A stretch of 64,000 nt of DNA from the IMG/VR virus record IMGVR_UViG_3300043640_000353, positions 2,645 through 66,644 of that record, one strand, 5' to 3'. The notes beneath the pieces are model-generated. The model had not been told where the DNA came from. It searched no databases and worked only from the letters and a program-made list of their open reading frames with translations. The translations under genes were made by a program, and so were the position numbers. The stretch's first letter is position 1. Every line of letters begins with the position of its first letter. This stretch comes from a virus. Of the stretch, positions 1 through 64,000 are shown piece by piece.

Positions 1-599
1 TTTAGGGTTTGTAATTTTGAAAATATGTTGGCTTCATTTGATCTTCGGGCAAAATCTAATGTTTCAGGGAAATTTCCCCCATCTAAAGTATGACCTCCCG
101 GTAATGGGCATGGTATTGCTTGCCACGTAGAGGTATATAAATCAGATGCACTTGCCGGTATAGTTATAATACCAATGGGAGTTTGATAGGTTGGATTAGT
201 GGGGTTCGGTGGAGTAGTTACCCCATTTGTTCCCCTTATTACTACATATACAGCGGCAGCTCCCCCAATGGTATTTACATCTTGATGTTCACATACAATT
301 AAATCACGCCTAATAAAGGCATTAGCGGCATTGGTTTGAACCACTAATCCGGGTATATCCTCATCTTCCTGTATTACATAGCCCTGTTTGGTAAGAATAA
401 TACCAGTTTTATTGGAAGATGATAAATCTTCTTTTGTTTGTTCTATACCCGTTAAATTGTGACTTAGGGTACATGTTAATCCCAAAGGTATCATAGTATC
501 AAACCCCCTATATCTACCGGGCTCAAGTATCCCCAATAATACTGTGTTCATAGTATTAGAATTCAGGTTTTCTTTAAAATTCCAATAAGCTTTTTGCAT
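1..599 (-). CDS. Partial CDS running off the left edge; probable tail fibre/baseplate-associated structural protein
   Basis: Translated by hand from ATG at 599: MQKAYWNFKENLNSNTMNTVLLGILEPGRYRGFDTMIPLG..., open to position 1; last gene of the tail operon in this window. Confidence 0.65.
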   Translation of the reverse strand, partial: MQKAYWNFKENLNSNTMNTVLLGILEPGRYRGFDTMIPLGLTCTLSHNLTGIEQTKEDLSSSNKTGIILTKQGYVIQEDEDIPGLVVQTNAANAFIRRDLIVCEHQDVNTIGGAAAVYVVIRGTNGVTTPPNPTNPTYQTPIGIITIPASASDLYTSTWQAIPCPLPGGHTLDGGNFPETLDFARRSNEANIFSKLQTL

Positions 600-600
600 G

Positions 601-1023
601 TTATATATTATTAATTGTTAGAATCCATTCGATCTCCAATTGGATGGAGGATGATTTATATACAGATAATCCGGATAATTCAGAAAATATGCCACCCAAG
701 CTAGATGCGAGTTTTAATTCATCCAGGGTATCATCAAATGATGCCTCATTAAAACGAGCATTAAATCGTACCTTATCATCTCCTGCGGGAAATGAAATTA
801 ACACTAAAGGAGAATCTGCTAATAATACCCCAGCTTTATAAACCGATATGGTATCAATAGCATATCCGGATTGTCTTCCTAGTGTATAAGCAATAATCTT
901 CCGAGCATTATTTACCAGGGCATTTTTTTTATCTACTAGCAAGTTTTTATTTCCATCTATATCAATGGAAAAAATCCTTACCCAACCAGTAGCCTGGGGT
1001 ATATTTTCTTTTATATTAGCCAT
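601..1023 (-). CDS. Hypothetical tail/baseplate protein (140 aa)
   Basis: ORF track; tightly packed in the tail operon. Confidence 0.6.
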   Translation of the reverse strand: MANIKENIPQATGWVRIFSIDIDGNKNLLVDKKNALVNNARKIIAYTLGRQSGYAIDTISVYKAGVLLADSPLVLISFPAGDDKVRFNARFNEASFDDTLDELKLASSLGGIFSELSGLSVYKSSSIQLEIEWILTINNI

Positions 1024-2473
1024 GGTATCTTAATATTATTTCGGTATTATTTAATAGCCCATTTGCCAATGAGCCTGAGGTATCTCTAGTTTTAATGGGT
1101 ATGGAAGATCCAATATTAGGTTTATCCACATAGAAAAAACCCTGAATAGAACCTAATATTACTTGTAATAGGTTAGAATTTATACCCTGAGTATTAATAA
1201 GGTATTCCCCAATATTATCATATGTAATTGTTATCCCCAAAATGGTATCATTTAAAGGTACATGGGTAGTTAAATAATTAGAGCTTTCAATGGTAGGATC
1301 ATCGGTACCAACTTGGGAAATATTTGCTTTATATTCTCTATAACCCGGGGCAAGTTGTAAATAATCAGATTCTTCAGGATTGGTTATAAAGGTATTTGAT
1401 CCTAAGCTATAGATTCCCAATTGAGATTGGTAATTTGAATCATATTTGTCCATTTCAAAAAATCCCGAAATAAAGTGTGATCCGCTGATTTGACCTAAAT
1501 GTCTCTGTTTAACCCCAAATTCAGCCGCCCTTTCTATAATATTATCAAAAATAGCACCCCTCTGGTTTACGGTATTAGCAGTTCCTAAAACCGTATTATT
1601 AAAAACATTGGGATTTCCCCATTGCCAATTTTGAAGAGAAATTTGAAATACCCTATTTCTTAATCGATCCCCCCTAACCTCTATAATATCTGTGGCCAAA
1701 TCATAAATTACCTTATCTACTTCCTCAATATACCCAACTCTTAAATTTGTCTTACTTAATTGTACATAAGCTGGACTAATTGTTGGATCAGTGCCATCTA
1801 CCAGGGTATGATCCGTTAACTGATAATGATAACCGTCCCATATAAATATATCCCCCGTATCATAGGTATCCAATTGTGCTGGATTTGTATCTATTACAAT
1901 TTCTTCGCCAGTGAAATTATCAACCAAATCAGTAATTGCCCATAAATCTGGTCTATCGGATAAAATCTTCATTGTTGAACCAGCAATGGAGATTACAACC
2001 CCAGTTGCAGAATTAGTAAGGTTTGTAACTGTATCACTTATTGAGAATGAGCCTATTAGGTTAGTAAAATCAAATTCTATGCAATTCCTATGCCATACTC
2101 CCCGTAAAGTTCCCGCGGGAATTGTAGTTTCATTAGATACCCCAGAATAATCTCCTATACCAGCAAAATCCGGATTTTTAAATATCCCCCAACCATGAGA
2201 TGTTAAATTTAAAGAATTTACAGCTCTGAGTATAATACCCCAATCAGCTTTTGCTCCAGCTAATGCCCCATCATTTGCATCCTCTATGCGATATAAACCC
2301 GGTTCTAATTCGCCATTGGTTTTTAAGATTCTTAAATCATATAAAGAAATATCCCTCGGTTGTACATCATCTAAGATATTAATATAAGAATCAAAAAAAT
2401 CCTCAAAATCAGATTGAGTTGGTTCATAATTAGTTACCCATAGGCTTTTTAAATAATCTCTAGTTTGTTTCAT
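1016..2473 (-). CDS. Putative tail fibre/virion structural protein (485 aa)
   Basis: N-terminus RDYLKSLWVTNYEPTQSDFEDFFDSY resembles a leader motif I recognise from Bacteroidota phage/eCIS fibre proteins; position after baseplate wedge genes. Confidence 0.55.
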   Translation of the reverse strand: MKQTRDYLKSLWVTNYEPTQSDFEDFFDSYINILDDVQPRDISLYDLRILKTNGELEPGLYRIEDANDGALAGAKADWGIILRAVNSLNLTSHGWGIFKNPDFAGIGDYSGVSNETTIPAGTLRGVWHRNCIEFDFTNLIGSFSISDTVTNLTNSATGVVISIAGSTMKILSDRPDLWAITDLVDNFTGEEIVIDTNPAQLDTYDTGDIFIWDGYHYQLTDHTLVDGTDPTISPAYVQLSKTNLRVGYIEEVDKVIYDLATDIIEVRGDRLRNRVFQISLQNWQWGNPNVFNNTVLGTANTVNQRGAIFDNIIERAAEFGVKQRHLGQISGSHFISGFFEMDKYDSNYQSQLGIYSLGSNTFITNPEESDYLQLAPGYREYKANISQVGTDDPTIESSNYLTTHVPLNDTILGITITYDNIGEYLINTQGINSNLLQVILGSIQGFFYVDKPNIGSSIPIKTRDTSGSLANGLLNNTEIILRYHG

Positions 2474-2476
2474 GTT

Positions 2477-3316
2477 TTAACTTATTTTAAAGGTTGATGT
2501 TCCAATTGCCATAAATCCAATGCCTACTCCAAATAATCTGCCATGGCAGTCAAATCCTTCGGCACTACTTCCCAATTTTTCTTGGGTATCCAGAGTTTCT
2601 CCAGAATCCGCTTTTAAATTTGAATCCAAAATAGTGTATTTTAAAAGGTTAATATTAATAATGTTTTCTACACATAAATTTACTTCCTCACATGCCTTAC
2701 CCCCATTTACTATACCAGCCAGATGGGCATTAATTGGCTGATTAAATTCTATAATTTTAATAAAAGTTGGTAATATCTCGTCTGGTACAAATGTATATAT
2801 TGGATCTGAGCAAGTTAATGTTGCTGGAGTTAATAAGGGATTTATTACAACTTCATATTCAGAACATGGTGGACATCCATTATCCAATCTTGCTCCCATA
2901 TCTAAAGTTGTACCATCATCTAAAGTATACCATTCATCTGGTGGTAATTCCGATATGGTAATATTAAATCCAATTAGGGAGAATAATAATTCATAAGCCT
3001 TAGCCGTACCTTTTATTTTATAAACCTGAATGATATAGGCCAATATTTTAGCATAGGCATCTGGATCACCCAATAAATCTGGAGGACTCCCCATAGTATA
3101 ACCCAAAGTTGTTAAATATTTTGGATCTGTTTCAAAGGGATTTATTATTTTTAAATAATTTTCAACCAATGGAGTTACCTCTTCATTAATTTCCATGCCA
3201 AAAATTTCCAAAAATCTTTCTAATAATCCCCTATCATTGATATCCCTGTAAGTATCATTTACCTTATAATATAAAGGTAATTGGCCAAAGAAAAAATTCT
3301 GAAAATTATAGGCCAT
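2477..3316 (-). CDS. Baseplate wedge protein (P2 gpI / T4 gp7-like)
   Basis: LERFLEIFG...DPKYLTTLGYTMG...IIQVYKIKGTAKAYELLFSLIGF pattern; directly downstream of the J-like gene. Confidence 0.7.
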   Translation of the reverse strand: MAYNFQNFFFGQLPLYYKVNDTYRDINDRGLLERFLEIFGMEINEEVTPLVENYLKIINPFETDPKYLTTLGYTMGSPPDLLGDPDAYAKILAYIIQVYKIKGTAKAYELLFSLIGFNITISELPPDEWYTLDDGTTLDMGARLDNGCPPCSEYEVVINPLLTPATLTCSDPIYTFVPDEILPTFIKIIEFNQPINAHLAGIVNGGKACEEVNLCVENIININLLKYTILDSNLKADSGETLDTQEKLGSSAEGFDCHGRLFGVGIGFMAIGTSTFKIS

Positions 3317-4989
3317 TATTCTATAGGTGGGATTAATTGTTCATTAATGGTAAGAGTAATATCATTGATATCAATGAATGGCATGGTAAAATCATCAACT
3401 TCAATATTTTTATTCCATGGGTAGGATGTAAAAGTCCAACTTTGCCCCGATATATATGAGGATGATACAATGGTGAATAATAAGGAGCTATCTGGATCTA
3501 TAAATGGCATACTAGTTGTAGCGGTACCCATAAACGTATTATTTTTTACCACATTAAATAATGTACCACCGGCAAATGTAATACGCCATAAACTTTTTGT
3601 GGTACTACCAACAAGCGATTGTCTAACCCAGAGTAATTGATTCATGTGATTAATGGGTCTAGCGTATGGCCTTGTTCCTAATCCGACTAAATCCACAAAT
3701 TCCACTTTGGGTAAATTATCCACCAAAGCAATTATATCAGATACCCTAATTTTTTTATTAATATTCTGGTTATCATAAGATCCAAATTTCACTAATGCCG
3801 CCTTAGTTTCGGAACTAACTAATATTGGATCTTCCCTAAATTTACAGGTTACTTCTAAATTTAATATTAGGTTTGTTTGACCAGCAGCCATAACATCAAT
3901 AAAGGTAGTTATCATTTTCCTATTGGTAACAAATCCAAATACAGATGTTAATAGGGGTGTAGAAGCAATACCCCCAAGTGTAGGAATAATATAAATTTTT
4001 ACCTTTTTACCACAATTAAAATAAACCTCTGATCTACCAACACCCGGAGCCATTCTAGTTATATCCCTATAATCCTGATCTGTAACTGCCCTATCCAATG
4101 TTCTTATCGATAATGGAGCATTTATTCTTATTCTTTCCAGATCCTCATAGGGTGAACCACCAGTTGAGGGATTTGGATTTGTTACCGTGACTGATGATAC
4201 ACCCGGTAATATAATTGAGGATACCAAAGTTGTAATTGAATTAGCCTCTACATTACCCAAAGTGGCAGTGGTTATATCATAATCGGCCATTACCGCAAAT
4301 GGCGTTGGGGGTATTTCCCCATTCGTACCATTGCCAAATACTACATAAGCTAACCCATCAACATCTATTTCGATGATATAATGTTTATCAGTGGGTGTTG
4401 ATAATCCCAGAGATGATACCGGGGTCCATATTGTACCATCTATATTTATTAATGAAGTACCATCAACATATGAACTGCCCAAGACGAAAGCCTGATTTAT
4501 TGCCCCCGTGGTGGTTCCTAAATTAACAGATGTTTGCCTAACAATTTGTTTTGCCCCCATTGTTGCGGATGTAACTCCAGATGGTACAGATAAATTTTGT
4601 ATGGTTACAAATGGTACATTATTACCAGTTTTTACCATAGTTCCAACTGGAATAACACCCGGACCAGTAGTTGCTGGGCTAAAGGTAAATGTAAGATCTG
4701 CGGTAGATGGGTAAGCAGCTTTAATCCTATAATCCAGTAGTTTTACTAATTTAACTATTGAGGTAAATCTTCTTGCGGTAGCAATAAAAGATTCCCTAGC
4801 CATATTATCTATATAATATCCAAACATTTCAGCCACACCAGCAAACATACTGACTATGACCACCAGTATATTAGATTCACTATGATCTGTTATTTCAGGA
4901 TTATTTATGGTTAATCTACCCAATAAAGAATCCTTTATTTGTTGGTAGCTTCTATCAACATAACCTACCCAAGTATTTTTAATTGCCAT
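3316..4989 (-). CDS. Baseplate J-like wedge protein (T4 gp6-like)
   Basis: DHSESNILVVIVSMFAGVAEMFGYYIDNMARESFIATA; FGNGTNGEIP; TGGSPYEDLERIRINAP...RAVTDQDY motifs. Confidence 0.9.
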   Translation of the reverse strand: MAIKNTWVGYVDRSYQQIKDSLLGRLTINNPEITDHSESNILVVIVSMFAGVAEMFGYYIDNMARESFIATARRFTSIVKLVKLLDYRIKAAYPSTADLTFTFSPATTGPGVIPVGTMVKTGNNVPFVTIQNLSVPSGVTSATMGAKQIVRQTSVNLGTTTGAINQAFVLGSSYVDGTSLINIDGTIWTPVSSLGLSTPTDKHYIIEIDVDGLAYVVFGNGTNGEIPPTPFAVMADYDITTATLGNVEANSITTLVSSIILPGVSSVTVTNPNPSTGGSPYEDLERIRINAPLSIRTLDRAVTDQDYRDITRMAPGVGRSEVYFNCGKKVKIYIIPTLGGIASTPLLTSVFGFVTNRKMITTFIDVMAAGQTNLILNLEVTCKFREDPILVSSETKAALVKFGSYDNQNINKKIRVSDIIALVDNLPKVEFVDLVGLGTRPYARPINHMNQLLWVRQSLVGSTTKSLWRITFAGGTLFNVVKNNTFMGTATTSMPFIDPDSSLLFTIVSSSYISGQSWTFTSYPWNKNIEVDDFTMPFIDINDITLTINEQLIPPIE

Positions 4990-4992
4990 GAT

Positions 4993-5388
4993 TTAGTATT
5001 GGGTTTGACTGTAGTAAGGATAAATAAATGAATTTTGTTGTTTTGTACTTACCACCTCATATTTAATGATGATATTTAAGATATACTCATCTCGGTTGAT
5101 TATGTCAACTTCTAGAATTTTTAATCTCTTTTCCCATTTAGATATTACTTCGGCAGTAAAATATTCTACTAGCGATTGAGTTATTAAATCATTTGGCTCC
5201 TGTAATAAATCTTCCAATCTACTGCCAAATTCACCCAGAAAAAATCTTGTACCAATATACCATGACATAATGGTTCTTATGCTGGATTCCAATAATTCCA
5301 TACCCCCGACTAATGGGGGTTTACCAGTAGAATCCAGTTGTATTGGAAATACTAATCCTTTGCCTATGAATTTATCTTGATTTGACAT
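4993..5388 (-). CDS. Baseplate wedge subunit, GPW/gp25 family
   Basis: GLVFPIQ...ESSIRTIMSWYIGTRFFLGEFGSRLEDLLQEPN...WEKRL. Confidence 0.9.
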   Translation of the reverse strand: MSNQDKFIGKGLVFPIQLDSTGKPPLVGGMELLESSIRTIMSWYIGTRFFLGEFGSRLEDLLQEPNDLITQSLVEYFTAEVISKWEKRLKILEVDIINRDEYILNIIIKYEVVSTKQQNSFIYPYYSQTQY

Positions 5389-5407
5389 CAGTTAAAAAAT
5401 TTTAGTC

Positions 5408-6628
5408 TTAATTCCAATTTGATGGGGCTCCGGTAGAATTTTTAACAGCCGTACCAGTTCTAAACCAAGCATATATTAAATTTGCCAGTAATTCAACACA
5501 TTGTTGGGAAGAAGCTCCCCCAGCTCCTAATACCCCAACTGGAATTAAATTTATCCTAGTGGGTGGTGGTACTGCGGTATATTCTGGAGCCATTCCTTGA
5601 GCAAGGCTTAGGGCATATATCTGAAGGGAGTTTTGAAGGATTTGGATAGGGTCTTTAGATGAACTAGGTAGAGCATCAAAATTCCTTTTCCGAGTTTTCA
5701 TAAATGTATTAAGGGTAGTAATATTGAATATACCATTCCTTCTCCAAAAAGGATCATGTGTAAAGTGATTCCTTTCAAATTCGGATTTATAAAATGAAAA
5801 GGGTTTTGAATTACTCACCCCCTGTAATTTTAGATAATCAGTATTTGGTGGATCTGACTGAGTTTTACTTACTGGGGTGTTTAAATAATCTGGTGCCAAT
5901 CCGGATTTTACATAATTGTTATAATAGGTGGATTTACTTAAAGATCCACCTATACCATTTACGTATAGGTACATTCCTATATCACCAGATGTTGCTGATT
6001 GGGCAACTGTCTTATTACCATATTCTGCAATAAATGAGTTATATATGGGTCCCCCCCCCGTTAATCTTTGGAATTCATTATATATAACGGTTGGTTTATA
6101 CAGGATAGTATCATCCCCAATAATACCATCTACTTGTAAGGGTTCAACAGTTCCATTGGCTATTTCTGGGGCATAGATTTCATTGTGTCTTGCCTGATTA
6201 TAAAATATGGCATCATCAGTTAAAGCTTTTGATGGATTTTGTTTGTTATAAGCTAATCGGATATTTTTAATGATAGTAAAATTTTCTGTTTGATCTAATG
6301 CGGGGTTTGACCTATATCCTATTTGATTAAGGTATGTATTAAAAAGGTACATACAATTTTCATCACTTCTGTAGCCTAGAGTAAAAGGTTCATAATAGGG
6401 TTGATCAGGTAAAGGTGGATTTAAACCTTTCATGGATTCAATAAAAAGATTTTTAGCCTTTTGCATATTAGAAGATGTAGGATGAATAGCTAAGGCAAAG
6501 AAATCCAGGGCATCACCCCACTTATTAGCCATATCATTAATATCAACTGGGGCTCCTGTAAATCCCGGGTATAATAAATCCAAAAATTTCCTTAATTCTA
6601 TGGTTAATGTTGGTTTATGTAATGCCAT
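5408..6628 (-). CDS. Baseplate-associated protein with a large central region containing a peptidoglycan-binding-like motif (406 aa)
   Basis: Between spike and gp25 genes; internal LQVDGIIGDDT resembles the PG_binding_1 L.vDG..G..T motif. Confidence 0.5.
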   Translation of the reverse strand: MALHKPTLTIELRKFLDLLYPGFTGAPVDINDMANKWGDALDFFALAIHPTSSNMQKAKNLFIESMKGLNPPLPDQPYYEPFTLGYRSDENCMYLFNTYLNQIGYRSNPALDQTENFTIIKNIRLAYNKQNPSKALTDDAIFYNQARHNEIYAPEIANGTVEPLQVDGIIGDDTILYKPTVIYNEFQRLTGGGPIYNSFIAEYGNKTVAQSATSGDIGMYLYVNGIGGSLSKSTYYNNYVKSGLAPDYLNTPVSKTQSDPPNTDYLKLQGVSNSKPFSFYKSEFERNHFTHDPFWRRNGIFNITTLNTFMKTRKRNFDALPSSSKDPIQILQNSLQIYALSLAQGMAPEYTAVPPPTRINLIPVGVLGAGGASSQQCVELLANLIYAWFRTGTAVKNSTGAPSNWN

Positions 6629-7368
6629 TAATCTGTGGTTGAAATTTTAGATAGAAAATTTTCAAACTCAGATTTTACCTGATCTAATTCCTGGGTTAAT
6701 AATGTAAAATCTGATGCATTCAATGGTGGCCCACTTGGACCCCAGGCAGTAGTTACTTGTATCCTACCGGAAGCATCCGATAATTTACCTGTGGCATCTA
6801 TAAGTCTTTCTAATAATCCCTTAAGTGTATTACCTAAAGGAATGGGTTCTGCTGAACCACCAGATTTACCCAATGATATGACATCTGAAACAAAACTTAT
6901 TCCATTATCAGTTATTTCAAGGTATTTACCATTGGTATTGGTTAATCTAACTACCTTATTTGTATCATCTAATTCAACCAGATGTCCTCCTGGAGTTTTA
7001 AACCAGAAATTGTTTATATTTTCTAATTCCTGGGGTTTTTCATTTTGTCCATTTGTATTTTTACCAAAATGTCCATAAGACCAGATTGGTTTCTTTGGAT
7101 CCCCAAACTCAAATTCAACATAAACCATACTACCAAGGGGTGGGATACATTGCATACCGTAACCTTCACCGGAAAAACAATTTTTTTGCCAAGCCCAATA
7201 TTCAAAAGTTTGACTCCCATAGATTTGGGGTACTTTTAATTGCAATCTACCATATCCGCTCGGATCATCATTTCTAACAACAAAACCCCTATAAGAGGAG
7301 TAATACCTTCCGAACTTTTCAAATCCCGAAACTATTAGTTGGTTGAATAATTGGGCTAACGCCGACAT
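6628..7368 (-). CDS. Baseplate central spike (gp5/VgrG/gpV-like, OB-fold)
   Basis: YRGFVVRNDDPSGYGRLQLKVPQ...IPPLGSMVYVEFEFGDPKKPIW; FKTPGGHLVELDD. Confidence 0.9.
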   Translation of the reverse strand: MSALAQLFNQLIVSGFEKFGRYYSSYRGFVVRNDDPSGYGRLQLKVPQIYGSQTFEYWAWQKNCFSGEGYGMQCIPPLGSMVYVEFEFGDPKKPIWSYGHFGKNTNGQNEKPQELENINNFWFKTPGGHLVELDDTNKVVRLTNTNGKYLEITDNGISFVSDVISLGKSGGSAEPIPLGNTLKGLLERLIDATGKLSDASGRIQVTTAWGPSGPPLNASDFTLLTQELDQVKSEFENFLSKISTTD

Positions 7369-7369
7369 C

Positions 7370-9112
7370 TTATTTTACTATGGGTTTTTCTGGTCCTATA
7401 ATCTTTAACTGTTCCATTAGAGATTTACCTTTTAATTCTTCTGGGTTAATTTGCTTATTTATTATAATCTTTTTATTTGTTTTTGGTATGGTTAAACTAT
7501 TAACCGCAACCTTGCTTGGTGTATCAGCCGATGTACTTCCCAGGGCATTCTTGGAAAGTTTCATTGTAGTTTTATATGGTCCCCTATTGGGTATGGAATG
7601 GGTACATTCCTCAATATAATAATTTCCCGAGTATTTTTTAGAAACATTTAAAACAGCTACAATCTTACCCGATTCCAATAAAGGATCACCCACAACTTCT
7701 AACTCAGCGGGATTCTTTTTTAATGAGGCATCTGCCTGGGCATTTGAACCTTTACCATAAGCTTCTTCCAAACTATGTTCTGGTGAAGGTATATTTTTAT
7801 TATTATCTACTGCCCTATTATAGGTAAATGTAGTCCCATGTGGAATAACAACTGCCGTAGCATCAATGGCTTCGGTATAAATACCATCCTTATTAAAAAA
7901 TCCCGGTGCCGCGGTATTATATGTTACAAAATGTACTATCCCATATTCGGCATTTAAAACAAAATTACCATCTAATACATCAGCTTTGGGTTTTTTAAAT
8001 TTAGGATCTTTCTTTACCTCGGTATTAGCCGGATGATCTAGTTGATATCTTAAAGATTTTTTATCAACCTTAATATCAGTTTGGGGTTTATCCGCATTAA
8101 TCTTTACTGCCCCCGGTTTACCTTCTAAAGGATAAACATAAACCTGGGACATTTGATTGGGACCTGTATTTACTTTCTTTTGAATTACTTCTGCATCTGT
8201 GGAATCTGGTAAACCAGAATTTTCAAATCTAGCTGGTACATCGGTGGTATCCCCCAATTTAGCCATCCCATTAGTAAAATCATTGGTATTAATATTATAG
8301 GCAGTTTTATCTTCAGGATTGAAAGCATCTATATTGATATTGGATGCAGATTGCTTTCTACTCAGATTTTTGGTTTCTGGGAAAAAACTAAGTAATAATC
8401 CTGAACCATCTGCATAAGTATAGGTTTTTAGTGGTTTTTGATTTAAATTTTTTGGTCTAACAATTAGGGCATCATCCCTACCATATACTTCTAGGGGTCC
8501 ATTTGGATCCCCATCTGCGGCATCTTTAAGAGCATGAAAATCACTCCTATTAGCTTGGGGTAAAACATCATATAATCTAAAATTTATTTGTTTGGGTACT
8601 GCTGTATTATCTACTGCAATGGTATAATTGCCATTATTATCAAAAAATCCCGGTTTGGCAATTCCAATTATTTCTGAAACATCTAATGATTTCCCATCTT
8701 CAGAAATCCCTTCATATCTTAATCCATTTTTTTCTGCAATATCCTTAGCTATGGAAACCACATTGCCTTTATGAACTGTTTTAGATGAGGTTGCTTTTAT
8801 TCTACTGGCCTTATCTGTGCAAAGTAAGTCTAAAGCTATTGTAGTTTCTGTATAACTTACTTTGATGTTGGTTATAACAACTTTTCTTGCTGCCTTTTCA
8901 TCTTCCCCAATATATCCCCAAATAACAGATAGTATTGCACCTTCTTGAAATTCGGGCCTATCGGGTAAATCAGTATCTAATTCCTCAATCCTTAATTGAC
9001 ATGTATCGTCTGCCTCCTGGGAATACTTATAATTAAAATCAGTTATCCTAGAAGTTATTTCTCCCAAAGAAGAATATACCTTTACATAGGGTGATCCAAA
9101 ACCGTCTTTCAT
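7370..9112 (-). CDS. Baseplate hub (P2 gpD / T4 gp27-like)
   Basis: DTCQLRI...GAILSVIWGY; C-terminal VVGDPLLESGKIVAVLNVSKKYSGNYYIEECTHSI. Confidence 0.8.
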   Translation of the reverse strand: MKDGFGSPYVKVYSSLGEITSRITDFNYKYSQEADDTCQLRIEELDTDLPDRPEFQEGAILSVIWGYIGEDEKAARKVVITNIKVSYTETTIALDLLCTDKASRIKATSSKTVHKGNVVSIAKDIAEKNGLRYEGISEDGKSLDVSEIIGIAKPGFFDNNGNYTIAVDNTAVPKQINFRLYDVLPQANRSDFHALKDAADGDPNGPLEVYGRDDALIVRPKNLNQKPLKTYTYADGSGLLLSFFPETKNLSRKQSASNINIDAFNPEDKTAYNINTNDFTNGMAKLGDTTDVPARFENSGLPDSTDAEVIQKKVNTGPNQMSQVYVYPLEGKPGAVKINADKPQTDIKVDKKSLRYQLDHPANTEVKKDPKFKKPKADVLDGNFVLNAEYGIVHFVTYNTAAPGFFNKDGIYTEAIDATAVVIPHGTTFTYNRAVDNNKNIPSPEHSLEEAYGKGSNAQADASLKKNPAELEVVGDPLLESGKIVAVLNVSKKYSGNYYIEECTHSIPNRGPYKTTMKLSKNALGSTSADTPSKVAVNSLTIPKTNKKIIINKQINPEELKGKSLMEQLKIIGPEKPIVK

Positions 9113-9417
9113 TACAGGATGGTTGATTTTATGCTATTAAAATCCGGAATTATTATTTGGGAATTTAATTCCAAAATAAAAGGATCCTCAATAATATTAT
9201 CATTGACATCTGCTATAATCCACCAATATTTGGAATTACCATAATTATCGTAGGCCAAATTCCAAAGTGTATCTGAATCTGTTACTATATGGAGTTTATC
9301 GCCAGCAGAAGGTTTATAGGTTATTTTAAATCTTTCTAGTGACCTATCTCCTTCATAGTAATCAATTATATAACCAGTTACATAGGGATTATCTGAACGT
9401 GTTGAAATGTTGCTCAT
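9112..9417 (-). CDS. LysM-domain baseplate protein (P2 gpX / T4 gp53-like)
   Basis: HIVTDSDTLWNLAYDNYGNSKYWWIIADVN. Confidence 0.85.
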   Translation of the reverse strand: MSNISTRSDNPYVTGYIIDYYEGDRSLERFKITYKPSAGDKLHIVTDSDTLWNLAYDNYGNSKYWWIIADVNDNIIEDPFILELNSQIIIPDFNSIKSTIL

Positions 9418-9420
9418 TTG

Positions 9421-10155
9421 CTAAGAATTTATATCCCTTATTTGATTAAGGGAAGAATTGAATTCTGTTAACCTCTTAAGGGTAATTTCCTGGTATGCTT
9501 GTTGTGGTAACATATTCCTATGAGCTTGGAATAAACTTAATTTATAGGGTGCAGATACCACAAGCCATGTTGACTTACTAAAAAGTTTATCATTCCATAT
9601 AAGTTTTATGGGGTGTGGGGGTTTATCAAATGAATCATTTTTGGTTAAGGCTTCCAACTTTTTACAATTGGTAATAACATCTTCCCTACTCTCAATATTT
9701 GCATACCAATCAAGGGTAAATTTTAGGGTGTCCTCAGAACCGGTATAATGATATAAAGGATTATTCCTACCCATGGATGCAATGGGTATAAAATTAGAAT
9801 CTGGAGTATAATCTAATTCCTGAGGAACAAATTGAATGGAAATCTGTTCCAAAGTAACTAAATCCTTTATAATTAACCCTCTATCTATTCTTTGGTTTGG
9901 TTTGATTTTTTCTGGTTTACCAGGACCACCTATTCTCCAATTGCTATCTGATTCTAAAGGAAATGCAGTTTCACCCAATCCTTTTAACATGGCTCTCTCT
10001 TTATTTCTTAATTGTTCATAAGTTGGTGTTTTTCTGGGAATACCAAAAAAACTCTGACCAGTTCTTTTATTGATAGATCTTCTTACTCCAGAAACAGTTA
10101 GGCTTAGTAAATCTGCTCCCAATGGAATTGGTGGTGGAACTATAGGTAAAGGCAT
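9421..10155 (-). CDS. Tail tube initiator (CIS tube protein / P2 gpU-like)
   Basis: IQFVPQELDY...GRNNPLYHYTGSEDTLKFTLDW...PHPIKLIW; between tape measure and LysM genes. Confidence 0.7.
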   Translation of the reverse strand: MPLPIVPPPIPLGADLLSLTVSGVRRSINKRTGQSFFGIPRKTPTYEQLRNKERAMLKGLGETAFPLESDSNWRIGGPGKPEKIKPNQRIDRGLIIKDLVTLEQISIQFVPQELDYTPDSNFIPIASMGRNNPLYHYTGSEDTLKFTLDWYANIESREDVITNCKKLEALTKNDSFDKPPHPIKLIWNDKLFSKSTWLVVSAPYKLSLFQAHRNMLPQQAYQEITLKRLTEFNSSLNQIRDINS

Positions 10156-10157
10156 AT

Positions 10158-12224
10158 CTATTGATTTAAACCATATTGAGTTGATAATTCATTTTCCTGA
10201 CCTTCATTGATTTTTTTCTCTAATACTTTTTGACCATCTATATATACATGTACATGAGTATTTTTTGGGGTAGATAGGGAATTAAAATTTCCTGAGCCAT
10301 TAGCTTTATAGGGATTGGCACTATTGGGGTAAAATGGGGTATCTAAGCTGTTTCTAAGATCATTTTTACCATAGGAATGCTCATAAATCCTGTTTTGCCT
10401 TTGCGAAAAGGTTAAACTATCAGGTCTATCAACCCCGGGAATCCACCCTATTATTGACATAATTACATTACCTATGGATGCCACCAGCCATTTTAGTGAC
10501 GCTATAACTACCCCAATTTGTTGTTTAAAACTAAATCCCGAAATTGCTAGAAATCCCGATATTAAACCTATTGGAGTTAGAAATCTACCTATGATTCCTA
10601 ATACTGGTAAAATACCACTTAAAGCACTACCAAATCTTGATAATAGGGGGGTTATCCTCCCCAATATCCCTAATGACCCAGAAGCTGCGGCGGAAGCTGC
10701 CCCCCCTGCCATTTTATAGGCTGGTGTTATAATTCTACCGGTAGCGGCATTTATTAAGCTTCCGGCGGCATTTATCCTTTGCCCCTTTCCTATTCCATTA
10801 ATAATTCCCAGGTATGTTAATGCCCGGGCAATAAGTGTATTCCATACCCATAGGCCAGTTGATCTGAATGTAGCTAGGCCAGATGTTAAACCCATCATAC
10901 CTCTCCCTATTAATCCTATGGTCATTAACATAACTCCCATTGGTATAAGAATTAATCCAAATAAGGCAATTCCTCTTATTAACCATTTACCTAAACCAGT
11001 TTGAGCAAAAGCAGTTAATTTTTCTAACATCCTATTTAAGATGGGTAAAATCCTGGTTATTAGTGGTAATAAGGCATTACCAACGGCTATTTTAAAATTA
11101 TTCCAATTAGCAGATAATCTCTCGGATTGGAAAGCTATACCTTTACTTTTCTCCTCAATGATTTTCATATTAGCTCCGGTACTTCCGTGAGTTAATGTTT
11201 CTATCATATCAGCAAATGATTTACCCATCCATTTATCATTCTCACCTTTGGCTAAGAAATCTAAAAGCGGATTTATACCACGTTTACCTCTTACTCCAAA
11301 TAAATCATTTAAAACATTCTGCCTTTGAACATCCCCCATCCCTTTTACTCCCCGTTTAATTTTATCAAGGATTTCAAGTGGTCTTTTTAAATTACCGTAA
11401 GCATCCATTAAATCCCCCCGAGATAATCCCAATGAAGCCAATGCCTTATTTTTCTTTTCACTACCTCCACCCAGGGCAATAGCGATTTCCCTCCACGCAT
11501 TACCCAGGGCAGTTCCAGACATTGAAGCTTTAATACCCGCATTACCTAATACCCCCATCATGGCAATAGATTCTTCAAAGGTCATGTGTAAACCTTTTAA
11601 AATATCCTGGGAATATTTCATGGATTCAGCTAAATCACCAAATGATACGGTAGATTCAATTGAAGCCTTTGCCATAATATCCCCCGCTCTAGCAGCTTGA
11701 TTGGAATTCATTCCCCAAGCCATCATTATATCCGTCATTCTGGCAGCTACCCCACCTTCACCTTCAAGGGCATCACCCGCAGCGGTAGCAGTTTGAAGGA
11801 TAGCTTCCATAACCTTTGGTATGTCATTAGCTTTTAAACCAGCTTTAACCAAATCCTCCATACCCTTAGCTACCACTATAGCATTTCTACCATATCTAGG
11901 TCCCAGAGATTGGGCATTTCTACCAAGCATTGTCATCTCGCCATTGGTCATTTCTCCTAATGCTTTGACATTTAATAATACTTGTTGGAATTTTATTGAT
12001 TCCTCAACTGAGGCTTTCATACCCCGAGTAATACCATAACCAACTACAGCCATACCAGTTCCCACGGTAGTCATGAGATTAAGGCTATTTCTTATTGCCT
12101 TATTCGCATTACCATGTAAACTGTTCATGGTATTGGATATTTTATTGGCATTTTGGGTAAATCTATCCCTTAATTCAATAATCAATCCAATACCTAATGT
12201 ACTTGTGCCTCCTAAGCCTATCAT
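10158..12224 (-). CDS. Tail tape measure protein, TP901 family (688 aa)
   Basis: TP901 core (GMEDLVKAGL...LGNAGIKASMSGTAL...LNDLFGVRG) with hydrophobic C-terminal half. Confidence 0.92.
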   Translation of the reverse strand: MIGLGGTSTLGIGLIIELRDRFTQNANKISNTMNSLHGNANKAIRNSLNLMTTVGTGMAVVGYGITRGMKASVEESIKFQQVLLNVKALGEMTNGEMTMLGRNAQSLGPRYGRNAIVVAKGMEDLVKAGLKANDIPKVMEAILQTATAAGDALEGEGGVAARMTDIMMAWGMNSNQAARAGDIMAKASIESTVSFGDLAESMKYSQDILKGLHMTFEESIAMMGVLGNAGIKASMSGTALGNAWREIAIALGGGSEKKNKALASLGLSRGDLMDAYGNLKRPLEILDKIKRGVKGMGDVQRQNVLNDLFGVRGKRGINPLLDFLAKGENDKWMGKSFADMIETLTHGSTGANMKIIEEKSKGIAFQSERLSANWNNFKIAVGNALLPLITRILPILNRMLEKLTAFAQTGLGKWLIRGIALFGLILIPMGVMLMTIGLIGRGMMGLTSGLATFRSTGLWVWNTLIARALTYLGIINGIGKGQRINAAGSLINAATGRIITPAYKMAGGAASAAASGSLGILGRITPLLSRFGSALSGILPVLGIIGRFLTPIGLISGFLAISGFSFKQQIGVVIASLKWLVASIGNVIMSIIGWIPGVDRPDSLTFSQRQNRIYEHSYGKNDLRNSLDTPFYPNSANPYKANGSGNFNSLSTPKNTHVHVYIDGQKVLEKKINEGQENELSTQYGLNQ

Positions 12225-12230
12225 ATATTG

Positions 12231-12389
12231 TCAGATTTTTCTTAGTTGTTCATGGTATTCATCGCAATTTTGTAAAATTTCTTTTCGAAGTGAAATAGGT
12301 AAACTACGGAATTCCTGAAAGGACATAGTTACCTTACTACGGGAAACGTAACACCAATCGGATATTAAGCCTCCTGAGGAAAGAAAAAA
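12231..12389 (-). CDS. -1 frameshift extension (gpT-like) of the tail assembly chaperone
   Basis: Open -1 frame entered at slippery T TTT TTC (12383-12389): FFLSSGGLISDWCYVSRSKVTMSFQEFRSLPISLRKEILQNCDEYHEQLRKI, ending 6 nt before the TMP start. Confidence 0.75.
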   Translation of the reverse strand, partial: FFLSSGGLISDWCYVSRSKVTMSFQEFRSLPISLRKEILQNCDEYHEQLRKI

Positions 12390-13102
12390 CCGGTTTGTGC
12401 CATTAAAGATATATTTTGAATATGTCCACAGAATGGGCATTCACATTCGCTAATGGCATCAAATGGTAAATCATTCTCGGTAATATCTGCCCTGATTTCT
12501 TTCATATCTTTGGCAGATAATACTCCGAATGTTTGTAGGGGTTGCCAGCGATCTTCAAAATGCCATTGTATATTTCTTACTAGGAATTCTGTATTCCTGT
12601 CCATATCATCTTCCTTTATCTCTAGTAATTTCTTTTCGGAGTGACCATTAAGATATGTATATTTTATTTTTTTACCACTAGAAAGAATTATTTCTCTATC
12701 CTTTTCATCCCCATATCTGTAAGGTTGGATCTTATATTTAAAACTATTTTCCTTCTTACCATCAAATTCATCTATGTAGGGTAATAAACTTTCCTCATAT
12801 TCATTTTCCTTCTTACAAGCATCATTTTTACACCGTAATTTAAAGGTGATTAAATCCCCCAATGAAAAAATCCTGGAGCGGAATGTGGTATAATATTTAT
12901 CCTTATTCTTCCAGTTCATAACCTCATTGGCTGTTGGACCAGGACCATCCATCATTGCTATAACTATGCCAGAAACAAACTTGGTAATTGCGGTACCATC
13001 TTTAGAATTTTTCATCTTAGATAAAACACCATCATCATCACCATTCTGTTCTCTGATTGTTACCAAGTTCCCTGAAGGATTTTTAAATGTTAGGCTTTCC
13101 AT
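12365..13102 (-). CDS. Tail assembly chaperone (gpG-like; CxxC motifs)
   Basis: Between tube and TMP; C-terminal slippery site; CKNDAC and CPFC motifs. Confidence 0.75.
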   Translation of the reverse strand: MESLTFKNPSGNLVTIREQNGDDDGVLSKMKNSKDGTAITKFVSGIVIAMMDGPGPTANEVMNWKNKDKYYTTFRSRIFSLGDLITFKLRCKNDACKKENEYEESLLPYIDEFDGKKENSFKYKIQPYRYGDEKDREIILSSGKKIKYTYLNGHSEKKLLEIKEDDMDRNTEFLVRNIQWHFEDRWQPLQTFGVLSAKDMKEIRADITENDLPFDAISECECPFCGHIQNISLMAQTGFFFPQEA

Positions 13103-13152
13103 GTTTTTATATTTTGGGTTTTTATATTTAAAATAGTCCCTTTAAACAAGTA

Positions 13153-13180
13153 AAGGGGCAAATAACTCTGCCCCTTTATA
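13153..13180 (-). terminator. Rho-independent terminator after the tail tube gene
   Basis: Hairpin TAAAGGGGCA-N8-TGCCCCTTTA. Confidence 0.7.
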
Positions 13181-13195
13181 TTTGGTATTTAATTA

Positions 13196-13651
13196 TTAAG
13201 CTTTGGCATTTTGATCTACCTCAAGTTCAATACTTTCCATGGTATTATCTGAACCTTTTCTATCCAGATCTATCCCATTTCTTTTTGAAGGCCAGCATCC
13301 ATAAAATGTCCAGGTATTAATAATGGTAATTCCATCATTACTGTATTGGTCAACAGTTAATGTCCTTTTGTAGATGGAAGGTAAAAAACCACCACCCAAA
13401 AATTCATTTTGTACTTCAGACATCCAGTTCTCTACCCAATTATCTGGGGCTAATGCGGATGATATTTTCTCCATAAGCAATTTACCAATCTTTTTTATAC
13501 CTCCGGTTTTTACCAGATAATTAGTATCCCCATGTTCTGTAATATCAATAGACCATTCAGGTAATGTTATCTTTTGACATAAGAATGGGTTTAACCCGGG
13601 GGCATAAACTGAAAATTGGAATTGTTTTCTGGGGTTTGCTATGTTTGCCAT
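13196..13651 (-). CDS. Tail tube protein (T4 gp19-like)
   Basis: NPRKQFQF...WTFYGCWPSK...LDRKGSDNTMESIEL. Confidence 0.9.
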   Translation of the reverse strand: MANIANPRKQFQFSVYAPGLNPFLCQKITLPEWSIDITEHGDTNYLVKTGGIKKIGKLLMEKISSALAPDNWVENWMSEVQNEFLGGGFLPSIYKRTLTVDQYSNDGITIINTWTFYGCWPSKRNGIDLDRKGSDNTMESIELEVDQNAKA

Positions 13652-13671
13652 GTTATTTAATGTTTAAAGAA

Positions 13672-15513
13672 TTATTCGAAACTTACACTGGTTGATGTAA
13701 CTACCAGGTCTATTGCAATTTCCTGCATACTTGGTACAAGTTTCATATACAGCTTAACCTTATATTTTCCATTATCAATATCGGTAAGATTATTTACCTG
13801 CACATCTTCAATTTTCTTAACATCCTGATCGCCATCCCAACGATACGAATACCAAGCCCTAGCCGTTACTAAGCTATCCAGGAAAGGTTCTACTTCCAAG
13901 AACATTGCCTTCATTGTTGGTAAATCCAATGGTTCTTGTAAATACCGTGTTAATGTAGGTGATAATGATTTTTGTAAGTAAATCAAAAACCTAACTGCGG
14001 ATAGGAATGATAATTTGGAATTACTTAGTACGGCAGAGTAATTACCGTTTAAAAATATATTACCATCCTTTTTAATCACCATATTAATTTGACGATTTGA
14101 AAGGATATTAAGGTCATTGAATTTGGCAGTGGTTCCAAAATTATTAATTACTCCCAGGGAATTTATTACTAAACCCCTTGTTGTACCTGCTGGTGAGAAC
14201 CATTCCCCAAATTCATCATTAACTGCCATAATACCTAATATATCCCCAAGTTCAGAGATATTCTTGGGGGCAGATGTTACGGGGTCTGTAATAATTAATC
14301 CACCCGCAAAGAAAGCGGTATAATAGGAATTGGTACCAATTGTTTGTCGGTCATTTACAAGTAATGCTTGTGTATTATTGGCATTATTAAGATGTGCAAA
14401 ATAAACCAAATCTTTTCTTGTTTCGGAATAAGCAGAACCAGCTATATGTAGTGTAGTACTGTGCATTTCTGGGGCAGCAATTTGAAGCATATCATCTACG
14501 GCATCAAAGGCATAAAAACCCGTTGATGATGCCGAGTCACCAGAATAATCCGTTATATTTGGGGTTGTTCCATCTGAACCCCCATTAAAGTAATATAACC
14601 CATTTGAGGGTCTGATATTAACAGCTGTACCTGAAAGATCAATATAATTAAAATCCAATAATGCTGAAGCCGTTTTTACATCATCTAAGAAATGGGAATT
14701 AGCAATTGTTGGATTACCGGGAACCGTAAGATTTGCATAAGTTTCCTGTAATGATGGTTCTTCCGTATGGCTTACCACCATATTAAAATATTGAGCATCA
14801 CCATTTGAGGCATTTAAAATTTGAATGAATACCTTATTATAATCTAATCCCTCATATTTCATGGAAGTCTCAAATACCTCTATGCCCGTTGGTGTAGATA
14901 TGGTGCCCAGATCAGATATAGTGGTAGTTGCCTGAGATACACCCAGCGTTACCAATGAACCGGTTAATACTAAGCTTATATTTGTAGCCGGGTATATTAA
15001 TATGTCCCGATCATTGGTTACTCCCCCCGCTATTTGAACCACTTCAGCTGATTGTACAAAAGGAGAGGTTTCAATGGCAGTGGCAATTGCTGCCATAGTG
15101 GTATCGGAATCTGTAGTGAATACCACTGGTGTTATGGCAACTCCATTTATGGTAATAACATAACTGTTGGATGTAACCAATGCTGCGGAAAAAGCTAATT
15201 TTTTTGGTTTATTAAATGATGCCTTAATGGCATCCAATGTAGAGGCATCAGTAATATCTGTATAATGTCCAATACGATTAATCCTTAATTGGGCTCCCCT
15301 ATCAAAAGCCCTTTTACATAAAAGAGGAAAATCCGAATTTGGAATATATCCCCCATATACTCTTAAGAATTGAGCCCATGAAGTCATTAATAAATTGGGA
15401 TTACTAAATGGGCCTCTTAATGTTATACCTTCTACTCCACTAATACCTTTAAGTATGGCGGCAATTGAAAAGGATTGGTTTACGACATTAAATTTTACTA
15501 CGGGAGCATTCAT
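13672..15513 (-). CDS. Contractile tail sheath protein with an inserted ~95-aa domain
   Basis: GITLRGPFSNP; WFSPAGTTRG; LSNRQINMVI; C-terminal MQEIAIDLVV. Confidence 0.93.
   Translation of the reverse strand: MNAPVVKFNVVNQSFSIAAILKGISGVEGITLRGPFSNPNLLMTSWAQFLRVYGGYIPNSDFPLLCKRAFDRGAQLRINRIGHYTDITDASTLDAIKASFNKPKKLAFSAALVTSNSYVITINGVAITPVVFTTDSDTTMAAIATAIETSPFVQSAEVVQIAGGVTNDRDILIYPATNISLVLTGSLVTLGVSQATTTISDLGTISTPTGIEVFETSMKYEGLDYNKVFIQILNASNGDAQYFNMVVSHTEEPSLQETYANLTVPGNPTIANSHFLDDVKTASALLDFNYIDLSGTAVNIRPSNGLYYFNGGSDGTTPNITDYSGDSASSTGFYAFDAVDDMLQIAAPEMHSTTLHIAGSAYSETRKDLVYFAHLNNANNTQALLVNDRQTIGTNSYYTAFFAGGLIITDPVTSAPKNISELGDILGIMAVNDEFGEWFSPAGTTRGLVINSLGVINNFGTTAKFNDLNILSNRQINMVIKKDGNIFLNGNYSAVLSNSKLSFLSAVRFLIYLQKSLSPTLTRYLQEPLDLPTMKAMFLEVEPFLDSLVTARAWYSYRWDGDQDVKKIEDVQVNNLTDIDNGKYKVKLYMKLVPSMQEIAIDLVVTSTSVSFE
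15074..15114. repeat. 41-bp exact direct repeat, copy 1 (sheath gene); copy 2 at 20776-20816
   Basis: ATGGCAGTGGCAATTGCTGCCATAGTGGTATCGGAATCTGT in both places; flanking bases differ. Confidence 0.95.
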
Positions 15514-15533
15514 ATATATAGGTATTAGATTTA

Positions 15534-15818
15534 TTAATCTATTTCAGTTTCGGTTTCTAGGCTAATCCTTTTTGGCTTATTTGCAGGGGAATTTTGGGAA
15601 TTGGTTATTTTGAAATCCAGTAAATCCAATCTTTTGGTAATTGCCAAAAATTTATCTGCCGAAAATTCCTTCTCATATTTTGATTCAACGATTGCATCAT
15701 GGATCTCAATTTTTAAAGAATACCATTGGGCTAAAAATCCCGACAAGAAAGTTAAAAGAAATACAATATCTTTTGGGGTTAAATTAAATTTAAAATTATC
15801 TGGAACTTCCTTAGCCAT
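15534..15818 (-). CDS. Small single-TM membrane protein, possible holin-like (94 aa)
   Basis: Hydrophobic IVFLLTFLSGFLAQWYSL followed by a charged tail; function inferred only. Confidence 0.5.
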   Translation of the reverse strand: MAKEVPDNFKFNLTPKDIVFLLTFLSGFLAQWYSLKIEIHDAIVESKYEKEFSADKFLAITKRLDLLDFKITNSQNSPANKPKRISLETETEID

Positions 15819-15836
15819 AACAAATTCACTTTTTAC

Positions 15837-15860
15837 AATTAAACCATATATGGTTTAATT
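15837..15860. promoter_or_regulatory. Perfect 24-bp palindrome in an intergenic gap
   Basis: AATTAAACCATATATGGTTTAATT is its own reverse complement. Confidence 0.6.
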
Positions 15861-15873
15861 TAATTAGTATTGT

Positions 15874-16809
15874 TTAAGGTATAATCATATCCTCCATATA
15901 TTCTGAATCCCCAGGTTCCCCATCTTGGAAATCCACTGTTATTTGGTTAATAGGTGCAACTACTACCCCAGTTACAATATTTTCGGTTTCAAAGATATCT
16001 TCGGCTTTATACATATAAATATCTTCATTAATTCCCTCAGTGGTATTTGTTATACTTCTGTAACTGTATTGGTTAACAAATATTTTTTGATTGGTATCAA
16101 CATAGGATTCTATATAACCCCTTTTGGGTGTTGCCAATCCAATTATGCCATGTAATATTCTTGATTGAACTGCTGAATTACTTACCAAATGAATATCGAA
16201 AGTTAATTCTACTGTTTGTGGTGGTTGTATACTTACACTAAAACTTCCGGGGTTTAATGGGTCATCATTAAAGGGCGTGTAAATTCTATCTGGGGCACCC
16301 CCCAATGCTCCGGGTAATGATTGGTTGGTTATTATCACAATTCTTGGAATTTTCTTAAGGTATTTAGCTTGAGAATTTGATGAGCCAAAAACCTCTATGG
16401 CAAATCCCTGGGTATTTTTAATATTGGTAATTGCATTAGATAGTAGGGCAACTCCAATGGGATCATCATAATAAAAATAAATACTAATACTACCATCCAC
16501 AATAGCCGATGGTATAGCTTCCGCAACTGTTATTGTGGTAACAGTTGTAAATACCGATGTTGTTATGGTATAATTGGCATTATTACCAGTACTTAATATC
16601 ACTTGAAAAATCCTTCCCGGAGAAAAGAAGGAGGTAACATTGGTTGCTACTTGAAAAGTTTGTGACCCGATATTTACTGTGGTAATGGGTCTTATAACTT
16701 TAGCCTCAACATCTGGTAGATAACCTTTATCCACAAGTTCTTTTCGGATAGAGTGGAATATACTCCTTTCAACTAATTCTCGGGAATCACTTAATGGTGT
16801 TAATGACAT
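15874..16809 (-). CDS. Tail terminator/completion protein (putative, 311 aa)
   Basis: Neck position upstream of sheath; IPRIVI...TVELTFDIHLVSN motif; apparent inserted beta-domain. Confidence 0.55.
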   Translation of the reverse strand: MSLTPLSDSRELVERSIFHSIRKELVDKGYLPDVEAKVIRPITTVNIGSQTFQVATNVTSFFSPGRIFQVILSTGNNANYTITTSVFTTVTTITVAEAIPSAIVDGSISIYFYYDDPIGVALLSNAITNIKNTQGFAIEVFGSSNSQAKYLKKIPRIVIITNQSLPGALGGAPDRIYTPFNDDPLNPGSFSVSIQPPQTVELTFDIHLVSNSAVQSRILHGIIGLATPKRGYIESYVDTNQKIFVNQYSYRSITNTTEGINEDIYMYKAEDIFETENIVTGVVVAPINQITVDFQDGEPGDSEYMEDMIIP

Positions 16810-17324
16810 TATAATAGGGGTTTAACTGGGTATCCTCTTTCTCTTAATTTATCTCTTATTATTTTATTAACAGTATTTCTCATACCTTTTAATCCCCCCA
16901 TGTCATTATTTAAGGTATAAGTCCATAAAGGTCTATGCGGTCTACCCGCCATATATGACCAAGCTTCATGTATCTGGGCAATTTTGGCAATTTCTTTACC
17001 ATTGGGGTATATTAAACCAGCTGGTACTCCGGCACTATAGACCTTATTGGTTCTCCAAGCTTTAATGGCATTGTAATAATCCCAACTGGCAATTAAGAGA
17101 TCTTCTTCCCCATACTTAGCCATCTTCTTATCAGCATATTTACTACTCAGGGGAGTCCACCCTTTTATATCCTGATTTTTTAAATGGGCTTTTACTTTTC
17201 TCGCATACCTTTCAGCAACTGATCTTTGTGCGGAGATTGAGATAAGCTGTAGGTTTCTGGGCAAACTATTCATAAGTCTTTTAACCCTATCCCAATCCCC
17301 AAATAAAGAGAAGTTTATATTCAT
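16809..17324 (-). CDS. Neck/tail completion protein (virion morphogenesis family)
   Basis: WTPLSSKY...KK...LLIASW; IAKIAQIHE...PHRPLW. Confidence 0.65.
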   Translation of the reverse strand: MNINFSLFGDWDRVKRLMNSLPRNLQLISISAQRSVAERYARKVKAHLKNQDIKGWTPLSSKYADKKMAKYGEEDLLIASWDYYNAIKAWRTNKVYSAGVPAGLIYPNGKEIAKIAQIHEAWSYMAGRPHRPLWTYTLNNDMGGLKGMRNTVNKIIRDKLRERGYPVKPLL

Positions 17325-17327
17325 TAC

Positions 17328-17798
17328 TTATAGGTTACCCATATAATCCCCAGTTAATATCTCTTCCCTGGATAATATAATCATTATGAGTAATGGTTCA
17401 TCCTTTGCTTGGGATATTGGAGTTTGACCAGTGGATTTATATTTAATGCCCTTATGTATAAACCTATCTGCATCTTGTTGGAAATTGAAATTACCCGCCG
17501 GAGTTAAATATCCTGAATCCCTTAGATATTTAATGTTTAATAAAATTACCTCAGTTTGCCTATCTAATTCCCCAGTATCTGTGGTTTGATTAATTGGCCA
17601 TTTCCTAAAAGCATTATAATCAAATAATCCAAGAAGGGTAACCACGGCAAATTGTTCTGTTAAATTATCCTCACCATTCCTATCTATACCACCCCGGGAT
17701 TTTAACCAAATGATTTGATCCTGATTAAAGGTATCATGTCCATCGTTTATTATGGATTTATATTGAGCCCATACTGAATTACCTACTAAATCTGCCAT
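17328..17798 (-). CDS. Head closure/head-tail joining protein (putative)
   Basis: Size and position in the neck cluster; beta-barrel-like pattern (DRFIHKGIKY). Confidence 0.55.
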   Translation of the reverse strand: MADLVGNSVWAQYKSIINDGHDTFNQDQIIWLKSRGGIDRNGEDNLTEQFAVVTLLGLFDYNAFRKWPINQTTDTGELDRQTEVILLNIKYLRDSGYLTPAGNFNFQQDADRFIHKGIKYKSTGQTPISQAKDEPLLIMIILSREEILTGDYMGNL

Positions 17799-18571
17799 TA
17801 CAATGAAAGTTTAATATATGAAGGCCAATCAGTCCATAATTTATGAGTATTTCTACCAGCTTTAAGTTCAATAAATTTGGGATCAGGTAATGGTGGGCAC
17901 ATAGGTAATGAAATCATTAATCTGTAAGCTAAGCTACAAAGTTCTTGACTCAATGCACTTATTACTCCATTATCCCGAGCAAATACGGCTTTTTGTATAT
18001 TGCTAATATCCTGAAACTCAGCTTCAGATGGTCCGGTAACAATTTTCTTAACCACAGCGGAATTCCCATTTGCCCCGCCTGCTGCCCCAGATATTGCTCC
18101 CTGGGAAGCTAAGTCAATGGATATAGAATAGGCAGCTAAGTAAGCAATTAGGGCATTTGCTAGAGGTGGGTAGGCAGTTTCGTTAAAAACATTATTAAAA
18201 GAAACTTCTGGAGAAACTAGTGGTTGTATATATAATTGCCATGTAGCAATATAGGCCTGTTTAGCTTCTTCATTTATGGATATACCCCCAGGTAATTTGA
18301 TGGAAATAAGTTGGGATATGGTTATGGGTAATACCGGGGATGTAGAGATTATGAAAGATCTCTGTAATGAGGATGACCCATCGGTATTGGTAGCTATAAG
18401 CTTTACAATATAAGTTCCAGAAGTAGAATATGTATGGGAAGGATTTTGTAGAATACTTGTGGTAGAATCACCAAAATCCCATGACCAGGAAGTTGGGGTA
18501 CCTGTTGATGAATCCTGAAAATTTAATGTTAAAAAATTAGGACTTACCAAAAAGTTAGCAACTGGGATCAT
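17798..18571 (-). CDS. PKD (Ig-like) domain fused to a probable head-tail adaptor domain
   Basis: Canonical PKD: PVANF...FQDSSTGTPTSWSWDFGD...QNPSHTYSTSGTYIVKLIATN. Confidence 0.8.
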   Translation of the reverse strand: MIPVANFLVSPNFLTLNFQDSSTGTPTSWSWDFGDSTTSILQNPSHTYSTSGTYIVKLIATNTDGSSSLQRSFIISTSPVLPITISQLISIKLPGGISINEEAKQAYIATWQLYIQPLVSPEVSFNNVFNETAYPPLANALIAYLAAYSISIDLASQGAISGAAGGANGNSAVVKKIVTGPSEAEFQDISNIQKAVFARDNGVISALSQELCSLAYRLMISLPMCPPLPDPKFIELKAGRNTHKLWTDWPSYIKLSL

Positions 18572-18589
18572 GGGATTTATTTAATGGTT

Positions 18590-19006
18590 TTATTCGTTAT
18601 CTAAAAGATATGATTCTAAATCATCATCCGATAATTTAGATATCTTTTTGAATTCTTTGGATTTAAGTTTTAGGGCTTGTAATCTTTTTATTAAAACCTT
18701 TCTTTCTTCAGAAAGATCTTCATCGCCATCTTCATCATCTTCAGGATTCTCTACTTTGGGTTTTGGTTTTTCTTTTGGAAAATCCAAATCAATTTGAGTT
18801 CTGGTTTCTTCGGGTAATTTTGAAAGCATTCTTTCGAATTCTGGTTCCTCTATTCTGATGATATGGCCAGAGGCAGAAGCTTTCTTTATTTGTTTGGTAA
18901 TTTCTAAGGTTACACCTGGAATACCATTTGTAACCTTAAGCTTGGATTTTGGATCATAAAAAACTGATGATTTTTCTCCCAGTTTATAGTAATGTTTTTG
19001 TGCCAT
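18590..19006 (-). CDS. Hypothetical protein with acidic linker (138 aa)
   Basis: ORF directly after the MCP terminator. Confidence 0.65.
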   Translation of the reverse strand: MAQKHYYKLGEKSSVFYDPKSKLKVTNGIPGVTLEITKQIKKASASGHIIRIEEPEFERMLSKLPEETRTQIDLDFPKEKPKPKVENPEDDEDGDEDLSEERKVLIKRLQALKLKSKEFKKISKLSDDDLESYLLDNE

Positions 19007-19052
19007 GAGATTAGGTTTTTAGTTATAATAAAAAATAGTATGTATAAACCAA

Positions 19053-19079
19053 AAAGGTGAAGTTTTTAGCTTCACCTTT
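19053..19079 (-). terminator. Rho-independent terminator after the major capsid gene
   Basis: AAAGGTGAAG-N7-CTTCACCTTT, followed by TTTTTGGTTT on the minus strand. Confidence 0.8.
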
Positions 19080-19099
19080 AAGTTATGGGGTTTTAAATA

Positions 19100-20227
19100 T
19101 TAATCCTCAATTGTTACTGATTCAAGGGCATCCACATCCATGTAAGTTGGGAAACCATTGGTTGTATCAAAATCTGTAGAAGTATCCAATAATACCCTTC
19201 CATCTCTGAATACAATACCGAAACCAGTGGTTAAGGTAGCATAAGTTGCCTCAGTTTGATTAGATACAATCTTCTCTGATTCAACCAATAATGGTTGAGC
19301 ATTATATTTAATAACCGTCGAAGTTCGATCAATAATCAACTGTTGATTAACCGGCATGCTTCCATGGATATAATAATCCGTTGAAGCAGGGATTGGAGTT
19401 TTTAATTTGATATTGTTATTTGCCATAACACCGGCAGCAGCAATACCCCCATTTTGGTTGGTTTTGAACTCGGGTAAGTTAAGGGTATTTAGGGCAGCAG
19501 TTTCCCCCCCAATCATGATTGTTGGTAATCTACCAATCCTTGACATGCGAATCCAAATCCTCAGGATATCTGCATAAGTTAATGTACCAGGGGTAGTAAT
19601 ACCAATTACCGGTGCTGATTCTGATCCATCTGCCTGTTCCCCGTTAATAAGGGTATCAATCATTAAACCATCCATGGCATGTCCTAATTTAACCCCAAAA
19701 TCCTGAAGAAAAATAGATACCACATTAATTGATACATAATTCCTTACCTCATAAGGGATTTTGACCCCTTTACCAATTTTACGGAGTTTTAGGGTTTTTT
19801 GCCCGAATGAAACACCACCCAAAGGAATTGTTTCAGCAACCCCAACGTAAGCTGGCGTGGCATCACTCATATTCCAATGTGGGATAGTAATACTTAGGCT
19901 TTTAACTGATTGTTCAGCCGCAACCACATTACTCCAAATAGGAGCCTTTCCCATTCCCAATCTTAGGGATTCCCGGAAAATTTCCGGAATTAGCCATCGT
20001 ACAGAATCATCCGGTAAGTTTACCATATTTTCAATGGTATCCATACTGGGATCAATTCCAATATCCTCAAATACTTGTCCCAGGGATACATTATGTTTCT
20101 TCTTTACAAAAGTCTCAAAGCTTACATCAATTGGATTATCCGGGTTTTTACGAAGGGAATCACATTGTTGTGACATTGCCTTGATATCTTTGGCATATTT
20201 GGATGTTTCAAATTTTTTCAGATCCAT
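19100..20227 (-). CDS. Major capsid protein (HK97 fold)
   Basis: 375 aa; LIPEIFRESL...YVGVAETIP...KIGKGVKIPYE...FLQDFGVKLG; follows scaffold and decoration genes; strong terminator downstream. Confidence 0.9.
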   Translation of the reverse strand: MDLKKFETSKYAKDIKAMSQQCDSLRKNPDNPIDVSFETFVKKKHNVSLGQVFEDIGIDPSMDTIENMVNLPDDSVRWLIPEIFRESLRLGMGKAPIWSNVVAAEQSVKSLSITIPHWNMSDATPAYVGVAETIPLGGVSFGQKTLKLRKIGKGVKIPYEVRNYVSINVVSIFLQDFGVKLGHAMDGLMIDTLINGEQADGSESAPVIGITTPGTLTYADILRIWIRMSRIGRLPTIMIGGETAALNTLNLPEFKTNQNGGIAAAGVMANNNIKLKTPIPASTDYYIHGSMPVNQQLIIDRTSTVIKYNAQPLLVESEKIVSNQTEATYATLTTGFGIVFRDGRVLLDTSTDFDTTNGFPTYMDVDALESVTIED

Positions 20228-20276
20228 AATCTTGGTTTTATTTTAAGTTTATATTGCGTTCGAATGTTTTTTAGAA

Positions 20277-21002
20277 TTATTTCATAATTACCCTTACAGT
20301 TTCATCTGCACCGGTGGTTGAATCAATTACCCAACCAATGATATTTGTGGCAGTTACTGAAGTATCCGTTACCTTAACATAACCGGCAACGGCATCATAA
20401 GAACTATATGCAACAGGACCATGAGCAAGGGCATCTGCAGATTTGCAATAGGTTATACAATATCCCATAAGAGCAACCGTACAATATTGACCATATACAG
20501 CATCCATTACGGCATAACCAATTTTGGTTGTACTTGCCGTGGCTGCTGTTAAAGGTTGGATTCTACCGGTTGTTGGATTAATTTCCACTGGCATCCCCTC
20601 AAAAATCTTTTTATTTACATCAGCCGCAACCACTGTTGCTTGTGACCCACCAGCCGTTACAACAAACCCAGTTAAAGGAATACCCGTTGTTTGATTATCT
20701 GGGACTACCATAATTACCCTGTCACTTGTACCGGCATCCACTACATAAGCATCCCTTACCCCGGCCATACCTGCGATGGCAGTGGCAATTGCTGCCATAG
20801 TGGTATCGGAATCTGTGGCAAAAGTTATAGCGGGAATTGCCACACCAGCAACATTACCATTAATAACATTGGCTGTAACCAATGCTGCTGAAAAAGTTAA
20901 TGAATGGGATAACCCTTCCACTTCAAATTCTTCATGTAACTTATGAGCTTCGGGGCCCTTAAGAAAAATTGTTTTTGATGGTGTACCGAATGTTGTTGGC
21001 AT
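20277..21002 (-). CDS. Head decoration/cement protein with an inserted domain shared with the sheath
   Basis: Between protease and MCP; residues ~32-128 align by eye to the sheath insertion. Confidence 0.7.
   Translation of the reverse strand: MPTTFGTPSKTIFLKGPEAHKLHEEFEVEGLSHSLTFSAALVTANVINGNVAGVAIPAITFATDSDTTMAAIATAIAGMAGVRDAYVVDAGTSDRVIMVVPDNQTTGIPLTGFVVTAGGSQATVVAADVNKKIFEGMPVEINPTTGRIQPLTAATASTTKIGYAVMDAVYGQYCTVALMGYCITYCKSADALAHGPVAYSSYDAVAGYVKVTDTSVTATNIIGWVIDSTTGADETVRVIMK
20776..20816. repeat. 41-bp exact direct repeat, copy 2 (decoration gene)
   Basis: Identical to 15074-15114. Confidence 0.95.
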
Positions 21003-21056
21003 GTTATATGTGTATAAGGTTAATATGTATGGTAATTTTGGTCTTTAGTTTGGGTA

Positions 21057-22511
21057 TTAGGATTTTGAATCGAAAATCCAACCCGATTTATTCTCATTAC
21101 GAATATCATCCAAAACATCTGCTACGGGTTTTGAAGTTGGATTTTCGGGAGCTGCCTTTGCGGTATTACGGGAAATTTCTGTACCACCGCAACCTTTACA
21201 TGAAGCCGGAAAATCTTTTTCCAATTCCTCATTATATTCCCTTAATGATACTTGTAGTTCGGATAATGTGTATTTATCGATCAATGCTAATTTAGCGGCA
21301 TCGACTTTTTCACCCTTTATTAAGCCATAAAGTCTTTTTACTTCAGAACGGGTATTGGAAACCAAATCATCTACCACCGGTTTTAATTCGGTAATTTTAC
21401 CTTCCTTTTCTGTAACCTTAGCTTTCTCTGCAACCAACTCAGTGGTTAATTGGGTGGTTTTGGTTTTCTCTGTTTCCAGTTCAGTTTTTGCCGAAACTAA
21501 TTCTGTTTTGGTTGTGGTTAATTCGGCAACTGTTGTATCGGCAGAACCTAGGGTATTTAAAATAAAATCCTCGGTAATTTCTGATTCAGGCTTTTTAAGT
21601 TTAATAGCCAATTTTTGGATTAATTCTTTCATATCATTTTCTGAGTTTATATTATCTAAATCATTTGATCTTGATAGAGAAGTAATGTCTTCGGGGTTTT
21701 TGTAGGAGAAAAAATAATGTTTGGGTTTTTCTTTACCCATTTGGGATAAACTGTAAACCCCTTCGGCATATTCCGGGTTTGTGATTTCCCCATTTGTACC
21801 AACCTTCATTGCAAAAGGATCAGCACCATGGGCAACTAATGAGGTTTCATGGTAATTAGGGATATCCGTAACTATTCTCCTAATTAAATTACCATCCGCA
21901 CCATAAGTTCCCAATTTACTCCAAAATTCATTTATATCTAAAGATGGGTGGGATGTTTCCCAGGCAAATTGAACCGTTACGGAGTTTGAATGAATAGCTG
22001 GGGGGTCCATTAAAATTTTACGGGCAAGATTGGGATGTGATTTAGCATCTATTTTAAATTCAGCATTGATACCCGCCGGTATTAATATACCTGAATCGGT
22101 GGTATATGATTTTTGCCAGGATACTGCTGATACAGAACCTACCTCATTACCCACTGAAGATTCATGATTGGCATATACAGTTTGCCCTAAAAGCTTATTT
22201 ATTGAAGCCTTTAAAACCCCATTCATTGAAAAATCAATGGGGTTATGTTTTTTATGAACAATGACCTCAGATAAAGCTCTGAATAATGGTTTTATAAAAT
22301 CACTATCCTTGGGAACTAAATCTTCTGCCTTAACATCTGGGTAATAAGTATGAAAGTTGGGCGTAGCTACTTCAAACAACCCAAATTTTTCAATTTCTAA
22401 ATCCTTGGAAACCTTATTATCCCCAACTTGAGCTATTGTTAGATTTTCGGGTCTATGGCCTATCATTAGACTTTGCGAAAAGCCTAGGGTAATCTTATCA
22501 TGAAATTTCAT
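21057..22511 (-). CDS. Prohead protease-scaffold fusion (putative)
   Basis: N-terminal VYANHE...SNSVTV...ETSLVAHGADP protease-like motifs; C-terminal coiled coil (TELVSAKTELETEK). Confidence 0.75.
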   Translation of the reverse strand: MKFHDKITLGFSQSLMIGHRPENLTIAQVGDNKVSKDLEIEKFGLFEVATPNFHTYYPDVKAEDLVPKDSDFIKPLFRALSEVIVHKKHNPIDFSMNGVLKASINKLLGQTVYANHESSVGNEVGSVSAVSWQKSYTTDSGILIPAGINAEFKIDAKSHPNLARKILMDPPAIHSNSVTVQFAWETSHPSLDINEFWSKLGTYGADGNLIRRIVTDIPNYHETSLVAHGADPFAMKVGTNGEITNPEYAEGVYSLSQMGKEKPKHYFFSYKNPEDITSLSRSNDLDNINSENDMKELIQKLAIKLKKPESEITEDFILNTLGSADTTVAELTTTKTELVSAKTELETEKTKTTQLTTELVAEKAKVTEKEGKITELKPVVDDLVSNTRSEVKRLYGLIKGEKVDAAKLALIDKYTLSELQVSLREYNEELEKDFPASCKGCGGTEISRNTAKAAPENPTSKPVADVLDDIRNENKSGWIFDSKS

Positions 22512-23983
22512 TATCTACGGGGTTTTTCTCTGGGTTTATTTTTCTCCCTAACCTTTTTGTCGGAAGCATCCTTTTTCTTTTCGGTTTGTTGTTTTGCCTC
22601 AGCTTCCGTTTGAACAGAAGCTCTTATGAATCGGGGTTTCTTTTGATTGGGTTTTTCAAAACCCATGGCATGGGCATATTGTTCTTGTCCCTGGATGCCA
22701 TCTAAATAAAGGGCATTCTCATTACGAATTTTAATTTCTCTTGCCTGTTCAGCTTTTAATTCATCCAATGCCGTTGGGGCATTGAATATGACCGTTAGGG
22801 TGTTAAATACAAATCCAGCTAACCGTAATTCCAGAGCATATCCGTATTCTAAACATCTGGCAATTGGATTTTGTATATTTTTTAATTGGGCAAGAAGCTT
22901 AGTAAAAATTACATTAATCTGAGTTTCGGATGTTCCATAGTTTCTACCCAACATTGAGGCATCCATTTTTAAACCCGATGACAATAGGAGTTCATTTAAT
23001 TGGAATAACTCACCAACACCAGCAAAATCCCGGGTTGCGGATTTAAAATCAAAGTCAGTATCATCTTTATACCCAACGGTAATACCATCCCTATAACCCA
23101 TCTGAACCCTCTTACGTGTATCTTCCAGGAATTTTTCTAATCTAGATACATATGCATCATAACTCTCACCCCCATTTTGTGAGGGTTTCTCCATGGTAAC
23201 ATGTAAAAATCCAAGAACCCCAATTTGTTCAACAATGAATTTTATATTATCCATCATTACTTTTTGTGTTCTTACAGATTCAAGAGAAGCCAGGTAAGGT
23301 GGTATTCCATAGGGAATATCAGTATCCCCATTTAGGGCATAATATCTATAGGTATTGGGATTTAATTTAACTAAATTATCCTCTGAGTTGGGTAATAGTC
23401 TATTTTTAAGATATTGATAGGGCTCATATTTTAATTTACCCCTGTGGTATTTCCAGCGTATATCTTCGGGATTAACCATTACCATGGATTGTATGCCAGT
23501 TAAGGATATATTTGGTACCCATTCAACTGATAATGCCCCAGATATAGCCATTTGGCTAATCATTTTATTTACCAAACCATTCATACCAGCTGATGATTCG
23601 GACCAAGATTTATCTTTAGCTCCCAGATGAGCTTTCATTTTATTGATAGCTTCCTCAGTAACTGCGGCATCAAATTTTATGGTATGACCAGTATTCCCAA
23701 GTTCAACCAAATTATTCATTGCCTGAGAAACATCTGGGTTTGAATATGCTAGCCAGCGTATATGGGGTATAATGGAAAGATTAAATAGGGGTTTTATTAC
23801 AGAATCTAGAGTATCTGCTATAAACAGATCCTGTTCAGATGAGGGTATGCTGGTTCTACCGGGGGGTAAAATAACGGGTATTTGTTGTTTAGATTTTGAA
23901 GCTTGGGATTCAATCCCAATATGAGATTTTTCAGATTTACCCCATTCAATAAGCTTTTTACCAAATATTTTAATTTCTCTCAT
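22511..23983 (-). CDS. Portal protein
   Basis: 490 aa between TerL and protease; SNPDVSQAM..., YGIPPYLASL, helical C-terminus. Confidence 0.85.
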   Translation of the reverse strand: MREIKIFGKKLIEWGKSEKSHIGIESQASKSKQQIPVILPPGRTSIPSSEQDLFIADTLDSVIKPLFNLSIIPHIRWLAYSNPDVSQAMNNLVELGNTGHTIKFDAAVTEEAINKMKAHLGAKDKSWSESSAGMNGLVNKMISQMAISGALSVEWVPNISLTGIQSMVMVNPEDIRWKYHRGKLKYEPYQYLKNRLLPNSEDNLVKLNPNTYRYYALNGDTDIPYGIPPYLASLESVRTQKVMMDNIKFIVEQIGVLGFLHVTMEKPSQNGGESYDAYVSRLEKFLEDTRKRVQMGYRDGITVGYKDDTDFDFKSATRDFAGVGELFQLNELLLSSGLKMDASMLGRNYGTSETQINVIFTKLLAQLKNIQNPIARCLEYGYALELRLAGFVFNTLTVIFNAPTALDELKAEQAREIKIRNENALYLDGIQGQEQYAHAMGFEKPNQKKPRFIRASVQTEAEAKQQTEKKKDASDKKVREKNKPREKPRR

Positions 23984-25488
23984 CGTGGCATAATTATTGG
24001 TCCTCCTACTTTTCCTTTTCTTATATAATTGGTAATAGCCTTACCTAAGATGGCATCATCACTAAATCCCTCATTACCTAAATTATCATCATCTGAATTA
24101 CTCTTCCTTCCTTTACCCATAGCAACTGGTCTATTTTCCTCATTATAAATAAAGGTATAGGCTTCTTGAACAAAGAAGGGATCATAGGTGGTAATATTGT
24201 TTAACCGTATATCTTCCTCTAATTGGGCAATAATTACTGGGCGGTTTTTGCTTGTGGTAATCCAACCGGGTATTGCTTCTTCCTTAGGTTTAGATTTATT
24301 TCTTTCCCTCAGGAATTTTTTGGAATAATAAAGTTTGGAATAACCCGCTTCCTGTATTTTTTCGGTTACTGCTAACCCCACGTCATTTGATTCGGGAGCT
24401 ATTGTTGCCATATTGTATTCTTTGCCTATTTTCATAAGTAAATCGGCAAAATGGCCAACTGAAATCTTTTGCTTATAAGAAGCATATTCCATTCCGTATC
24501 GGTCTAATATAGTAAAGGTAGAATAATCTCGTGATCTACCCGTGGAAATATCGGCGGCAATAAAATACTGCTCTCCCTTAACTGGTCTATGGTTAATGTA
24601 TAAACTCCCATTTCTTTCAACTGAGGCATATACAAATTCTGATATTTCATCCTCAATTGCCCTTATATCTGACAGGTTAAATACCGAGTTACCAGATGTT
24701 AGGAAATCCCCATCTATTTCCTGGGCTGTTCTCCTAGACCCAAGGATTTGAGCCATTTGATTATACCAAGCCATATCCCTTTCTGGATGCATTTGCCATC
24801 TCAAACGTATGGGATTAAATCCATTACCCCCGGAAAAAGCTCCTACCCACATTTGATGAAACCAATTACCTACTCCATAAGGTGTGGAATTAACAATTGC
24901 TGCACCACCCGTTGATAGTGTTGGGAAGGCTGCTGCCCAAATTTGATTTGCCCACCTAACTATTGCCGCCTCATCAATTACCAATAATGAAACTGCCTCA
25001 CCCCTACCAGCTTCTTCAGTTGTTGGGATTGAGGTAATCATTGAACCATTAACAAACTCCAGTTCAGTTGATGTACCTAAATCCTCCCCCCTGCCATTTG
25101 CAATTTCTACCTTTAAATGATCGGGTAGATTTTTGTACATGTATTTAATTTTCCGAAGGATTTTCTTAGCTACCCTTTCCTTAATCGAAACCATTACAAT
25201 GTTTTTGTTTGGGTGATACATTGCCAACCATAAACAATACATTGAAATTAATTCCGTAATCCCAGCTTGGCGGAATTTGAGTACAATATTCATCCTATGG
25301 GTTAGAAATTCCCAAAGAACGGATTTTTGAAAAGGGAAAAGATCAAATGGTACCTTTCCTCTTATTGGATGTATAAGGTAAATGAATTGAGCAAAGAAGA
25401 ATACATCAATAGCAGCCTTGGTTAATTCCTTGAATTCCTGGGTTGTGAGTACCGTTTTATGTATTTTCTTAGGATTCTTTTGTCCCAT
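23980..25488 (-). CDS. terL: Terminase large subunit
   Basis: LKFRQAGIT Walker A; LLVIDEAA Walker B; STPYG motif III; nuclease IAADISTG and DDAILG. Confidence 0.95.
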   Translation of the reverse strand: MGQKNPKKIHKTVLTTQEFKELTKAAIDVFFFAQFIYLIHPIRGKVPFDLFPFQKSVLWEFLTHRMNIVLKFRQAGITELISMYCLWLAMYHPNKNIVMVSIKERVAKKILRKIKYMYKNLPDHLKVEIANGRGEDLGTSTELEFVNGSMITSIPTTEEAGRGEAVSLLVIDEAAIVRWANQIWAAAFPTLSTGGAAIVNSTPYGVGNWFHQMWVGAFSGGNGFNPIRLRWQMHPERDMAWYNQMAQILGSRRTAQEIDGDFLTSGNSVFNLSDIRAIEDEISEFVYASVERNGSLYINHRPVKGEQYFIAADISTGRSRDYSTFTILDRYGMEYASYKQKISVGHFADLLMKIGKEYNMATIAPESNDVGLAVTEKIQEAGYSKLYYSKKFLRERNKSKPKEEAIPGWITTSKNRPVIIAQLEEDIRLNNITTYDPFFVQEAYTFIYNEENRPVAMGKGRKSNSDDDNLGNEGFSDDAILGKAITNYIRKGKVGGPIIMPR

Positions 25489-25532
25489 AATTTAGTTACC
25501 TTTTCCCATTTGTGATTAAGGGATATAAAAAA

Positions 25533-25577
25533 GAGGGTTAATTATAATATACTTATAGTATATATTATAATACCCTC
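25533..25577. promoter_or_regulatory. AT-rich long inverted repeat upstream of terL
   Basis: GAGGGT-ta-ATTATAATATAC-...-GTATATATTATAAT-ACCCTC. Confidence 0.55.
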
Positions 25578-25601
25578 CTAATATTCTTATCCCAAAGGAT
25601 C

Positions 25602-26294
25602 CTATTTATTCTTTTTACTTTCAGATTTAGGTTTTGTATTATCCTTACCAATACCCTTAAAAACCCTATTAATAAAGGATTCATAAGGTACAATATCATT
25701 CTTATCCATTCTCACTGTGGAATGAGAATGGATACCTGGAACAATTGATTTTATTACTTTCTCATCAAATTCCCAAAATTCTGATTCTTCCCAAGTTGGT
25801 GGTAAAGGTATATTGAAATCGGCCATTAATTTATTGGTTAATTCAATGAGTGATTGGATTTGTTTATCAGTATAGGAATGGTAATATCTTTTACCTCTCC
25901 AACCTTTAATATCCATATCCCATACCTCATCTTTGGGAATTTCTTTTCCTGCTATTTTATTTGGGAAAAGAGGGTAAAACATAAATTTACCTGCTTCCAA
26001 TTGAAGATTTCCGGCCGATACAATTTCTATGCCTATAGATTGTTTTTCAATATGATCATCATCACCTTTAACACCAGCATGGTATGCCCAATTATTTGGA
26101 TCAAATGTTTGGTAAATTGTACCATCCCTATCAATGACAAAGGCAGTACCCACGTGTTCGGGTGTTTGATTCCACCAATCAATGGCTCCAGTAGCAGTTG
26201 TACCAGCCGTATGATGCCAGAAGATCATAGTTTTTTTATCCGCTTTGGGATAAAATTGGGTATTTTTTAGTTGTTTGGTTTTTACAATATTCAT
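25602..26294 (-). CDS. Endolysin, N-acetylmuramoyl-L-alanine amidase (Amidase_2)
   Basis: IFWHHTAG; AFVIDRDGTIYQ; WAYHAG; SIGIEI; IHSHSTVRMDKND. Confidence 0.92.
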   Translation of the reverse strand: MNIVKTKQLKNTQFYPKADKKTMIFWHHTAGTTATGAIDWWNQTPEHVGTAFVIDRDGTIYQTFDPNNWAYHAGVKGDDDHIEKQSIGIEIVSAGNLQLEAGKFMFYPLFPNKIAGKEIPKDEVWDMDIKGWRGKRYYHSYTDKQIQSLIELTNKLMADFNIPLPPTWEESEFWEFDEKVIKSIVPGIHSHSTVRMDKNDIVPYESFINRVFKGIGKDNTKPKSESKKNK

Positions 26295-27322
26295 TTTGAT
26301 TTTGATTTAAGTTTAACCTTCATTAAACAATCTGCAAACCATTGACCTATTTCATAAGGAGGGCATTTTGTTGCAGTTACCCTTGCTTTATTAATGCAAT
26401 ATTGGTCTTTGGCTTTATCATACCATAATTTAAAATCATCTGGAATCCCCTGTATGCGGGCTAATTCCCTCGGGGACATAATATCACCCTTCGAATTGAA
26501 TTGCCTGTTCTGTTTTCGGGCAGTTAATGGGTAAGAATTAGCCAAATTTCTATAAACCCCGGGTAAATTTTTCATATTACCTTTACCCGTGGTTGTGGCA
26601 TCCCATTTTTTTCTATCTTCATATTCCTTACTGTTCCAAATTTCCTTGATTTTAGTCAAGCTTAGTTTTTTAAAATCCTTTTCCATACAAACAATGGTAC
26701 TGGATTTTTCCCTTACATGACATAAATGAGGATTAGGATAAATAAGATTTGATTCTAGTTCCAAACATTTCTTTAATCTTCCATTTTGTTGGTTTAATTT
26801 AAAATCTTTAAGTTTAAATACATTCTTACCCTTCCTTATTCCAACTATTATTAACCTTTGCCTAGAAATTTGAGAATTACCAAATGCACTAACCGAAACA
26901 TGGTATTTAATCAGATTATATTTTGGGAATTGTTTATCAAATTCATTCTCGGGAAAGCTTTTAAATAGGGTTGTTAGATTTTCAAATAGGAAAATCTTGG
27001 GTTTAAATCTTTTAACAGACCTTAGAAATAATTTCATAGTGGCATCCTTTTTAGCATTACCCAATTTTTTACCTCGGGAATAAGCAAGAGAAGATGAATG
27101 ACCACATGTGGGATGGGATATGATTATATTGGGCTTTTTATTAAATTCCATAACTAAACCATCAGAATTATATAATTTTTTTTCACCAAAATTTAATTTC
27201 CATTGTACATCTCCGGGTGTTTTATAATCTGACCTTGTTTCAATTGCCCCCATAACATACTTTTTCAGGGGATGAATCATAACCCCATTACCCGTAGATA
27301 TACCCAATATTTTTAGCTTCAT
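26291..27322 (-). CDS. Divergent C5-cytosine DNA methyltransferase (likely start MKLKILG at 27322)
   Basis: Motif I STGNG, IV HPTCG, VI FENL, VIII QISRQRLIIVG, IX RELARIQGIPDDF, X CPP. Confidence 0.85.
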   Translation of the reverse strand: MKLKILGISTGNGVMIHPLKKYVMGAIETRSDYKTPGDVQWKLNFGEKKLYNSDGLVMEFNKKPNIIISHPTCGHSSSLAYSRGKKLGNAKKDATMKLFLRSVKRFKPKIFLFENLTTLFKSFPENEFDKQFPKYNLIKYHVSVSAFGNSQISRQRLIIVGIRKGKNVFKLKDFKLNQQNGRLKKCLELESNLIYPNPHLCHVREKSSTIVCMEKDFKKLSLTKIKEIWNSKEYEDRKKWDATTTGKGNMKNLPGVYRNLANSYPLTARKQNRQFNSKGDIMSPRELARIQGIPDDFKLWYDKAKDQYCINKARVTATKCPPYEIGQWFADCLMKVKLKSKSK

Positions 27323-27375
27323 ATTTTCTTGTTTAAGATTATATAAAATGGTATTGCTAATTACTATTACTATAA

Positions 27376-27711
27376 ATGCCAAAGATAATCATCCTGGGAC
27401 ATAAAAAAATATCTGGATACGCTGTTATAAGTGATAAATTTGGTGAAATCTATTTTAGCAAGGAAGAACTAAATGCACTTTATTTTAAACTTTACCTTGA
27501 AAATAATATAGGCATAGAATATTTATCCTGGAGTGAATTACAAAAACTAAAATTGATAAGGTACCAATTAAAAAAAAGAATTAAATCCCAATATGGAACT
27601 ACCAACCTGGGTAGTAAGTTTACTATTGAAAAAATAATGACCTATTATAAATATTATGAAACAAAACGAAAGAAAGGATCTTGGAGTAGGGATTTTGGTT
27701 ACAAAGAATAA
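27376..27711 (+). CDS. Hypothetical protein (111 aa)
   Basis: First ORF of the plus-strand block. Confidence 0.5.
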   Translation: MPKIIILGHKKISGYAVISDKFGEIYFSKEELNALYFKLYLENNIGIEYLSWSELQKLKLIRYQLKKRIKSQYGTTNLGSKFTIEKIMTYYKYYETKRKKGSWSRDFGYKE

Positions 27712-27907
27712 CAGTTGTTTAATAGGTAAAATTATAGATATCGAAAAACATTATATTTCTGGTAAACCAACAGTTGCTACTGTTGCCTGGAAAGTAAGGT
27801 TTAAAAATAAAACCTTTATAAAAACCCAAACTTTAAAAATTTCTCTCCTTTTGGAATATATACCAAAAGCCAAAAAATGGTTTTCTTGGCTTAAGATTTT
27901 TAAATAA
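27656..27907 (+). CDS. Hypothetical protein (83 aa)
   Basis: ORF track; collinear with the block. Confidence 0.55.
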   Translation: MKQNERKDLGVGILVTKNNSCLIGKIIDIEKHYISGKPTVATVAWKVRFKNKTFIKTQTLKISLLLEYIPKAKKWFSWLKIFK

Positions 27908-27958
27908 ACTTCTGCTACAAGGTTTTCTATTTCTATGTGAATCAAAAAACAAACCAAT

Positions 27959-28639
27959 ATGAACGTATCCTTAGTGAGCTTAACCCAATCGCTCATAAAA
28001 AATGAAAGGGGAGAACAATTAAATCCTGAAGAGTTAATTGTTTATATTGCCCGGGTATCCAATCCGGGCAATCAAATGAATACCGAAACATCCAATAAGC
28101 TTATTGCTTACCTTATGAAAAACAAACACTGGAGTCCCCTAGAAATGGTGGATTTTACAATGGAAATTGTTACTTCTCGGGCCATTGCTGCGCAAATCCT
28201 AAGGCATTGGTCATTTAGTTTCCAGGAATTCTCTCAACGGTATGCCAAAGTAACTGAAATGGAACCCATCCAATTAAGATTACAGGCACAATCAAACCGG
28301 CAATCTTCCCTAGAAGAATGTAATCCAATCCTTAAAAACAATTCATCCGCCATGGATGCCATTAATGATTATTTACAAGCTGGCCAATCTTTATACAATC
28401 AATTATTGGATGCCGATGTTGCTAAGGAATGTGCTCGTATGATTTTACCATTAACTATTGGAACCAAAATTTATATGAAGGGTAGTGTAAGGGAGTGGGT
28501 TCATTATCTAACAACCCGTTGTGATTCTCATACCCAATTAGAACACAGGGAAATTGCCTTAGCTATTCAACAACATTTTATAACCTTATTCCCAAATATT
28601 TCTTCGGGGTTAAATTGGATATCAGATGCTAACGGATAA
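27959..28639 (+). CDS. thyX: Flavin-dependent thymidylate synthase
   Basis: HWSPLEM; RHWSFSFQEFSQRY (RHRx7SxR variant); KECARMILP; HTQLEHREIA. Confidence 0.95.
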   Translation: MNVSLVSLTQSLIKNERGEQLNPEELIVYIARVSNPGNQMNTETSNKLIAYLMKNKHWSPLEMVDFTMEIVTSRAIAAQILRHWSFSFQEFSQRYAKVTEMEPIQLRLQAQSNRQSSLEECNPILKNNSSAMDAINDYLQAGQSLYNQLLDADVAKECARMILPLTIGTKIYMKGSVREWVHYLTTRCDSHTQLEHREIALAIQQHFITLFPNISSGLNWISDANG

Positions 28640-28814
28640 TGATAAAATATTATTGGGCAAATACCATGGTAATAAATTAGTAGATGTGCCAGCTTCTTAT
28701 CTACTATGGCTTTGGGATCAAGAATGGTTTCAAAAATCCAAATTTACCCATGAATCTCAAATCCGAGAATATATCCAGGATAATTTACAAGTTCTAAGAA
28801 AAGAAATTAACTAA
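28626..28814 (+). CDS. DUF3820-like small protein
   Basis: LGKYHGNKLVDVPASYLLWL. Confidence 0.75.
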   Translation: MLTDNDKILLGKYHGNKLVDVPASYLLWLWDQEWFQKSKFTHESQIREYIQDNLQVLRKEIN

Positions 28815-28902
28815 TAATTGGGTGTTATCATAGTAAACGTAGTACTACAGCGCTAGTGATTGCTTATACTGCTTTAGGAATATCATTAATTAATCTAATA
28901 CA

Positions 28903-29328
28903 ATGGATGTTAAAAATTACCTGGTAGATACGGAAAAATCACAACCTTTTAAATATACCCCCTCACCACATATATGGGGTATGCTGGTTGATTGGGATAA
29001 TCATTACAGGGAAGCCCAACAAAAATTTAACATCACAAAACATAAAAGGCCCCATGACAATATAGATACCCTGTTTAATTTAAGGGAAAATATTGATATT
29101 GAGGGTAATTTAAAAATAAAGGATACATTTATAAAAGCTTATGGCCATTGGTATTTTAAAATAAATTTACTAATTTTATCCAATAATTGGGATTATAGAT
29201 TTGAAATATACCTTGAAGTAAAGAAAATGATCAATGATTTAAGACCTTTAACATTTGCTTTTAATCTCCAATGCCAAAAGATAGAGAATGGCAAATTTAC
29301 CGAAATATTTAAACCCTTTAATATTTAA
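28903..29328 (+). CDS. Hypothetical protein (141 aa)
   Basis: ORF track. Confidence 0.55.
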   Translation: MDVKNYLVDTEKSQPFKYTPSPHIWGMLVDWDNHYREAQQKFNITKHKRPHDNIDTLFNLRENIDIEGNLKIKDTFIKAYGHWYFKINLLILSNNWDYRFEIYLEVKKMINDLRPLTFAFNLQCQKIENGKFTEIFKPFNI

Positions 29329-29331
29329 GCT

Positions 29332-29961
29332 ATGTATGTACAAGAATATGAATTACCTAATCCAATTACACATCCCCATCTAGCCTTGGTAACCCAATCA
29401 TATATTGTTGACCATAGGTATTTGGTGTATTTATCCAGACCATCAATAAAGAGAAATGATGTGGTTGTAATATGTACCCATTTAAGAATAAGGTATAGGG
29501 ATAGGAAATTAAAAGATATACCCTATTCTGAATTATTTGCCATTAAAAATTCCTTATTTGGTAAGGAGATAGAAGCTATAATGGTTTTTCCAAAAGAATC
29601 TGACCATATTGATAATTCCCATACTTATCATTTATTCTGTTGGGATGGAATGAATGTACCTAATCTAAAGAAAATGTATACATATCAATCTGCCGGGGTA
29701 GATAAAGGCACAGTTAATATTATTGATGATACAAATTTAAAATTAAGGCATCCTGGATTATTAGTTGAAAATAGGCTAAGAGAAGCTATATCAAAGATGA
29801 AGGAAACTAAATCCACATTGGATTTTTGGATTGGGGACTGTAAAGAATGTAATAACCAAATACATTTAAGTGATAATTTACCCCAATGCCAATATTGCTT
29901 TCAAACCATTAAAGAGGGGGAATCCTGTACCAGTGATTTATGTACCGGTAAAATTAGATAG
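29332..29961 (+). CDS. Conserved phage protein with C-terminal Cys-rich (Zn-ribbon-like) region
   Basis: HLRIR...YSELFAIKNSLFGKEIEAIMVFPKES..D..HTYHLF; CKEC, CQYC motifs. Confidence 0.65.
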   Translation: MYVQEYELPNPITHPHLALVTQSYIVDHRYLVYLSRPSIKRNDVVVICTHLRIRYRDRKLKDIPYSELFAIKNSLFGKEIEAIMVFPKESDHIDNSHTYHLFCWDGMNVPNLKKMYTYQSAGVDKGTVNIIDDTNLKLRHPGLLVENRLREAISKMKETKSTLDFWIGDCKECNNQIHLSDNLPQCQYCFQTIKEGESCTSDLCTGKIR

Positions 29962-29965
29962 CTGT

Positions 29966-29996
29966 TTTGGTATTTGATTAAATTGTATTAATTTTA
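29966..29996 (+). promoter_or_regulatory. Bacteroidota-type promoter variant
   Basis: TTTG (29966)-N19-TAATTTTA (29989), upstream of ATG 30039. Confidence 0.55.
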
Positions 29997-30038
29997 TCTA
30001 TCTGAAAAAGAAATTAATTAGTGATAATGTAATATAAC

Positions 30039-30479
30039 ATGAACCCGAGATTACAATCAAAAATAGAAACCCTATTGGATCTTCCATCGGATAAATTAAC
30101 GGAACAATTCATAAGAAGGATTATTATTAAGGAATTACAATTTCAGTTGTTTAATAAGGTGGGGAGAAATTTACCTGCTAATTTTGTAACGTCAATAAAA
30201 TTTGATATCATTGGTAACATCATAATACCCTTAAATTTGTATACCGGGATAATGCTCTATACAGAAGATTTTGAATTACCCACCGTTGTATCCGAAGAAT
30301 TAATGGAATACGAAAATCAACATGCTAGGTTTATATTTTGCCCTGGAGTAAAGGATGGGGAAAGATGGCTTGAAGAGCCAAAGCTTATGGTAATATTAAG
30401 ATGTATGGTATGTAAAATATATAGTCCATATGATCCATCATGCCTAATAAAAATAATCCCTAATAAATCTATAAACTAA
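30039..30479 (+). CDS. Hypothetical protein (146 aa)
   Basis: ORF track; own promoter. Confidence 0.6.
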   Translation: MNPRLQSKIETLLDLPSDKLTEQFIRRIIIKELQFQLFNKVGRNLPANFVTSIKFDIIGNIIIPLNLYTGIMLYTEDFELPTVVSEELMEYENQHARFIFCPGVKDGERWLEEPKLMVILRCMVCKIYSPYDPSCLIKIIPNKSIN

Positions 30480-30485
30480 AAGATT

Positions 30486-30686
30486 ATGAAGATAACAAAT
30501 AAAGTGGTATTGGAATTAGAGGATAAAGATTTCTTTAATCCGGAAAGATCAACAAATGTTAGAGGTAGAAGGATTAATATAATTCTTATCAATAAAGCCG
30601 ATGCCCCCAAATGGGATAAGGATATGGAATTAAAGAGTATGGTGTTGCCAAACCTAAATAGGGGTGGTATGATATTATTCTTATAG
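30486..30686 (+). CDS. Hypothetical protein (66 aa)
   Basis: ORF track; followed by a terminator. Confidence 0.5.
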   Translation: MKITNKVVLELEDKDFFNPERSTNVRGRRINIILINKADAPKWDKDMELKSMVLPNLNRGGMILFL

Positions 30687-30745
30687 TTTGATGATCAGCG
30701 ATTGAAGTGATTTGATTTGTTTTCATTTCAAGGTAGCTGTTCACT

Positions 30746-30771
30746 GGGGATCTCATTAAGTTGGGATCCCC
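30746..30771 (+). terminator. Terminator ending the plus-strand block
   Basis: GGGGATCTCA-TTAAGT-TGGGATCCCC followed by TTATTGT. Confidence 0.75.
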
Positions 30772-31015
30772 TTATTGTGTGATATAAAATTCCTGGTAGA
30801 AAATTTTTTGTTTGTGATTTGGGAAAGATTTTAAGGTGTATTAGGGCCCAGTTGTGATTTGTGATTTGTGGGATTAAGGATGTGACCTATACCATTTTTC
30901 GGGTAGGGAATTGTCCTGTAAGTAGGTTTAAAGATTAAGATAGCGAAATTTTCCTGTAAGGTAAAGTAGGGGTTCCGGAAGTGGAAATGGCCTTCGGTGG
31001 ATCATATACGGGAAA

Positions 31016-31047
31016 AATAAATATCCCGAATAGGGGATATTTATTTA
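31016..31047 (-). terminator. Terminator ending the leftward early block
   Basis: AAATAAATATCCC-GAATAG-GGGATATTTATTT. Confidence 0.75.
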
Positions 31048-31067
31048 TAAATTAATAATTTTATTTT

Positions 31068-31514
31068 TTATTTTGTTAAAGATTCTTTTGCGATCTTTAA
31101 AACCCGTTCATAGTCTTGGATAGCTAGTTCATCAGTAACGTTTGTTAAACTTTTTAAAGAAAAATCATTTAAAATGTATTCTTTTTTGTAAAAAGAAATA
31201 AATTCTCTAGATAACTTTTTTATTTCTTCTTTATTTTTTTCAACAAAAAATTTGTTAGCAAAAAGTTTTAAATCCCTACGAATTTTGTTTCTTTTTTTCT
31301 TTTCGTCTTTTGCAGAAAGCTTATTTTTTTTATCAGCGATTGAATTTTCGAGTTGAAAACGATATAAGTAGTTTTTTTCTTTTACTGCGGTTGAACGATC
31401 TTTTTCAGCTGCTTTTTTTACTACTGCTGCTGCATTAGCACTATCAATAGCTTTTTCATTTTTTGAAACTTTTGCGCTTTGCGCTTTTTTTTCATTTTTT
31501 ACTTTGTTTTCCAT
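31068..31514 (-). CDS. Lys-rich early protein (148 aa)
   Basis: ATG lies at the end of 85-bp repeat copy 1; strongly AAA/TTT-biased codons. Confidence 0.75.
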   Translation of the reverse strand: MENKVKNEKKAQSAKVSKNEKAIDSANAAAVVKKAAEKDRSTAVKEKNYLYRFQLENSIADKKNKLSAKDEKKKRNKIRRDLKLFANKFFVEKNKEEIKKLSREFISFYKKEYILNDFSLKSLTNVTDELAIQDYERVLKIAKESLTK

Positions 31515-31596
31515 TTTTTTTAGAGTTTTAAAAAGTTTAACTTATTATTTATTTATATATATATAACGTAAAGATAAAAAAAAGATACAGAAAAAA
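31512..31596 (-). repeat. 85-bp perfect direct repeat (promoter+leader+ATG), copy 1
   Basis: Identical to 31774-31858; contains TATCTTTA (-7-like), a (TA)n run, and ends in ATG. Confidence 0.95.
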
Positions 31597-31776
31597 TTAA
31601 AATAAATTTATTATTTCGAATTTTGTTAACACTGCTGCTATTGCAGCAGATACAGCAATAAAAATAAATAAATAAAAATTAGTTTTGTTATTATTTTTTT
31701 TAAGCTGGTAAGTTTTTTTTTGCGTAAATGAAATTTCGAGAATTTCGTTTTTTACGGACTTGGGAAGTGTTTTCAT
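31597..31776 (-). CDS. Small membrane protein (59 aa) between the 85-bp repeats; absent from the ORF track
   Basis: MKTLPKSVKNEILEISFTQKKTYQLKKNNNKTNFYLFIFIAVSAAIAAVLTKFEIINLF; starts at the repeat ATG and stops at the edge of the other copy. Confidence 0.7.
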   Translation of the reverse strand: MKTLPKSVKNEILEISFTQKKTYQLKKNNNKTNFYLFIFIAVSAAIAAVLTKFEIINLF

Positions 31777-31858
31777 TTTTTTTAGAGTTTTAAAAAGTTT
31801 AACTTATTATTTATTTATATATATATAACGTAAAGATAAAAAAAAGATACAGAAAAAA
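31774..31858 (-). repeat. 85-bp perfect direct repeat, copy 2
   Basis: Identical to 31512-31596. Confidence 0.95.
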
Positions 31859-32171
31859 AAATTATTTTTATAAAAATGGTGGGTTGGGTACCCTGCCATA
31901 ATCTCCGGGCCATAAATAGGATTTGGCATAAAAGGTTTTAAGGAAGTTATGAACGGGCCTTTATTAATGGGGTAGGGGCCTAACTTGGCGGCTAAAGTAA
32001 TTTTTGGCCTAATTATTTTCCCACCCAAATCTCTCTTTGTAGCGCATATAGGCCATACCTTATTATCTGAACCAATAATATGGCTGTATATGGTATATAT
32101 CCTTATTATCCACACATGTTCTCGCCCGCATAAACTATAACGCGTTCATTCGCGTTGCTATTAGGATTAAT

Positions 32172-32194
32172 GGGTTATGGGTAGGGATGGGGGG
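32172..32194 (+). other. Canonical G-quadruplex-forming motif
   Basis: GGG-TTAT-GGG-TA-GGG-AT-GGGGGG. Confidence 0.6.
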
Positions 32195-32347
32195 TTAGGC
32201 CTATATTAGCTCTAATCCTTTTATATATACCATAATGCCTTATACCTATATGGAAAGGTTGCGTTATGACTTAGGATAAGGCTAATATAGGCCATACCAA
32301 ATATCCCACAACAAAGCCCTAAGTGAATAGGGCTAAGGAAGGTTATT

Positions 32348-32629
32348 TTAAACATTATATTTATAGGATTTGAAATATTCGGGTTCATTGCCTTGGATTG
32401 AATATATCCTTGGAAAATCCAAATCATTAATAAACCTTGTTTCATCTTGAATAGAACCAATATCATTATTAGTGGAGTTATATTCGGAAGCTAATACCTT
32501 AAACATATAAGCTTCATCATCCTCAGCTATATATTGAACTTCCCTGTTATAACCTTCATGGTCGGTAAGTAGATAGTTTTTACCTATCTCAAGATTCTTA
32601 AATCGGATTGGGTTATTAGGCTTTTTCAT
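32348..32629 (-). CDS. Hypothetical early protein (93 aa)
   Basis: Downstream of a consensus promoter; hairpin AGCCCT/AGGGCT just downstream. Confidence 0.7.
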   Translation of the reverse strand: MKKPNNPIRFKNLEIGKNYLLTDHEGYNREVQYIAEDDEAYMFKVLASEYNSTNNDIGSIQDETRFINDLDFPRIYSIQGNEPEYFKSYKYNV

Positions 32630-32694
32630 GATTTCTAGGTTTTAATCATTAATATTTTATAATACAAATATAGGAATAAAAGGTACCATACAAA
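32627..32694 (-). promoter_or_regulatory. Bacteroidota sigma70 promoter plus leader; 32627-32679 is duplicated at 35229-35281
   Basis: TTTG (32694-32691)-N18-TATATTTG (32672-32665); 53-bp repeat with 2 mismatches. Confidence 0.8.
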
Positions 32695-32697
32695 GAA

Positions 32698-32723
32698 GGC
32701 CTTAGAAAATTAAATCTAAGGCC
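32698..32723 (-). terminator. Hairpin/terminator
   Basis: GGCCTTAG-N10-CTAAGGCC. Confidence 0.55.
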
Positions 32724-32795
32724 TATTACCTAATCCGATTTGGCCTATCCTGGCGATATTAAGGTACCCAACAAGCCGACTGAAAATATATAATC

Positions 32796-33653
32796 CTATT
32801 CAGGTAAAAAGGTTTCTTCATCAATATTTTCTTCTATGGATCTACGACTTTCATGGTGATTGGATTTGGTTTTAGGTCCTTCTAATAAGGTCATTCCATC
32901 TGTATTAGACATTGCCTGTTTGGTTGCTAGGACTTCGGGTTGTGAATCCAAATCATGTGCCTTTCTGAGATGAAGGTAATCATTAGGATTATAGGATATG
33001 GTACCTAATCCTTGTTCATGGATTATGTTTAAGGCCTCATTAATCCCTATTGCCTTCATTGCGGGATTTGTTTGGGATAGGTTAGGATTAAGGTAATTGT
33101 TTTGTTGGAAATTAAGGCCATTTTGGTAAGGATTATGGCCTGATAAAGCCTTACTAATATCTACCATTCCCTTAATGCCATCTAAGTTTAATTTGAGTGC
33201 TTCATTAACACTGGATGAAATATATGGTTTATAGGAAGAGCCCTGGGAGGCCTGTAAAAGCTGCAATTGTTGGCTTACTAAGGCCTGATGTTCCAAGATT
33301 TTTTCTAAACCCAAAAAATCTAAAGCCCCTTTTATCCTATCCCCTGTTCCTAACATTACCTTACTCATCTTTGAATTATATTCCAAATATGCTTTCATTA
33401 TCTTGGTATTTGATACGTTTAAATAATCTGCCAATGTAGATATAGTTAACTTCTTTCCTTTTACTTGTATATTAGTTGATAACATGTATTGGATAATACG
33501 TTCGAGAAGATCTGGGTTAATATTCTGTTTTAGATGGTTAGCTTGTTGGGCTAGTAAGGTAATACCGAATGGTCTAGGTACCCTTTTTAGCTTATTATCT
33601 TTTACTTTCTTTTGTCTTATTTTATTTCTTTTCGGATTATCTTGCTTTCTCAT
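32796..33653 (-). CDS. Hypothetical HTH-containing protein (285 aa); possible terminase small subunit
   Basis: LTISTLADYLNVSNTKIMK is HTH-like; basic N-terminus; no TerS found next to terL; TerS identity is inference. Confidence 0.55.
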   Translation of the reverse strand: MRKQDNPKRNKIRQKKVKDNKLKRVPRPFGITLLAQQANHLKQNINPDLLERIIQYMLSTNIQVKGKKLTISTLADYLNVSNTKIMKAYLEYNSKMSKVMLGTGDRIKGALDFLGLEKILEHQALVSQQLQLLQASQGSSYKPYISSSVNEALKLNLDGIKGMVDISKALSGHNPYQNGLNFQQNNYLNPNLSQTNPAMKAIGINEALNIIHEQGLGTISYNPNDYLHLRKAHDLDSQPEVLATKQAMSNTDGMTLLEGPKTKSNHHESRRSIEENIDEETFLPE

Positions 33654-33716
33654 GAGATTAGGTATTACATTAGTAATACCTAAATAGTTGATAGCCTGAA
33701 TTGGTGGGAGTTAATG

Positions 33717-33935
33717 CTAGTTTGGGAGGGTTATATGTATTCTAATATAGATAAAGATTTTGGTTACGCTGGTAATGGTTACATAGTTAATTGTAATATC
33801 CCTATCTGTCTTATTCTTTTGTTTTAGATGGTTAATTATTTCCTGTGTTAAGGTACCTTTATTAAAAAGGTCTTTATAAACCTTTGGATGGATCCTTAAT
33901 TTTTGGAATGGGGTTATTGGTTTGGAATTTAACAT
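33717..33935 (-). CDS. Hypothetical protein (72 aa)
   Basis: ORF track. Confidence 0.4.
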   Translation of the reverse strand: MLNSKPITPFQKLRIHPKVYKDLFNKGTLTQEIINHLKQKNKTDRDITINYVTITSVTKIFIYIRIHITLPN

Positions 33936-33939
33936 GGGG

Positions 33940-34254
33940 TTAGTTATATTTAAAGGTTAGGTTTCTATTAATAACCCTTATAGTTTGAGAGAACATCTGT
34001 TTAGTTTCATTAAGCATTTGTAGATCGCTTTTAGATAGTTCTAGCGAGAGTTTTAATGTTGTTATTAATTGTTCGTCAATTTCTTTCACTTTTGTATCTA
34101 GAAACTGTATGTTTAGTAACCTACGGAACAATTGGACTTCGGGGTCATTGAGATTAAAGTCAATATAATGTTGCCCAATTTCTTTATAGAAGGCATTTAT
34201 TTTGGTTATATTGAAATGAGGATTTGGTTTCATGATTTTAGAGTTTTTAGGCAT
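33940..34254 (-). CDS. Hypothetical protein (104 aa)
   Basis: ORF track. Confidence 0.6.
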   Translation of the reverse strand: MPKNSKIMKPNPHFNITKINAFYKEIGQHYIDFNLNDPEVQLFRRLLNIQFLDTKVKEIDEQLITTLKLSLELSKSDLQMLNETKQMFSQTIRVINRNLTFKYN

Positions 34255-34371
34255 TGGTTAAATAGATTTAATAAGGTATATCCATAAACGTCATTAGTTT
34301 AGTTTTTATAATGGAATATTTACCCCCCTATTCTTCGGTTGATTTGATTACTGGTTTTTAGGATTTAAAGG

Positions 34372-34740
34372 CTATTGATTATCTATAAATTGTATCCAAT
34401 CATTAAAAGGGAACATAACTGAATCACCCGGGATATTTACCCATAACTTGCCTTTATCCAAATAAAAATCTACATCTACCTCTTTTTTGCCATTATCATA
34501 AAAACCATAATCAAAGAATACTTCAAAGGCACATTGTTTTTTAAGAAATCTTAGGATTCCCTTGGGACCTGAATAAAATATCTTTTCTTCAGCGGTATAT
34601 ACCGGTAATTCGATTATTTCACCTTTACCAATGATCGAAAGATGTTTGGATAGTTTATTCCAAGCGGCCATTGATAGTTTATCCTTCAAATAATCAGTAA
34701 GCATTATGTGGATTAATTTTTTAGTATCTGGGGCTTCCAT
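34372..34740 (-). CDS. Hypothetical protein (122 aa)
   Basis: ORF track; typical AAAATC-ATG leader. Confidence 0.65.
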   Translation of the reverse strand: MEAPDTKKLIHIMLTDYLKDKLSMAAWNKLSKHLSIIGKGEIIELPVYTAEEKIFYSGPKGILRFLKKQCAFEVFFDYGFYDNGKKEVDVDFYLDKGKLWVNIPGDSVMFPFNDWIQFIDNQ

Positions 34741-34750
34741 GATTTTAGAT

Positions 34751-34966
34751 TTAAAGATTATTATCTGATTTTATTTGGTTTCTAAGTTGGGTAAAACCCC
34801 TTTTATGTTTTAATTCCCCACCATCTCTTATCCAATCTTCTTCATAATAATCATCTATTGCCGGCATATTATTGGTGTGGGTAAAATAATATTTATTTCG
34901 AAAGGTAATACCAATTAGGTACCTCCCATACCCCGCTGGGCTACAAGTGTCAAGTATATATTTCAT
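34751..34966 (-). CDS. Hypothetical protein (71 aa)
   Basis: ORF track. Confidence 0.65.
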   Translation of the reverse strand: MKYILDTCSPAGYGRYLIGITFRNKYYFTHTNNMPAIDDYYEEDWIRDGGELKHKRGFTQLRNQIKSDNNL

Positions 34967-34979
34967 GTTATTTAGGGTT

Positions 34980-35231
34980 TTATTTGTAATTATTGTAATC
35001 CTTAGTCCATTGGATAACCTGATCTATATTACTCAATAATTGTAAAGGATGTCCTTTATCCAATTTGATTAATAATTCTATTCCATAACCTTTGGTAAAT
35101 TTCCTGATAACAACCTGAGTAGGGGACATTCCTGCTATAATGGAATTTTTAAACCCTCCTCTATATATTCCCTGATCCTTATCATTACCGGTAATGGCTT
35201 CTAATTTAGATTTTAATTGATTTTCTGTCAT
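34980..35231 (-). CDS. Hypothetical protein (83 aa)
   Basis: Behind a duplicated promoter (TATATTTG at 35274-35267). Confidence 0.7.
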   Translation of the reverse strand: MTENQLKSKLEAITGNDKDQGIYRGGFKNSIIAGMSPTQVVIRKFTKGYGIELLIKLDKGHPLQLLSNIDQVIQWTKDYNNYK

Positions 35232-35283
35232 AATTTCTAGGTTTTAATTATTAATATTTTATAATACAAATATAGGAATAATA

Positions 35284-35571
35284 TTAACTGATAGGCAAAG
35301 AGCCTTGTGAATTTCTTATAGGCGGTAGGAATGTGGATATAATGGTTTTGGCAATCTTATATGGAATAAGATATAAAGGATAGGATTGAGGTTGCTTTAA
35401 TTGAATCCTTTTACCATCCGGAAAACTAGTGGATTGAATATTTCCCATTTTAATGGGTTTATAATCATATTCTGGGCATGAAAGCCTTATTTCTCTGATA
35501 TCCTCAATTAGGGTTCGATTGATACGTGTAGTGGTCATATTAGTTGGTTTTAGGTTTATATTCAAGTTCAA
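35284..35571 (-). CDS. Hypothetical protein (95 aa or shorter)
   Basis: ORF track; true start may be the later MTTTR. Confidence 0.55.
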   Translation of the reverse strand: MNLNINLKPTNMTTTRINRTLIEDIREIRLSCPEYDYKPIKMGNIQSTSFPDGKRIQLKQPQSYPLYLIPYKIAKTIISTFLPPIRNSQGSLPIS

Positions 35572-35902
35572 ATTTGGAGGCTACCAATTTAAATTGATAT
35601 TCCCAATGATCAATTTTATGGGAATCATGAACTGATTGAAGATTCGATATAAGTTCCCAATGTGCATCTGGTACTTCTCGATTATCTTTTAGAATAAACC
35701 ATGTACGATGCTTAGAGTTTAAATCCCGATATTCCTCATCCGACATTAAGCAACCGGCAGCACATGATAATAGATTATTGCTTGTCCTATAAACACATTT
35801 TGTTTTTTCCATAGCTGCTATACCTTGATGTCTTAGATGGTTTACCACCTGGTCAAATACCTGTTGAGGTGTAGCTTCGTGTAATGTGGCTAATATTATC
35901 AT
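35540..35902 (-). CDS. Conserved phage protein (120 aa)
   Basis: TPQQVFDQVVNHLRHQG...CVYR...SCAAGCLMSDEEY...LQSVHD pattern recognised from other phages. Confidence 0.7.
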   Translation of the reverse strand: MIILATLHEATPQQVFDQVVNHLRHQGIAAMEKTKCVYRTSNNLLSCAAGCLMSDEEYRDLNSKHRTWFILKDNREVPDAHWELISNLQSVHDSHKIDHWEYQFKLVASKFELEYKPKTN

Positions 35903-36087
35903 GATATGTGGTAATTTAAAATATTTATAGCTTTAATTATAATAGGATAATTATTTATTAAACCCATTACCTTATTCGGATCTAAACCAAGTTTTCTCAT
36001 TTTAATGGCAATAATGTAATTTTGACATTGGGTTATCTCCTCGGGAGTTAGGTTATATTGTTGACATATTTCTCCAAAGTTTCTCAT
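35899..36087 (-). CDS. Hypothetical protein (62 aa)
   Basis: Overlapping stop/start junctions with neighbours. Confidence 0.55.
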   Translation of the reverse strand: MRNFGEICQQYNLTPEEITQCQNYIIAIKMRKLGLDPNKVMGLINNYPIIIKAINILNYHIS

Positions 36088-36299
36088 TATTTCTGGATTT
36101 TATTAGTTAAATCCCTTATTTCATTCCTTAATAATTCGGTATGAAGGATTATAAGGTTTAATTGGCTAAGGTGAGGATCATCATCATTTTGTTCATATAA
36201 GCCATATAATTCTTCTTTATCGGCTTGTAAATGCTTTAACAAATTTTCGGCTTTTTCTAATTTTTCTGCCATTAAGGCCTTGAATAGTTCTGATACCAT
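36087..36299 (-). CDS. Hypothetical coiled-coil protein (70 aa)
   Basis: ORF track. Confidence 0.6.
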   Translation of the reverse strand: MVSELFKALMAEKLEKAENLLKHLQADKEELYGLYEQNDDDPHLSQLNLIILHTELLRNEIRDLTNKIQK

Positions 36300-36303
36300 A
36301 ATA

Positions 36304-36885
36304 TTAGGATTTAAGAAATAGTTTTACAAAGGCTATAATTGTATTTTTGAAATGGTCCTTACCCCGTCCTGAACTAGGAGCATCATAAGCAGCAGCATAA
36401 GCAGCAGCATCAGCAGCATAAGCAGCATCAGCAGCAGCAGCATCAGCAGCAGCAGCAGCATAAGCATAAGCAGCAGCATCAGCAGCATAAGCAGCAGCAT
36501 CAGCAGCATAAGCAGCAGCATCAGCAGCAGCAGCAGCATAAGCAAGTTGGCGCTTATCTCTCAATTCATTAATCCCTATTGTACCCTTCAAATAGGCCTT
36601 TGCTGCCTCTATAGCCTGCCTTGGTGCCTTATTACCAGGGTATTTATTCTCGTATATTACCAGGGTTATTTCTGCTATTCCAATACAAAGCCATTTCTTT
36701 TGCCCCGAGTCTAACTCACATTGGTTTCTTACAAACCATAGTTTATCTTTTAATGGTATTTCACTATCCAAGATGGTATCTATGTTAATTTCTGGTTGTC
36801 CTATAAAGGACAATTTTTGAACTTGTTCCCGATTATAGCATCCCCTGTTGGTTAGGATATCGATTGGGGTAAAATTTGTTTTCAT
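36304..36885 (-). CDS. Imm5-like helical protein with Ala-rich tandem repeats
   Basis: IYENKYPGNKAPRQAIEAAKAYLKG followed by (AYAA/DAAA)n. Confidence 0.7.
   Translation of the reverse strand: MKTNFTPIDILTNRGCYNREQVQKLSFIGQPEINIDTILDSEIPLKDKLWFVRNQCELDSGQKKWLCIGIAEITLVIYENKYPGNKAPRQAIEAAKAYLKGTIGINELRDKRQLAYAAAAADAAAYAADAAAYAADAAAYAYAAAAADAAAADAAYAADAAAYAAAYDAPSSGRGKDHFKNTIIAFVKLFLKS
36378..36544. repeat. Imperfect tandem array of GCAGCA-TCA/TAA units
   Basis: Seen directly; encodes the AYAADAAAY repeats. Confidence 0.9.
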
Positions 36886-36887
36886 GA

Positions 36888-37250
36888 TTATATTAGGATT
36901 TTATCGGTTTGATTATTAACTTCTATAAGCTTGTCATTTACCAATCCCATATATAGCTCATTACAGGGTCGGTGTATATAATTATGAATATTAGTCTCAG
37001 ATATATCCATATTGAAGATTTCCATTAAATCCTTGGTATCTTCCGAGTCGTGTAGCATATTCAATTGTAGAAAGTCTTTGAATATCTTCTGTAAGAGTTT
37101 TAGTTTCTCTGTTGGAGTGTTTGCCCATTTCTGGTTCTTATCAATTCCCAATCTTCTTTGGGTTTTATATTCAGCTTTTTCAGATGTGGTAAGGTTTTTG
37201 TAATTAATCCTTATCTCACCTATACTGGGTCTTTTGGATTTCTTAGCCAT
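36888..37250 (-). CDS. Hypothetical early protein (120 aa)
   Basis: Promoter TATATTTG at 37297-37290. Confidence 0.7.
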   Translation of the reverse strand: MAKKSKRPSIGEIRINYKNLTTSEKAEYKTQRRLGIDKNQKWANTPTEKLKLLQKIFKDFLQLNMLHDSEDTKDLMEIFNMDISETNIHNYIHRPCNELYMGLVNDKLIEVNNQTDKILI

Positions 37251-37305
37251 AATTTTAGAGTTTTTAATTAATACTAATTATTTATAATGCAAATATAATG
37301 GGTAT

Positions 37306-37614
37306 TTAACCTTTTATACCTATAGCCCGAAAAGAATTTAAAACCCTATATTCACAGCCTTTATAATGTACCTTAACAAATTCCCTTACCCTAGACCTAC
37401 CCTTTTGTGGTATAACTGTCTTGGTATATGGTAAAGATATAATAATCAATAAAATAGGATCATCACCTTTTCTTACGGTTAATAATTCCCAACCATTATT
37501 AGTGGTTAAATTCAATAGGTATGAATTATCAGCTAGATAGGCATTTTTACCTATATCTTCAGCTGTTGCCCTTAGATTACGTTTTCCACCTTCTATATTT
37601 TTTCTTACGGCCAT
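37306..37614 (-). CDS. Hypothetical protein (102 aa)
   Basis: ORF track. Confidence 0.6.
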   Translation of the reverse strand: MAVRKNIEGGKRNLRATAEDIGKNAYLADNSYLLNLTTNNGWELLTVRKGDDPILLIIISLPYTKTVIPQKGRSRVREFVKVHYKGCEYRVLNSFRAIGIKG

Positions 37615-37829
37615 TTTTTATATGATTTATCCTGGTTAGTATATTTTTCAATTAATTGGGTATCCATAAATCCACCTGATTTTGGTAATTTAACCTTAAA
37701 CCACCTACCTTGCCTATTGGGTGTTTGTTCATATAAAAATTGAACTTTGCATTTAAAGTTTATATGCCAAACTATTTCGTCGGGAGTAAAAATTTCTTTG
37801 GGTATGGATTTCTTTTTCATCATAATCAT
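37605..37829 (-). CDS. Hypothetical protein (74 aa)
   Basis: ORF track. Confidence 0.6.
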   Translation of the reverse strand: MIMMKKKSIPKEIFTPDEIVWHINFKCKVQFLYEQTPNRQGRWFKVKLPKSGGFMDTQLIEKYTNQDKSYKKWP

Positions 37830-37831
37830 TT

Positions 37832-38107
37832 CTAGGGATGTGTTAAGGTTATGACTTTATAGGGGGTTAATGAACCAGGTAAGCCTTCCAATTCTTTGCT
37901 AACCTTTTTGGCTAGGCTAATTGCCATGGGACAAATCTTTTTTAAATCTTCTTCCCTATAGCAAGTTCCACGATGACCGGTTGGTAAGCTAAATATATAA
38001 TATGGTGAACCCTTACCTGAAGCAACTAGGGTAATTCCCAATTTTGGTATAGATAAATCTAAAGATTTAATTATTGCTTTGACTAATATTGTTTCCATAA
38101 ATTTCAT
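37832..38107 (-). CDS. Hypothetical protein (91 aa)
   Basis: Behind the 40-bp duplicated promoter. Confidence 0.65.
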   Translation of the reverse strand: MKFMETILVKAIIKSLDLSIPKLGITLVASGKGSPYYIFSLPTGHRGTCYREEDLKKICPMAISLAKKVSKELEGLPGSLTPYKVITLTHP

Positions 38108-38123
38108 ATTTTATATTTTATAG

Positions 38124-38163
38124 GGTAAAATTAATTGATAATTAACCTATATGAAAGGAGCTT
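38124..38163 (-). repeat. 40-bp exact promoter duplication (other copy 42533-42572)
   Basis: GGTAAAATTAATTGATAATTAACCTATATGAAAGGAGCTT in both; both downstream genes begin MKFM. Confidence 0.9.
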
Positions 38164-38182
38164 AGGAAATAAAATCACAAAA

Positions 38183-38222
38183 GGAATCCCGGTAGGAAAC
38201 TCTAATAACCTTGCCGGGATTC
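38183..38222 (-). terminator. Rho-independent terminator
   Basis: GAATCCCGGTAGG-N12-CCTTGCCGGGATTC, followed by T-rich sequence on the minus strand. Confidence 0.7.
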
Positions 38223-38275
38223 TGTTCAAGTAATGAACCCAATGTTTAACCATGGCATTAGACCCTTTACTATCT

Positions 38276-38650
38276 TTAGTAGTCCTTAGCGGACAGGTAA
38301 TTTGCTTTCTTGAAGGTGGTTAATTCTTTTTCCACTTTGGCTTCAGTAATACCTTCAAGCTTTCCTTTCTTTGCCAAATTCAGATTCTTTTCAAGCTTTG
38401 TCAACGTTTTCCGGGCTTTGGTTCTGAAAGCTTTACGTTTTTCGATTGTATCGCAATCTTCAGGGTATTTATATACCAGATTCTTTTTATCCGTAATCTT
38501 TTTAACAAGGGCTGTGGTATTTGCCTTATCAACCTTGTTTTCCTGTTGTTTTTTGGTTTTAAGTTTTGCAATTTTTTCTTTTGAAGCTTTCATTACTTTG
38601 GTATCTGCTACAATTGCTAATAGGGTGATACCCGGGATTAAATTTTTCAT
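38276..38650 (-). CDS. Lys-rich protein with YKYPEDC motif (124 aa)
   Basis: Motif shared with 45325-45801; promoter TTTG-N18-TAAATTTG at 38722-38693. Confidence 0.75.
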   Translation of the reverse strand: MKNLIPGITLLAIVADTKVMKASKEKIAKLKTKKQQENKVDKANTTALVKKITDKKNLVYKYPEDCDTIEKRKAFRTKARKTLTKLEKNLNLAKKGKLEGITEAKVEKELTTFKKANYLSAKDY

Positions 38651-38735
38651 GGCTTGTTTTTTTAAGGTTATTATTAATATTTAATTATACTGCAAATTTA
38701 TAATGTATTAAACCCATACAAAAGGAGCTTAGGAA

Positions 38736-39017
38736 TTATTTTCCTGTAAAAACTAAGGCCAAAATTGGTTCCTCTTCATCAGCTTCTTCCTCGGTTGAGG
38801 GAGAGATGGTTAATTCCCCAACATAGCCAGAATATGATATTGCCATATCCAATATATTATCCCCACTTACTGGAATTACCACTTGGGTATTACTTCTATC
38901 CCCATGGTTATATTTAAAGGTAACAGGAAGGTCATCATCGAAGGAATCAAGTAATTCTTTTAATTCCCTAACCGTTATCGCTTTGGATAACTTTTGTTTA
39001 ATTTGTTCTTTTGTCAT
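38736..39017 (-). CDS. Hypothetical protein (93 aa)
   Basis: Promoter TTTG-N18-TAATTTTA at 39073-39044. Confidence 0.7.
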   Translation of the reverse strand: MTKEQIKQKLSKAITVRELKELLDSFDDDLPVTFKYNHGDRSNTQVVIPVSGDNILDMAISYSGYVGELTISPSTEEEADEEEPILALVFTGK

Positions 39018-39090
39018 GGTTTTAAGATTTTATATTTATAGGATAAAATTAATATAAATATGTACCATACAAAAGGAGCTTAGGAAATAT

Positions 39091-39540
39091 TTATTTTCGG
39101 CCTTCGGGATTTAAATCATGAATGAGGTAATTGTTAATTTTAAGGCTTATCTCCCAGGCCAACAAAACGAATTGCTCATAATGATCAGCTTTTGCCTCAT
39201 GTTTGTGAAAGAATTTTTTATGGTAGGGTGGATTTGTTTTATATCCACCTATTATTAGATGGCCTAATTCATGGGATACATAAGATAGGATTAATTTTAA
39301 ATCAGCCCGATAATGAAATAGAAGAACTATCTCATTGACATCTTTATCCAAAAAAGCATAGGCATCAGCAAAATTTTTGGTGAATCTTTTTCTTAAATAT
39401 TCTTGGATAATATTTTCTTTTCTTTTGGAAAATGCTAAAGCTGATTTTGGATAATTATGATAATAGGCTTTCCTATCAGTATAAATGATAATAGAATGTC
39501 CCTTGTGTTTAAATTCATGGGGGGTATTATTTTTAGGCAT
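39091..39540 (-). CDS. Putative zinc metallopeptidase (HExxH; ImmA/IrrE-like)
   Basis: VSHELGHL and downstream HEAKADHY. Confidence 0.6.
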   Translation of the reverse strand: MPKNNTPHEFKHKGHSIIIYTDRKAYYHNYPKSALAFSKRKENIIQEYLRKRFTKNFADAYAFLDKDVNEIVLLFHYRADLKLILSYVSHELGHLIIGGYKTNPPYHKKFFHKHEAKADHYEQFVLLAWEISLKINNYLIHDLNPEGRK

Positions 39541-39624
39541 TTCCTTCAGAATTATGGTATTTATATGTGTTACCCTTATTTTTCCTTCTGATTTGAAATT
39601 TGGATAACTTATTTAATCGGCAAT

Positions 39625-40008
39625 TTATTTTTCGTGTTCTTTGATTAAATTGGGATTTAATTTATATGCCCAGGTTGAAATATTACCTTTCTTTATATTA
39701 TGAAAGTATATATTCCTTTTAGGCTTTCTTATTAAAAGATTTGTTGAATGATACAGTTTACTAAGGATACTGGATAATTTAGATATTTCTGTTCTGGTAT
39801 AATTACCATCTTTGTATAGGTTTTTAGCTAGGGATATTGAAGTAAACCATAAGCCAGTTCCCATAAATGGTTGAATCATTTCCCAATCTCTTAATCTGGC
39901 TGGTGTTAAAGGTTTTGATAATCTATCCTGGGATATTAATCTGTATGGATTTATCCATACAGATTGGGCATTTATTGCCTGAATAGGTGAGTTAATACTT
40001 TTTTTCAT
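39625..40008 (-). CDS. Hypothetical protein, possible winged HTH (127 aa)
   Basis: ORF track; FTSISLAKNL...EISKLSSILSKL. Confidence 0.55.
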   Translation of the reverse strand: MKKSINSPIQAINAQSVWINPYRLISQDRLSKPLTPARLRDWEMIQPFMGTGLWFTSISLAKNLYKDGNYTRTEISKLSSILSKLYHSTNLLIRKPKRNIYFHNIKKGNISTWAYKLNPNLIKEHEK

Positions 40009-40181
40009 TTAATGGTTTGTTCTATATGAGTTAATCCCTGAATTATGATAAGACAGGCTGTTACAATTAGGGTAATTAATTTCCAAATTTGTATATCCAA
40101 TAAAAATACCTGAATTCCCAATAAAGAGGATATTCCAAATATAAGTAGAAATAAACCCCATATAAATTTTCTATTTTCCAT
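40005..40181 (-). CDS. Small two-TM membrane protein (58 aa); absent from the ORF track
   Basis: MENRKFIWGLFLLIFGISSLLGIQVFLLDIQIWKLITLIVTACLIIIQGLTHIEQTIK; ATGA overlap with the next gene. Confidence 0.65.
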   Translation of the reverse strand: MENRKFIWGLFLLIFGISSLLGIQVFLLDIQIWKLITLIVTACLIIIQGLTHIEQTIK

Positions 40182-40259
40182 ATTTTTTCTTAGGCAAAAG
40201 GCTCGTTATCACTTGGGGGTTTATTAAAAATATTATAGCCACAAAAATTATTATTAAAA

Positions 40260-41216
40260 TCATGTTAAAAGGTTTTGGTTTAAGTTATTTGTATTTAACC
40301 CTTTATTAATATCCATGCTATATCCAGCTCTAAAACCCTTTTGTTTCCCATCTTCAGATTTAGAATTTCCCCTGCTACTACCTTTACCCTTTGTAAGTTG
40401 AATATTCTGATCTATATATTTCTGTATAGCATCAGATTTGATATGGATTAGGTCTGTTATGGGATTATTTCCCTGGCTTAACTTTGGTATAGCCTCTATT
40501 TCCATTAGATCTCTTTGTTCTTTAAGTTTTTTATAAATCCCAGTTACGGCTCCCGATAAGAATCCCCGGATAAAAGTATTTTTCTTTTCCCTTTCCTGTA
40601 TCGAATTAAATAATGAATCATCTTTGTACCTATGGGCAGCAACCTTCATCATTTCTGTTTTCTGCTCATATTCTTTCCAAGCTTGTTTAGCTAGGGGTCT
40701 TATTCTTGAAATAAGCTGATCAATAATATATTGAGCCATTTCTATATTGATTTTCTCCCCAATAATTTTTATCCCCAGTATTTCTTTAGGTTTTCCGTTT
40801 CCTGTAAAATGCCTATCTCGCCAAGCCCACCAAGTATTTGAATCATAATTGGGATCATTTACATTGCTTATGGGTCTTGGATCAATTTCGGAATAAACAT
40901 TAGATGACCATTGGGATAAGTTAATTGCTCTACAGAAATTGTATCTGCAGATACCATGATATAATAACCTTATCCAATCTCCTTCATTCTTTACTAATAT
41001 CTTATCTGCCCCAACCTCATTATCATCCACCTTTGGCTTATCTTCCAAATCTATATCTGACATGGAAAGGTTGTATTTCATCATGAGCTCTGCTACTCTT
41101 TGTGTGGCATTTTCCAATTCCGCCAATGAATCTCTTTTCTTTGCATCAGCCTGAAAAGCCAATAGGATTTTTATCCTTTTTAGGATATCTTCTGGAATTT
41201 CTTTATTTTCTGCCAT
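40260..41216 (-). CDS. DUF2786-domain protein (318 aa)
   Basis: KRIKILL...ELENATQRVAELMMKYNLS; C-terminal KNTFIRGFLSGAV. Confidence 0.75.
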   Translation of the reverse strand: MAENKEIPEDILKRIKILLAFQADAKKRDSLAELENATQRVAELMMKYNLSMSDIDLEDKPKVDDNEVGADKILVKNEGDWIRLLYHGICRYNFCRAINLSQWSSNVYSEIDPRPISNVNDPNYDSNTWWAWRDRHFTGNGKPKEILGIKIIGEKINIEMAQYIIDQLISRIRPLAKQAWKEYEQKTEMMKVAAHRYKDDSLFNSIQEREKKNTFIRGFLSGAVTGIYKKLKEQRDLMEIEAIPKLSQGNNPITDLIHIKSDAIQKYIDQNIQLTKGKGSSRGNSKSEDGKQKGFRAGYSMDINKGLNTNNLNQNLLT

Positions 41217-41463
41217 TTTTTAGGATTTTAATTTCAATTGGATGTAATAATCCGGGGATTTTAAATGAATATCCATTTTTAAGGATAACCCATTTAGCCG
41301 GGCTAGCCATAGCAGGATACTTTTTACCTATATATGTATGAATCTCATCCCAAGTTAGTTTATCCGCTAGCTTAATGGATTTAAAACCCATACCTTTCTT
41401 TTTTGAGTACCTGGCAAGTTTTGCAGATATATTATATAATCTTTCATTTACACCTAACCCCAT
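41203..41463 (-). CDS. Hypothetical protein (86 aa)
   Basis: Promoter variant TTAATTTTACC upstream. Confidence 0.65.
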   Translation of the reverse strand: MGLGVNERLYNISAKLARYSKKKGMGFKSIKLADKLTWDEIHTYIGKKYPAMASPAKWVILKNGYSFKIPGLLHPIEIKILKNGRK

Positions 41464-41501
41464 GATTGTTTCTTTATAAATTGTTTTGGTAAAATTAAGT
41501 A

Positions 41502-41855
41502 TTAAAATAGGTTTTCCCTATTAGCCCTTGTTTTTCTGGGATATAAAACATTGGAGTTAATGTGCGGTTTTATTTTAATACTTGTAACATTACCTTTTAA
41601 TTTAGCTGCCCATTTAGCCTTTACTTCTTCAATCTTATTTGGATCTTCCACAAAAACTTTAGTACGATCATTTATCTGAACCCATACTCCTTTGGATTTT
41701 ACCTCTTCTTTAATTTTAGCTTGTGCCCATCTTTTATGACATACCTGGCCACAAAAGTTAGAATTATCCAACCCTAATTTCCTTTTACATTGTAGGCATC
41801 TGTTTTCCATTAACTTTCTTTGATATGGGGCCTTTTTGTTATTTGATGTTTTCAT
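41502..41855 (-). CDS. Hypothetical Zn-finger protein (117 aa)
   Basis: CLQC...FCGQVC motif. Confidence 0.65.
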   Translation of the reverse strand: MKTSNNKKAPYQRKLMENRCLQCKRKLGLDNSNFCGQVCHKRWAQAKIKEEVKSKGVWVQINDRTKVFVEDPNKIEEVKAKWAAKLKGNVTSIKIKPHINSNVLYPRKTRANRENLF

Positions 41856-41860
41856 TATTG

Positions 41861-42106
41861 CTAGTGATTTTCTGTAAAAAACTTTTGTGATTTATATACT
41901 TCATAAATAGAATCTGCTAGAATGCTTAATTCCTTGCGGCATTCAACTTGTTTAAAGTTCTTACTTAGATTATACATTATCCTATATTGTCGGTAATATT
42001 TTACCTTACGATGTAGGTAATCCAATGATAAGCCAAAAAGGAAAATTAAAATTAAGGATAGAAATAAGCCTATAATAAATAGGAAAATTTTGAGATCATT
42101 TGACAT
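41861..42106 (-). CDS. Single-TM membrane protein (81 aa)
   Basis: N-terminal hydrophobic segment. Confidence 0.6.
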   Translation of the reverse strand: MSNDLKIFLFIIGLFLSLILIFLFGLSLDYLHRKVKYYRQYRIMYNLSKNFKQVECRKELSILADSIYEVYKSQKFFTENH

Positions 42107-42121
42107 AGTTAGAGTTTAAAT

Positions 42122-42520
42122 TTATTGGTCATATTCTGTTCTTATTATCTCCCTTACATCATCTTCAGTAAGTGGGGTTTCTTGTTCCTGTTGTTGAATC
42201 CACATTTGTTCTGTGGCTTTGTTATCTCTTAATTTGAAATCTTTACCGGCAGGTCGGATCCATTTTATTTTCTGGGGCTTTTCTGGGGGTTGTGTTGTTG
42301 AAGGAGGGTTATTTATAGGGTACCAATGTCCCCCGGTAAAAATCATATCCTTAACTGAATCCGGAGTTATAAATTTATTATTTTCCCAATCATAGGTATT
42401 GGGATTATAATTATTGGATTTAGGTTTATCTGGTTTTATTGGGGTATTCCGGGTTAATAGATATCCACCTATTACTATAGTAAATAGGATAATGTAATTA
42501 AATTTGAGCATAAATTTCAT
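42122..42520 (-). CDS. Membrane-anchored/secreted protein (132 aa)
   Basis: N-terminal TM; Pro-rich linker; C-terminus carries the 41-bp repeat. Confidence 0.65.
   Translation of the reverse strand: MKFMLKFNYIILFTIVIGGYLLTRNTPIKPDKPKSNNYNPNTYDWENNKFITPDSVKDMIFTGGHWYPINNPPSTTQPPEKPQKIKWIRPAGKDFKLRDNKATEQMWIQQQEQETPLTEDDVREIIRTEYDQ
42138..42178. repeat. 41-bp exact direct repeat (other copy 46397-46437)
   Basis: GTTCTTATTATCTCCCTTACATCATCTTCAGTAAGTGGGGT; flanks differ on both sides. Confidence 0.95.
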
Positions 42521-42664
42521 ATTTTGATTTAAGGTAAAATTAATTGATAATTAACCTATATGAAAGGAGCTTGAGAAATAAAAATCACTTTAATTGGATT
42601 ATACCCGCCTGATGATTAATAAAGAATTCCATCCCATTTACTTCTATTATCTGTAATTGGTATC

Positions 42665-42820
42665 TTATTTGATTGTATCACAATTAATGGTGTGTTCGAT
42701 ATAAATAAACCCTTCCTCATCCGTATAGGATATAACAGATTCGATATGTTGACTACCGATAGTTTTACAAGAGCCCATCAGGAATAATGTGATCAGGGTT
42801 AGGATGAAGAAGGGTTTCAT
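42665..42820 (-). CDS. Small predicted lipoprotein (51 aa; possibly frameshift-truncated); absent from the ORF track
   Basis: MKPFFILTLITLFLMGSC is a type II signal peptide with a lipobox-like Cys. Confidence 0.6.
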   Translation of the reverse strand: MKPFFILTLITLFLMGSCKTIGSQHIESVISYTDEEGFIYIEHTINCDTIK

Positions 42821-43031
42821 ATCTCTAAGTTTATTTTCCCAAATTAAAAATAACTTGAACTATCTTACATATACCAAAAATATGTGATAGGCAGTATATT
42901 GGTTTGATTAATACTAGCATTATTTGGAAATGTTTTACCCTGATCTAAGCTATGAGAGTAAAATAATGTAAGGAGATTACCAATCCCCATTATATATACC
43001 ATAACCAATAATGTAATTAAAGCTTCATACA

Positions 43032-43328
43032 TTATCCTCTTGTTAGTTTAATTGTTTTTACCTTTTGGCTCTCTGTCAAGGGTTTAATGTGTTGTTCAAA
43101 GAATTTACCATGAGATTTAGCAGCCTTGAATGTAAACCATAATTCTGAAGGAAATGGGCTATATTCATAGCAACCGCCTTTATGGAAATCAATTCTACAA
43201 GTTTTACTATCCTTTTCATATCCGATTTGTTTAATCCGAGTAGAATCTACGGGGATCATTTCCGTTACAACCGAGGGGATATATTTCTCGGTTGATTTAG
43301 GTTTTTTAACTCTCTTTGTCTTTGTCAT
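43032..43328 (-). CDS. KTSC domain protein
   Basis: MIPVDSTRIKQIGYE...F.KGGCYEY...P..W..F..AKSHGKFF..HIK. Confidence 0.9.
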   Translation of the reverse strand: MTKTKRVKKPKSTEKYIPSVVTEMIPVDSTRIKQIGYEKDSKTCRIDFHKGGCYEYSPFPSELWFTFKAAKSHGKFFEQHIKPLTESQKVKTIKLTRG

Positions 43329-43368
43329 GTTTTTTTTGTTTTTAGGAAATATTCAGTTAATAAACCCA

Positions 43369-43719
43369 TCATGATCCCTTTACAATGGATTGGCAATTAA
43401 TAAGTATTGCCTTATTGGGATCAGTCCACCGTTGTTTTAAAAGGATTTGATACCCCATTGGATATACAAATATAACATTATCCGCCTTAAGCCAAAGATC
43501 ATGTACGTTTTGTCTAAACATTTCTATGCCCTGAACCCTAAAATCCAAATTTGGGTCATTTACCTTTTGTTGGTAGTTATTGGTTAGATCATCCTCAGTA
43601 AGTTGGAGAATAGTAGTCATATTAATTGGGTAGTAGGTTAAAATTTTCGGATATTGATATTTTCTTCCAAAGATTGGTTTTGGCATCTTTATGACCCTTG
43701 TTTGAATATCGATGGTCAA
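43369..43719 (-). CDS. Hypothetical protein
   Basis: ORF track; real start probably the later MTTIL. Confidence 0.5.
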   Translation of the reverse strand: MTIDIQTRVIKMPKPIFGRKYQYPKILTYYPINMTTILQLTEDDLTNNYQQKVNDPNLDFRVQGIEMFRQNVHDLWLKADNVIFVYPMGYQILLKQRWTDPNKAILINCQSIVKGS

Positions 43720-43984
43720 AGTTGAGTAATATATGCTTAATGGATGCTAAATGGCGTGACCCTAGTGATACAATAGAATCGGGTTTAGATTTTAGTTTAT
43801 CAAACACCCTTAGCATTTCTGAGATATCTGAATTAACCTTTAGGTTATCTATTTCTATACCAATTTTATCTGCATATTTTTTACATCCGTTTTGGGAGGA
43901 GATTCTGAGGAGAGATTTTATTTGGATTTCACAAATATCCTCAATAATTTGTTCTTGTTCTAAAGTTAAAATGGCTTTCAGCAT
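43622..43984 (-). CDS. Hypothetical protein (120 aa)
   Basis: ORF track. Confidence 0.6.
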   Translation of the reverse strand: MLKAILTLEQEQIIEDICEIQIKSLLRISSQNGCKKYADKIGIEIDNLKVNSDISEMLRVFDKLKSKPDSIVSLGSRHLASIKHILLNFDHRYSNKGHKDAKTNLWKKISISENFNLLPN

Positions 43985-44007
43985 AGGAAGAATTTTTTTT
44001 TAAATAA

Positions 44008-44100
44008 GGGTATGGGAGAATTACTGACCAAATGGGTGCGGCTCTAAACCATCGGGTACTTGCATATTCTCCCACCCCTTTCATACGCCCTTGGCAGGCG
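44008..44100. ncRNA. Candidate structured intergenic RNA
   Basis: GC-rich; TGGGAGAAT (44013-44021) pairs with ATTCTCCCA (44066-44074); inner ACC/GGT and ATGG/CCAT stems; adjacent CGCC/GGCG hairpin. Confidence 0.35.
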
Positions 44101-44107
44101 ATAATCC

Positions 44108-44389
44108 CTAATGTGTTCTTTTTAAAATCTCTTTACGAATGGGTTTATATTGAGCCATTGCCTTAATAAATGAGGATACCGAACCATCGAAATGAATACC
44201 ATGTTTTCTGAAAAGATTAATCTGGGTTTTAGATGGTCCCTTTCTATCCACCATTGCTTTGGGTTTTTCATCTTTTACTTTGGGTACTTTGATTTCTGAT
44301 TTTTTAACTTTTGCTTTTCCCCGGGTTATTTTTTTATTGTCTTTTTTGGGACTAACATTTTGGGGTTTTTGTGATTCAGTTTTTGCCAT
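44108..44389 (-). CDS. Lys-rich hypothetical protein (93 aa)
   Basis: Promoter TAATTTTG at 44420-44413. Confidence 0.65.
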   Translation of the reverse strand: MAKTESQKPQNVSPKKDNKKITRGKAKVKKSEIKVPKVKDEKPKAMVDRKGPSKTQINLFRKHGIHFDGSVSSFIKAMAQYKPIRKEILKRTH

Positions 44390-44464
44390 GATATTTATAT
44401 ATTTGATTTAAGCAAAATTACTAATTTTATTTTAATAGAAATCCCAGCTACAGAAATAAATATC

Positions 44465-45235
44465 TTAGGTAGAGGTTACCTTATTTTCTTTATCAACGGC
44501 TGGTTTCCACCTTTCAAAGAATTTGGTTGGTTTTAATTCTGGATTTAATTTCATCTTTCTTATCTCCAGGGAATATCTATCCCTCTCATCTTGAACCATA
44601 AAATGGGGGAATCTTAGGTGGGCAATTTTCTTAAAATTTATACTGGATTTCTTAGCCCATGGTAAGGTAATCTTTTCTGAAAATTTTCCATAGGTATAGA
44701 TTTTAAATACCCCTGGTTTACCAATAAAGTCCAGGGCAATTACAAGTTGAGGATCATATTTATCGGCCTTTGGATCTTTACCTTCTTTAAGAAGTCTGAT
44801 CATGTATTGGAATTTATCCTCATGAGCTGATTGCTCAGTTCCTTTAGCACAAGGTATTTCTGTACCAATCTCCCTGTCAAGTATAAATTGTGCTGTTACG
44901 AATTTAAACCCTCTTTCACGAAGATATTTGATTACCTCATCTTGGATTTTAAATTCCTTTACTTCTTTGATGACCTGAACAATAGGCTCAATATCCACTT
45001 CCGGAGTTTTGGATTTCTTTATTTTTTCAGGGATGGGTAAATCTCCCAGGAATTTATCCAGATAAGATTTGAAAGAATTAATATCAGTCTGATCTCTTAG
45101 GGTAATTTCCATGCTTATGGGTCCTTTATGCTTTTCAGATGGGCCATTATAGAATTCTGTATCCTGATCAACCAGCCTATCCTTTAAGACTATGAGATTT
45201 GAATCAAGGGATTTTATACGCATCTTTGCTTTCAT
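44465..45235 (-). CDS. Hypothetical protein (256 aa)
   Basis: Long ORF with an A-rich leader. Confidence 0.75.
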   Translation of the reverse strand: MKAKMRIKSLDSNLIVLKDRLVDQDTEFYNGPSEKHKGPISMEITLRDQTDINSFKSYLDKFLGDLPIPEKIKKSKTPEVDIEPIVQVIKEVKEFKIQDEVIKYLRERGFKFVTAQFILDREIGTEIPCAKGTEQSAHEDKFQYMIRLLKEGKDPKADKYDPQLVIALDFIGKPGVFKIYTYGKFSEKITLPWAKKSSINFKKIAHLRFPHFMVQDERDRYSLEIRKMKLNPELKPTKFFERWKPAVDKENKVTST

Positions 45236-45263
45236 TGGCTTTGAATTTATAAGTTAAAACTAA

Positions 45264-45297
45264 GAAAGGGCACCGTGCTAAATACGGATACCCTTTC
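45264..45297 (-). terminator. Rho-independent terminator
   Basis: GAAAGGG-CA-CCGT-loop-ACGG-ATA-CCCTTTC. Confidence 0.65.
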
Positions 45298-45324
45298 TAT
45301 TGGAAGAATAAATTAGTGGAGCGT

Positions 45325-45801
45325 CTAATCTTCTTCTTCCTCTTCTTCTGTTTCTTTTTCCGCTTTTTTGGATTTACCGGCTTTTTTATCCGATTTTGCA
45401 TCCTTATCTTTGGATTTCTTTTTATCCTTTCCTTCACCTTTTTCGGCTTTAAGGGCTGCCTTTGCTTCAGCTTTTACCCGAGCTCTTTCGGTTGTACGGA
45501 ACTTCTTTTTATCCTCCGCTGTTACGCAATCTTCGGGATACTCATATTTGGATACTCTTTCAACTTTTTCCTTTTTTTCTTTTGGTGGCTTGGCAGCTTT
45601 CTCTGCTTTAGCAACTTTCTTTTCCCAATTGGATTTTTTTGTTGCCAATGCCTCATCTGAAGGAACTTCTTCCTCTTTCAGGTTGTTGGTTTTAAGGAAT
45701 TTTTTGTAATTCTTTTTTACTTCAGCCAATACCTCCTTGGGAGTTTGAGCTTCTGTAGTTTCGGCTGTTGCCTCTGCTTTTTTGGATTTTTCTTTTGACA
45801 T
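45325..45801 (-). CDS. Highly charged Lys/Glu/Ala-rich protein with YEYPEDC motif (histone H1-like composition)
   Basis: Composition; motif shared with 38276-38650. Confidence 0.75.
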   Translation of the reverse strand: MSKEKSKKAEATAETTEAQTPKEVLAEVKKNYKKFLKTNNLKEEEVPSDEALATKKSNWEKKVAKAEKAAKPPKEKKEKVERVSKYEYPEDCVTAEDKKKFRTTERARVKAEAKAALKAEKGEGKDKKKSKDKDAKSDKKAGKSKKAEKETEEEEEED

Positions 45802-45872
45802 TTGGATTTTTGTTTTTAAGTTAATAATCGGTATTTATGATGTGTTAGGATAAATTAATAGTTGAACTCCTC

Positions 45873-46252
45873 CTAATCCCTATTTTTCTGAACATTTACT
45901 AGATTTAAAATTCCCGGCTGAACTTCCTTTACCTTTATATTGAAGGGGGAATGACCATATTTATACCTTATAAGCACTCTAGCCTCTTGCATAGTTATGG
46001 AAGTAAAATAAGTTTGGTATTCCATAATTTTCTCCTCTTGCTCCACTTTCCAAGCTATTACCACTATATTATTTGATATGCCCAAATTTAAAAGCTTATT
46101 TTTGTAATGCCCCAATTTATCCGATAATTGGGTAAATCTTTTATGGTAAATCCCCGCTCTATGTTTCCCGGGTGGATATTGAGCCTCTAAAGCTATTAAA
46201 CTCTTTTGAGTTTCATTTATAATGTTTCCCCAATCTATAATCTTGTTTTCCA
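45873..46252 (-). CDS. Hypothetical protein (likely start MENK at 46252)
   Basis: TAATG coupling with the upstream small ORF. Confidence 0.6.
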
Positions 46253-46381
46253 TTACAAAGCTGTGTATAGGATTATTAAAAATAGCCAACTCATGATACC
46301 AGTGATTATGGCAAATAAATTACCCTGAAAGAATAGGCAATCAAGGATAAATGATTCTATAATTTTAAATAAATGATCCAT
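46253..46381 (-). CDS. Small membrane protein (42 aa); absent from the ORF track
   Basis: MDHLFKIIESFILDCLFFQGNLFAIITGIMSWLFLIILYTAL. Confidence 0.5.
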   Translation of the reverse strand: MDHLFKIIESFILDCLFFQGNLFAIITGIMSWLFLIILYTAL

Positions 46382-46383
46382 GG

Positions 46384-46440
46384 TTATAAATTTAAGGTTC
46401 TTATTATCTCCCTTACATCATCTTCAGTAAGTGGGGTCAT
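46384..46440 (-). CDS. 18-aa mini-ORF made largely from the 41-bp repeat
   Basis: MTPLTEDDVREIIRTLNL; its stop is 2 nt before the next ATG. Confidence 0.4.
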   Translation of the reverse strand: MTPLTEDDVREIIRTLNL

Positions 46441-46618
46441 CGTGTTTGTAAAAGGTATAAATAATATCACCCCTTATGATAGAATTAATCCCAGAAGATA
46501 GGGGTAATGGGGTTGACGAGCTAATTTGCCAACCATTATAAAGGATTTTTTCTAACTCTTTAATAGAATTGTTAATACAATCATCATGACCTCTAAATTG
46601 GTATACCAAATGTTTCAT
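46424..46618 (-). CDS. Hypothetical protein (64 aa)
   Basis: ORF track. Confidence 0.6.
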   Translation of the reverse strand: MKHLVYQFRGHDDCINNSIKELEKILYNGWQISSSTPLPLSSGINSIIRGDIIYTFYKHDDPTY

Positions 46619-46630
46619 TATCTTATGGAT

Positions 46631-46897
46631 TTACAAAATTGTTTCAATTGGGTTTTCTTCTCGAAAGTTTAAGTTATCAGCCAAAATTGCCCGGGCTATA
46701 AATTCACTAGCAATAATATGGGATCCAAACCAGTCAGAAGAATGCCTGGCATTGGGGTTAATGCAATAATTCCAATTAGGTATTCTCCACCATCCTAACC
46801 TCATCCTTTCAACCTTAAATCTTTTTTCAAAAGGCCCAATAAATTCGAATCTTATTATCCTATACTGATGGGTTTTGGATTTATAAATTGTTGACAT
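46631..46897 (-). CDS. Hypothetical protein (88 aa)
   Basis: Promoter variant upstream. Confidence 0.65.
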   Translation of the reverse strand: MSTIYKSKTHQYRIIRFEFIGPFEKRFKVERMRLGWWRIPNWNYCINPNARHSSDWFGSHIIASEFIARAILADNLNFREENPIETIL

Positions 46898-46967
46898 ATT
46901 ATTTGTATTTATTTGATAGGGTAAAATTAATACAATTTTCCTGATTAAAAAAGGAAAATATATTCGG

Positions 46968-47324
46968 CTATGATTTTTTGAAATTGGGGGGTAAAATAAT
47001 GGTGGGAGTATTTTCTTTTATTGGCTCTAATTCAATGATAATCTCCGAGATAGCTTTCTGGAATTGTACGGCTTCTTTAGTTATGGTTTTATTAAGGTTT
47101 ATTGTACCCTGTAAAGTTTCCCCATCCATTAAATCCTTTGGTCTTTGATCGGGTGGTAAGGATTGGATTTCCTTAAGAATCTCGGCTTTGTAATTAAAGG
47201 TATCTATAGCTGTATCAATGATTAGGTATAATGATACAGCTTCTTTTTGATTAAGATCAAGTTCTAGGGATGGAGATTCTTCACTCATGAAATTCTTCTT
47301 ATCATGTTCCATAACATATAACAA
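46968..47324 (-). CDS. Hypothetical protein
   Basis: ORF track; real start probably MSEES at 47288. Confidence 0.6.
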   Translation of the reverse strand: MLYVMEHDKKNFMSEESPSLELDLNQKEAVSLYLIIDTAIDTFNYKAEILKEIQSLPPDQRPKDLMDGETLQGTINLNKTITKEAVQFQKAISEIIIELEPIKENTPTIILPPNFKKS

Positions 47325-47469
47325 TTATCCCTTTCCTGTTTTGAGTAGGTAGGATCTATATGTTTTTCTAAGTATTTACATCTTAATTTCCAATATTCCT
47401 GGGAATTAAATTTAAGTTCTTTTATTTCTTTGATTAGTTCTTCCATGATATTTATCCGAGTTATGAAGT

Positions 47470-47802
47470 TTATTTTCCGTTAATAAAGTTTTGTAAAGTT
47501 TTTTTGTTTGTGAAATATACAGAGGGGGGCATTGTCATAGTAATTACCCTTTTATCATCTCTTTTGGTAATCAGTTTTTTGGTTGGTACCAAATCTGATT
47601 TTTCCAGGGTAACTAATTCCAATGCCTCTTTTGATTGGTAATATTCTATGGTTACCCAACCTTTTTTCTCTAATACCTGAGTTACACCCTTTACCACTAA
47701 TTCCTTGATTTCCCCCGGTTTATTAGGGTCAAGGTAATAGATGAAATCATATTCTTCTAATTCACCAAATGTTTTTTCGGCATTATTTAATTCTTTAACC
47801 AT
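47470..47802 (-). CDS. Hypothetical protein (110 aa)
   Basis: ORF track. Confidence 0.65.
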   Translation of the reverse strand: MVKELNNAEKTFGELEEYDFIYYLDPNKPGEIKELVVKGVTQVLEKKGWVTIEYYQSKEALELVTLEKSDLVPTKKLITKRDDKRVITMTMPPSVYFTNKKTLQNFINGK

Positions 47803-48037
47803 TTATAAGGTCGGATTTAATGGTTGACATTGAAATTGGTTGCATTGAATTATTACCGGTTAATTGCTTAAAATAAATGATCCCAGTTTTAACTATCTCA
47901 TCCATTTCCTCTTTGTTTAATTTAAAGGCAAATGTTACTGAACCTTCTGTTAGATTGTGATAAGCTGGTAAGGTTTCATATTCCTCCTGGAATTCAGCTA
48001 TCCCTATATTTACTTCCGGAAATTCAATTGCTATCAT
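47795..48037 (-). CDS. Conserved phage hypothetical protein (80 aa)
   Basis: QEEYETLPAY...G.VTFAFKLNKEEMDEIVKTG.IY..QLTGN..MQPI pattern. Confidence 0.7.
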   Translation of the reverse strand: MIAIEFPEVNIGIAEFQEEYETLPAYHNLTEGSVTFAFKLNKEEMDEIVKTGIIYFKQLTGNNSMQPISMSTIKSDLING

Positions 48038-48225
48038 GTTGTGGTGGTATCTATATTGGTTTGTATTTTGTCCTCACTGGGTAATGGTATTATAATGATA
48101 TGGATATCTCTCTGAAAATCTTTGACAATATTATACCCCCCTATAAGTTTCTTATCATAAAGGTCTTCTACATAATCTTTTAATAAGGTATATACATCCA
48201 TGAGTTTTTATATTAAGCGAAAAAG

Positions 48226-48251
48226 GGCATAGCTGGTAGTAGCTATGCCCC
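48226..48251 (-). terminator. Rho-independent terminator
   Basis: GGGCATAGCT-GGTAGT-AGCTATGCCC, followed by TTTTTC on the minus strand. Confidence 0.8.
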
Positions 48252-48269
48252 CCATTTGGAAGATTGAAA

Positions 48270-48662
48270 TTATTTTTTCTTTTTCTTGGCAGACTTAGCA
48301 GCCGGCTTTTTCTTTTTAGATTTTTTGTCATCCTCATCCTCATCCTCATCCTCATCCTCATCTTCATCCTCATCTTCATCCTCATCCTCATCCTCATCTT
48401 CATCCTCATCTTCATCCTCATCCTCATCTTCATCTTCATCTTCATCTTCATCTTCATCTTCATCTTCATCTTCATCTTCATCTTCATCTTCATCTTTTTT
48501 CTTACCTTTTGCCTCTTTGGAAGGAGTTGCTGAAATAGGGGCGATTAATGCAAAGATAAATGTACCATCTTCAAAGGTAATTTTTGAAAAGGGACTGTTC
48601 TCAACAGTCTCAATTGATTTGATTTTCTTACCCACTAATGGGTTTTTTGTTGTTTTTGCCAT
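48270..48662 (-). CDS. Protein with 56 consecutive Asp/Glu residues and a Lys-rich tail (130 aa)
   Basis: (GAT GAA/GAG)n tract; A-rich leader and strong terminator support this frame. Confidence 0.8.
   Translation of the reverse strand: MAKTTKNPLVGKKIKSIETVENSPFSKITFEDGTFIFALIAPISATPSKEAKGKKKDEDEDEDEDEDEDEDEDEDEDEDEDEDEDEDEDEDEDEDEDEDEDEDEDEDEDEDDKKSKKKKPAAKSAKKKKK
48327..48494. repeat. Hexanucleotide microsatellite (TCATCT/TCATCC)n, 168 bp
   Basis: Seen directly. Confidence 0.97.
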
Positions 48663-48707
48663 GTGATTGGTTTTTTGTTGTTTTTAAGTTAATAATCAAT
48701 AGTTTTC

Positions 48708-48938
48708 CTACTCAGTAATAATTTTATGTTCCACTGTGTAATCCCCATCTCCCAGAGATTTTACAATCTCTAATTCGGCATGGTTAAATGATGCTACCTT
48801 TTGGGCATTTAGGGCCAAACTTGTTTCATCAAATTCACCTTCTGAGGAACTTTCGGGTATTTCAACCTTTTCCCCATGTTTTAAGGTTGCTATGCCATTT
48901 TTTACAGTTACCGGAATATTGAATAATTTGATTTTCAT
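48708..48938 (-). CDS. Hypothetical protein (76 aa)
   Basis: ORF track. Confidence 0.65.
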   Translation of the reverse strand: MKIKLFNIPVTVKNGIATLKHGEKVEIPESSSEGEFDETSLALNAQKVASFNHAELEIVKSLGDGDYTVEHKIITE

Positions 48939-48972
48939 GGTTTTTGTTTTATTTAAGAGTTTATAGTATCAC

Positions 48973-49380
48973 TTATCTTTGGTTTCTTTGTTTCTTTGTT
49001 TCTAAAAAGGAAAAGCCCCAATAGGCATAATCTCTTATGAGGTATATGTCTGGCCTTTCTTGTTTAAATATCTGTACTAATTTTGCCATAACCATATCAC
49101 AAAATTGTGATATGGTTAATTCAATGATTTCAGCATCTTTATAAATGGTAATGATTAATTCTTGTAGATCACCGTTAACCCTATTAAACATTAGACATCT
49201 AACCTTTGATCTTATAGGGGAATTAATATCCTTTTCAAATTTAGGATCATCCAGCCTAAAATAATAATGATTTGGGTTTCTTCCTTTCAATTGAAAGGAG
49301 TGTGCTTTCGAATTTGGCCATAGTTCCGATGCTTGAAGGATACTTAAGTTTTGGATGTTTTTTTCCGAAATGTCTTTCAT
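48973..49380 (-). CDS. Hypothetical protein (135 aa)
   Basis: ORF track. Confidence 0.6.
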   Translation of the reverse strand: MKDISEKNIQNLSILQASELWPNSKAHSFQLKGRNPNHYYFRLDDPKFEKDINSPIRSKVRCLMFNRVNGDLQELIITIYKDAEIIELTISQFCDMVMAKLVQIFKQERPDIYLIRDYAYWGFSFLETKKQRNQR

Positions 49381-49945
49381 AGAATTGATTTATCATGGGA
49401 ATATTAATCCCCGGGTTTCTTATATATAATGTTTCTTTGGGTATTTGTTGGGGTTTACTATCCACATTTTTTATAAAATGTTTCCAGGTCATCCCAGATG
49501 ATTCGGTTAATAAGTTAAAGGCTTTTAATGTTGTATAGGCAAATAGGCCATATTGCTTACTTCTATAAGATATGGTAAATTGTTTTAGGCAATTAGCAGA
49601 GTTTAATGATTTTCTAAGAAAGGCTCTAAAATTATTTCGATACCTTTTCTTTTTACGCCATGTATTACATTCTTTAGGATAAGCATATTTCTCGGGAAAC
49701 ATATCTTGGGTTATTTTTTTCTTAGATAATGGTATACCCCTTTCTAAAGCTTCTTCACCTTTAATAACCTCATAAAATATGGCCCCAGTCTTTAGAATTA
49801 TATACCTATTTGCCAATTCTCTGGTTTTACATGAAAACCTTAATAAATATGGCTTTCTAAGATTAACCAATGAAAGAACATAGAATTTATCCATTTCTAT
49901 GTTCTCACCATTTACTTTAAAATATCCCTGGGCATGCTTATACAT
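49256..49945 (-). CDS. Hypothetical basic protein (229 aa)
   Basis: ORF track. Confidence 0.6.
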   Translation of the reverse strand: MYKHAQGYFKVNGENIEMDKFYVLSLVNLRKPYLLRFSCKTRELANRYIILKTGAIFYEVIKGEEALERGIPLSKKKITQDMFPEKYAYPKECNTWRKKKRYRNNFRAFLRKSLNSANCLKQFTISYRSKQYGLFAYTTLKAFNLLTESSGMTWKHFIKNVDSKPQQIPKETLYIRNPGINIPMINQFYERHFGKKHPKLKYPSSIGTMAKFESTLLSIERKKPKSLLF

Positions 49946-50517
49946 TATTCTAAGGCTTCAATTGCTTTCTTTGCTCTTTTCATCCAGATTTTTATGGATT
50001 TATCTTTGGCATCTGCAAATATGGATTTTACTTTTGTGGTTGTTTCTTCTATGCTTAATCCCTCTTTTACGCATTGATATGTTAAGGCTTTTTTAGTACC
50101 TTTAAATATACCCATGGTTTCATCCTTCTCCCTCTTATCAGATGCCTTCTTAATTTTTTTGGGTCTTTTGATCTCTACATCCCCAGTTTCTTCATTTTCC
50201 TCTCCCACATATCCCATCTTTACAAATGGCTCACCCTCTTTGCCTAAAATCTTTAATTTGGCTAACCTCCATTCATCAAAGGCATCTAATCTTTTTGAAT
50301 CTGTTATGGTTTCCCAATTTTTAATTAGCCAGGTTTGTAATTTCCCAATATCTGATTCTACCAGTATATCGGGATCCATTCCCCTTATAATACATGACTT
50401 CTGAAGATCAAGATAACGCATAGTTAATAACTCGGCATTAATCTTATCCAATTTCTTGTAGTAATCTAACCTTGTTTCCTCTGAGGAGAAGGGTTGTTTT
50501 GTTTTGGTTTTTGCCAT
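49945..50517 (-). CDS. Hypothetical protein with a C-terminal HTH-like domain (190 aa)
   Basis: GTKKALTYQCVKEGLSIEETTTKV...KSIKIWMKRAKK. Confidence 0.7.
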   Translation of the reverse strand: MAKTKTKQPFSSEETRLDYYKKLDKINAELLTMRYLDLQKSCIIRGMDPDILVESDIGKLQTWLIKNWETITDSKRLDAFDEWRLAKLKILGKEGEPFVKMGYVGEENEETGDVEIKRPKKIKKASDKREKDETMGIFKGTKKALTYQCVKEGLSIEETTTKVKSIFADAKDKSIKIWMKRAKKAIEALE

Positions 50518-50593
50518 GGTATATTGTTTTTATATTTAAGGTAAAATTAATAAATAGTTTTATATATGAATCGTGGCCTTAAATATAAAAATA

Positions 50594-51538
50594 TTAGGTA
50601 TTCTTATTTGACATGAACCATTGGAAATCATGATCTATACCGGCATTATCCAATACATATTTCCTTGTGGGGCTTATATTTTGGATAATATCATAATTTA
50701 TGGCTTTTTTAGTTAATATCCTAAATTCTGGCCAAAATTTCTGGCCATCCCTACAATGCTTATAGTCCTTCTCAATATATAGGGTTATTATTTCCAAAAA
50801 TCTTTTGGCATCACCGGCATCTCTAAAAATATAAAGAATAAGATTATTCATTACCCTTAAATTTTTGGTATTATTGGGTACAGCTATAATTTGGGTTAAG
50901 CTTAGGTCATTAACCGTTATTAATGGTAGGAAAAAACAATTCTTGGCCATACCCTTCCTCTTTACTTCATAGATCTGTTTTATCTTTAAAATTGATAACG
51001 GGTGTAAAGATGTAAATAAGTTTACTAGTTTCCTTAGTTTATGCTTATTTCGGCGTTTAAAAGCAGATGGTTCTTGAATTGATAAGGGTAGTATCCTAAA
51101 ATTATTCCACCTATCAAAATCCATTATTAAATGGTATAGATTGTTATCTTGAACAAATTTAGAGCCTTTTAAACTTTGAACTTCCCTTAATATTTCTATC
51201 TCACGGGATTTAATCTTCCCATAGATATCTGATCCCATTTCTAATGTTGCTCTTTTAATTGGCAACCTGTTTTCCAGGGTAAATCTAATATATTGTTTAA
51301 AGTCCTTATCTAAGATTGATCCGACTGGGATTAGGTAATCGTATATTTCAAAATAATCGGTAAATAGTTTAAGGAATTTTTCGGCTCTTTGCCTTATTTC
51401 CAAATACTTATAATGGGCTTTACCCATTATTTCTCCGGCTTCCCAGGTAGATTTACCATGGGATAAAGATAATGATAAAGCCATCTTCTCCTCATCGGTT
51501 AGAATCTTCCAAGCTTTTTGTTGGGCTTTAGTCATCAT
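50594..51538 (-). CDS. Putative transcription factor with N-terminal sigma70 region-4-like HTH (314 aa)
   Basis: AWKILTDEEKMALSLSLSHGKSTWEAGEIMGK...IRQRAEKFLK matches the r4 pattern L...E+......G.S..E.A..MG.......RA...L. Confidence 0.65.
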   Translation of the reverse strand: MMTKAQQKAWKILTDEEKMALSLSLSHGKSTWEAGEIMGKAHYKYLEIRQRAEKFLKLFTDYFEIYDYLIPVGSILDKDFKQYIRFTLENRLPIKRATLEMGSDIYGKIKSREIEILREVQSLKGSKFVQDNNLYHLIMDFDRWNNFRILPLSIQEPSAFKRRNKHKLRKLVNLFTSLHPLSILKIKQIYEVKRKGMAKNCFFLPLITVNDLSLTQIIAVPNNTKNLRVMNNLILYIFRDAGDAKRFLEIITLYIEKDYKHCRDGQKFWPEFRILTKKAINYDIIQNISPTRKYVLDNAGIDHDFQWFMSNKNT

Positions 51539-52253
51539 ACCTTAGGTAATTTTGGGCAGAGTTTTTACCCTTTATTTTTATATCCTCTAAACTCTTTTCC
51601 TTAAAATCTTTTTCATCAAATGTTCCCATATAGATGGTATAAAATACATTGTCAAATGATACGGCAATCTTTTTTAGAATACCCTCCAATTGTAATTCAA
51701 CCTCTACCTCTTGTTTTCTGGAATTTACTTTTATAACATCGGCTGTCATACCCTCAAAAGGATAACCTTTTAGAATAATCATCATCCCAGGTTGTAGGTT
51801 ATCAATATCATCCTTGGAATAAAGGTTATATTCCTTTTGGGCATCAACCAATCTCCTTATTTCTCCCGATGTTGCCAATGCTACTGGGATCATATCCTTC
51901 CTTATTAATGGCTCATTACCTTCTATTAATGAAGGCCTTGAGGTTATAATACTCTTGGTATCTTTTACCCAGGCATAAATAGCTGGAATATCTTTTTTCA
52001 TTTCCTGAAGGAATTCAGATTCCAATTTCCTATTTGGGAGTTGAAAAAATCCATAGTTAAATAACAAAGGTACCTCTTCAAATATATCTTTTCCTTTAAA
52101 TTGTTTTTTAAGGATTTTAACTGTTGGTATATAGGCCTTTACTTCCCGGTATTTATCAGGAAATTTAGATAAGTCCTTTTCTACCCTATCCATGAAATCC
52201 CTGTTTATATAGGCTATTGCCCAACTACAGTTTGGTTTTAATTTTAAGCCCAT
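51528..52253 (-). CDS. nusG: NusG-family transcription elongation/antitermination factor (specialised paralogue)
   Basis: NGN: WAIAY...AYIPT...VPLLFNYGFF; KOW: PGMMIILKGYPFEGMTADVIKVNSRKQEVEVEL. Confidence 0.85.
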   Translation of the reverse strand: MGLKLKPNCSWAIAYINRDFMDRVEKDLSKFPDKYREVKAYIPTVKILKKQFKGKDIFEEVPLLFNYGFFQLPNRKLESEFLQEMKKDIPAIYAWVKDTKSIITSRPSLIEGNEPLIRKDMIPVALATSGEIRRLVDAQKEYNLYSKDDIDNLQPGMMIILKGYPFEGMTADVIKVNSRKQEVEVELQLEGILKKIAVSFDNVFYTIYMGTFDEKDFKEKSLEDIKIKGKNSAQNYLRYDD

Positions 52254-52774
52254 AGTTGTTTAATTATTTTGGAGGTTATTTTTTTAATCTGTTGATAATC
52301 CGTTTTAAATAAAAGGTTTGAATCCATGAATATGAGTTTGCCGAGTTTAAAATAGGGGTGTTTAGCTATGGGCATTAAACTTTTGATTTTTTTGAACTCG
52401 GAATACCTTATCACTATAATAAAAAATTCCTTTTTCATCCCATCATACCGCATCATTAGAAGAGGTAATTTTTTAGCTCTAATGGAATCTTCTACGCATT
52501 GTGGCCAAAATTCATGGGTTATTTTAGATTTAACCTGGGGCATTAGTAGATGTTCAAAATTGATATCAGAATAATTCTTTACCTCTATGGAGAAATCAAA
52601 TCTATGGAGAGCATCTGTACAAACTATATCCCCGGATATATTTTCTGCTTTTTTCCATCTAAGACCCCCAGATGCCGGTACCCCAGCGAATTCAAGGTTT
52701 GTCCAAGATTTTAAAGCAATACGTGCAATCTTTTCTCCACGTTTACCTTTCTTCCTTGAGTTTATTTTGGCCAT
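52244..52774 (-). CDS. Holliday junction resolvase-like PD-(D/E)xK nuclease (T5 D14/Hjc-like)
   Basis: NSRKKGKRGE...PASGG...SGDI...SIEVKNY. Confidence 0.8.
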   Translation of the reverse strand: MAKINSRKKGKRGEKIARIALKSWTNLEFAGVPASGGLRWKKAENISGDIVCTDALHRFDFSIEVKNYSDINFEHLLMPQVKSKITHEFWPQCVEDSIRAKKLPLLMMRYDGMKKEFFIIVIRYSEFKKIKSLMPIAKHPYFKLGKLIFMDSNLLFKTDYQQIKKITSKIIKQLWA

Positions 52775-52816
52775 TGATATTGATTTAATAAATATAGTAC
52801 CAATGGGTCAATACTG

Positions 52817-54658
52817 CTAGACTGCTAGATGGGTATTTCCATTTTTCTTTTTCAAATGGATTATATTGGAATGGGTGGGATTGAAATCCCTATGGTGGGT
52901 TATTATATGTACGGATTTACCCTGGGATTTTTGGGCTATAAGATTTGAAACAATTTCTATATTCTCGGGGTCAAGATTTTCAAAAACTTCATCCATTACC
53001 AATAAATTCATATCTTTATCTTGGCAGATAGTATCATGAACAGCAAAAGCAATACAAATATTTATAAGTTGCTGCTCCCCCCCCGAGAGATCATCATACA
53101 TGCGGATATTATTTTTTTGTTCTAATGATATATAAAAATCCTTATTCGAAGATTCAAGGTCAACTCCGAAATTAATTTTGAAACCCAATACAGAAGCATA
53201 TTGCTTTAAATTCCCATTTACAGATAAAAGCATCTGATCAAATATAAAGGCTTTTATACCAGAATTTGATAGGGGATCTTTTATAAGCCAATTTAAAATC
53301 TCTATATCCTTTCTTAATCTGGTTATTTCTTCTTTAGATTTTACTATAGAGATTTTAAGTTTTTTCTTCTTACCATAAAACCAGCTCATATCATTGGGTA
53401 ATTTTTCTTCCCTAATTTTTAATATTCCCGAGTCTATATCTCTTATTTTATTTTGGGTATGGCTCAGCTTTTGAAAATAATTCTCATGTTCAGCTTTCTT
53501 ATCCGATAATTTATTGGTAATATTACAAATCCTATCTTTTATGGCCACCTTCTTTTTATCTATATTGCCAAAGGAATCCAATTCGGATTGTATTTCTATA
53601 TGTTTCTTATTCAAAAGAATAATTCTCTGTTTTGAAAATCCTATTTCCTTTTTAATATTTACCTTTTCTTTTTTTATTAGGTCTTTAGATAATTTAGCCC
53701 CACAAGTTTTACAGGTGATAATTATACTTTTAAATTTATTGGTAAGTTTAATCTTATGGGCTTTCTCATTATCTATATCCCCAAGAGTATTTTGTATTTC
53801 CATATCCTTTTTAAAGGCCATTAAGGATTTAGCTTCAACCTCTTCTTTTAAGGTATTCAGAAAATTTAGCTTGGAATTCAATTTTCCTATTTTGTTATTA
53901 TCCATGGGATTTTGAACCAGGGCATTAAGAGTTTTTACATATTTCTTTTTTTCGGATAATTCAGAGCTAATTCTCTGTTCCTTCATTTTCTCAAAATTCC
54001 TAAGAATTTTTTTATTATCCTTAATACTTCTCTTAAGTGTTTTATACTCCTGTAATTTGGAATTCAGGTTATCTGTTATTTTGGATAAATTCCTATTTAA
54101 TTCATCCCTTCTTACTTCCGAATCTTTTTTAGCCCTTTGTATATATTCTATATCAAATGCCTCATCAAATACCTTTTTCTTTGTAGGTCCATCCTCTTCA
54201 ATTATCCTTTTCATCTTTTGGCCAAATATAGCTGAGTTTCTGAATAGGTCAAAACTATAACCCAGTACAAATATTATTTCCTTTTGTATTTCAACTTTAC
54301 CTTTATTGGTGTAAAGTTTACCATCCTTATAAAATTGTAAATCAGATATAGCTTTCTTATCCTCTTTATACTTCTCTAACCTAATTATCTGATATTCTGA
54401 GTTATCCTTATGGAATATTACACCACCCCTAGTCCCCCTAAAATTTTTACCCCTTTTATCTGGCCAAGTTTGTATATTAGCCTTTTTGGATTTTAAGGTT
54501 CTTCCATAAATTACCCATGATAAACCAGAAAATATGGTTGTCTTACCAATACCATTCCTTGCTTGTAATACATTTATACCCGGGATATTTAAGTTATATG
54601 TAAAAGAATTTATTATACTACCAAATCCTTCTAATGTTAGGGTTTGAAAATTTATCAT
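52817..54658 (-). CDS. sbcC: SbcC/Rad50/gp46-like recombination ATPase
   Basis: NGIGKTT Walker A; CKTC zinc hook; LSGGE signature; LLVMDE. Confidence 0.93.
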   Translation of the reverse strand: MINFQTLTLEGFGSIINSFTYNLNIPGINVLQARNGIGKTTIFSGLSWVIYGRTLKSKKANIQTWPDKRGKNFRGTRGGVIFHKDNSEYQIIRLEKYKEDKKAISDLQFYKDGKLYTNKGKVEIQKEIIFVLGYSFDLFRNSAIFGQKMKRIIEEDGPTKKKVFDEAFDIEYIQRAKKDSEVRRDELNRNLSKITDNLNSKLQEYKTLKRSIKDNKKILRNFEKMKEQRISSELSEKKKYVKTLNALVQNPMDNNKIGKLNSKLNFLNTLKEEVEAKSLMAFKKDMEIQNTLGDIDNEKAHKIKLTNKFKSIIITCKTCGAKLSKDLIKKEKVNIKKEIGFSKQRIILLNKKHIEIQSELDSFGNIDKKKVAIKDRICNITNKLSDKKAEHENYFQKLSHTQNKIRDIDSGILKIREEKLPNDMSWFYGKKKKLKISIVKSKEEITRLRKDIEILNWLIKDPLSNSGIKAFIFDQMLLSVNGNLKQYASVLGFKINFGVDLESSNKDFYISLEQKNNIRMYDDLSGGEQQLINICIAFAVHDTICQDKDMNLLVMDEVFENLDPENIEIVSNLIAQKSQGKSVHIITHHRDFNPTHSNIIHLKKKNGNTHLAV

Positions 54659-55653
54659 GATGTTTTCAATGTTTTTATTAAGGCTATTCTTTTATCTTTA
54701 TCCTTTATACCCTTTTTCTTTAGGTAATTCTTGGCTATTTTTGTTTTGCTTTTGGTATTATCAAATCCCTTATCTACTATACCCATTTCCTTTTCCTTTT
54801 TGGGTTTTGGTATGTAAATATGAAAATTATCGGGGATTTCTTTTTTGGAATTATAATATTTGAATTCAGGTAAATTCAGGTTTACAAATTTGGGTTTATC
54901 TTTTTCATATATTTCCCAATAACCCATATCTATTCCCCTATCCCCAGCATTTTGTTGGTGGGTGGCACCTAACATATAAATGTTATTCCCCAATTGTTGT
55001 GGTTTGTGAATATGGCCACTTAATACCAGGTTAAAATCATTAAAATAGGTATTTATATCCTTAGGGATTTTCTTTACCTCCCCTATTTCAAATCCATAGC
55101 CATTTCTTGCCCCGGGTAAATCTGTATGTATTAGTAAAATTTTAAAGGCATCTTTATTATCCCGTATATCGGCAATAAATTTTTCCATATATACTTCGAA
55201 ACTTAGATTATGTGTTAGGTATGGGATGCCATAAACAAGAATTCTCTTGCCCATTGTTGGAATAATTTCTTTTTTCACTCCATCAATGCAATGGAAATGA
55301 TTAAATATATTTGAGAAGGATTTTATATAACTAGGTGATTTATGGTAATAGGTATTTTGCCTTGACATATCATGATCACCAGATATACCTATAAAATCCA
55401 CACCCAAATTTTCAAAGAATTCTTTGAAATATCCTATAAATTCCATAAGAATTTGATTATTTAGGCTTTTCCAATTATGAAATAAATCACCTGGGAATAA
55501 TACAGGTACCTTTAATTCTTTTGCCCTTAAGCCTATTATCTCTAGGGGTTTTAAAGAATTAAAAAGCCTATCCCCTTTATAGGAATAGGCATTCTCCCAT
55601 TGATGAATATGGGCATCTGCAAATGCCAAAGCTATTGGTTTATTTTTGTTCAT
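54655..55653 (-). CDS. sbcD: SbcD/Mre11/gp47-like nuclease
   Basis: ADAH; PGDLFH; SGDHD; SGHIH metallophosphoesterase motifs. Confidence 0.9.
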   Translation of the reverse strand: MNKNKPIALAFADAHIHQWENAYSYKGDRLFNSLKPLEIIGLRAKELKVPVLFPGDLFHNWKSLNNQILMEFIGYFKEFFENLGVDFIGISGDHDMSRQNTYYHKSPSYIKSFSNIFNHFHCIDGVKKEIIPTMGKRILVYGIPYLTHNLSFEVYMEKFIADIRDNKDAFKILLIHTDLPGARNGYGFEIGEVKKIPKDINTYFNDFNLVLSGHIHKPQQLGNNIYMLGATHQQNAGDRGIDMGYWEIYEKDKPKFVNLNLPEFKYYNSKKEIPDNFHIYIPKPKKEKEMGIVDKGFDNTKSKTKIAKNYLKKKGIKDKDKRIALIKTLKTS

Positions 55654-56242
55654 ATTCTTTGGAGATTGTTAATTTTACTAATTGCTTCCTTGTTTCCCAA
55701 TCCCATTTTTGTAACGTGTTACCTCTTAATTTCTTAAGCTCATTTACCATAAGGGTACATGAAAGATCAAATGCTTGGTTTGATAACATTTGATAGTACC
55801 TATTGTTTATTCTTTTACCATCATCTTCAAGAGGTATTTCTTTTGTAAAAGGTAATACAAATAAATAATTAAATTTACTTAAAGCCTTTTCACAATAGTG
55901 AATATACCTTGTGGTATCATTTTCAGGAAGTGAATGGGTATTTTGTAAAAGGAAATATGATAAGTTATCAACTGGTGACCTATCGGTTACAAAATTAACA
56001 TGACCCTTCAAGGCGTTTTCCCTAAATTCCAAAACCTCATGTTGAAATTGTAAACCCCAAACTGGGTCATGGGAAGCCCTTTCTAATAACATTAAATGAG
56101 ATTTTATCTTGTGTTTATCCCACAAAGGTTTTGTTGATGTAGTTATAAATGGTATTTTATACTCCTCGGAGATCCATTTCGCTAATGTGCTTTTACCGGT
56201 ACCACTTGGTCCAGCTAGGGCAATTCTTAAACTTAAATCCAT
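55640..56242 (-). CDS. P-loop nucleotide kinase-like protein (AAA_28/dNMP kinase-like)
   Basis: IALAGPSGTGKSTLA; FVTDRSPVDNLSY; PLEDDGKR. Confidence 0.8.
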   Translation of the reverse strand: MDLSLRIALAGPSGTGKSTLAKWISEEYKIPFITTSTKPLWDKHKIKSHLMLLERASHDPVWGLQFQHEVLEFRENALKGHVNFVTDRSPVDNLSYFLLQNTHSLPENDTTRYIHYCEKALSKFNYLFVLPFTKEIPLEDDGKRINNRYYQMLSNQAFDLSCTLMVNELKKLRGNTLQKWDWETRKQLVKLTISKEYEQK

Positions 56243-56246
56243 GATT

Positions 56247-57134
56247 TTATTTTTTGGGTTGGTAATTCTTTAAAAATTTACTTTCCTTAAATCCTTTAAC
56301 ATTATAAATCTTACACATTCTGAATAAGCTTTCCTGGTTAAACTTAGGGGTTTTATCGCCATTATAAAATTCAATTTTTTGGTTTCCTTTCAAATGTTTT
56401 TTATAAAAAAGCTTTAGATCAATTAGCTGCCTATTTAGCTTGTAAATGCTTCTTAGTTGATCTTTATCAATTTTTGCAAATGGTTTATCACTTTTTAAGA
56501 ATTTTTTTATACTAGAGAATTCCTGGATTATGCCACCCGCCTTAGCTGGACCAATACCCCTTAAACCTTTTATATTATCTGAACCATCCCCTATTAGGCA
56601 TAAATAATCTACACAATTTTTAGGTTCATAGCCATATTTTACTTTAAGATTATTTTTGTGAATTAAGTTCCTGGATGCGGTATTATAAACCTTAACATTG
56701 GATCTGATTAATTGATGAAAATCTTTATCTGTTGAGATAATTGTTATTTTGTTTTCCTTTTCCTTTTGGTATTTCCTTACCAACATATATATAAAATCAT
56801 CTGCCTCCATCTTGGGAGCAAAGAGTTGTTTTAATCCCAAAGAATAAAATATTTTCATAACCTCATCCCTTTGGTTATAGAATGCCTTTGCCTCTTCCTC
56901 AGTTTTAGTTTTTCTACCCGCTTTATATCCGGGATATAATCTTAATCTTATTGGTGATCTGTCTTTATCCCAGCAAATAAAAATCTTATCGGGTTTGAAT
57001 TGATTTATAAGGGTATTAACCAATACTGGCATACCATAGATTATTGATACCGGCTTACCTAGATTTTGTAATCTGGAATAGGCATGATATGCTCTATACA
57101 TGGTATTATTACCGTCAATGATTAAAATTTTCAT
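56247..57134 (-). CDS. 5'-3' exonuclease/flap endonuclease (T5 D15 / T4 RNase H family)
   Basis: IIDGNN; EADD; STDKDFHQL; GDGSDNIKGLRGIGPAKA. Confidence 0.93.
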   Translation of the reverse strand: MKILIIDGNNTMYRAYHAYSRLQNLGKPVSIIYGMPVLVNTLINQFKPDKIFICWDKDRSPIRLRLYPGYKAGRKTKTEEEAKAFYNQRDEVMKIFYSLGLKQLFAPKMEADDFIYMLVRKYQKEKENKITIISTDKDFHQLIRSNVKVYNTASRNLIHKNNLKVKYGYEPKNCVDYLCLIGDGSDNIKGLRGIGPAKAGGIIQEFSSIKKFLKSDKPFAKIDKDQLRSIYKLNRQLIDLKLFYKKHLKGNQKIEFYNGDKTPKFNQESLFRMCKIYNVKGFKESKFLKNYQPKK

Positions 57135-57643
57135 GTTGAATATTTAAAGGTATAATTTCCTATCTTTAATTTTTTCCTGGCTGATTTACGGATTTTAGAA
57201 GCCGATATACCTAAAGCTAGGGATGCTGCTTTGGGTGACTCATAAATATTTTCTTTATTATTATGGATGTCAAATACTACCAAACCTTTTGTAGATGTTT
57301 TCAAACTTGCTTTCTCCTGCCATCTTTGTAAATATCCCCGGTAAAAAGTTAAAGCTTTTTTGGAAGACCATTTTAGGTTTGAGAAATGGTTATTGGTTTT
57401 ATTACCATCCAGGTGAATGATACAGTTGTATCTTTTAGGATCCTTATTACCTATAAAATTGTAAGCAACTAATTTATCTACCCTTTTCTCAATGGGTTTT
57501 TTATCCCTAATAAGGGAGACAAACATATAACCCGTTTTACCCAACTTTAATGGTAAGGTCATACCTTGTCTATTGGTTATTATCCCAGAAGGGGTTATAG
57601 CATAATCATTACCATAACCCCTTAAATTTTTAATCACCATCAT
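57131..57643 (-). mobile_element. Free-standing HNH homing endonuclease with C-terminal NUMOD1-like domain
   Basis: VDKLVAYNFI...HLDGNKTNNHFSNLKW; YESPKAASLALGISASKIRK. Confidence 0.85.
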
Positions 57644-58754
57644 TTTTAGCCAATTTTACCGGATAAAGATTTTTATTTAAAGCCTTTATTTGTTGTTTTG
57701 TTCTTGAAATAGTATTGATTTTGGATTTTTGTATTAACTTTTTCCTTAGCTCATTATTTGTTTTTAATGCTTCAAGGAAACTCTCTTCCCCTCTCCCAAC
57801 CATTTTATCCTCAAAATAAAATATGCTACTTCCTTTTTTCCTATTTACCACTCCCAACGAAACAAGTAATTCGGGTAATCCTGTATATTTATCAAAACCT
57901 ACATCATTAGTACTGGTTTTTCTAAAATATACCTGACCCGATGATGTTGATCTTGGTGGACCAGTTTTATCTTTTTTGGTTTTACAATAAACATTCTGAC
58001 CAACTTTGATTTCAAATCCCTTTATCTTTTTCTTTATTTGCTTACCTCTTACCAAACCCACTCTTTGGGCAGCATAGAATTTAGTGGCATCCCCCCCAAC
58101 TGTTTTATCGGGATCTTCCCATTGGGTAGCACCAATCTTTTTACGTAATTGGTTAATAAGAATTACACATACCCCCATTTTGGCAAACAGTTGATTTCTA
58201 CTACCTAAAAAATCTGATATAGCTTTGGCCCTTAATCCATATTTGGCTTTTGCATCCAACATGGATTCACCTACCTCACCAATGGTTCTTATGGTTGCCA
58301 ATGAATCAACGACCAGTAGGATTGGTTCATTATTGGTTAACCTTGACCTAGCGGCCATAATCGTATCTTGGGACCAATCCGCAATTCTCTCCATGGCATT
58401 ATCTTCCATGAGATATAAATTATCAAGGTCTATCCCATTTTTAATGAACCAAGATTTATTAAAGGCATTCTCGGCATCATCCCAAATAACTATACCCCCA
58501 AGAGCCTGGCATACGGAAGCAAAATCCATAGCGAGTAAACTCTTACCCGTGGATTCTTCCCCAAATAGTTCAAGAATTTTACCATAAGGTAATCCACCAT
58601 TTAATTGATGATTTAGGGCTATAAATCTTGTTGGTAATCTTAATACCTGATCATCGGATAGAGCTATAATTGAAGCTCTTCCTGATGATGGGTATTTCTT
58701 AGCTAATTGGGCATCTGATAGAATCTTAACTGAAGCTGATTTCTTTTTAGCCAT
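57630..58754 (-). CDS. recA: RecA/UvsX recombinase
   Basis: GGLPYGKILELFGEESTGKS; VVDSLA; INQLRKKIG; VGGDATKFYA. Confidence 0.95.
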   Translation of the reverse strand: MAKKKSASVKILSDAQLAKKYPSSGRASIIALSDDQVLRLPTRFIALNHQLNGGLPYGKILELFGEESTGKSLLAMDFASVCQALGGIVIWDDAENAFNKSWFIKNGIDLDNLYLMEDNAMERIADWSQDTIMAARSRLTNNEPILLVVDSLATIRTIGEVGESMLDAKAKYGLRAKAISDFLGSRNQLFAKMGVCVILINQLRKKIGATQWEDPDKTVGGDATKFYAAQRVGLVRGKQIKKKIKGFEIKVGQNVYCKTKKDKTGPPRSTSSGQVYFRKTSTNDVGFDKYTGLPELLVSLGVVNRKKGSSIFYFEDKMVGRGEESFLEALKTNNELRKKLIQKSKINTISRTKQQIKALNKNLYPVKLAKNDGD

Positions 58755-59476
58755 TATTTATTGGTTTTAATTTTCTTTTTAAGTTTGGTTTTATTATCCT
58801 CTTTAGATGATTTCTTTTTCTTACCCGATGTACCCAAAATCTTTTTAACCATTTCAAGGGTTTCTTCATAAGAGGGCATTACCTTTTTAACCATGGTAAT
58901 AGGGTTATGAATTTTACCTTTAAACTCTTTGGCAATGGGAGTTGGATTACATCTTAATGTGGTATACTCGGTATCATATTGTCCGGCACCAGTTCTCTTA
59001 AATTTAAGGTCGTAACCCTCTTTTGGATCGGTCATATCCCCAGCTTCATCATCCAGATATAAATCAATAACATCGGTATATTGTTGGTTGGTTAGAATTG
59101 CCAATCTTACCCCAGATTCTTTATCAATCTTTTTACCCTTTTCATCCTTATATTTATACATGGCAATAAAATACCTTTTACGTGGAGCAATATTCTTAGC
59201 CATCTCTTTATCCTCATCTTTTGGAGATTCTTTAAGTTTTAAATATGCTTTCATCAAAGCACAGGGTTCTCCAAATGTAGCCGGTGAAATAATACCGCCT
59301 ATTTCCTTGTTTATAAAAAAATAGATTGCCTCTACAGCAAATTCTTCTTCGGGTGGTGCCGGTAAAATTCTCATACGATGAGTACCTTCCTTGAAAAAGA
59401 AGAATTGCCCATTACCACCTTTTTTTGCAAGTTCTTCTTTCCTTGCTCTTAATCTTTTTTCTAATGATTTTCCCAT
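58754..59476 (-). CDS. Single-stranded DNA-binding protein (T4 gp32-like)
   Basis: RMRILPAP; TDPKEGYDLKFKRTGAGQYDTEYT. Confidence 0.8.
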   Translation of the reverse strand: MGKSLEKRLRARKEELAKKGGNGQFFFFKEGTHRMRILPAPPEEEFAVEAIYFFINKEIGGIISPATFGEPCALMKAYLKLKESPKDEDKEMAKNIAPRKRYFIAMYKYKDEKGKKIDKESGVRLAILTNQQYTDVIDLYLDDEAGDMTDPKEGYDLKFKRTGAGQYDTEYTTLRCNPTPIAKEFKGKIHNPITMVKKVMPSYEETLEMVKKILGTSGKKKKSSKEDNKTKLKKKIKTNK

Positions 59477-59652
59477 GATCTGTTATTTATTTATGTTTAT
59501 TGATTTTAATTTTCTTTAGATTTATATTCCTGTTTTTAACAAATTTCTCTGTTGGTTCCATTGTATGATAAGGTTGTTCTTTGGTAATCTCATTTACTAA
59601 TTTACCATCCTTATCATACTTCTTTATATAGGGTGTATTGTATGTTTTCATC

Positions 59653-60117
59653 TTAGTTTATTTCTTTACGTTTATTAGCTGAAAGTGTTTGGAGCATATC
59701 CTTTTTTTGTTCAAATGCCCTTACACAAGCTTCTATGCGGTTAACATCAAATTGAGCCTCATTGGTTTTTTTCTGAGCCATAAGATATTTAATGTCCAAT
59801 TCCGATTTTTGTTTAGCAAGGTCATCAGAATTAGGTCTATTAGTTTCAGAATTTATTTGGGATTTATTTTTTATATAAGCTGAGGCATAAGCTTTCTTTT
59901 CTGCCAACTTGGCATCTGCTAAACCTTTTAATAGCTGTTTGTGAAGCATGGTTAGAAATCCATAGGAAGAGGGTTGATTTAATATTTCATCCCCAACCCC
60001 CGATTCTTCAATTTTAGTTTCCCTAAAAAGGTTAAAACTAAATTTCTCTTTACCAACTAAAATGGTAATTTGCATAAGAGATGATCTCCTTGCATATTTT
60101 AATAACCTACTTTTCAT
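59653..60117 (-). CDS. Recombination mediator (UvsY-like)
   Basis: Helical; ACVRAFEQKKDMLQTLSANKRKE C-terminus; next to SSB and recA. Confidence 0.65.
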   Translation of the reverse strand: MKSRLLKYARRSSLMQITILVGKEKFSFNLFRETKIEESGVGDEILNQPSSYGFLTMLHKQLLKGLADAKLAEKKAYASAYIKNKSQINSETNRPNSDDLAKQKSELDIKYLMAQKKTNEAQFDVNRIEACVRAFEQKKDMLQTLSANKRKEIN

Positions 60118-60340
60118 CTTTGTCTGTATAATCGATTTCCCAGGATATTCCTAATTCATCGGTCTTAAATTTACCGCTATCGGCATTTATGATATGGTTC
60201 GTATATTCTTCCGGGGTAATATCTTTATAGATATATTTATCATCCGTGGTATAATTACTTAGATCCCCCTTTTTAATATGCCTAGCACAAGTTCTAGTAT
60301 ACTTATCGTGTATTAAAGCACGTATTCTATGGTTTGCCAT
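60107..60340 (-). CDS. Hypothetical protein (77 aa)
   Basis: ORF track. Confidence 0.6.
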   Translation of the reverse strand: MANHRIRALIHDKYTRTCARHIKKGDLSNYTTDDKYIYKDITPEEYTNHIINADSGKFKTDELGISWEIDYTDKDEK

Positions 60341-60346
60341 TATTTT

Positions 60347-62530
60347 TTACTTTGTGTAATCATTTTCCTTATTGTATTTCTTTAAGGATGCCCAATTATG
60401 CCCCACCTCAAAATCAACTGCCATCTTAACCTTTTTCATACTAAATCCAAACCATCTTTGGGTTTGGGGATTTTCACATATACCATTTATGATAGGAACA
60501 GCCTCATGTATAAATTTGGGTTTAATTAAAAAACCCAATGAATCATGAACTGTATAAATTTGCTCTAACCCCCATTTCTGTTTCTTATGCTTTGTGATAT
60601 ACTCATCTATAAGGATGGATGAAAAGAAAGCAAAATCTGAAGCTGTACCCTGTATTGGTGCATTAATACTTTGTCTTTCTGCCTCTGCCCTTTTTCCATT
60701 CTCAGATGAGTATATATTGGGTAACCTTCTTTTTCTACCAAAGAATGTTTTTACAAAACCATTCCTTTTTGCTTTAGCCCTTTGGGATTTCATAAATTTA
60801 CCTATATTGGGAAAGTCATGATTAAAATCATCCAGAAATTCCTGGGCTTCTTCTTGGGATACAATTATGGCTGGTGTTATTATTTCACCTTGATTATTAT
60901 ATTTAGCCGATTCAGATAAACCCAATGCCAATTTTTTGGCAGTTTGGCAATATATAATACCGAAGTTAATTGTTTTGGCTTGTTTCCTTCGTCTTTTCCA
61001 GATTTTATAATCCTTATGATTTTCATCATCTAGGATTTTCTTAGCCTTATGATAATCATAAGAATATTTTTTACAAGCAGATGCCAAGTGGATATCTTTA
61101 CCCGATGAAAACCATTCTAACATGGATTTTTCATTTGCGGCTTCTGCCATTACTCTAAGTTCAGCTTGGGAATAATCTATCTGTAATAATAAACATCCCC
61201 GGTCAGCTATAAACATTTTCTTTATCTTGGCAGCATCCTCATTATCTCCCCTAGGAATATTTTGTAGGTTAGGATCGCCACATGATAATCTTCCGGTTAC
61301 TGTGCCATGAATTTTAAAATTGGCATGTATCCTATTATCCTCTGTAACATGGGTTTTCATGCCCACCATATACGTAGAATAAAGTTTAGATAGACCTCTA
61401 TGATCAAGTAATTGAGCTAAGAATCCCTTTTTATCGTAGGGTCTTAGCATCTCAAGTGTATCTTCGTCAGTTGATGGCCTATCTGTATCCTGTTTGGTTA
61501 ATTTATTTTTGGTATATCTTACAATCGGAAATTTTAAACCATGGGGTGAGTTATAGAAAAAATCTATTAATTGGTTAGGTGATGAGAAATTAAATGGCTC
61601 CATTAATTTTCTTTCCTTTTGGTTAGTAAATTGCCCCGCCGCTAATTTACTAACTTTTTCTTCCCTCGACTTAATTAATCGGGGGGCATTTGGTTTACCC
61701 TCATCTTCTATAGTTAAAATTTCTTCTTTTACCTTTTTTATAAGGTTTTTTATTTTTACCTTAACTATCTTTTTCTCGTATTTTCTTAACTCAATATGGT
61801 TTCTCATATTCAGCTCGTTATCCTCTATTTTTATTTTGTATTGGGCAATAAGCTTATCAAGATATTTGGTATTTACCTTTATACCTTTAAATTCTGATTT
61901 GGCAAGTACATTGCTTCCTCTCATTATAAGGTTTCTAAATAATGGGTATAGTCCAGTTTTAATTAACCGGGGTTCAAAATAACACATTAATCTCAAACAT
62001 AAATCACAATCTAGAGCATTACGATCGCATAATTCTTTTAAGGGTATTCCAGCCCATCCATGTACCCTAGCTAATTGTTCTGTATCATCTTTGTAATCCT
62101 GATAATCTGGTAATAACCTAGCTACTATGGAACCCAAATCATTTGGTCTTTCCTCATCTAATAGGTATTTAGCTAACATGGCATCAAAACATCTACCTTT
62201 ATATTTAACACCATATCTCATTACCCATTTCTCCTCAAATTTAAAATTCCAGGCAATTTTAATTATTTCTGGATCCTCAAATAATTCAGTGGATATTTTC
62301 TTTAAGATTTCTGGGTATATTTTTTTAAATTTGGATTCACTATGGCCTAAAGGTATTATATAGGCACTACCTATTTGAAAGGAAATACCTATAATGGTGG
62401 GATATTCATTTTTATTAGCAAATGATCCACCGGAGGTTTCAAAATCATGTGAGCAATATTTAGTTTCCTTACACCAAGCAATTACCTGATCAATTTCCTC
62501 TAAGGTTTCAACAATTTTATAACTTGCCAT
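60347..62530 (-). CDS. polA: DNA polymerase family A with 3'-5' exonuclease domain
   Basis: Exo HDFET; TGRLSCGDPNLQNIP; motif A DYSQAELR; motif B KTINFGIIY; motif C VHDS. Confidence 0.97.
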   Translation of the reverse strand: MASYKIVETLEEIDQVIAWCKETKYCSHDFETSGGSFANKNEYPTIIGISFQIGSAYIIPLGHSESKFKKIYPEILKKISTELFEDPEIIKIAWNFKFEEKWVMRYGVKYKGRCFDAMLAKYLLDEERPNDLGSIVARLLPDYQDYKDDTEQLARVHGWAGIPLKELCDRNALDCDLCLRLMCYFEPRLIKTGLYPLFRNLIMRGSNVLAKSEFKGIKVNTKYLDKLIAQYKIKIEDNELNMRNHIELRKYEKKIVKVKIKNLIKKVKEEILTIEDEGKPNAPRLIKSREEKVSKLAAGQFTNQKERKLMEPFNFSSPNQLIDFFYNSPHGLKFPIVRYTKNKLTKQDTDRPSTDEDTLEMLRPYDKKGFLAQLLDHRGLSKLYSTYMVGMKTHVTEDNRIHANFKIHGTVTGRLSCGDPNLQNIPRGDNEDAAKIKKMFIADRGCLLLQIDYSQAELRVMAEAANEKSMLEWFSSGKDIHLASACKKYSYDYHKAKKILDDENHKDYKIWKRRRKQAKTINFGIIYCQTAKKLALGLSESAKYNNQGEIITPAIIVSQEEAQEFLDDFNHDFPNIGKFMKSQRAKAKRNGFVKTFFGRKRRLPNIYSSENGKRAEAERQSINAPIQGTASDFAFFSSILIDEYITKHKKQKWGLEQIYTVHDSLGFLIKPKFIHEAVPIINGICENPQTQRWFGFSMKKVKMAVDFEVGHNWASLKKYNKENDYTK

Positions 62531-62945
62531 ATTTTTCTATTTTGACCCCGTTAAATTCCAAATACAATAATCCTTCCTTATCCCGGAATTCTTCTTTATA
62601 TACCACCCTTAATATACCAGATTGTACTATCAATTCAGCACATTTTAAACAGGGAGAATGGGTAGTATAAAGTATTGAACCTTCTAAAGGTATTCCCTTC
62701 TTAGCGCTAAATGAGATGGCATTTGCTTCTGCATGTATGGATTTGTTACAGGGTTTTAATTTATCACAATTACATATATTACCTGATCTTTCTATTTTGG
62801 TAGGACCATTATAGCCAGATACTATAATCCTACCCTCATTGGTTATTGTACACCCAACTTGTAATCTACCGCATGGGGACCTTTTACTAAATAATTCAGC
62901 AACTTGGATGTATAGATCATCCCTGGATATCCGATTTTCACTCAT
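62517..62945 (-). CDS. dCMP deaminase
   Basis: SGYNG; HAEANAI; SPCLKC. Confidence 0.93.
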   Translation of the reverse strand: MSENRISRDDLYIQVAELFSKRSPCGRLQVGCTITNEGRIIVSGYNGPTKIERSGNICNCDKLKPCNKSIHAEANAISFSAKKGIPLEGSILYTTHSPCLKCAELIVQSGILRVVYKEEFRDKEGLLYLEFNGVKIEKYGKL

Positions 62946-63754
62946 TTTTTTTTATGACGTTTTAACATTTCGAATTCATTCTCAAAAATATGTAATGAGG
63001 TAATATGCATGGTAAATATTCCGGGTTTAACATTTTCCCAATATTTGGAACCCATAGCCAATTCATTTATTAACCATATAACCTTGCGTACCGCAAGATA
63101 TATATCATCCCTAAAATGCCTTAGATAATCACATGATCTAATATGGTAAACTATATGGAGATAGTTATCTCTACGAATAAAATGATAACCTATCGTGCAA
63201 GGTATTCTTCCCCCATGAACTGCACCTGTATCTTCGGGAAAAAATATAGGCAGATATGCCTGCCTTGTAAAAGGTTCTTTTCCTAAAAGCCTTATTAAAT
63301 CATTTAAATCGCCATATTCATATCTTATACCCTTTAATGGCTCAAGTTCATGTCCCTCAGCATAAACACCTTCTATACCCGCATATTTTGGCCAAATACG
63401 TTCCATATATGAATGGGTAAATTTCTCATCTACATTTCTCATTTCCTTATCCATTTTATAGAAAGGCCAAAGTTTATAGGTTTTACCCGGGTTTACTGGA
63501 AATCCATTTACCCTCTCTTCAAAATGCCTATCTGCCCATGGCAGATTTGGTTTTACTTGAGCCATTAATTCCGCCAGATTATTGGGCATGAAAACCTTAA
63601 AAGAAGTATTAAGTGTTTCCCTCATATCATGTTCTAAAGGTATGCCTTGCCATTTTTCTGTTCTTATTACATAGGATTCTTCAATAAGTTTTTCCCTTAC
63701 AAATTCTATGGCATCATTGAAATTGTTAAAATATTCGAGTTTCATATATAACAT
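62942..63754 (-). CDS. Thymidylate-synthase-fold enzyme with dCMP-type active site (candidate pyrimidine-modifying enzyme)
   Basis: TRQA; catalytic IPCT; RSCDYLRHFRDD (Asp at the E. coli ThyA Asn177 position, His at Gly173); SLHIF. Confidence 0.85.
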   Translation of the reverse strand: MLYMKLEYFNNFNDAIEFVREKLIEESYVIRTEKWQGIPLEHDMRETLNTSFKVFMPNNLAELMAQVKPNLPWADRHFEERVNGFPVNPGKTYKLWPFYKMDKEMRNVDEKFTHSYMERIWPKYAGIEGVYAEGHELEPLKGIRYEYGDLNDLIRLLGKEPFTRQAYLPIFFPEDTGAVHGGRIPCTIGYHFIRRDNYLHIVYHIRSCDYLRHFRDDIYLAVRKVIWLINELAMGSKYWENVKPGIFTMHITSLHIFENEFEMLKRHKKK

Positions 63755-63762
63755 TATATAGT

Positions 63763-64000
63763 TTACATTTTAACCTTGTTTTTATTCCCAACTGATCTTT
63801 CCCAATAAAAACCCTTGGCCGTTATTCGTTGATGTTTTTTACTTGCCGTTTTAGTTTTCCTTAAGCACTTGCTTATATTTGACCCTCCAATATTTATACC
63901 AATTTTGGATAATTCTCTTACAGCATGAGCCGTGCTTAAGAAATTTAAGGATTCACCAGTAATTATGTTGGTAGCTTTTATGGGTATGGCATTATGTACA
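63763..64000 (-). mobile_element. C-terminal fragment of a probable homing endonuclease (NUMOD1/IENR1 domain); gene starts beyond the window
   Basis: Translated by hand: ...IKATNIITGESLNFLSTAHAVRELSKIGINIGGSNISKCLRKTK...TAKGFYWERSV..., stop at 63763. Confidence 0.65.

What the first reader, a model, noticed from the sequence alone, without database searches (positions are those of the whole stretch)
50594..52253. Phage-encoded NusG paralogue coupled to a sigma-region-4-like protein: a possible dedicated late transcription/antitermination system
Seen: a full NGN+KOW NusG protein, with an insertion before the KOW, overlaps a 314-aa gene whose N-terminus looks like a sigma70 r4 HTH. No phage RNA polymerase is visible in the window. 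The ~27-kb co-oriented virion operon contains strong intrinsic terminators (19053-19079, 13153-13180) upstream of essential genes. Established: Bacteroidota use specialised NusG paralogues (UpxY) for operon-specific antitermination, as do RfaH and LoaP systems. Inference: the phage reprograms host RNAP with its own NusG to read through the structural operon, with the sigma-like partner switching promoter specificity.
Basis: partly seen in the sequence, partly recalled or inferred. Interest (0 to 1): 0.72.

Follow-up and report, generated by a model that had tools for sequence, protein, structure and literature searches.

The report
Phage NusG paralogue with sigma-4 partner

Summary
ORF 51528..52253 (-) is a real NGN+KOW NusG-superfamily protein: every top PDB and Swiss-Prot fold hit is NusG, RfaH or Spt5. 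Its best HMM is UpxY, far below every curated cut-off, so it is neither housekeeping NusG nor a member of a named paralogue family. ORF 50594..51538 (-) overlaps it by 11 nt. Its first ~60 residues are a sigma region-4 fold (Z about 10), and one distant relative passes Pfam's Sigma70_r4 thresholds. The remaining ~250 residues match nothing known. The pair is adjacent in 51 of 51 testable IMG/VR loci, overlapping or at most 8 nt apart.

No RNA polymerase gene was found, and terminator hairpins after the capsid and tail-tube genes are positionally conserved. However, each is followed by a conserved TACTATT box. That box marks the replication and virion blocks, while host-type TAnnTTTG boxes mark the small-gene block. 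The pair's own three-gene unit sits behind a TACTATT box. A separate 219-aa candidate sigma factor outside the window is the better candidate for the promoter switch.

Most likely reading: an RNAP-modifying elongation or antitermination module (confidence about 0.5). Earlier scan notes report similar pairs on other DNA.

The parts
51528..52253 (-). NusG-superfamily paralogue, 241 aa. NGN is about residues 8-141, with a variable insertion at about 105-125. KOW is 143-203. A C-terminal tail at 205-241 is predicted disordered.
50594..51538 (-). Partner protein, 314 aa (313 aa from the second ATG). Residues 1-60 form a sigma-70 region-4 fold. Residues 66-313 form a confident model with no known match and contain an invariant unstructured segment at about 140-165.
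52244..52774 (-). PDDEXK_15 / RusA-like endonuclease gene. It overlaps the NusG-like start by 10 nt and is the first gene of the conserved three-gene unit.
   Evidence: upstream of the NusG-like gene in 54 of 55 loci
52794..52799 (-). TACTAT box 19 nt before the endonuclease ATG. It is a candidate phage-specific promoter element for the three-gene unit.
   Evidence: (box present in 36 of 43 non-redundant syntenic upstream regions, host-type box in 0)
19053..19079 (-). Intrinsic-terminator-like hairpin (10-bp stem plus T tract) directly after the major capsid gene.
19035..19040 (-). TACTAT box 12 nt after the terminator stem (directly after its T tract) and 28 nt before the next ATG.
13151..13178 (-). 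Intrinsic-terminator-like hairpin (12-bp stem) directly after the tail-tube gene.
13132..13137 (-). ACTATT box (a variant of the TACTATT box) after the tube terminator, 29 nt before the next ATG.
25531..25579 (-). Long hairpin (about 20 bp) followed by a T run, between the lysin gene and the large-terminase gene. A TACTAT lies in its loop at 25555-25560.

Best explanation
The two genes encode a phage-specific, two-part factor that acts on the host RNA polymerase.

Shown:
- The 241-aa protein has the NGN and KOW domains of NusG/RfaH/UpxY.
- The 314-aa protein starts with a sigma region-4 domain.
- The two genes are always adjacent, overlapping or at most 8 nt apart, in a lineage of collinear 74-85-kb myovirus-type phages in which no RNA polymerase gene was found.
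- They are the last genes of a conserved endonuclease / NusG-like / partner unit at the end of the replication block, behind a phage-specific TACTATT box.

Inferred:
- The NGN domain binds the beta-prime clamp helices of the elongating host RNAP, as all characterised NusG paralogues do. This would make RNAP more processive and resistant to pausing, Rho and hairpin terminators.
- The partner supplies what RfaH, UpxY or LoaP get from their ops or leader signals. It either targets the complex through its helix-turn-helix, or docks on the beta-flap (the natural site of sigma region 4) to stabilise the complex and block hairpin-dependent termination.
- The factor is made only after the roughly 19-kb replication block has been transcribed. 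It would then allow full-length transcription of the long virion gene trains, including through the conserved hairpins before the terminase gene and after the capsid and tube genes.
- The promoter-specificity change itself (host TAnnTTTG boxes to TACTATT boxes) is more likely the job of a separate 219-aa candidate sigma factor expressed from a host-type promoter.
For: Fold and HMM identity of the NusG-like protein.

Sigma-4 identity of the partner's N-terminus:
- (Z 8.7-10.3).
- the AFDB relative is named as sigma70 r4_2-containing.
- family member P0357 passes the Pfam gathering scores (27.1 vs 25.7, and 25.1 vs 24.1).

Obligate pairing:
- Adjacent in 51 of 51 testable loci.
- Junction from -47 to +8 nt in 50 loci.
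- Same order in the only two GenBank phage records with the pair.
- Partner family of 195 representatives at 50% identity; the full-length ones are all about 300 aa with the same whole-length match, and no fused form was seen.

No RNAP gene found.

Genome logic in five collinear genomes:
- Host-type box in 43 of 131 upstream regions of the small-gene block, against 1 of 63 in the replication and virion blocks (p = 8e-8).
- TACTAT/ACTATT box in 26 of 63 against 18 of 131 (p = 4e-5).

Conserved terminator hairpins after the capsid gene (4 of 5 directly, the fifth one ORF later) and after the tube gene (5 of 5), with unrelated sequences.

Established knowledge: RfaH, UpxY and LoaP are operon-specific processive antiterminators (PMC7819879, PMC11685472, PMC12691694).
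Against:
- Each conserved terminator is followed at once by a TACTATT-type box, about 34-35 nt upstream of the next ATG in several genomes. Downstream genes may simply re-initiate, so antitermination is not required by the architecture.
- No ops-like or other conserved recruitment motif was found apart from the TACTATT box, and no conserved element lies upstream of that box.
- The NusG-like protein is below the curated cut-off of every named paralogue family.
- About 250 residues of the partner have no assignable function.
- The unit is coupled to a DNA endonuclease gene, which could point to a DNA-transaction role.
Confidence: 0.5

Rival explanations
1. Late-promoter specificity factor. The partner (sigma-4 domain plus an unrecognised promoter-melting domain), with the NusG-like protein as co-activator on the clamp helices, directs host core RNAP to TACTATT promoters. 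This would resemble T4 gp55/gp33 acting at late promoters that lack a -35 element.
For: - The TACTATT box is a strand-specific, conserved element 17-46 nt before start codons, with no -35-like partner motif. It is enriched in the replication and virion blocks.
- The partner's helix-turn-helix residues (H41, K43, E46, R50) are invariant across 56 sequences.
- The pair lies at the distal end of a long early/middle block, a plausible timer.
Against: - No sigma region 2 was detected in the partner, its family or the genome by HMM.
- The pair's own unit sits behind the same box in 36 of 43 loci. It cannot be the first activator of that class unless read-through primes it.
- A separate sigma-like protein with a host-type promoter is conserved in all five genomes.
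- No NusG paralogue is known to act in initiation (own knowledge).
Confidence: 0.15
2. Host shut-off or early-to-middle switch by competition. The sigma-4 domain of the partner occupies the beta-flap and the NGN occupies the clamp helices. Together they exclude the host primary sigma (whose region 4 reads the -33 element) and host NusG from RNAP. This would silence host-type promoters, including the phage's own early ones.
For: - Sigma region 2 and the NusG NGN share the clamp-helix site, and sigma region 4 binds the beta-flap (established knowledge).
- phiEco32 gp79 displaces sigma region 4 while helping the phage sigma (PMC12276001).
- Host-type boxes are confined to one block.
Against: - Blocking both sigma docking sites would also hinder the phage's own candidate sigma.
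- There is no evidence that either protein binds free core RNAP.
- All characterised NusG paralogues act on elongation complexes.
Confidence: 0.15
3. UpxY/UpxZ-like pair. The downstream protein is a regulator or antagonist that binds the NusG paralogue and limits or times its activity, rather than a co-factor on RNAP.
For: - The gene order matches Bacteroides capsule loci: NusG paralogue first, partner second (PMC11685472).
- UpxY is the best-scoring HMM for 49 of 55 family members.
Against: - The partner matches no Pfam family at E<=1, so it has no UpxZ signature.
- It is about twice the length I recall for UpxZ (own knowledge) and carries a sigma-4 DNA/RNAP-binding domain.
- Only one NusG paralogue was found in the genome, so there is no non-cognate paralogue for an UpxZ-type antagonist to inhibit.
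Confidence: 0.07
4. The role is not primarily transcriptional. The endonuclease / NusG-like / partner unit would act on DNA, in recombination-dependent replication, transcription-replication conflict resolution or packaging initiation. The helix-turn-helix would bind a DNA site and the KOW/NGN would act as an adaptor.
For: - All three genes are coupled, and the endonuclease is upstream in 54 of 55 loci.
- The unit lies inside the recombination module (SbcCD, UvsX-like, exonuclease).
Against: - No NGN+KOW protein is known to work away from an RNA polymerase (own knowledge).
- Gene clustering in phages often reflects timing rather than function.
Confidence: 0.08

Closest known systems
UpxY / UpxZ of Bacteroides capsule operons (specialised NusG paralogue followed by a small partner gene)
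   Same: Probable host phylum. NGN+KOW architecture. UpxY is the best-matching HMM, hitting both halves. The paralogue gene is immediately followed by a dedicated partner gene. The presumed task is to help transcription of long gene trains.
   Different: It scores 36.9 bits against a cut-off of 100. It is phage-encoded rather than at the head of its target operon. The partner is a 314-aa sigma-4-domain protein with no UpxZ signature. No leader ops-type site was identified.
RfaH and LoaP; also plasmid-borne RfaH-like factors such as PrfaH (PDB 9ik0)
   Same: The NGN superposes on the RfaH NGN (Z 9.5, 21% identity). It is carried by a mobile element. Processive antitermination is the expected role.
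   Different: It works with an obligate protein partner. No E. coli-type ops core is present on the coding strand. The KOW is modelled as a beta-barrel and there is no evidence of fold switching. HMM scores are far below the family cut-offs.
Lambda Q-type antiterminators
   Same: A phage protein that could use DNA binding plus contacts at the sigma-4 / beta-flap region to load onto RNAP and carry it through late-operon terminators. This is an analogy of mechanism only.
   Different: No sequence or fold relationship was found. Q acts alone with host NusA, whereas this system brings its own NusG-family subunit.
T4 gp55/gp33 and phiEco32 gp36/gp79 (phage sigma plus an RNAP-binding co-factor at the flap / sigma-4 site)
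   Same: The phage-specific promoter-like box lacks a -35 element. A candidate phage sigma is encoded separately. An accessory protein could occupy the sigma-4 site (PMC2988020, PMC12276001).
   Different: Those systems contain no NusG-family protein. Homology was not detected, and the roles here are inferred only.

Membership tests
NusG/Spt5 superfamily | N-terminal NGN domain fold | tested here: met
   Residues 8-141 align to all 101 residues of the RfaH NGN (Z 9.5, rmsd 2.6) and to NusG NGNs at Z 8.8-9.5. The UpxY HMM covers positions 1-86.
NusG/Spt5 superfamily | C-terminal KOW domain | tested here: met
   The family profile hits Spt5/NusG KOWs in the PDB at E = 3.8e-4. Residues 143-203 align to the E. 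coli NusG CTD (Z 6.7, rmsd 2.2).
NusG/Spt5 superfamily | Binding to the RNAP clamp helices | not testable with these tools
   Needs biochemistry or a validated complex model with Bacteroidota RNAP.
Housekeeping NusG (TIGR00922) | Score at or above the curated cut-off of 135.7 bits | tested here: not met
   15.6 bits. Only 14 of 55 family members hit the model at E<=1e-3.
UpxY (NF033644) | Score at or above the curated cut-off of 100 bits | tested here: not met
   36.9 bits. It is the best family for 49 of 55 members, but none of the scores listed (query 36.9 bits; best member E = 4.7e-11) comes near the cut-off.
UpxY (NF033644) | First gene of a polysaccharide operon, followed by UpxZ | tested here: not met
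   It lies in a phage replication block behind an endonuclease gene. The downstream protein matches no Pfam family at E<=1.
RfaH (NF006534 / TIGR01955) | Curated HMM cut-off of 124 bits, and an ops element on the non-template strand of the target leader | tested here: not met
   16.5 bits. The E. coli ops core GGCGGTAG occurs once, on the strand opposite to the genes. A different, phage-specific loading site is not excluded.
LoaP (NF033641) | Curated HMM cut-off of 125 bits | tested here: not met
   27.9 bits, although the match spans residues 22-201.
Sigma-70 family (for the partner) | Region 4 helix-turn-helix domain | tested here: met
   Fold: the top 20 chains are all sigma r4 (Z 8.7-10.3). 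Sequence: family member P0357 passes the Pfam gathering scores for Sigma70_r4_2 and Sigma70_r4. The window's own protein does not reach them.
Sigma-70 family (for the partner) | Region 2 (core binding and -10 recognition) | tested here: inconclusive
   There is no Sigma70_r2 HMM hit in the protein, in 56 relatives or in the six-frame genome. Residues 66-313 were barely tested by fold search because the N-terminal domain filled the lists. The domain order, region 4 first, is also atypical.

The most novel reading that the evidence does not exclude
The NusG-like protein and the sigma-4-domain protein form a heterodimeric 'split pseudo-sigma / loader'. The NGN would take the clamp-helix site normally used by sigma region 2 and read the TACTATT box on the non-template strand. 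The partner would take the beta-flap site of sigma region 4. One complex would then both select phage transcription units and stay on RNAP as an antiterminator. That would be a NusG paralogue acting from initiation or promoter-proximal pausing onward, with a dedicated protein loader.
Probability: 0.12. Interest if true: 0.85.

Novelty: new variant of a known kind. Interest (0 to 1): 0.6.

Why it matters
Specialised NusG paralogues (RfaH, UpxY, LoaP) are the model for operon-specific control of transcription elongation. All characterised ones are recruited by a nucleic-acid signal and work without a dedicated protein subunit. This is a phage lineage with hundreds of metagenomic members: 441 NusG-like and 727 partner sequences at 90% clustering, and 195 partner representatives at 50%. 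In it, a NusG paralogue is invariably coupled to a sigma-region-4 protein.

If the two act together on RNAP, that would be a new way to target or stabilise a NusG-type factor. It would also be a new phage strategy for taking over the unusual Bacteroidota transcription machinery, in phages that include human-gut relatives. The two-box promoter architecture and the candidate phage sigma make the temporal programme of this uncultured group directly testable in vitro with recombinant Bacteroides RNAP.

Tried and rejected
- Complex prediction of the NusG-like protein with the partner gave 'no answer' (score 0.01, controls not run). It counts neither for nor against binding.
- Internal-repeat test of the partner (residues 1-66 vs 67-146) by hhalign, prompted by earlier scan notes of tandem region-4 HTHs: not significant.
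- hhalign of the 219-aa sigma-like family against the partner: not significant.
- Profile of the 219-aa family against PDB sequences, and Pfam scans of its 42 members: no sigma hit. Its sigma assignment rests on Atlas features and structure only.
- Atlas feature search of partner residues 66-313: nothing usable.
- AFDB, Atlas and BFVD fold searches: only uncharacterised viral relatives cover the whole protein.
- Motifs TTAATTTTAC and TAACTTAAAAAC are not enriched over shuffles in the window.
- The full Bacteroidota promoter pattern is not enriched in the single window. It only became clear across five genomes.
- The genome-contig scan gave four contigs, three from MAGs and one a 607-bp piece, with inconsistent taxonomic labels, no prophage and no host information.
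- Six literature searches found no paper on a phage NusG paralogue with a sigma-4 partner.
- A phylogenetic placement among NusG, RfaH, UpxY and LoaP was not attempted. Reference sequences were not retrievable, and divergence (12-21% identity) would make the tree unreliable.
Full report
**What is in the sequence**

Two overlapping minus-strand ORFs occupy the reported interval: 51528..52253 (241 aa) and 50594..51538 (314 aa). The junction reads TATGATGACTAA, so the partner's first ATG lies 11 nt inside the upstream gene. The 241-aa gene in turn overlaps, by 10 nt, the end of a PDDEXK_15 / RusA-like endonuclease gene at 52244..52774.

The window is bases 2645-66644 of a 73,789-bp linear IMG/VR virus record, rated 87% complete. 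The record encodes:
- a myovirus-type virion module: large terminase, portal, protease, major capsid, sheath, tube, tape measure and baseplate;
- a replication/recombination module: family-A DNA polymerase, UvsX-like recombinase, exonuclease, SbcCD, SSB, helicase and primase.

No RNA polymerase gene was found. Almost all of the largest ORFs are assigned to other functions (two of 485 and 406 aa remain unassigned and are too short for a single-subunit RNAP). HMM searches for single-subunit and multisubunit RNAP were negative in this genome and in four complete relatives. The single-subunit control was silent, so that result is weaker.

**The 241-aa protein is a diverged NusG-family paralogue**

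Pfam finds nothing. NCBIfam gives sub-threshold matches in this order: UpxY (3.3e-9, 36.9 bits, cut-off 100), LoaP (27.9 bits, nearly full length), Spt5, RfaH (NGN part) and NusG (15.6 bits, cut-off 135.7). The UpxY model matches both halves of the protein.

Of 55 family members, 49 hit UpxY, 23 LoaP, 14 NusG, 13 RfaH and 13 Spt5.

An AlphaFold model built from 55 homologues has a mean pLDDT of 70.6, with confident cores. It gives 35 PDB hits at E<=1e-3, all of them NusG, RfaH or Spt5. Residues 8-141 cover the whole RfaH NGN (Z 9.5, rmsd 2.6, 21% identity). Residues 143-203 cover the E. coli NusG KOW domain (Z 6.7, rmsd 2.2). All top 30 Swiss-Prot fold hits are NusG.

Two features set it apart from canonical NusG. 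One is a length-variable, low-confidence insertion inside the NGN at about residues 105-125. The other is a conserved 38-residue tail after the KOW.

It therefore belongs to the NusG superfamily but is not housekeeping NusG. It also falls below the cut-off of every named paralogue family.

**The 314-aa partner**

No Pfam, PHROG or NCBIfam family matches it, and the family profile finds nothing in PDB sequences. The model is confident (pLDDT 90.2).

Residues 1-60 superpose on sigma region 4. All top 20 chains in an exhaustive structural search are sigma r4 (Z 8.7-10.3), clearly above LuxR-type HTHs at Z 6-8.

There is sequence-level support too. A distant family member (P0357) passes Pfam's gathering thresholds for Sigma70_r4_2 and Sigma70_r4, and three others give weak hits. 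The one AFDB relative is named as a sigma70 r4_2-containing protein.

Residues 66-313 include an invariant, unstructured FDRWNNFRILP...PSAFKRRNK segment. They match only uncharacterised viral proteins. No sigma region 2 is detectable in the protein, in its relatives or in the six-frame genome.

The family is closed and uniform. It has 195 representatives at 50% identity; the full-length ones are all about 300 aa and align over their whole length (the remainder are shorter partial sequences), with no fusions.

**The pairing is obligate**

The two families have 441 and 727 metagenomic members at 90% clustering. Many lie on contigs of the same lengths, 60-85 kb.

In 55 IMG/VR loci found with the NusG-like profile, the partner follows immediately in 51. 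The other four contigs end inside or just after the NusG-like gene. In 50 loci the junction ranges from a 47-nt overlap to an 8-nt gap, most often +1, -4, -8 or -14.

The endonuclease gene is upstream in 54 of 55 loci. The only two GenBank phage records with the pair, both uncultured, have the same order.

**Genome logic in five collinear genomes**

I fetched four complete relatives (capsid 44-57% identical) and compared them with this genome. All share one strand and one order:
1. a replication block ending in endonuclease / NusG-like / partner;
2. about 25 kb of small genes;
3. the virion block.

In 210 windows 10-65 nt upstream of start codons, two strand-specific motifs stand out:
- the Bacteroidota -7 promoter box TAnnTTTG (TATTTG in 48 windows against 7.5 expected, z = 15.8; consensus from PMC6847099);
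- TACTAT/ACTATT (29-30 windows against 7.7 expected, z = 8-9).

These two boxes partition the genome:

| Box | Small-gene block | Replication + virion blocks | Fisher p |
|---|---|---|---|
| Host-type TAnnTTTG | 43 of 131 | 1 of 63 | 8e-8 |
| TACTAT/ACTATT | 18 of 131 | 26 of 63 | 4e-5 |

Only one region carries both boxes. The TACTATT box lies 17-46 nt before the ATG and has no conserved upstream element.

The box precedes the endonuclease / NusG-like / partner unit in 36 of 43 non-redundant syntenic loci. None of those has a host-type box. This phylogenetic footprint makes the box a real cis element.

The host is probably a Bacteroidota member. That rests on the promoter boxes and on UpxY being the nearest HMM. 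No prophage or cultured relative was found.

**The terminators**

They sit directly after the major capsid gene and the tail-tube gene, which encode the most abundant virion proteins.

Hairpins followed by T tracts occur at the same two positions in the relatives, with unrelated sequences. After the capsid gene this holds in 4 of 5 genomes directly, and in the fifth one ORF later. After the tube gene it holds in 5 of 5. A third, 20-bp hairpin with a T run lies between the lysin and terminase genes.

However, the terminators are followed within a few bases by a TACTATT-type box, with the box start about 34-35 nt upstream of the next ATG in several genomes. That looks like a terminator-promoter cassette. 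The downstream essential genes therefore need not depend on read-through.

**A better candidate for the promoter switch**

Outside the window lies a 219-aa gene on the opposite strand (genome 1007-1666; L057:1007-1663:+), between the tail block and the head of the replication block. It is conserved at that place in all five genomes. Each copy has a TATATTTG host-type box upstream, and the divergent replication block starts behind TACTATT boxes.

The ESM Atlas places it next to viral clusters that are 100% Sigma70_r2 (feature score 0.96; structural TM 0.48/0.54). HMM searches do not confirm this, so it remains a lead. It fits a simple programme:
1. Host RNAP reads the early box.
2. The phage sigma is made.
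3. TACTATT units, covering replication and virion genes, switch on.
4. The NusG-like / partner pair is made last in the replication block.

**Mechanism**

Given what NusG paralogues are known to do (PMC7819879, PMC11685472, PMC12691694), the most likely role of the pair is to modify elongating host RNAP for processive, termination-resistant transcription of the long phage gene trains. The partner would act either as the targeting subunit, through its HTH, or as a beta-flap-binding stabiliser.

I put this at about 0.5. The rivals are:
- the pair as the TACTATT promoter factor (0.15);
- competitive host shut-off (0.15);
- an UpxZ-like regulator (0.07);
- a DNA-transaction role linked to the endonuclease (0.08).

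None could be tested. The complex prediction gave no answer, and RNA data were unavailable.

**Novelty**

Six literature searches found no description of a phage NusG paralogue with a sigma-4 partner. The 2021 NusG review does not mention phage-encoded paralogues.

Annotation-level knowledge does exist. PHROG 6386, 'transcription antiterminator', matches the KOW weakly, and JGI names some homologues NusG.

Earlier notes of this scan report similar pairs in other genomes and the early promoter cassettes of this same window. I class the finding as a new variant of a known kind.

Noticed in passing
L057:1007-1663:+ (genome bases 1007-1666, outside the window): A 219-aa gene on the opposite strand, between the tail block and the head of the replication block. 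It is conserved there in all five genomes, each time behind a TATATTTG host-type box. Atlas features (0.96) and structure (TM 0.48/0.54) place it next to viral Sigma70_r2 clusters, but Pfam and PDB profile searches find nothing. It is a candidate highly diverged phage sigma factor.
   Followed up: partly
whole window and relatives G002-G005; window examples 52794-52799, 19035-19040, 13132-13137, 25555-25560 (all minus strand): Two mutually exclusive upstream box classes. The host-type TAnnTTTG box is confined to the roughly 25-kb small-gene block. The TACTATT box is in the replication and virion blocks, 17-46 nt before start codons, with no -35-like element. It is probably a phage-specific middle/late promoter class.
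   Followed up: yes
window 38154-38168, 38721-38735, 39072-39086, 42563-42577 (minus strand): A repeated early-promoter cassette, TTCCTAAGCTCCTTT...(about 17 nt)...TTAATTTTACC, lies in front of small genes (11 matches within 3 mismatches against 3.8 expected). The -7 box variant ends in A instead of G.
   Followed up: partly
window 31515-31600 and 31777-31860 (minus strand): The roughly 85 nt upstream of the genes starting at 31514 and 31776 are identical, so a promoter/leader cassette is duplicated in tandem.
   Followed up: no
window 48270-48662 (minus strand): A 130-aa protein with a run of about 60 alternating Asp/Glu residues and a lysine-rich tail. It could be a DNA mimic or a histone-like binder. 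The repeat also creates long shadow ORFs on both strands.
   Followed up: no
window 27959-28639 (+) and 62942-63754 (-): Two thymidylate-synthase-type genes: a strong match to thymidylate-synthase PHROG 85 (by eye a ThyX-type motif) in the short opposite-strand module, and a second thymidylate-synthase PHROG hit in the replication block. A thymidylate-kinase-like gene lies at 55640-56242. This may reflect nucleotide modification or salvage.
   Followed up: no
L059-L062 (genome contigs): Contigs of 77-83 kb belonging to this phage group sit in MAGs labelled uncultured archaeon and Spirochaetaceae, a 13.9-kb one in a Collinsella MAG, and a 607-bp piece in a Streptomyces assembly. These are likely mis-binned phage or contamination and give no host evidence.
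   Followed up: no

What the first reader, a model, noticed from the sequence alone, without database searches (positions are those of the whole stretch)
62942..63754. ThyA-fold enzyme with a dCMP-type and further altered active site, in a phage that already has ThyX: candidate new DNA base-modification pathway
Seen: the protein keeps the catalytic Cys (GRIPCT). Its RSxD loop reads RSCDYLRHFRDD, against E. coli ThyA RSCDVFLGLPFN and T4 gp42 RSNDVVFGFRND. Established: the Asn177-equivalent residue sets specificity (Asn for dUMP, Asp for dCMP), and here it is Asp. The Gly173-equivalent, kept in both references, is His, and the PCH His is Thr. A complete ThyX (27959-28639) already supplies dTMP. 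The enzyme lies in one operon with dCMP deaminase, PolA and an unassigned P-loop kinase. Inference: it modifies dCMP before replication (hydroxymethylation, methylation, or possibly folate-independent chemistry given the His), so the virion may carry a non-canonical cytosine.
Basis: partly seen in the sequence, partly recalled or inferred. Interest (0 to 1): 0.8.

Follow-up and report, generated by a model that had tools for sequence, protein, structure and literature searches.

The report
Phage cytosine-type thymidylate-synthase-like enzyme
This phage gene encodes a thymidylate-synthase-like enzyme built to act on dCMP rather than dUMP, inside a T4-style gene set for making modified cytosine; the strategy is known, but this enzyme branch, its product and its hidden partner are untested.

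Summary
Observation confirmed. ORF 62942-63754(-) has the catalytic Cys (C186), RSCD, Asp at the Asn177 position (D217), His at Gly173 (H213) and Thr at His147.

These are not quirks of one gene. They define a large, tightly conserved viral clade (PHROG_160; over 3000 relatives): Arg at Leu143 in 86/86, Thr/Ser147 in 85/86, Ile/Leu/Met165 in 84/86, Asp177 in 85/86, His173 in 78/86. No characterised enzyme (T4 gp42, Xp12, RB69 gp48, SPO1, M6, ViI, ThyA) belongs to it.

The three positions that separate cytosine from uracil enzymes all read "cytosine". The context matches the published MetaGPA signature of cytosine-modified phages: overlapping dCMP deaminase and PolA, a MazG-type NTP pyrophosphatase upstream, a dNMP-kinase-like gene and a separate ThyX.

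Retained Asp169, the likely Glu58 equivalent and an Arg at the T4 Arg177 position favour folate chemistry, not the folate-independent idea. The product (hydroxymethyl, methyl or other) cannot be called.

A second, unannotated TS-fold protein lies just past the window end (model pLDDT 91.7; Z 13.9 to dCMP hydroxylase AfhB). A GIY-YIG gene separates it from this gene.

This scan has flagged the same cassette on at least ten other genomes. Verdict: new variant of a known kind.

The parts
62942..63754 (-). TS1: cytosine-type thymidylate-synthase-superfamily enzyme (270 aa; probable start at 63745). Signature: R183 (L143), C186, T187 (H147), I205 (Q165), R206-S207-C-D209, R212-H213 (L172-G173), R215 (P175), D217 (N177), H255-x-F257.
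   Evidence: Pfam PF00303 at 21.5 bits, below the gathering score; PHROG_160 6.2e-28; family profile against PDB: MilA 3.5e-10, 9iqu 2.1e-8, L. casei TS 1.4e-7, T4 dCH 8.2e-6; clade-wide conservation.
62517..62945 (-). dCMP deaminase (142 aa). Its start overlaps the TS1 stop (ATGA) and its end overlaps the PolA start.
   Evidence: PF00383 8.8e-22; best PDB match cyanophage S-TIM5 dCMP deaminase 4p9c 1.4e-23, then 2hvv, T4 cd 1vq2, PBCV-1 7fh4; overlap read directly.
60347..62530 (-). Family A DNA polymerase with 3'-5' exonuclease domain, which would have to accept the modified dCTP.
   Evidence: PF00476 5e-86, PF01612 1.1e-12.
55640..56242 (-). P-loop dNMP-kinase-like protein (200 aa), candidate kinase for the modified dCMP.
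   Evidence: PHROG_2107 'thymidylate kinase' 8.7e-13; Pfam AAA_28 5.8e-8, dNK 6.1e-6, Cytidylate_kin 1.1e-4; same position in syntenic relatives. Only P-loop matches to solved structures, so substrate is not established.
27959..28639 (+). ThyX (flavin-dependent thymidylate synthase) with a variant signature RHW(X)7S instead of RHR(X)7S.
   Evidence: PF02511 2.2e-46; motif read; 117 of 120 closest homologues have RHR; the ThyX of MW202777, which carries the same cassette, also has RHW.
63763..64000 (-). C-terminal part of a 198-aa GIY-YIG homing-endonuclease-like gene (runs to window-equivalent 64359). It is inserted between TS1 and the second TS-fold gene.
   Evidence: N-terminus carries the IY...YIG motif; Pfam GIY-YIG 0.0015, below cut-off; absent from syntenic relatives, where TS2 abuts TS1.
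26291..27382 (-). DNA cytosine-C5 methyltransferase homologue. It is context that sits uneasily with complete C5 replacement of cytosine.
   Evidence: PF00145 1.3e-18; TIGR00675 dcm 6.9e-14, below cut-off.

Best explanation
TS1 is a folate-dependent, cytosine-specific member of the thymidylate synthase superfamily that modifies C5 of dCMP before replication. Cys186 attacks C6 of dCMP. Asp217 protonates N3, as Asp179 does in T4 dCMP hydroxymethylase. A one-carbon unit from methylene-tetrahydrofolate is added at C5. The product is most likely 5-hydroxymethyl-dCMP or 5-methyl-dCMP; the invariant Arg183/His213 pair sits where T4 has the water-activating Asp145 and a Gly.

The enzyme works within a T4-like cassette. 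A MazG/dUTPase_2-type NTP pyrophosphatase returns dCTP to dCMP. The dNMP-kinase-like protein phosphorylates the modified nucleotide. The phage PolA incorporates it. dCMP deaminase plus ThyX supply dTMP separately. A second TS-fold protein (TS2, just outside the window) belongs to the same module in this phage lineage, in an unknown role.

Shown: fold and family membership, active-site residues, operon structure, conserved synteny, TS fold of TS2. Inferred: substrate, cofactor, product, and that virion DNA is modified.
For: Residues: Asp at 177, Thr/Ser at 147 and Ile/Leu/Met at 165 are clade-wide. They match the three cytosine enzymes compared (T4 gp42, RB69 gp48, Xp12) and none of the dUMP enzymes (EcThyA, RB69 td, SPO1 gp29, M6, ViI). 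Positions 177 and 147 are the two most modification-associated positions in 433 metavirome TS homologues (eLife 2021).

Folate: Asp169 83/86, Glu80 85/86, Tyr116 85/86, Trp96 85/86, and Arg/Lys at the T4 Arg177 position (glutamate-tail binder) in 53/86.

Context: ATGA-coupled dCMP deaminase and PolA, NTP pyrophosphatase, dNMP-kinase-like gene, separate ThyX. 70% of dCMP deaminases on cytosine-modified contigs lie within 3 kb of a TS homologue, against 6% on unmodified ones.

Conservation: the same cassette occurs in relatives at 57-70% identity and in Serratia phage Serbin and MW202777, the latter also with ThyX.

TS2: AlphaFold model pLDDT 91.7; all top PDB matches are TS-superfamily (Foldseek E 6.5e-6; VIA-align Z 13.9 to AfhB, 12.8 to MilA, about 10 to ThyA). 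Its invariant Cys126, Arg148, Glu151 and Asp159 are colinear with Cys146/Arg166/Asp169/Asn177.
Against: No member of this clade has a measured activity in the literature I could search.

The water-activating Asp/Glu at 143, present in all five hydroxymethylases/hydroxylases compared, is Arg here, so a T4-type hydroxymethylation mechanism is not simply transferable.

By overall profile score the clade is about equidistant from uracil and cytosine enzymes (ViI 45.9, Xp12 42.0, RB69 gp48 36.9, SPO1 34.5, T4 28.5 bits). The substrate call therefore rests on a few residues plus context.

The genome also encodes a DNA C5-cytosine methyltransferase, which would have no substrate if every cytosine were already C5-substituted.

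No glycosyltransferase or other tailoring enzyme was recognised. The kinase and pyrophosphatase specificities are unknown.
Confidence: 0.55

Rival explanations
1. Two-step, previously undescribed cytosine derivative. TS1 installs a C5 one-carbon unit. TS2, also with a conserved Cys and an Asp at the 177 position, re-attacks C6 of that product, regenerates the exocyclic methylene and lets another nucleophile add, or TS1's Arg183/Arg212/His213 pocket recruits an anionic nucleophile directly. The nucleotide is then neither 5mC, 5hmC nor 5hoC.
For: TS2 has the TS fold and keeps Cys/Arg/Glu/Asp at catalytic positions. TS2 abuts TS1 in syntenic relatives, and a distant TS2 is the ORF directly upstream of TS1 in Serbin (E 0.005). 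The Arg143/Arg172/His173 signature has no counterpart in any characterised TS homologue compared. Exocyclic-methylene capture by other nucleophiles is established chemistry for thymidine hypermodification.
Against: TS1 occurs without TS2 in most of the 80 IMG/VR loci examined and in large PolB-encoding viral contigs, so TS1 is probably a complete enzyme alone. The TS1-TS2 relationship is invisible to profile comparison (hhalign probability 2.7%). There is no chemical evidence.
Confidence: 0.17
2. Thymidylate bypass rather than DNA modification. TS1 methylates dCMP to 5-methyl-dCMP and the coupled deaminase converts 5-methyl-dC nucleotides to thymidine nucleotides, as proposed for Xp12 and mSCD-B5. 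The virion then carries canonical bases, or 5mC as in Xp12.
For: TS1 and the deaminase are translationally coupled. Five of seven deaminase-linked Asp177 TS homologues tested made 5mdCMP, and their deaminases acted on 5mC/5hmC nucleotides. Most GenBank phages with TS1 annotate it as their only thymidylate synthase.
Against: This genome and MW202777 carry a separate ThyX, which makes a bypass redundant. The deaminase's closest solved relatives are ordinary dCMP deaminases. The tested enzymes were selected with PF00303 better than 1e-7, which this clade does not reach, so they are probably other branches.
Confidence: 0.12
3. Uracil enzyme, as annotated in GenBank: a divergent dUMP-to-dTMP synthase or a dUMP hydroxymethylase fed by the adjacent dCMP deaminase (SPO1 logic), giving T or 5hmU.
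For: A dCMP deaminase directly downstream is also what a dUMP-consuming enzyme needs. TS1's profile scores highest against the ViI dUMP hydroxymethylase, and TS1 shares the TRQA and YxER motifs with SPO1 gp29.
Against: Asp177 in 85/86, with no Asn one residue further along the loop, where M6 and ViI carry theirs. Positions 147 and 165 are also cytosine-type. ThyX is present. No 5-HMUDK or aGPT-type thymidine-hypermodification gene was found.
Confidence: 0.08
4. Folate-independent chemistry, for example flavin-dependent C5 hydroxylation as in AfhB / RB69 gp48.
For: TS1 shares with RB69 gp48/9iqu a Phe at Tyr209, the H-x-F-E-x-x-F ending and a very short C-terminal tail (median 17 residues after His207). 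9iqu gives the longest PDB alignment.
Against: The diagnostic D169N of all tested 5hoC synthases is absent (Asp in 83/86), and position 143 is Arg, not Glu. T4 dCH also lacks the C-terminal tail yet uses folate.
Confidence: 0.08

Closest known systems
Phage T4 pre-replicative hydroxymethylcytosine pathway (gp42 dCMP hydroxymethylase, gp56 dCTPase/dUTPase, gp1 dNMP kinase, cd dCMP deaminase, td thymidylate synthase)
   Same: Same logic and same set of roles: a TS-fold enzyme with Cys nucleophile, Asp at 177, Thr at 147, hydrophobic 165, an F-R-[ND]-D loop and a short C-terminus; plus NTP pyrophosphatase, dNMP kinase, dCMP deaminase and a separate dTMP synthase.
   Different: Only 24% identity over about 108 residues. 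Arg replaces the water-activating Asp145 and His replaces Gly175. The N-terminal half has its own motifs (PWAxxHFxER, FxHxYxERxWP). ThyX stands in for td, the polymerase is PolA not PolB, there is a second TS-fold gene, and no glucosyltransferase.
MetaGPA-defined cytosine-modification cassettes of metavirome phages (Asp177 TS homologue + in-cis dCMP-family deaminase + PRA-PH-type pyrophosphatase + PolA; eLife 2021 PMC8670742; bioRxiv 10.1101/2024.12.05.627091), including Xp12/PaMx74-type dCMP methylases
   Same: Identical gene-neighbourhood signature, and the same two discriminating residues (177 and 147).
   Different: This clade scores below Pfam's PF00303 threshold (21.5 against 24.3 bits, E 1.4e-4), so the 1e-7 PF00303 filter used for the IMG/VR mining would exclude it. 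Xp12's enzyme is only 23% identical. The product here is unknown, and ThyX is present, so no deaminative dTTP route is needed.
AfhB / RB69 gp48 / DLP3 gp80 flavin-dependent 5-hydroxy-dCMP synthases (NAR 2026 PMC13326640; PDB 9iqu, 9iqc)
   Same: Cytosine-type TS fold, Thr147, Phe at 209, similar short C-terminal ending. They are also the best structural match of the partner protein TS2.
   Different: The diagnostic Asp169-to-Asn change is absent, 143 is Arg not Glu, and 173 is His not Val.
MilA CMP 5-hydroxymethylase (mildiomycin pathway; PDB 5b6d, 5jnh)
   Same: Best sequence-profile match among solved structures (3.5e-10), with Asp at the 177 position in the same register.
   Different: MilA is a bacterial secondary-metabolism enzyme acting on the ribonucleotide, with Asp at 143. 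The match covers only the C-terminal core (TS1 residues 144-260).

Membership tests
Thymidylate synthase superfamily (ThyA fold, PF00303) | Catalytic Cys in a Pro-Cys motif, followed about 20 residues later by Arg-Ser-x-Asp | tested here: met
   P185-C186 and R206-S207-C208-D209; conserved in 81-86 of 86 clade representatives.
Thymidylate synthase superfamily (ThyA fold, PF00303) | Significant sequence match to the family model or to solved members | tested here: met
   The single sequence is below Pfam's cut-off (21.5 against 24.3 bits). The clade profile hits 52 solved TS-family sequences (MilA 3.5e-10 to E. coli TS 3e-4), and PHROG_160 scores 6.2e-28.
Canonical thymidylate synthase ThyA (dUMP to dTMP) | Asn177 reading uracil O4/N3 | tested here: not met
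   Asp217; Asp in 85/86.
Canonical thymidylate synthase ThyA (dUMP to dTMP) | His147, Gln165, hydrophobic Leu143, and a long C-terminal tail that seals the folate site for hydride transfer | tested here: not met
   Thr187, Ile205, Arg183. Only 15 residues follow the His207 equivalent (median 17 in the clade), against 57 in E. coli.
T4 gp42-type dCMP hydroxymethylase | Asp at 177 (T4 Asp179) protonating cytosine N3 | tested here: met
   D217, same loop register F-R-[DN]-D as T4 F-R-N-D.
T4 gp42-type dCMP hydroxymethylase | Acidic residue at 143 (T4 Asp145) activating the substrate water | tested here: not met
   Arg183, invariant 86/86; Asp/Glu in T4, SPO1, M6, ViI and RB69 gp48; role of Asp145 from PMC6400193.
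T4 gp42-type dCMP hydroxymethylase | Produces 5-hydroxymethyl-dCMP from dCMP and CH2-THF | not testable with these tools
   Needs an enzyme assay or LC-MS.
5-hydroxy-dCMP synthase (AfhB / RB69 gp48) | Asp169-to-Asn signature | tested here: not met
   D209; Asp in 83/86.
Xp12-type dCMP methyltransferase | Asp177 TS homologue producing 5-methyl-dCMP; no agreed sequence determinant separates it from hydroxymethylases (Xp12 has Asn at 143) | tested here: inconclusive
   Asp177 met; 23% identity to the Xp12 enzyme over 115 residues; 143 is Arg here and Asn in Xp12.
MetaGPA cytosine-modification cassette | Asp177 TS homologue within 3 kb of a dCMP-family deaminase, with a PRA-PH/MazG-type pyrophosphatase and PolA nearby | tested here: met
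   Deaminase overlaps TS1; PolA overlaps the deaminase; the NTP pyrophosphatase (PHROG_173 2.9e-15) is about 1.8 kb upstream of TS1.
TS fold for the partner protein TS2 (genome 66996-67937) | Structural match to TS-superfamily chains across most of a domain | tested here: met
   pLDDT 91.7; Z 13.9, 183 residues aligned, rmsd 4.0 to 9iqu; 395 TS-family chains at Z of 8 or more; Foldseek probability 1.00. There is no sequence-level match to Pfam, PHROGs, NCBIfam or PDB.

The most novel reading that the evidence does not exclude
The TS1/TS2 pair makes a cytosine nucleotide that is none of the three known TS-derived forms (5mC, 5hmC, 5hoC). The clade-invariant Arg143/Arg172/His173 pocket of TS1, or a second Cys-C6 activation by TS2, directs a nucleophile other than water or hydride onto the exocyclic methylene. 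That would give a new pre-replicative C5 substituent, carried by this soil phage and by cultured phages with the same pair.
Probability: 0.17. Interest if true: 0.8.

Novelty: new variant of a known kind. Interest (0 to 1): 0.55.

Why it matters
Phage DNA base modifications decide which restriction, CRISPR and other defence systems a phage escapes, and they have supplied useful enzymes (5hmC tools, 5mC-selective deaminases). This TS branch is very common: over 3000 relatives at 90% clustering, 758 clusters at 50%, and 135 deposited phage genomes.

In GenBank it is uniformly labelled 'thymidylate synthase', and it falls below the Pfam threshold used in published screens. Its product has therefore probably never been measured. 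If it modifies cytosine, many cultured phages of Gordonia, Mycobacterium, Serratia, Pseudomonas and Clostridium may carry an unnoticed non-canonical base. The unannotated second TS-fold partner would be a new functional type within a classic enzyme fold.

Tried and rejected
1. Heterodimer test of TS1 with TS2 (complex prediction): score 0.00, 'no answer'. It is no evidence either way.

2. Single-sequence fold of TS2: pLDDT 34.5 and useless. It was repeated with an alignment.

3. Restriction-site avoidance as a proxy for unmodified cytosine. TGCA, GATC and GGCC are under-represented (O/E 0.51-0.65). The fully glucosyl-hmC phage T4 avoids GATC even more (0.33), so the test does not discriminate and I dropped it.

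4. Sequence-level link of TS2 to TS1 or to solved TSs. hhalign gave probability 2.7% and the PDB profile search returned only chance hits. The link is visible only by structure.

5. Search for published activity of this clade, including Muddy, PaMx74 and supplement text searches for clade motifs: nothing found. The library does not hold the paper on AfhB.

6. Sequencing runs: only the source soil metagenome holds the region, kept as contigs, so there is no read-level signal of modification.

7. 'Always paired' TS1/TS2, as in earlier scan notes: not upheld for the family as a whole. Only about 7 of 80 IMG/VR TS1 loci have a detectable TS2 upstream. A 258-279-aa TS1 subclade sits alone in PolB-encoding contigs of up to 328 kb.

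8. Both structure-prediction jobs went to TS2, so there is no 3D model of TS1. Active-site geometry is inferred from alignment only.
Full report
**What is there.** The window is bases 2645-66644 of a 73.8-kb linear IMG/VR virus record from a soil metagenome, 87% complete by CheckV. ORF 62942-63754(-) encodes 270 aa, here called TS1.
- the Pro-Cys nucleophile motif (C186);
- R206-S207-C208-D209;
- the loop Y-L-R-H-F-R-D-D ending in D217.

From the Cys to the Asp the register against E. coli is a constant +40 without gaps. HMMER alignments to MilA and to 9iqu give the same register. So D217 = Asn177, H213 = Gly173, T187 = His147, R183 = Leu143 and I205 = Gln165.

The TS1 stop overlaps the start of a dCMP deaminase (ATGA). 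The deaminase in turn overlaps PolA.

**It is a clade, not an oddity.**
- TS1 has over 3000 relatives at E of 1e-5 or better in the 90%-clustered collection.
- It has 758 clusters at 50% identity.
- It matches 135 deposited phage genomes (Gordonia, Mycobacterium, Serratia, Pseudomonas, Streptomyces, Clostridium and others). Nearly all are annotated 'thymidylate synthase'.

The single sequence scores below Pfam's PF00303 threshold (21.5 against 24.3 bits). PHROG_160 matches at 6e-28, and a clade profile hits 52 solved TS-family sequences.

Across 86 representatives the active-site signature is nearly invariant:

| E. coli position | Residue in clade | Count |
|---|---|---|
| 143 | Arg | 86/86 |
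| 146 | Cys | 85/86 |
| 147 | Thr/Ser | 85/86 |
| 165 | Ile/Leu/Met | 84/86 |
| 169 | Asp | 83/86 |
| 172 | Arg/Lys | 78/86 |
| 173 | His | 78/86 |
| 177 | Asp | 85/86 |
| 209 | Phe | 76/86 |

Only about 17 residues follow the His207 equivalent.

None of the characterised phage enzymes belongs to the clade. T4 gp42 and the Xp12 enzyme match at 23-24% identity over about 110 residues. SPO1, M6 and ViI do not match at all by protein search. By profile score all of them are about equally distant.

**Substrate.** Published work establishes three points:
- Asn177-to-Asp switches TS from dUMP to dCMP.
- Positions 177 and 147 are the two most modification-associated positions among 433 metavirome TS homologues.
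- Asp169-to-Asn marks the flavin-dependent 5-hydroxy-dCMP synthases.

In my alignment of eight reference enzymes, positions 147, 165 and 177 separate the cytosine enzymes from all the uracil enzymes. The cytosine enzymes (T4 gp42, RB69 gp48, Xp12) carry T/P, a hydrophobic residue, and D. TS1 reads T, I, D. I therefore put about 0.8-0.9 on a cytosine nucleotide substrate in total, spread over the best explanation and three of the rivals.

**Cofactor.** The clade keeps several residues that bear on folate use:
- Asp169;
- an invariant Glu80 in the helix where Glu58 is expected;
- Tyr116 (Tyr94) and Trp96;
- Arg/Lys at the position of T4 Arg177 in 53/86. That residue binds the glutamate tail of tetrahydrofolate in an enzyme that likewise lacks the C-terminal tail.

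This favours folate-dependent one-carbon transfer.

**Product.** This cannot be read from the sequence. All hydroxymethylases and hydroxylases compared have Asp/Glu at 143 (T4 Asp145 activates the water). ThyA has Leu and the Xp12 methylase has Asn. TS1 has an invariant Arg, flanked in space by Arg172 and His173. His213 could take over water activation, which would give hydroxymethyl. The basic pocket could instead hold something else.

**Context.** I annotated the rest of the record. Upstream on the same strand, in order, lie:
- DnaB;
- primase;
- an unknown 291-aa gene;
- an SNF2-type helicase;
- unknown 147-aa and 258-aa genes;
- a 155-aa all-alpha NTP pyrophosphatase (PHROG_173 2.9e-15; homologous to the dUTPase_2-family protein of Serbin);
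- an unknown 108-aa gene;
- a 313-aa unknown, here called TS2;
- a GIY-YIG gene;
- TS1.

Downstream lie:
- dCMP deaminase;
- PolA;
- gp32-like SSB;
- RecA;
- an HNH gene;
- 5'-3' exonuclease;
- a dNMP-kinase-like P-loop protein;
- SbcCD;
- a resolvase.

ThyX lies elsewhere at 27959-28639. This is the T4 logic: pyrophosphatase, TS homologue, kinase, deaminase and a separate dTMP synthase. It is also exactly the neighbourhood that MetaGPA associates with cytosine-modified contigs.

Relatives at 57-70% identity are syntenic gene for gene. Serratia phage Serbin and the Manatee Spring phage MW202777 share the core, the latter also with ThyX. No glycosyltransferase, carbamoyltransferase, TET or 5-HMUDK-type gene was recognised.

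**The hidden partner.** Earlier notes of this scan on other genomes pointed to a second, unannotated TS-fold gene next to TS1. I tested that here.
- The 313-aa protein (genome 66996-67937, about 350 bp beyond the window end) has 226 relatives and no Pfam, PHROG, NCBIfam or PDB sequence match.
- Folded with its alignment it gives a confident model (pLDDT 91.7).
- The PDB matches of that model are all TS-superfamily: Foldseek E 6.5e-6 and probability 1.0; VIA-align Z 13.9 to the dCMP hydroxylase AfhB, 12.8 to MilA and about 10 to ThyA.
- Its invariant Cys126, Arg148, Glu151 and Asp159 line up with Cys146, Arg166, Asp169 and Asn177.

In the syntenic relatives TS2 abuts TS1. Here a GIY-YIG homing-endonuclease-like gene has been inserted between them. 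A distant TS2 is the ORF directly upstream of TS1 in Serbin.

The pairing is not universal. Only about 7 of 80 IMG/VR TS1 loci have it. A 258-279-aa TS1 subclade sits alone in large PolB-encoding viral contigs. So TS1 is probably a self-sufficient enzyme, and TS2 an addition specific to certain lineages. A complex prediction gave no answer.

**Points against, and caveats.**
- There is no biochemical datum for the clade in the literature I could search.
- The genome has a DNA C5-cytosine methyltransferase, which would be pointless if every cytosine were C5-substituted.
- Palindrome avoidance looked like evidence for unmodified C, but the T4 control shows the same pattern, so it is uninformative.
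- The ThyX carries RHW instead of the RHR signature found in 117 of its 120 closest homologues. The ThyX of MW202777 has the same change. Its role as the dTMP source is therefore presumed, not shown.

**Verdict.** The pathway type is known. What is new is this uncharacterised, very widespread TS branch with its Arg143/His173/Asp177 signature and, in this lineage, a cryptic second TS-fold partner. The same cassette has been flagged repeatedly by this scan on other genomes.

Noticed in passing
window 27959-28639 (+): The ThyX signature motif reads RHW(X)7S instead of RHR(X)7S. 117 of the 120 closest homologues (61-68% identity, including Bacteroidota cellular ThyX) have RHR. Only one other has RHW (P0474, next to a MazG-like gene). 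The distantly related ThyX of phage MW202777, which carries the same TS1 cassette, also has RHW.
   Followed up: partly
window 63763-64000 and beyond (genome 66407-67003): A GIY-YIG homing-endonuclease-like gene (198 aa) is inserted between TS2 and TS1. Syntenic relatives lack it and have the two TS-fold genes abutting. An HNH endonuclease gene (57131-57643) sits between RecA and the 5'-3' exonuclease.
   Followed up: partly
window 26291-27382 (-): DNA cytosine-C5 methyltransferase homologue (PF00145 1.3e-18) next to the lysis amidase. Target unknown. It is odd in a phage predicted to pre-modify cytosine at C5.
   Followed up: no
whole genome record: Strong CpG depletion (O/E 0.45) without TpG/CpA excess (0.98). 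T4 and Xp12 show none (0.94, 1.02). TGCA, GATC and GGCC are under-represented (O/E 0.51-0.65).
   Followed up: partly
L105, L106, L107 (NCBI metagenome contigs of 26-328 kb): A 258-279-aa TS1 subclade (about 53% identity) occurs alone, always just downstream of a metallophosphoesterase. These are large viral contigs with PolB, topoisomerase, ATP-grasp, RNase HII, IMPDH and large glycosyltransferase genes, and have no TS2 or deaminase nearby.
   Followed up: no
proteins P0121, P0133, P0145, P0147, P0151-P0153 and others: Many TS1 relatives are 360-636 aa and match in two stretches split near residue 105-110 of TS1. This suggests inserted elements (inteins or extra domains) at a recurrent site.
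   Followed up: no
genome 68708-69484 (L002 5709-6485, -) and neighbours: Conserved unknown genes of the cassette (258, 147 and 291 aa here; 265-273, 147-152 and 283-288 aa in relatives) have no family match. The 273-aa relative has a faint dUTPase_2 hit, so a second NTP pyrophosphatase is possible.
   Followed up: partly
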